From Cystobasidiomycetes sp. EMM_F5 (lineage: Eukaryota): DNA of 20,000 bases. The stretch is taken from NCBI GenBank assembly GCA_051047955.1, contig JBPGPT010000028.1:183057-203056 (forward strand), given 5' to 3'. How positions within the stretch are numbered: position 1 is the stretch's first letter; each line of letters opens with the position of its first letter. The notes under the pieces are model-generated. The model made no database searches. It was not told the DNA's origin and saw nothing but the letters and a program-made list of their open reading frames with translations. This document shows, one piece after another, positions 1-20,000 of this stretch. The translations under genes were made by a program, and so were the position numbers.

Positions 1-1561
1 CTTCCTCTTCGTCAGCTCTAAGGCGTTCATACTGTTTTCGCGCTTCCTTTCGAGCAGCTTTCTTGGCTTCGCGCTTCTTGGCTGAAGGATCCTCGATGAC
101 AGCTGGTGGAGGTGCTTGAGGCATCTGCTGGCCGAGGAGCGTCGGTGGTATGGCAGGAGCTGACCATGCTGGCATTATTTGCGGCGGAGGTGCGACTGCA
201 GGCGCCATTATAGGTCGTCCAAACATGTCGTAGCCCACGGTAGTTGGCATCATCGACGGCGCAGTCATTGCCATCTGAGGCATCATCGGCTGAGACATCG
301 CAGGAGCTAAAGTTTGGGGTGCTGTTGCTGGCGCAGCCTGCGCGGAAGGGCGGAAGACCGTTGCCCACTGACCAGTAGCTGGATCGAAAACTACTTCGTT
401 AGTGCCATGACCCGACGGTGCAACGGAACTTGCTCCGTGGCTAGCAGCTATGAGGTTGGGATTGTTCTCGGCATTGGTCTGACCGTAGCCAGCTAATGGT
501 GGTTGTCCATTCGGTGGCACACCGAAAGTCTGCCCGGGAGCTTGAGATTGATCTCCTGCTATAGCACCTGGAGGCGGGGCGCTTGCCCCTACACCCTCTG
601 TACCATCGTAAGCTTCGCCGAGAGGATCGTCTGGGTTCTTGCCGTCGTAAGGGTCAGGAGCGTCTGGATCGCCCCCGCCTGGAGGCATTCCACCAGGACC
701 ACCGTACATGTCATCGTCGCCCATGCCAGGTGGCCCTCCTGGATATTCGCCCGAATCGCCACTGTACGGATCTGTTCCGGCCAATGATGCTACTCCTGGG
801 ATGAACGCGCCGATGATATTTAGGTGTCCTGCTAAGAGCATCAAGATGGCCGCTGTAATATGAATCTTGCCTGCACTACGAAAAGTGACGACGGTGTCAG
901 TAGGGGAATCATCACGTGGCAGTACTATTGAGCTTGGTACATACTTGTAGCTGAGGATTTGTAGTCCAAAGTACGAGATGACAGCGCCGCTGCCGGCTAG
1001 ACCGAATTTGCCGCAGGGAGCGGTGATGAAGCGGTACAGTGAGCCTAGGGCATTGCCGGACAGACCGCGCATGGTCTGATGAATCATGAGAACAAGGAGA
1101 ATGGTCACTGTCGAGGTTGTCAGATCGATTGTGGGTCGTTGAGCTACGCAATAAAGTACGTACTGCTTAGAAGATGATATAAAATGCCGTGAAAGATGGA
1201 GCCCGGTCGCTGATTGAAGTCTGTGCCATACTTGTATGCCTCGCAAACTTTGTCCGAGACCTTCTCCTTGGCCGCTGATGATTTTCCTGCCCTCTTGAGC
1301 AGGATGCTCATCGAGTCGCTTGCGAGTGCACCAGAACTCATTGATTTGAGGTCGCTGAAGTGACACAATGAGCGCATCATTAGCTTGCGCTGTTCAAGTC
1401 ACCCATCGTAACTTTAGCTGTACGGAATGTATGCTACAGGACGGTGCATTGGAGCGACAAGCTTACCCAATGAGCGTAGTTATCTCTGCAGCCAGACCGA
1501 TGATGCATGCTGCGACGGTCACGAATGCAAAGCCTTTGGCGACTGCAAGCCAGATGTTCAT
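1..1561 (-). CDS. Predicted 4-TM membrane protein with long Pro/Gly/Met-rich low-complexity C-terminal tail; 3' end runs off the window
   Basis: Manual splicing gives exons 1561-1467, 1354-1164, 1107-945 and 875-<1. Introns are GTAAGC..CAG, GTACGT..CAG and GTATGT..TAG, all phase-compatible. Protein: MNIWLAVAKGFAFVTVAACIIGLAAEITTLIG..GSIFHGILYHLLSMTILLVLMIHQ..FGLAGSGAVISYFGLQILSYNAGKIHITAAILMLLAGHLNIIGAFIPGVASLAGTDPYSGDSGEYPGGPPGMG..AKKAARKEARKQYERLRADEEE. The last exon is stop-free for 875 nt; the ORF track missed it because it has no stop in the window. An in-frame TAG lies just upstream of ATG 1561. Confidence 0.8.
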
Positions 1562-2236
1562 GCATGTGGATGGAGTCTAGGGAGTGTTGGTGGTTGCCTG
1601 TTGTGATACAGGATCGGGTGCTGTATGTGGGTCCTGTCAAGGTGCGCTGAGCCAGTGAAGGTAATGAAGCCCGCTTCGAGCGAGACCGACGTCTAGTCGT
1701 GAGAAGGTGAAATGAGCTGTGTAAGTGTAGGATGGCGCGTAGTTGGCGAGTCTGCAAGCGCGGTGGCCCAGTATCGACTCCCACTTTGCCATCAGCACAG
1801 CCAGGCGCGGTGTCGGTAGTCTCCCTTTGAGCAGTCGACGTCACCGAGAGACTCTCAGTGAGTAGCTAGTGCTACAGACGTTAGTAGAATATCCTGGACG
1901 TTAGCAAAATGCCTAAACAGCCATCCGTCTCCGCATTCAGCCAACTTGGGCAATATGTGTCCGTTTCGAACGCGGATTGGACGAGCAGCATCAGCTTTGT
2001 ACACCTGTTCAGTATGTCCATCCCATTGCACGCTATCAGTATGTTTGCAAATGTTAGTCTGTTAGCCATGTCGTCATTGTCCAACAGGCAGTCGATCGCC
2101 TCTCTAGCATGAAACCTGAAAAGCGCAGTCTTGGAACAGGGTTTGCTGCAGCCAATTCAGCGGACAATATACGCAGAATATATCAACGAACTGAGCATTC
2201 TACATTCCTCCAATAACTACTTCTACACTTTCAACA

Positions 2237-3895
2237 ATGACCTCCCAGGCTGAACATGCCGCGTCCACCGCGACAAACCAGACAAAGTGAGCGAGAAACT
2301 GCGTGGATTGGGGGTTTCCAGCTGATATGTGTCATTTCGCAGCCCATTCCTAACTCAGAATGACCCTAACAGCACCTACACCAGTGCCATCCCTCTGTCC
2401 GCCGGCGCAGGATCCACTGCACCCGGCGTTGTCGGTGGACACCCGCAGACTACCGGCATCTCCCAAGCGTACAGCACCTCTGGTCTGACATCTTCGAGCA
2501 CCCCTGCATCTACAAACCCCTTCTCGAGCACTTCCACCACCTCCACAACCAATGCTACATCGGCCACGTCACCACGACTGGCAGGCAACCTCGCCCCTTC
2601 CGAGTCGACCATTGCACCCGAGAAGGTGCCAGAGGGTACTTCGCACGTCACAAACATCCTCACCGGTCTCGCTGGCGCAGTTCTCTCTGCCCCAGCCGCT
2701 GCACTCGAAGCCTTGTCTCCTACAGCCGCTCAACGGACAGGCGACGCCGCTGAGGTCATTGCACAAAAGATGCCGGCAGTATCCCTTCAAGACGTCTCTG
2801 CTACAGCACAAAACGTCGCCGCTCAAGCATACGCTCGCGTACCGGAAGGTACCGCCGACACTGTCAAGAGCTATGTCGGCGTAGCGGTAGGCAAGGCACA
2901 GGAAGTTCTCCCACCTGCTCTTGGCGGGTCTGCAACTACAGGCAACACTGGCACAGGCGAGCTTGCAAAGTCCCCCACTCAGCTGGCGTCAGAGTGTAAG
3001 CTATATTCTATGTTCCGCAGCATACGCTGACATTGTTTCACGCAACCAGACGGCAATGCCGCTTCTCAGACTGCCACTAATGCCGCCAACACTGTGACTG
3101 CCGCACTCGCCAACGCGGCCAGTACGACTCAAGCGTACGTGAACCAAGCTCTGGGTCGTGCCTCTCAGACTGCATCGGATGCCGCTGTAGCGACACAACA
3201 AGCAGCGTCCGATGCCGCAGTTGCGACTAAGCAGGCAGCTTCAAATGCTGCTACCACGGTCCAGCAGACTGCATCCAACGCCGCCGCTACTACACAACAA
3301 GCCGCTTCCAACGCTGCTACCACAATCCAACAAACTACCTCCGATGCTGCGGCCACTACCCAACAAAAGGCTTCTCAAGCTGCCTCGATTGCACAGCAGA
3401 CCGCCTCGGATGCCTCTATCACTGCTCAAAAGAAAGCTTCAGATGCTGCTGATTATACGGCAGCTTCTGCTCAGTCTGCACGAGATACCGCGCAAGATTA
3501 TGCTTCGAGCGCGAGCCAGACTGCTCAGCAGTACTCCCAATCTGCTCGACAGACCACAGGAGACTATGCTGGGTCTGCTCAGCGTGAGGTCGATGATTGT
3601 ATGTCATATATATATAAACCATTGACTCAACAATGCGCTGACCCTGCACTTGCCCATAGTGTCTTACCGTGCATCCCCTAATACCGGCTCATCGCACTAC
3701 GGCACCGCTACCAACATCACCCACTCGACCTACCCCACTACCACCGCACCTGGATCTACCTACACCTCTGGTGCTTCCGGCACCGGTGCCGATCCAGCTC
3801 TGTACGCCACGACTGCTACCCAAACGTCCACTGGCGCAAAGGGCACGTACGAATTATCGCAGAACGATCTTGCTCAGCCAAAGACTACCCTCTAA
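2237..3895 (+). CDS. Ala/Thr/Ser/Gln-rich protein with 11-residue tandem repeats (LEA group 3-like hydrophilin), about 495 aa
   Basis: ATG in CAACAATG context at 2237. Exons 2237-2286, 2343-2995, 3050-3598 and 3660-3895. Introns of 56, 54 and 61 nt (GTGAGC, GTAAGC, GTATGT donors; GCTGAY branch sites) join ORF-track pieces 2329, 3094 and 3650 in frame. No signal peptide is visible. Confidence 0.85.
3169..3597 (+). repeat. Degenerate 33-bp coding tandem repeat (13 x 11 aa)
   Basis: TASDAAVATQQ/AASDAAVATKQ/AASNAATTVQQ/TASNAAATTQQ/AASNAATTIQQ/TTSDAAATTQQ/KASQAASIAQQ/TASDASITAQK/KASDAADYTAA/SAQSARDTAQD/YASSASQTAQQ/YSQSARQTTGD/YAGSAQREVDD. Confidence 0.9.
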
Positions 3896-4200
3896 GCCAA
3901 TTATTAAAGAACCCTGAAAGCAATATGATCGCAAGCAATTTACATGCCATGAAACACGATTCGAATGAATGATATCTCTGACGTGGGAAGTAGTGCTTCG
4001 TTCTCTGTTAGTCGTGCCGTCATTTGACGAGAATGAAGTCAGAAAACGTTGGCTTAGGTAGACGTTGGAGTAATGATGATATGCCAAAACAATGCCACAC
4101 TATCATGAGTGAATTGCTACTGCGTGCACACTGGTGATCTCTGCTCTGCTTGACTTCGTAATCTACTGAAGCAATTACTGCTTACCAAACGGACATCAAT

Positions 4201-5505
4201 TCAGATATCCTCCCCGTTCAGCCTCGCTTCGCCAGTGCCCTTCATATCCGCAAATTCAGCCTTATACTGCTCGAGCATCTCTGTGTCTACTTTACTTCCC
4301 CCGCAGACAATGACCACGATATTCAATTTCCTGTCTTTCCGCTCGTCTGGCAACTTTGTTAAAGCTGGCTGAAGCAGACGTTCATGGTGATACACGGGCG
4401 CAAGGGCTGCGCCACACGATAGCTCCACCATCATTTTGTGATCTCTGTTGAATTGCCAGCAAGCGGAAGCGGACAATGAATCTGATAGCATGAGTGTCGC
4501 CATGTGTTTTGGTATCGTTTTATTTTCAGATGGAGGAGTGACGTGTCCATGTATAGCGTAGTTTCTTGCGGATAGCAATGCGTTCCTTGAGCATATCTTT
4601 GCTCCCATGCTTGTCGCTTTGCTCGTGATTGCGGGAAGAATGACGTGTTGATCGTCGATACTGCCAGAAGGATTGCTAAGGAAGAGATTTATCGACTGCG
4701 TGAAGGAATCTGCTCCGATATCTTGAACGGCAAGAATGAAGGGTGGCTTGTAAGTGGACGTTGAGGGCAGGCGCTGTGCGTACTCTGTGATGCCGTGCAG
4801 TATGCCATTGATGAATCCTGCTCCGCCGACGGCTGCAGACAGGACGTCGAGGGCAGTGTCCTTGGGAAGTTGCTCGTATATCTCGTGCATTATGGACGAG
4901 TGCCCTTGTATGAGCTCTTCTCCCTCGAATGGATGAATGTACACTGCTCCTTCTTCAGCTGCGACGGCTTTCCTCGCAGCTGCGTCTGCTCCATCCCAAG
5001 CGTCTCCGGCAATGTGCACATTCGCTCCCAGCCGTACGAGGGTAGCCATCACTGCCTGCTCAGTCGTCGAGGGTACGTATATACTGCATCGGAGGGTACT
5101 CCCGCTTTGCGCGTTCAAGAGCGTACACGCCGTTGCTGCAGCCAATCCAGCATTTCCCCCGGATGAACTGATAATGTGCGCATCGTTTCCGTATCGCTTG
5201 TGAGCTGCTACGATGGATGCGCCTACTCCACGTATCTTGAAGGACCCGCTCGGCTGTAGGCAGTCTAGCTTGAGGTATACGTTGTGCCCGGTGGAAGCGG
5301 AGAGGATGTCAGAGTAGATGAGCGGTGTCACTTTGTGGAGATGGGGAGTGCTCGAGGATGCTTCTGCCTGTGCTTCCGCTACGAGTGACTGATTCTTTCG
5401 CGCAGTTCTGCTGGAAATTGGGTCCAGATTGGGGTTGGGTCCTGCTTCCGTTGCTATTGCCTTGTCGATGGAGAATACTCCATCAACATCTTTCGAACTC
5501 GACAT
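4201..5505 (-). CDS. CHA1: L-serine/L-threonine ammonia-lyase (dehydratase), fold-type II PLP enzyme, 434 aa, apparently intronless
   Basis: TPL..S..LS..GHNVYLKLDCLQPSGSFKIRG (PLP-binding Lys motif), SSGGNAGLAAA, YIHPF, AVGGAG phosphate loop, VELSCGAALA and IVCGG are motifs of catabolic serine dehydratases (SDS/CHA1 family). Confidence 0.9.
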   Translation of the reverse strand: MSSSKDVDGVFSIDKAIATEAGPNPNLDPISSRTARKNQSLVAEAQAEASSSTPHLHKVTPLIYSDILSASTGHNVYLKLDCLQPSGSFKIRGVGASIVAAHKRYGNDAHIISSSGGNAGLAAATACTLLNAQSGSTLRCSIYVPSTTEQAVMATLVRLGANVHIAGDAWDGADAAARKAVAAEEGAVYIHPFEGEELIQGHSSIMHEIYEQLPKDTALDVLSAAVGGAGFINGILHGITEYAQRLPSTSTYKPPFILAVQDIGADSFTQSINLFLSNPSGSIDDQHVILPAITSKATSMGAKICSRNALLSARNYAIHGHVTPPSENKTIPKHMATLMLSDSLSASACWQFNRDHKMMVELSCGAALAPVYHHERLLQPALTKLPDERKDRKLNIVVIVCGGSKVDTEMLEQYKAEFADMKGTGEARLNGEDI

Positions 5506-5986
5506 GGTGTGAATGTATTTGTTTTGCAGGAGAATTGGTCAGGTTGGCAAGCAAATTCTAGTCACCGGGGCTCATTTTGTATTGACCGGCAATTGACCGA
5601 CAAATCGCCGAAGACGCGTTCAGAGCTTCTTAAATCTCTACGACGCGTAAATGACATGCATTGCCGTTTATAAGGCCATCAACAGTCGCAAATATACGAG
5701 AAAGGACTGCAAGCTGTGAATATACACGGAGCAGCCGGTGAGACCTCCTAGCGCGTCTTGCGCTCCTTCCTATTGCGGGGACTTGCCCTGCGAGTATAAC
5801 CTAGCTGCTCGATACCGCAATAGCTCCATTGACGCGACGTGCATACGCTCTATGCTGTATCCGCTGCACCTTCCTGCCGAATATATGTCTCAAGTCCGAA
5901 TTAGCTCGTATCCTCATCGAATTAGCGCATTCCTCAGTGACGATATCGTCCTTTTGAGTCTTGAAACGCAGATGCAGCTGCAGATG

Positions 5987-7172
5987 AGAAAGAAAGGAGA
6001 TTGCGACACCGCGTCAATCAGTTAGCTCGACTATTGCATTATCGACGTCGCTTGCATCCCTCTGCCTCGTCTTTGCTCGTCAATCTGTCATACGAGCTTC
6101 GACATCATCTGGACGTCAGCACTCGGGCTGAGGAAGAAAGTCAGTCAGAGGACGGCGAGGAAGGGAATATACCAGCTGGCTAGTTGATTATCAGTACTCG
6201 ACACGCACCCGCTCTACGTGGCTATCCATCTCGCACTCTGCTTCTCCCAAGTCTCCGAGATCCTCCAGCACCATCTTGAAAGCCAATCTTCAAATAAGGT
6301 TGTCGATACAAAGAGCAGCGTGGAAGTAACACAAGGAGACATACAAGGCTATTGCGGATCAGCTGTTGGGCATCGGCAGCAGCCATCAGTGCGCTACTAT
6401 CGCCGTCAGCCAATCCATCCATCAGGCAGCAAGTCAAGTCAGCCCATTCAAGTCGCGTCGTCGCGGTCAGGATATCCATCACTTGGTCTTTCTACGACCG
6501 TCAGTCCGGACAGAGCAAGCCATCAAGTAGATTGTAGGTGAATAGGCTGCTCGTAATATTGCTTGGTTCCCCATGCTGACCGCCTACATTTATGCAGCGC
6601 TGATACACCGATCGCGTCAAAGGTCGACGCGTAAAGAGACTGTCGAAGAGACATATACTACAAGCAAGCACAGGACGAGCAGAATACAAGATACATCCTG
6701 AAGTCCTCTCCTCATAGTCCACCCGAATCCATCTCCCACACCTCACTCCAGCATCCGCACTCAAAACACCCCCGACGCGTCTCTTCAGCCACGCCAAGGC
6801 TATCAAGGTAAGCCCATGCAAGGCTTGGGACAGGTCATGGCAGGGATTCATGACTGACACGGCGAACGATATCCTTGTCTGTGATATACAGGCTATCTCG
6901 TCTGCCCTTTCATCGTCTTTGGTCAAGTCAAATACGGCATCGGCACGTCTCCACCTGGTTGACCACACACATCTGCTATATCCAGATTCCCTTGCTTGCA
7001 CGTCATCTCGTCTGTACACGTCACTCGGCTGTGTAGATCCTTTGTGCCCAAGTCTGAGTCTGGCAATCTGCCCAAAGTCGAAACCAAAACTTTCGACATC
7101 GAGTAGAGGAGAATCTTGACGGATCAGCCCTACTCTTCCATCCGTACATCTCCCTCTGTATAGGTGTCAACG
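5987..7172 (+). other. Putative long spliced 5' UTR of the gene starting at 7173, with introns 6538-6597 and 6808-6891 (possibly also 7103-7163)
   Basis: GTGAAT..GCTGAC..TGCAG (60 nt) and GTAAGC..ACTGAC..TACAG (84 nt) look like canonical fungal introns. There is no exonic ATG between 5987 and 7172. Confidence 0.6.
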
Positions 7173-9116
7173 ATGGCATCATACGCTACCTTTCCCTCTT
7201 CACACACGACGACGCCCAGCAAAGCGATGGGTAAGCCACCCGCATGTCCCGCATCTCCGTGCCCAAGTGCAAGCGGGAGTGAGTTGAGCTTCGCAAGTGA
7301 TACCGGTGAGTCATTTGACGCAGCATGATGGTCAAAGCAGCAAGTACTGATGAGGCTTTTGCCTGGTTTTGCCCGTACAGAAGGAACAGACTTTATGCCG
7401 ACACCACCAACATCCCCTCAGCGCGCGTCCCAGCAGTGTTTTGAACAACACGAAAGACGAGGAAGCATTGACCTGCTGCTGGGCATGAAGATCCGGGAGC
7501 ATGCCATGGACAACAAGCCAAGTCACACTTCGCCTGCATCCCCTAATTGCAACACCCCAACGCTCACAACACCTCCGAGAGGAAGCAGTACAACTCCAGT
7601 AACTCCCCTATCAGCGACACAAGCCCCTCGTCCTTCCGTCTTTTCGTCTTTGTCTCAGAAGCGAGGACCTCGTCAATCACCTGGTATCATCGATTTCTCC
7701 TCTCTCCCTCGTTTTCCCGTGCAGATTACTTCTGTGCGAGTCGAAAGCTCAGAAACCGATGAGGACCAAGGCGCATCATCCACATCGGGACTATGGTCTC
7801 ATGCATTCGCGCGCAATGCTGGTGCACTCACTCCGCACGCTCCAGCTTCGGATGTTAGCGGAAGTACACCACGCGCTGTTCCGGATCGACCGGGTCTATT
7901 CTCGAGGTGGTCGACAGACTCAGAAGGTGGTGGCTCAGATAGCGGTGCAATGGACGACTCAAACATGGAGCACGACTCGAGCGCCACGGACGAAGATGAC
8001 GTTGATGCCGAGATGAAGGATGGCAATAATGCAGACGACGCGAACGAAGAATGGGACGATGCATGCGCACAATGCCAGGTGGAGCGTAGTGGAAATGGCG
8101 CTATCGACATGGACCTGTGTGACGCGGAGGACGATGCGCAACTCCAGCGAACGAGTAGACTGCCCAGCAACCCTTTCTTCGCCCCTCAGTTCACAATGTC
8201 CTCCACACCTGTGTTCGCTGCGGCTTCACCCGCAGTCTCGTCGCCCCTACATCGGCTTGCTGCTCTATCTGGCTCAGGCTGGGATGCTATCAGATCGCCT
8301 CTGCCCGTCTCTTCACCCTCCCAAGTCAACTTGACACTCCCGCCTGCACCGAAACCGCATCAACATGGCTTTTCGCCTATGGTCGAAATACCAACATCTG
8401 CACCACTACCTTTGCATGCAGTTCGTTCGGTATCCTCACCGTTGCCTTTGTTCAGTCGCGGAACCTTTGCACAGCAGAGTCAGCCTGCCACACGATACTG
8501 TAATAGAGGACATGTTCAACCGGCGTGGACAGTCGTGGGCAGCAATGGATCGTCTCCTGCCGATTCTCCCGGCGGATTATATCCTGCGCAGAAACAGCAG
8601 ACACAGGCTCTCACGCGCTCGCAAGGTCTGCGTATTCGTGACGACGAAGGACGACCGCGCCGTGGGAAATTTGTACGGTCTCTATCCCTCAACACGCAGC
8701 TAGCTTCGTTTGGCCTCAATAGCCATGCAACGGCTTCCAACGAACAATCATCGCCAATCAAGGCTGCATCTGCGTTATTAGAGAGAACAATCTCGCCAGC
8801 CGCTACGACGACTGATCCTCTACGAGTCAAACTACGAGAGATGCCGGGCGCGCTCACACCGGACGTCTCCGAAGCTCCTCCTTCTCCATCACCTTCATCA
8901 TTCGACAAGCCGCACCAGCTCGCTCTTCCAAGCAGAATGCTGACGGCTGGCAGCCGTGCGAGGAGTTTTGGACCAGCAAGTCCCCTTATTATGAGCTTCC
9001 TTCCGGACGCAGAGCAAGAAACAGAATCCACTCTACCAAATGCAAGGCCAAATGCCGGGGGCGAGGCAACTCAATCGTTACCCAAAGACAACCCCTACTT
9101 TGCTGGATTCTCGTAG
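7173..9116 (+). CDS. Hypothetical intrinsically disordered Ser/Pro/Thr-rich protein with acidic patch, about 622 aa
   Basis: Exon 7173-7305 (MASYATFPSSHTTTPSK..SFASDT), intron 7306-7380 (GTGAGT..ACTGAT..TACAG) and exon 7381-9116, in frame with the 588-aa ORF. It has many SP/TP sites and ends DNPYFAGFS. I recognise no globular domain. Confidence 0.8.
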
Positions 9117-9506
9117 GGGACATGCATCTCTTGCACCTCTCGCCACAGCCTCGCCCGTGCTTTGTTATTCCCTATATAGCCGCTCAGGGGAAGAGGTTCA
9201 TTTTGACCGTAGACTCCTCATACACCTCACATGTAGCATTCTTTACCGCATTTACGCGACTATATGATTACATCAGCTTGGCAGCAAATATACATATGCA
9301 TAGTCAGCTTTTTATTCAATCTTTGGAGATGTTGGGTCCGCTGGCCGGAACCGAGCTGTCATATGATTGAATGCAGTTTCAGAGCAAGGAATTTTTCAGC
9401 CTGGTGCCGCGTACAGGCTTCGCATTCGATATCATTGTTCGTATTAACAGAAGGGCTAAATAACATGCGAATAATGACTGTAGTGTTGACATTAGGATTG
9501 ATTTGC

Positions 9507-12244
9507 TCATTTGCCTTTCCCAAGCTTCCACCACTTGCTCTTTTCTTTCTCCTTCTCCTTGACATCCGCTTGTGGAGGTGCACCGGGCGAGTTGGACAAT
9601 TGCGAGCGCGCAAAGATGGGATTGCCACCGGGTACTTCAGTCTTGCTTCGTACTGGCGAAGTGCCCCGCGGCGCTTCCGTCACCATAGCAGGGCTTGGCG
9701 CTCCACTAGGATAATTGGAGACAGACATCGAATGCTGTCTTGAAGGTGGCCGCGATATACTTCGCTGCGAGCCGTTAGTAGACGGAATATCCTGGAATTG
9801 GATCTGCGCGGGCGGAGTGGGTCGATTGTTCCCCGATTTGAGCGGCGCATTGGGCAAGCCGTTTCCTGTTACTGGTGGCCGAGGCGCCAAGTCTGGCGGC
9901 TTACCGGCAGTATCGTGATGACTATTAGTACGCTGGCGCACAGGAGGAACCGGAGGAGGAGATCGGGTTTCGGCAATATACGTTCTTGATGGTTGATCGA
10001 AAGGGTTCCTATTTTCGTTCATTGGCGTGATGAGAGGGTCAGTCGGGCTCGAGAAGGGATTGAAGCCAACGGTCGTTATTGGGCTATAGGATTGCGCAGG
10101 CTGAGGTGTATGAGCAGGTGAAGCAGGCGGAGGAAGTTGAGTATGCAATAGCGGTTGTTGGCCGTAATGACCATTGATGCGACTATTTTGAGATTGTGCT
10201 GCCGCAGCGATGGCTGCTTCTGCTGCTTCTCGCTCCGATCGACGACCTTCTTTTATGGAATGCGGCAATAACGATTCCGTGTCTAGATCCACCGCTTGGT
10301 AGAAAAGAACATAGCCAGACCCGTAACCTGGGGTATCACCGTAATACTTTTGTATATCGCTTTCCTCCACAGTTGAGACTGTATCATCGTCAAATAGTAG
10401 CCACTTGTCGCCAGATCTGACAATAGCAACGTAGTGACCGTGATGGAGACCAGCCCCTATGTGAACGACAATTGCCCACAAGCGGTACATACGATCCGCA
10501 TCAGGCGCGTCGTCGATCGTGTTGAATAAACGAAGCTCGAAGGGGAACACCACGCGATACGCCAGTTTCATGAAGCGTTGCACATCCTCCTGATACTTGA
10601 AACGCTTGAGATGCAAAGCCAGCACATTTGGCAGCTTTTTTATCTTCATCCGCTTCTCAGCTTCTTGCAAAGAGCAACAACGCTCACAAGAGTACTTGTC
10701 TCTCTGCTGCAGCATTTCGCTCTTCGAGAACTGACGAAGGCAGGCTGTTACCGATGTATTTTGCTCGATATCAATGGACAGATCCAAGAATGCCTCGTCA
10801 CGCGACGTGACAGTCTCGCACGTGAGGCAGCGTGTCTCGTTGGTCAAAACCCCCATGAAGAGATCTTGCACCCACGATGGAGCGTTTGCGCCAGGTATGG
10901 AATATTGGTTACCTCTCGACTTGTTGACTTCTTTGATTCCTGAAGCTTTCCGTTTCTCGGCCTCTCTCTTTGCAGCATCCTCTGAGATTTCGTTGATGAG
11001 ATAGTTGAAGAATTCATGAGCGTCTTGATGCATCGTACTTCGGAAAAGTTCGTTGTCGTGCTTGAGTTGCTGTATGAAGAGCTGAGGGGCAACAACCCCG
11101 CTCTGTTTTGGTTGATGCGTGATGACTGAGAACAGATCATGCAGCGTAGTGAAGAGCGTTTGATCGACGGCAGGTTTCGTAGCTAGATTCAGCGATAAGG
11201 ACGTTGTCGGTCTAGACTGAGCATCTGGCATATGTGTTGACTGAGATAGGGTGTTTTGCGTCACGGGCACGCCAGCTGCAGCTCCAGCCAAACCTGCCGA
11301 TGATCCTTGGCGGCTAGAGGTGGCGAACGTATCTGTACTAGCATTTGCACCTGGGTTGTCCCCGACTCCATCGAGGGCTTGACTTTGTCCAGTGCCAGGC
11401 CTGCTGCTTGCATCTCCGTTAGGTCTAGACAACGCGGGTACAGTCGTCATCGAGAGGCCCTTTTTAAATGCTCCCGCAAATCCACTTCGTCCACCCGGTG
11501 TAGTAGCTCTGACGCTTGTCCCTCTTGATAACGGATTCTTCTTGGCCTTGACATCCGCTTGACTTTCCGTTCCCGATCCTTCTGTCGTTGGGGAATCAGT
11601 GGCGACGAGATTACTATTTCCCGGACCTAGCGAATCTTTGCGAAGAACAGGACTCCCAGGTGCAGTTCGTCGAGGTATCAAGCCTGGTCGACTCGTTTCC
11701 GGAGCGAGTATGATACCGGGTACCTTCATTCCGCTGGCCGTCCGCATCATTGCAGCCCTTGGCGATCCGGGCTCTTTTGTAGACAGCGCTTGAGACAGCT
11801 GTATGACTGTCGGTCTTGGACTCTGTTGAGCCCGGTATATCCCATCGTCACCGAGAGTGTAGCTCGCTGAAGACAGCTCGAGCAGTTCCCTGAATGGCTT
11901 GCAAAAGTATAGCGCCTGGAGGACAGAATTGGCATAGCTGTGAAAGGTGAGTGATAATACCAAGGCGTAGGCAGCTGCATGTCAGCTATGATTGCGAGCA
12001 TCGAGTCCGGCATCGGTTCGGGGGAGAGGTGGATGCATACCATGTATTGCCAAACTGCCAGCAAGACCGTGAGCCAGACGATACGCACACTGAGTATGAA
12101 TCTGAGACTCACATTCTCCAGTCCGAAATGCTTCTCGAGCGGCTTTCCATTGCTATCCAAGCCTTCGTTGGCTAAGGCGGCTGCTGCGGCCGACTTGTCC
12201 TGCGCCGACTGGCCTCCACCGCCAATTCTTCGGAGGGCGTTCAT
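9507..12244 (-). CDS. creB: Ubiquitin carboxyl-terminal hydrolase (USP/peptidase C19), USP12/46 - CreB/Ubp9/Ubp13-like, about 858 aa
   Basis: Exons 12244-12113, 12054-12041 (14-nt microexon) and 11937-9507 rebuild the Cys box [23 protein letters not shown]. Also present: MHQDAHEFFNYL, CLTCETVTSRDEAFLDLSIDIE, LALHLKRFKY, His box HIGAGLHHGHYVA and WLLFDDDTV. Confidence 0.92.
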
Positions 12245-12539
12245 GGTGTACGCTGTGTTGCGCTACTGCTGTGCTCGGTGTTGTCCTCCGAAGCCTGTTG
12301 GACTGGCCGATATTCTATCGCGGCGTCAATGTCAATGACGGCGACGACGAGGAGTTCCGTCGTAGCAATGATGCTGCAGCGCATGTATTCTAGGCAGTCT
12401 CATTCAAATCATTGTACGGCATACGGGGCAGCATATCTCGTTTCATGCATGGTTTGGTAATTGGCAGGAGTACAGCATCACTCTCCCGAGAGATTGCCGG
12501 CAATCTTTCTACAACTCCAGCTTCCAACCTTCTCCGTCC

Positions 12540-13736
12540 TCAAGGCTTGTAGGCTGCTGCAGACTTCTCGTACGTTTCTCCAACAGCGTCATACCTGCGT
12601 GAGAAAGATCAGAAGCCATCAGCTCTACCTTCAAACAACGAGCTTTCAAGGTCGTCGCCACCTAGAACAGACCATCTGGTAATAACCTCTGTCGCCATTC
12701 CTGCTCCGATCGTCTCGTGGTCGCTGCGCATACCCTTGGTGAAGAAGTCCATAAACTCCTGCAGGCTCAGCGCAGAATCGTTCTTTTCCTTCTTGTTGTC
12801 GTCGGGGTCGTCTCGGTCCCTGGATAAATGAAGCAGAGCTTGTCTTAGCTGTATGATGCCATGCCACAGCTATTTCGTCAGCATACCTGTGCAAGTCAGT
12901 CTCCACAGTAGGCGGCACTACCTCGACGACTCGGATATTGCTATCCTTCAGCTGGGTGCGGAGATTCATTGTCCAGAAGTGAGTGAAGCTGGTACATACA
13001 GCAATGAATCTATCAGTGTACATCACTGCCATACTGGCTCAAGATGAACCCAACCCACGCTTTCGTTCCGTTGTATACCGGGTTGATGATGGAGAATGGA
13101 CAGAATCCGAGAACGCTCGACACATTGATGATGACTGCGCTCTTTTTGGTCTGGAGGACATTGCAACATTGAACCAGCATCAGCTGAAAATCAAATAGAT
13201 TGGGGACTGCGGGGCCCAACCTTGAAATGGTCAAGCAATCGTGCCGCAAGATGGACGGGGCCCCGGATATTGATGTTTATTTCGTTGTCTGCCTTGTCGA
13301 GGTCAAAGTCGTTGACGTCCAGTGGACGTTGTACTCCTGCATTGTTGACCTTTCGAAACATTCCATCAGCGATTTGCCTTTGTCGATAGAAGGGATGCTC
13401 AGCCCCACCAGACAGTCGATATCCGGATGCTCCTGTATCAATCGCTTTGCAAATGCTTCGATGGAAGGGATATCGCCAGTATCGAGGACGTAGTATGCGC
13501 ACTCGCTTCCCAGCTCCTTTGCAGCATCTTTCAATTTTGACTCTGTCCTCCCTGCGATAATGACCTTCTTTCCCTGGGAGATGAAGAACTGCGCCATTGC
13601 TTTTCCGATGCCTGGAGGTGCCAATGACAGACTCGAGTCAGCATATCGTCGTGGATAACTTCGTGGACCCCCGTCTTCGCTCACCACCACCTCCGCCAGT
13701 GACGAGGGCGCACTTGAAGTCGAGGTTTCCAGGCAT
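12540..13736 (-). CDS. Short-chain dehydrogenase/reductase (classical SDR, DltE-like), about 259 aa, 7 exons
   Basis: Exons 13736-13685, 13611-13409, 13349-13221, 13150-13059, 12988-12887, 12819-12673 and 12594-12540 (780 nt in total). Motifs: TGGGGGIG (Rossmann), IAGR, VNNAG, NVSS, catalytic YNGTK and VEVVPPTVETDLH. Ends WYDAVGETYEKSAAAYKP*. Confidence 0.92.
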
Positions 13737-14199
13737 TGCGGGTTAGATGATGCGTAGTAGTTGGGTTGTTGCAGTGATATCAATCTCTGATAGTTCTAAT
13801 GCTCCCTTTCCAAGGTTTACCATCCAGCAATTATCGGGATTTTCATGCTCCTTCATCTGTTTATCAACGCGTCATAGCCCGAGACAATATCGACGACTGG
13901 TCACAAGCCGCGGGGAGCAGTCAATACTGCAAGACAAACGGCACACAATCGCTGACGGTGTGTATATTGCTTCATTACTGCTCACTCGCCTCGTCTAAAC
14001 AAGAGCATACAACGCACGCTGCTTGAATAGAAGACTAGGATCGGAGGTGAGCGGGGAAGGGTCATGATTAGGGTCTGTGAGATTCATTATTACTTGTATC
14101 GTATACTGCTGCCATTTATGTATTCCTACTCCTTCTCCACACTTGCTACTATCCTGTACGAGTTTACATTTCCCAATACTTTGTAAGGACGGAAGGCGC

Positions 14200-15023
14200 T
14201 CATACTGCGCGCATGGGAATGTTGGACGGGTTGGTGGTGGTGGTGGTGGTGGTAGGATGGGTAGCAGTAGTGTGATGGTTCTCTGCATCGTGACGACGAC
14301 GCATAAAGATGGATGCTAGTGTAGCCAACAGGGAGACGGTGAAGAGGATCCATGCAAAGGCGCGGAGTGCTTTGAGCTGATACGGAGAAGGATGGATGAC
14401 GCAATCAGCTATTGATGCTAGTCATGTCTTATCTTTTTTTTGTATTGGCACCCACCTCTTTGCACTTGCCCGATCCGAGCACGAGCGAGCAAGCACCGCT
14501 GTCGTTGTCATCACCGACCTTGGACTCAATGAGGGAAGCAGCAATCAGCCAGAAGATGGTCGTCAGGAGGAGGATGATGGTGTGGTGCATCCAGTGGAAG
14601 ATACGAGTGAGGAACGGAACGGGCAGCCATACGAGGGAGATGACGACTGTCCATACTGCGCAGAAGAGGGCGTACTTTACGCGGCGACGGAAGGAAGGGT
14701 TGAAAAAGTCGCTGTTGTTGTTGATCCATCTGCGGATGACACCCGTTCAACGGTCAGTGAAAACTTCTGAAGACAGACTCAGCGAAAAGTGCTGTCAACT
14801 GACCGGACCGTGTCTGCAGTCAGACCGAGTTCGACGGCGCCGAGGATGAAGAGGATGGCAAAGATGGCACTGGAATGGCGCTGTTTAGTGTGTGCTTGCT
14901 CAAACGACATGCCCGTACTCACTGGTGGTGGACTGGAGTCCTGACTCGGCCGTTGTTGTAGGTGGTCGTTGTTGTCGCTGGCTGGGTTGTCGTCACGGGT
15001 GCTCGTTTGCGGAAGAGGGGCAT
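14200..15023 (-). CDS. MARVEL-like 4-TM membrane protein, about 205 aa
   Basis: Exons 15023-14923, 14869-14804, 14729-14456 and 14376-14200. Four hydrophobic helices: AIFAILFILGAVELGLTA, YALFCAVWTVVISLVWL, IILLLTTIFWLIAASLI and LKALRAFAWILFTVSLLATLASIF. The Cys pair before the last helix and the AFAW motif resemble fungal MARVEL proteins. Not present in the ORF track because of introns. Confidence 0.85.
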
Positions 15024-16058
15024 GTTGAGTGTGTGAAGTGAGTTCGTCTACAAGTTGTATGACGGGTTTGAGTGGACGGAGCAGAGGAAAGAGCGGAAGA
15101 AAGGAGCAGAGAAATGTTTTTCAAATTCTTGAATGTTGAGTCGATCGCTCGTTTGGCAGTCACGACATGGCTTTGGTTGGACTGGTGACGTCGGGGTCGT
15201 TAACGGGTGAGAGGGTGGGTGGGTGTACTGTGGAGATGGAGCATTGGACAGACAGCGAGTGAGTGGGTGAGTGATGGTTGCAAATGAGAGTGGGCGGCGG
15301 TATCCTTTCAGTCTCCCGTTCTTCCTCTCTCAATCCATACCCGTCAGTCGCGGTCAGTCGTGGGTCAGTCGTGGCTTGCCATGTACTTTGTGTTTTTCAT
15401 CATCCAACAACAGTAGTCTGCAAGTACAGCGAGTAACTTGTAGAGCAGCAACACGAGTGAGAGTAGTCGATACCACGCTGCGTTGTCCACAGAGGAATGA
15501 ATAGCCTGCTGATATACACACTCATCAGCATGTTCCCCGCTTTACGCAAAGACACAAGACAGTGTATGGGAAGGAGTTGCACATCAGCATGTTAACTAGC
15601 GTGTTATTGAGCATATAGCCCAGGTGTATCAGCAAAGCAGCCTGTAGACAGGCTCCTCTGATGTCCCTATCTGTGGAGTTGTGTCATCGTGTTGGTTCAA
15701 ATTGGAGGGGATTGAAAGAGAGGAGATGGAGAGGAAGGCGATAATCCGCAGCCCACGTCGAAGATATCCTACTCACTTCCGCTGTTCTGATTGTCCAGTA
15801 TCGCAAATGTCCAACTGTACAGTTTATCGTCTGCATCAGCTGGAAGGACAGGGAGCTCGTCGTATAGGCTATGGAGCACTGCGAGTTCAGTGGTGATAGC
15901 GGCCTAGTCGCTGCACTTGCGCTTTGGTCTGAATCAGTAAAGTCTCCCCGGCTTCCCTTGACTTATTGCTCTGCCTTTTTCTCGATTGAAGAATCTGAAA
16001 CTCAGCTCAGTCTGAGGTTAGGACTTCAAACAGCAAACGCTCAATCGCATTCAAACGG

Positions 16059-16119
16059 GTATGTAGCGTGTATTGGACGTATATTCTAATCTGCTTGCTA
16101 ACCTCCCGCTGAATCCCAG
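16059..16119 (+). other. Predicted 5' UTR intron of RPS20
   Basis: GTATGT..GCTAAC..CCCAG, 61 nt, ending 49 nt before the ATG at 16168. Confidence 0.7.
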
Positions 16120-16167
16120 TCACCGCTGTCTCATCGCATTCGCCGTATTCAATAAACGACAATCGCC

Positions 16168-16664
16168 ATGAGTTACGTCGCCGGAAACAAGGAGGACAAG
16201 GAGGGAGTAGAGCTCGGTCACAGCGCAAAGCAGCACAAGATTCGCATTACCCTCACGAGCTCAAAACTCAAGCCACTCGAAAAGGTCTGCACCGATCTCG
16301 TAAACCGAGCAAAGGACAAGGATTTGAGGGTAAAGGGGCCAGTCCGTCTTCCGACAAAGGTCCTGTCTCACACTACCCGCAAGACGGTCAGTTTACATCT
16401 CCCGATACTATCCTTGTTCCCCGCTGATCCTTCTCCCTTGAAATTCAGCCATGCGGTGAAGGCTCAAAGACCTGGGATCGCTACGAGCTCAAGCTATACA
16501 AGCGTCTCATCGACCTGACCTCCCCAGCAGAGGTAGTAAAGCAGATTGTGGGACACATTCTTATCACGTAGTATCAATGGCATCATCTGACTAGGTCTTG
16601 TTCACAGACTTCCATGTCCATCGAATCTGGTGTAGACGTAGAGGTCACCCTCAGCGACGATTAA
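16168..16664 (+). CDS. RPS20: 40S ribosomal protein S20 (uS10), 124 aa
   Basis: Exons 16168-16386, 16449-16547 and 16608-16664 give [67 protein letters not shown]. Confidence 0.97.
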
Positions 16665-17145
16665 GCTAGGGCAGCAGGATGACAAAGACTAACTTACATT
16701 TCAGTCATGAGCAGGTCTAGTCTGATATCTTAGCAGAGAGCTCACTTTCCTTTCGATCGGTGTTGTCGAGCCGTGCTGTTTATGCAAGGTGATCACTCGT
16801 ACCCTTCTTCATTCCGCCTTCAACCCTCAAGTGGCAGCATGGTGTACTGCTGACGTTGCTGACGTTCAAGTAGACCGTATTCGAGGAGTTTCTGAACGTG
16901 CTCGCAATCATCATGCTGACGGCTGCATGTGCTGGGCGTCGATTATCATAGGCTTATCCCGAAATGTCCACAAATGAGTGAGCATCGAGTATCTCCAGCG
17001 TCATCATCGCGGGTTCAATATTCGCATGCATGCACTGACAATGCTAATAACGCCAACATGACCCCATGCCTTTGAGAAGGGAGAGACGAGACTGCGATAC
17101 TGCTCAACTAGCGACCGTACCGACTGGGATGAAAGCGATGCGCAA

Positions 17146-17436
17146 TCAGTTCTCCCACAGACTAACGATTGTTCTAGTCTTTCGAACTGGCTCGCCGACT
17201 CCTCGAACGGTAGTCATGGTCGTTGCAGAAGAGGCAGGGACATAGTCTGGTGGAGGCGATCCAGAGGAGGTCCATGCGTTGACGATGACCTGAGTTGTGA
17301 TTGTCTCCATTATACTCGACGGGTACTCGTCATATACTGATGTTTGCGTCACAAGGAGATCGAATCCTCTGCACCGTTCAAACAGCGTAGCGCTCATTAC
17401 AGCCAGAGCGCCAAGGAGGATATTGGGGAGATACAT
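17146..17436 (-). CDS. Candidate small secreted Thr-rich protein, 96 aa
   Basis: Begins MYLPNILLGALAVMSATLFERCRG (signal-peptide-like), followed by a Thr/Val-rich mature part. TATAAA lies on the minus strand at 17592-17587, about 150 nt upstream, which favours this ATG over the 17676 ATG. Confidence 0.55.
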   Translation of the reverse strand: MYLPNILLGALAVMSATLFERCRGFDLLVTQTSVYDEYPSSIMETITTQVIVNAWTSSGSPPPDYVPASSATTMTTVRGVGEPVRKTRTIVSLWEN

Positions 17437-17935
17437 GCTAGCAAGGGCTTCCAATACCGAGGAGTCACGAAGATTGTAGCTATCTGGTCTTGCGTTGAAA
17501 TGCCGTGAAGAAAAGAGGAATGTACCGCATCCAGCATCACGGGACGATAGACCAGGGCTGGCTGCGGCGCTCCATCTTCTGCTCCCTTTATATGACTGCC
17601 ATAGCCCTCGCGACAGAGCCGTCTTGCACCGCATCTCAGGCGCATGCCGTAAGGTCGCCGAAGGGAACCTTGTCATCTAGAGACGGTGCGCACGCGTTTC
17701 TTACACCCAGAACAAGATGCTTTACATGCATGTATAGCATCTTCACTGCGCGCTTTAGCCATCACTCAGCTGCGGCGGATCGGGAAAAAGATGATAAACT
17801 TGCTGGAGACGTATACATCTTGCGTCGCTTATGTTGTTAGTCGAAGAAGTCGAGGCTCAGTGGATATGAGACCGTAAGTATACAAATCCAACAATTGCTA
17901 GCCCGCTTCTTTCAGCCATGAATCATGACCAGCTA

Positions 17936-18211
17936 CTACTCGTCATCTTCGTCGTCGTCACCGTCGTACTCATATATGGAAGTACTGACGATGGCTTTGC
18001 CCGCACCTTCTTGTGCGAGGTAGATCATGGTGCTGGTCGCAGTAGGGTCGCCACCAGGTGATGCGCGTTGAGTCATCACCGTTGTATAAGTGCGGCTTGT
18101 GTGAGTGGAGTACTTTGTATAGTAGCGAGTGACGGTGGTAGGGGTAGGCCGTGCGGCGCACAGGTGTATGAAGCTGCAGGCAGTCATAAGGACGACCATC
18201 GAAGTACGCAT
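17936..18211 (-). CDS. Candidate small secreted Thr/Tyr-rich protein with acidic tail, 91 aa
   Basis: MRTSMVVLMTACSFIHLCAA is signal-peptide-like with an ACCATG context. The body is Thr-rich, the C-terminus is YDGDDDEDDE, and it ends in tandem TAG TAG stops. Confidence 0.6.
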   Translation of the reverse strand: MRTSMVVLMTACSFIHLCAARPTPTTVTRYYTKYSTHTSRTYTTVMTQRASPGGDPTATSTMIYLAQEGAGKAIVSTSIYEYDGDDDEDDE

Positions 18212-18789
18212 GGTAAGAGTGTGAGGGTGCCTTCGACGGCGGAATTGGGGACTGGGCGAGCGATTGTGGTAGATTGAGACGTAGAATATGTGGGAGGTAC
18301 TTCAAAAGGCTTGCAGTTGCTGCTCGCGTACAGAGAAATAAGAGCGTAAGGGGCAAGATCCCTTTGACGTGCACTGCATGCGCAAGGGGTCATCTGGGCA
18401 ACAAAGATTCGTCCTAGTGCTTTCAGTTTTGCAAAAGGGTTTTGCAGTTTAGCTGTACATCCCCACTGCAATCTGTTACTGCAGGTCAGTCTTACGCAGC
18501 GATGAAAGTCTGTTTGAGAATAGACATGGCATCTGCTCGTTGTTGTCGGCAATGTGATTAGCGCAGCGGATAGAGTAAGAACGATTTTAAGAGGGTGCCG
18601 CGGTCGACATTGGAGACTTCGCGGCTATTCGATGCAGAGCCGATGATTTTAAGCGTAAGTCAAAAGGCTTTCTGTCCAGAATCATCGCCTCACTAGCCTG
18701 TTTCCATGTGTGTTTTCATCAGCATTGCGGGAAGAGTCGGACATAACTGATGTTACACTCACCGTCCTGAGCAACTTTACGCTGGAGAA

Positions 18790-19369
18790 TCACTGGCCGA
18801 CGAATTCCCTCGCTGCAATCTCAGGCGAGCATGCTGAGAATGGTGTTGTTGCTTGTTTGAGGCCCAGCATCTTGTCAGAGTGCATAAGCGAGGGCACGTA
18901 TCATAGACAGTCTGAAATACTGCTCACTGCTGTCCGCCGCTGTAGGCATATCAGATTCGACTGACGCGGGCTCTCCGTGGAAGTCATACGATCTTTTGTG
19001 TACACCAGAAGCTGCGTGACACACGGTAGAGCATGTCAGCTCACGGCGAGTCGATCTGTTACTCCGAATCCTACCCAAATCGTTGACTAATTGCATGCAT
19101 TTTGTCCGGGACCTGCCGTCTGGTACGTAATCGTAGATGGCTTGAATCTCTTCCATTATCGTGCCAGCATAGTCTGGACGTCGTTGTACGTGGGCTGCCT
19201 CGTACAATGCGCACAAAGCAATGAAACGGAGCGTCTGGCTTCGAGCATCATCCGACGGGAATTTCATGTAGAACTCGGAGCATATTGCAAACACGTCAGG
19301 CGACGAGATATCAGCGTCGAGCATTCGCTTAGCGTCCTCTCGACTGGGAGTCTTGGCCGACGTAGACAT
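18790..19369 (-). CDS. Hypothetical protein of about 140-150 aa with helical N-terminal part; 3' exon uncertain
   Basis: AACATG start at 19369 (MSTSAKTPSREDAKRMLDADISSPDVFAICSEFY..). In-frame intron 19074-19012 (GTAGGA..GCTGAC..GCAG), exon 19011-18928, then a GTGAGC donor at 18927. The last acceptor and stop are ambiguous (stop near 18790-18820). Confidence 0.5.
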
Positions 19370-20000
19370 GTTGCAGCTGTGATGAGGAGCAGCAGCGTAC
19401 AGAGACAGACCACACATCCTTGTCGATCAGTCGCGTTCTGAGATACATATTGACATTTTCGCAATAGCAGTCGCGTATATTGGCAACGGAAACGAGACTT
19501 GGAGAATGGCATGACTGACAGCTAACGCATAGCTTCGTACACACTCGCTAAACTGATGATGCTGCTATCCGCTGAACTAGAAATCTGTCGTCTTCAAGTT
19601 TGCCAAGCAAGGTGCAAGAGTGGTTGTCCACAACGGCCTCTTGATATGCTGCGTGTCCATTGATTGATGCTTCCTCCTTGCCCATATCATCGCTGTTGGA
19701 GCGATTCATTGCGCCTTGATTTAGTTTACGGATTTCGGATGAGGGAAGTGTGGTCAGGAGCAAGAAGGAAAGAAGGCAAGGCCGGCTTGAGAAGCCCCAT
19801 TTGTATCGCTGGTCAGTCTGTTCGGCCAAGTCGAGATAGAGGAGATCCGACGGCACCGGCGGCTGCTCGTTATCGCAGATAGCAGCGGAACTATACATAA
19901 ATCAGGAGCGCATCAGCTGGAATCCTGGATCGGTCTTCATTCTTCGTCCTTGCCGCAGGCTCCGTCGGCACAGGTGCCTTGCTCTCTGCTGAGGCTGTTC

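Follow-up and report, generated by a model that had tools for sequence, protein, structure and literature searches.

On the sense strand upstream of a conserved gene in Cystobasidiomycetes sp. EMM_F5, the region from position 5987 to position 7172 of the 20,000-nt stretch of DNA analysed here (the window) is almost devoid of ATG, and the few ATGs that it holds fall within two candidate introns. We consider it probable that this region is a long 5′ leader that has two introns of its own and is kept free of AUG by scanning-dependent selection. In the proposed model, the segment from ~5990 to 7172 would be the 5′ transcript leader of the gene starting at 7173, the removal of two short spliceosomal introns would produce a leader of ~1.04 kb with zero AUG, and the first AUG met by a scanning 43S complex would be the one at 7173, which has a strong context. 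Purifying selection against upstream starts would keep the leader free of AUG, because such starts divert ribosomes, lower translation and expose the mRNA to NMD, as described for Cryptococcus. Since the introns are not part of the mRNA that is scanned, this selection would not reach them, and all five ATGs would therefore sit in introns. A long AUG-free leader under selection had been put forward in a first-pass annotation of this DNA; the depletion, its position and its recurrence at one orthologue speak for that claim, while for the transcription of the leader and the use of its junctions we infer what the sequence signals suggest.

Organization of the locus

The upstream neighbour is transcribed divergently and consists of a single ORF on the minus strand (4201..5505, start at 5505), which encodes a CHA1-like L-serine/threonine dehydratase with a PALP domain (Pfam PF00291, E 4e-46). 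Its own annotated 434-aa model, P0019, matches at 100%, and its best named relative is found in Cystobasidium minutum (54% identity). The adjoining region (5506..5986), which has no strand of its own and is taken here as a shared divergent promoter region, has an ordinary ATG density (seven ATGs in 5508-5986) and carries ACGCGT at 5614 and 5643, plus a 21-nt tandem duplication at 5897-5936. The divergent spacer from the dehydratase to 7173 measures 1667 nt, compared with ~390-534 nt for the other ORF-based spacers in the window, and is thus at least three times as long as these. Together with the statistics of ATG depletion given below, this length lends indirect support to a predicted TSS ~1.2 kb upstream of the start codon.

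Position 5987, from which the leader is counted, is merely the first base past the last upstream ATG (5984) and not a mapped TSS, and the TSS of the long leader is a predicted one. From there, the proposed leader is composed, on the + strand, of exon 1 (5987..6533, ATG-free, with its 3′ end at 6533 or 6537 depending on the choice of donor), intron 1 (6534..6597), exon 2 (6598..6807, ATG-free, with ACGCGT at 6627 and 6775), intron 2 (6808..6891) and exon 3 (6892..7172, ATG-free), the final 213 nt of which are more stably folded than shuffled sequences (z -2.76). The leader is followed by coding exon 1 (7173..7305, + strand; 44 codons plus 1 nt), a coding-region intron (7306..7380, + strand) and coding exon 2 including the stop codon (7381..9116, + strand), and the two coding exons together specify a Ser/Pro-rich protein of 622 codons.

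Depletion of ATG upstream of the start codon

A recount confirmed all coordinates of the five ATGs that had been listed for the + strand of 5987-7172 (6573, 6592, 6816, 6837 and 6850); there are no others, and the flanking ones lie at 5984 and 7173. At the rate of the window as a whole (361 ATGs in 20,000 nt), 21.4 would be expected. ATG is the lowest-ranked of the 64 trinucleotides in the region, at 0.23 of its window rate and 0.30 of its first-order Markov expectation, and in 5000 dinucleotide-preserving shuffles of the region a count of five or fewer was never reached (shuffle mean 16.4). The 1042 exonic nt contain zero ATG, a state reached by 0 of 5000 shuffles (shuffle mean 11.6). The gap from 5984 to 6573, which spans 589 nt, is the longest of the 748 ATG-free gaps on the two strands of the window, the runner-up being 379 nt, and it was matched in 0 of 300 whole-window shuffles; the background rates for such gaps are drawn from the 20-kb window alone. 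The ATG-free run upstream of each of six further candidate start codons of the window extends over 31-140 nt.

The depletion is strand-specific and AUG-specific. CAT, which had been said to occur more than 20 times, was counted 32 times in 5987-7172, with 27 of these counts falling to the 1042 exonic nt. Near-cognate start codons as a group are not depleted in the region (CTG 19 versus 22.7 expected, ACG 17 versus 14.7 and TTG 16 versus 21.9), and AAG (29 versus 16.7 expected) and ATC (41 versus 18.9) are frequent. Other trinucleotides that are low relative to their window rate include GTT (0.40), GGG (0.42) and TTT (0.45). Repeats or low complexity as a source of the ATG bias were represented by short tandem duplications only, and most of the leader is without any. 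Selection for an unstructured leader received no significant support either, the mean z of 150-nt windows being +0.39 in sense and -0.11 in antisense orientation.

Candidate leader introns

Candidate introns were called with a loose, a-priori consensus, consisting of a GTNNGY donor, CTRAY located 8-45 nt before a YAG acceptor, and a length of 45-200 nt. In 5987-7172, the scan returned acceptors at 6597 and 6891 only, and the candidate introns ending at these two positions jointly hold all five ATGs. The introns had been placed at 6538-6597 and 6808-6891 in the first-pass annotation; their splice signals and the confinement of the ATGs hold up, but the donor at 6534 (GTAGGT) is a better fit to GTNNGY than the one at 6538 (GTGAAT). 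With the donor at 6534, the predicted intron 1 is 64 nt long (60 nt with 6538), has a branch-like CTGAC at 6576 and a CAG acceptor, and contains the ATGs at 6573 and 6592; further possible donors for it lie upstream, at 6405, 6438 and 6500. The predicted intron 2 is 84 nt long, with a GTAAGC donor preceded by an exon-end AAG, a branch-like CTGAC at 6854 and a CAG acceptor, and contains the ATGs at 6816, 6837 and 6850; its signals, AAG|GTAAGC ... CTGAC ... CAG, would be textbook ones. Given the predicted TSS and junctions, the spliced leader has zero ATG with either donor, junctions included (1038 or 1042 nt).

In length, branch motif and ATG content, the proposed leader introns resemble the introns of the window that are verified by protein homology, namely the coding-region intron at 7306-7380 (75 nt; GTGAGT ... 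CTGAT ... CAG; three ATGs) and two introns in the gene for ribosomal protein S20, at 16387-16448 (62 nt, CTGAT) and 16548-16607 (60 nt, CTGAC). Candidate introns of the loose consensus span 18% of the + strand and hold 71 of the 361 ATGs of the window, and from the candidate coordinates we estimate the chance of both ATG clusters falling within candidate introns at 0.006-0.035. The bracketing of the ATGs by candidate introns is moderate rather than strong evidence.

A transcript that keeps intron 1 would gain two uORFs, of 42 and 3 codons, and one that keeps intron 2 would gain three, of 13, 6 and 89 codons; the 89-codon uORF ends 54 nt before the main AUG. It is reasonable to expect that intron retention would repress the gene, and such retention may be regulatory.

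The main start codon and the encoded protein

The ATG at 7173 is the first one past the ATG-free stretch, has A at -3 and G at +4 (context tcaacgATGgca) and is preceded in frame by a TAG at 7161 (7161-7163), which had been reported before and was confirmed by reading the sequence. A second in-frame ATG in coding exon 1, at 7227, is also a possible start. Residues 24-43 encoded by exon 1 are identical at 18 of 20 positions to residues 8-27 of P0005, a homologue from Cyphobasidiales, and in a six-frame comparison of the upstream regions with those of the orthologous locus described below, nothing but exon 1 was conserved (E 1.7e-8), the other match being its antisense shadow. Across the 75-nt intron at 7306-7380, exon 1 continues in phase into the long ORF, which ends at 9116. 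On this evidence, 7173 appears to be the genuine main start codon and the first AUG of the predicted spliced mRNA. The public gene model, P0001 (543 aa), begins at an internal ATG at 7485 and is without exon 1 and the conserved TD(Y/F)xxTPPTSP motif; its start would accordingly lie 312 nt too far downstream.

The gene had been described as an orphan, a description that does not stand, since the 622-codon protein has 13 homologues besides its own model (E 3e-54 to 6e-17). These come from related basidiomycete yeasts and metagenomes, one of them being named, from a Cyphobasidiales MAG, and their alignment has 72 invariant columns, many invariant motifs and a conserved C-terminal NPYFAG. The protein thus appears to be conserved among cystobasidiomycete-type yeasts. 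It is Ser/Pro-rich and probably disordered; a disordered protein had also been named in the first-pass annotation. A Pfam search matched no family, and an Atlas feature search for the function of the protein returned hypothetical-protein clusters only, with scores below 0.85.

An ATG-free run at an orthologous start codon

Among 237 pattern matches in a metagenome collection, a single contig (L001) encodes an orthologue, with ~40% protein identity; a search for orthologues in a prokaryote genome collection yielded none from 157 pattern matches. In L001, the start codon is located at 1719 (context catacaATGgcc), and the longest ATG-free gap of the contig, spanning 604 nt (1115 to 1719), terminates exactly at this orthologous start. 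The 680 nt before the gap contain 14 ATGs, four of them within the last 50 nt. ATG was absent from 3 of 5000 local shuffles, and a gap as long occurred in 4 of 1000 whole-contig shuffles. The property thus recurs at the one orthologous locus fetched (1/1), a sample of one.

An alignment with orthologous leaders had been suggested as a check, and with this leader (n = 1) it gave a recurrent ATG-free run in unalignable sequence: nucleotide comparison of the two leaders returned chance-level blastn matches and ACGCGT-containing 9-mers only. What seems to be conserved between the two leaders is the ATG-free property and not the sequence. No CTRAY motif occurs in the L001 leader, so that no intron is predicted there, which is consistent with this leader's having zero ATG, and L001 has an intron after the same conserved motif as the intron at 7306-7380 of the window. 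An intron-bearing leader is so far predicted in the species of the window, and L001 (n = 1) presents the ATG-free run without a predicted intron.

Alternative explanations

Chance or local base composition, by which the region would be merely ATG-poor and the introns drawn post hoc around its ATGs, is a very unlikely explanation. The finding was selected from a very large scan, GTT, GGG and TTT are also low in the region, and candidate introns of the loose consensus are frequent (18% of the strand, as given above). These points are outweighed by the failure of all 5000 dinucleotide shuffles to match the region and by the extreme position of ATG among the 64 trinucleotides under two null models; moreover, on the sense strand the stretch runs up to a conserved start codon, and the same property is found at the orthologous start in L001, in unrelated sequence. 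Even less credit can be given to an unrecognised coding sequence, whether a non-AUG ORF on the + strand at 6718-7119, the 89-codon uORF from 6850 of an intron-retaining transcript or a minus-strand gene, all of which we hold to be extremely unlikely. The stop-free, AUG-less + frame at 6718-7119 that had been pointed out does exist and remains open across intron 2 even when unspliced. On the minus strand, the frame 6501-7166 is stop-free for 221 codons, longer than expected. The sole stop triplet in this frame is the terminal stop, and all 22 stop triplets internal to the span on that strand (TTA, CTA or TCA on the + strand) fall in other frames; a 166-aa protein, P0018, has been called in this frame by some pipeline. 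However, P0018 corresponds to this very sequence, translated from a GTG taken as M, and no other match was obtained among 688 scored candidates, while the + strand ORF P0016 (133 codons) had 0 matches in 1.84 billion representatives. Codon-usage scores are -0.144 for the frame of the minus ORF and 0.004 for that of the + ORF, versus 0.08-0.16 for real ORFs, on a scale that discriminates weakly and gives no clear frame for the dehydratase gene despite the presence of that gene in its own training set. The six-frame comparison with L001 revealed coding exon 1 and its shadow only, with no conserved peptide from the leader on either strand and nothing like the minus ORF, and coding on either strand would not purge ATG from all three + frames. 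Both candidates were rejected, the minus ORF (P0015) for its self-match to P0018, its negative score and its missing counterpart in L001, and P0016 for its lack of a homologue and its neutral score. The further alternatives raised in the first-pass annotation, a separate lncRNA or non-AUG uORFs, gained nothing from the search for a conserved peptide, a + frame homologue or an Rfam match, the Rfam scan having returned 0 matches for both strands of 5400-7500 at E<=1.

A shorter leader is possible, although we consider it rather unlikely. Of the six ACGCGT sites in the window, four fall within the spacer (5614, 5643, 6627 and 6775), the latter two inside the proposed leader, and of the six in L001, four precede the gene, the one at 1414 being inside the ATG-free zone. 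We take these sites to be putative promoter elements, given their resemblance to MBF/MCB elements. If the sites at 6627 and 6775 are of the MBF type, a proximal TSS downstream of them may give a leader of at most ~300 nt. In this case, the mRNA that is translated would start past this ACGCGT pair, at ~6850-7000, and 5987-6537 would be part of a distal isoform or of a non-coding transcript of its own, associated with the promoter; in a variant to which the same estimate applies, two ACGCGT-preceded promoters produce leaders of two lengths, long and short, neither of which contains AUG. The clustering of ACGCGT in the spacer, and upstream of the gene in L001, fits such an arrangement, as does the finding that 37% of alternative TSS clusters in Cryptococcus lie in the leader (excerpts of PMC11302930), and the 323-nt gap from 6850 to 7173 would by itself be an unremarkable leader. 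On the other hand, the 589-nt gap, the one true outlier, would be left without a cause unless ribosomes also scan that RNA, which would lead back to the long leader for at least one isoform, and one would not expect a non-coding RNA to lose AUG alone and keep its near-cognates. We therefore keep the long, AUG-free leader as the preferred reading. A more far-reaching proposal is that an exceptionally long leader free of AUG serves this gene family as a required functional platform. In the species of the window, the two leader introns would act as removable AUG traps, with the efficiency of splicing setting translation and exposure to NMD, and ACGCGT-driven, cell-cycle-type transcription could in addition proceed from a distal and a proximal promoter. 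The basis of this proposal is the claim of at least 600 nt free of AUG in both orthologues, with unalignable sequences, and we regard it as distinctly improbable.

Comparison with known leaders

The proposed leader is like those of Cryptococcus neoformans and Cryptococcus deneoformans in its cap-dependent scanning, its selection against uAUGs and its leader introns. According to excerpts of one report on Cryptococcus, leaders have a median length of 105 nt and a mean of 177 nt, 887 genes have leader introns, which are on average longer than coding-region introns, and 43% of genes for which a leader is annotated contain at least one uAUG; uAUGs located more than 20 nt from the TSS reduce translation efficiency and raise sensitivity to NMD (PMC7049704). 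Alternative TSSs inside leaders are described as frequent in Cryptococcus in the excerpted PMC11302930, and PMC7889888 deals with how uAUGs and uORFs are depleted across eukaryotes. Unlike the leaders of Cryptococcus, one of ~1.04 kb without AUG would stand in the far tail of the distribution, if its full length is transcribed.

Similarities with individually regulated leaders are partial. In 2007, Cheah et al. reportedly described for Neurospora crassa NMT1 a TPP riboswitch that controls the splicing of a 5′ UTR intron and thereby exposes uORFs. This is a precedent for the splicing-controlled translational switch suggested as a possibility in the first-pass annotation. As in NMT1, the splice choice at a leader intron could decide whether upstream AUGs stay and block the main ORF, but no riboswitch or other Rfam family was found in 5400-7500 at E<=1, and the region gives no sign of a ligand sensor or of regulated splicing. 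Yeast LUTIs are 5′-extended isoforms that arise from an alternative TSS and are repressive through their uAUGs. The ACGCGT pairs before both possible starts fit a distal plus proximal layout of this kind, or of alternative-TSS leaders in general; in contrast to a LUTI, the extension 5987-6537 is without ATG, and the long form, being AUG-free after splicing, would stay translatable. GCN4 and CPA1 likewise have a long leader upstream of one ORF, but the predicted spliced leader has no AUG-initiated uORF, such uORFs being expected solely in transcripts with a retained intron, and no conserved peptide in common with L001.

Conclusions

The leader proposed here takes a familiar pattern to an extreme and involves no new mechanism, the AUG depletion of leaders, the presence of leader introns and repression by the uAUGs of retained introns all being established already. 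For annotation without RNA data, a sense-strand ATG-free run that ends at a conserved start codon can be used to mark leaders, leader introns and true starts. If its full length is transcribed, the leader would also be a natural example of the strength of scanning-dependent selection, in which ~1 kb has been purged of ATG while the two introns that interrupt it keep a normal or high ATG density.

Gene model and protein family

The public model of the focal gene, P0001 (543 aa), starts at an internal ATG at 7485 and lacks the conserved first coding exon and the TD(Y/F)xxTPPTSP motif, both within 7173-7485; the length supported by homology is 622 codons. The family is rich in serine and proline (7383-9113, alignment A1), with short, sharply conserved motifs set in otherwise variable sequence, including RPGLFSRWSTDSE, PPAPKPHQxGFSP, LTRSQGLRI(K/R)D and TISPAxxTTDPLRVKLRxxPGAxTP, as well as NPYFAG at the C-terminus. 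Judged from this alignment, the conservation pattern is that of a disordered protein carrying linear motifs for docking or phosphorylation.

Sequence and structure of the proposed leader

The proposed leader exons upstream of the start codon at 7173 contain six copies of the hexamer CAAGTC (6248, 6430, 6435, 6449, 6924 and 7049), compared with approximately 0.4 expected from its rate in the remainder of the window, and three of these are packed into 25 nt. These repeats could have arisen by duplication within the region, or they could be a motif that a protein binds; the leader of the orthologous locus on the metagenome contig L001 has one copy, at 1519. The 213 nt immediately preceding the start codon (6960-7172) fold with -57.9 kcal/mol (z -2.76), a stability reached by none of 200 shuffled sequences; a 7-bp hairpin at 7077-7097 is part of this fold. 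The corresponding segment of L001 shows no extra fold stability relative to shuffles (z +1.19), and the structure at the end of the leader is thus not a conserved feature.

On the minus strand, a stop-free frame of 221 codons (6501-7166) spans the leader, within which a public protein set includes a 166-aa protein with a GTG start, P0018. Since the frame has no homologue besides P0018 itself and its codon-usage score is negative, P0018 is probably a spurious gene call. A tandem duplication of a 21-nt unit (consensus CGAATTAGCGCATATCCTCAT) is found at 5897-5936, approximately 50 nt upstream of the beginning of the ATG-free stretch, and is a candidate promoter element. The second-longest ATG-free gap in the window, 379 nt on the plus strand (12449-12828), has a ubiquitin hydrolase gene on one side and a short-chain dehydrogenase-like ORF on the other. 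Two short introns, at 16387-16448 and 16548-16607, interrupt the gene for ribosomal protein S20 (uS10; 16168-16700), and both introns were included in the comparison set of verified introns.

Upstream elements shared by the two orthologues

The 1.66-kb spacer between the divergent dehydratase gene and the focal start codon holds four of the six ACGCGT (MluI-box-like) sites in the window (5614, 5643, 6627 and 6775), and in L001 four of six are likewise upstream of the gene (725, 747, 1014 and 1414). This clustering is common to both orthologues, and most of the 9-mers shared by their upstream regions contain GACGCGT. Taking the ACGCGT sites here to be MBF-linked elements, as we presume, their clusters and the shared GACGCGT-containing 9-mers upstream of both genes suggest that this gene family may be under G1/S-type (MBF) transcriptional control.
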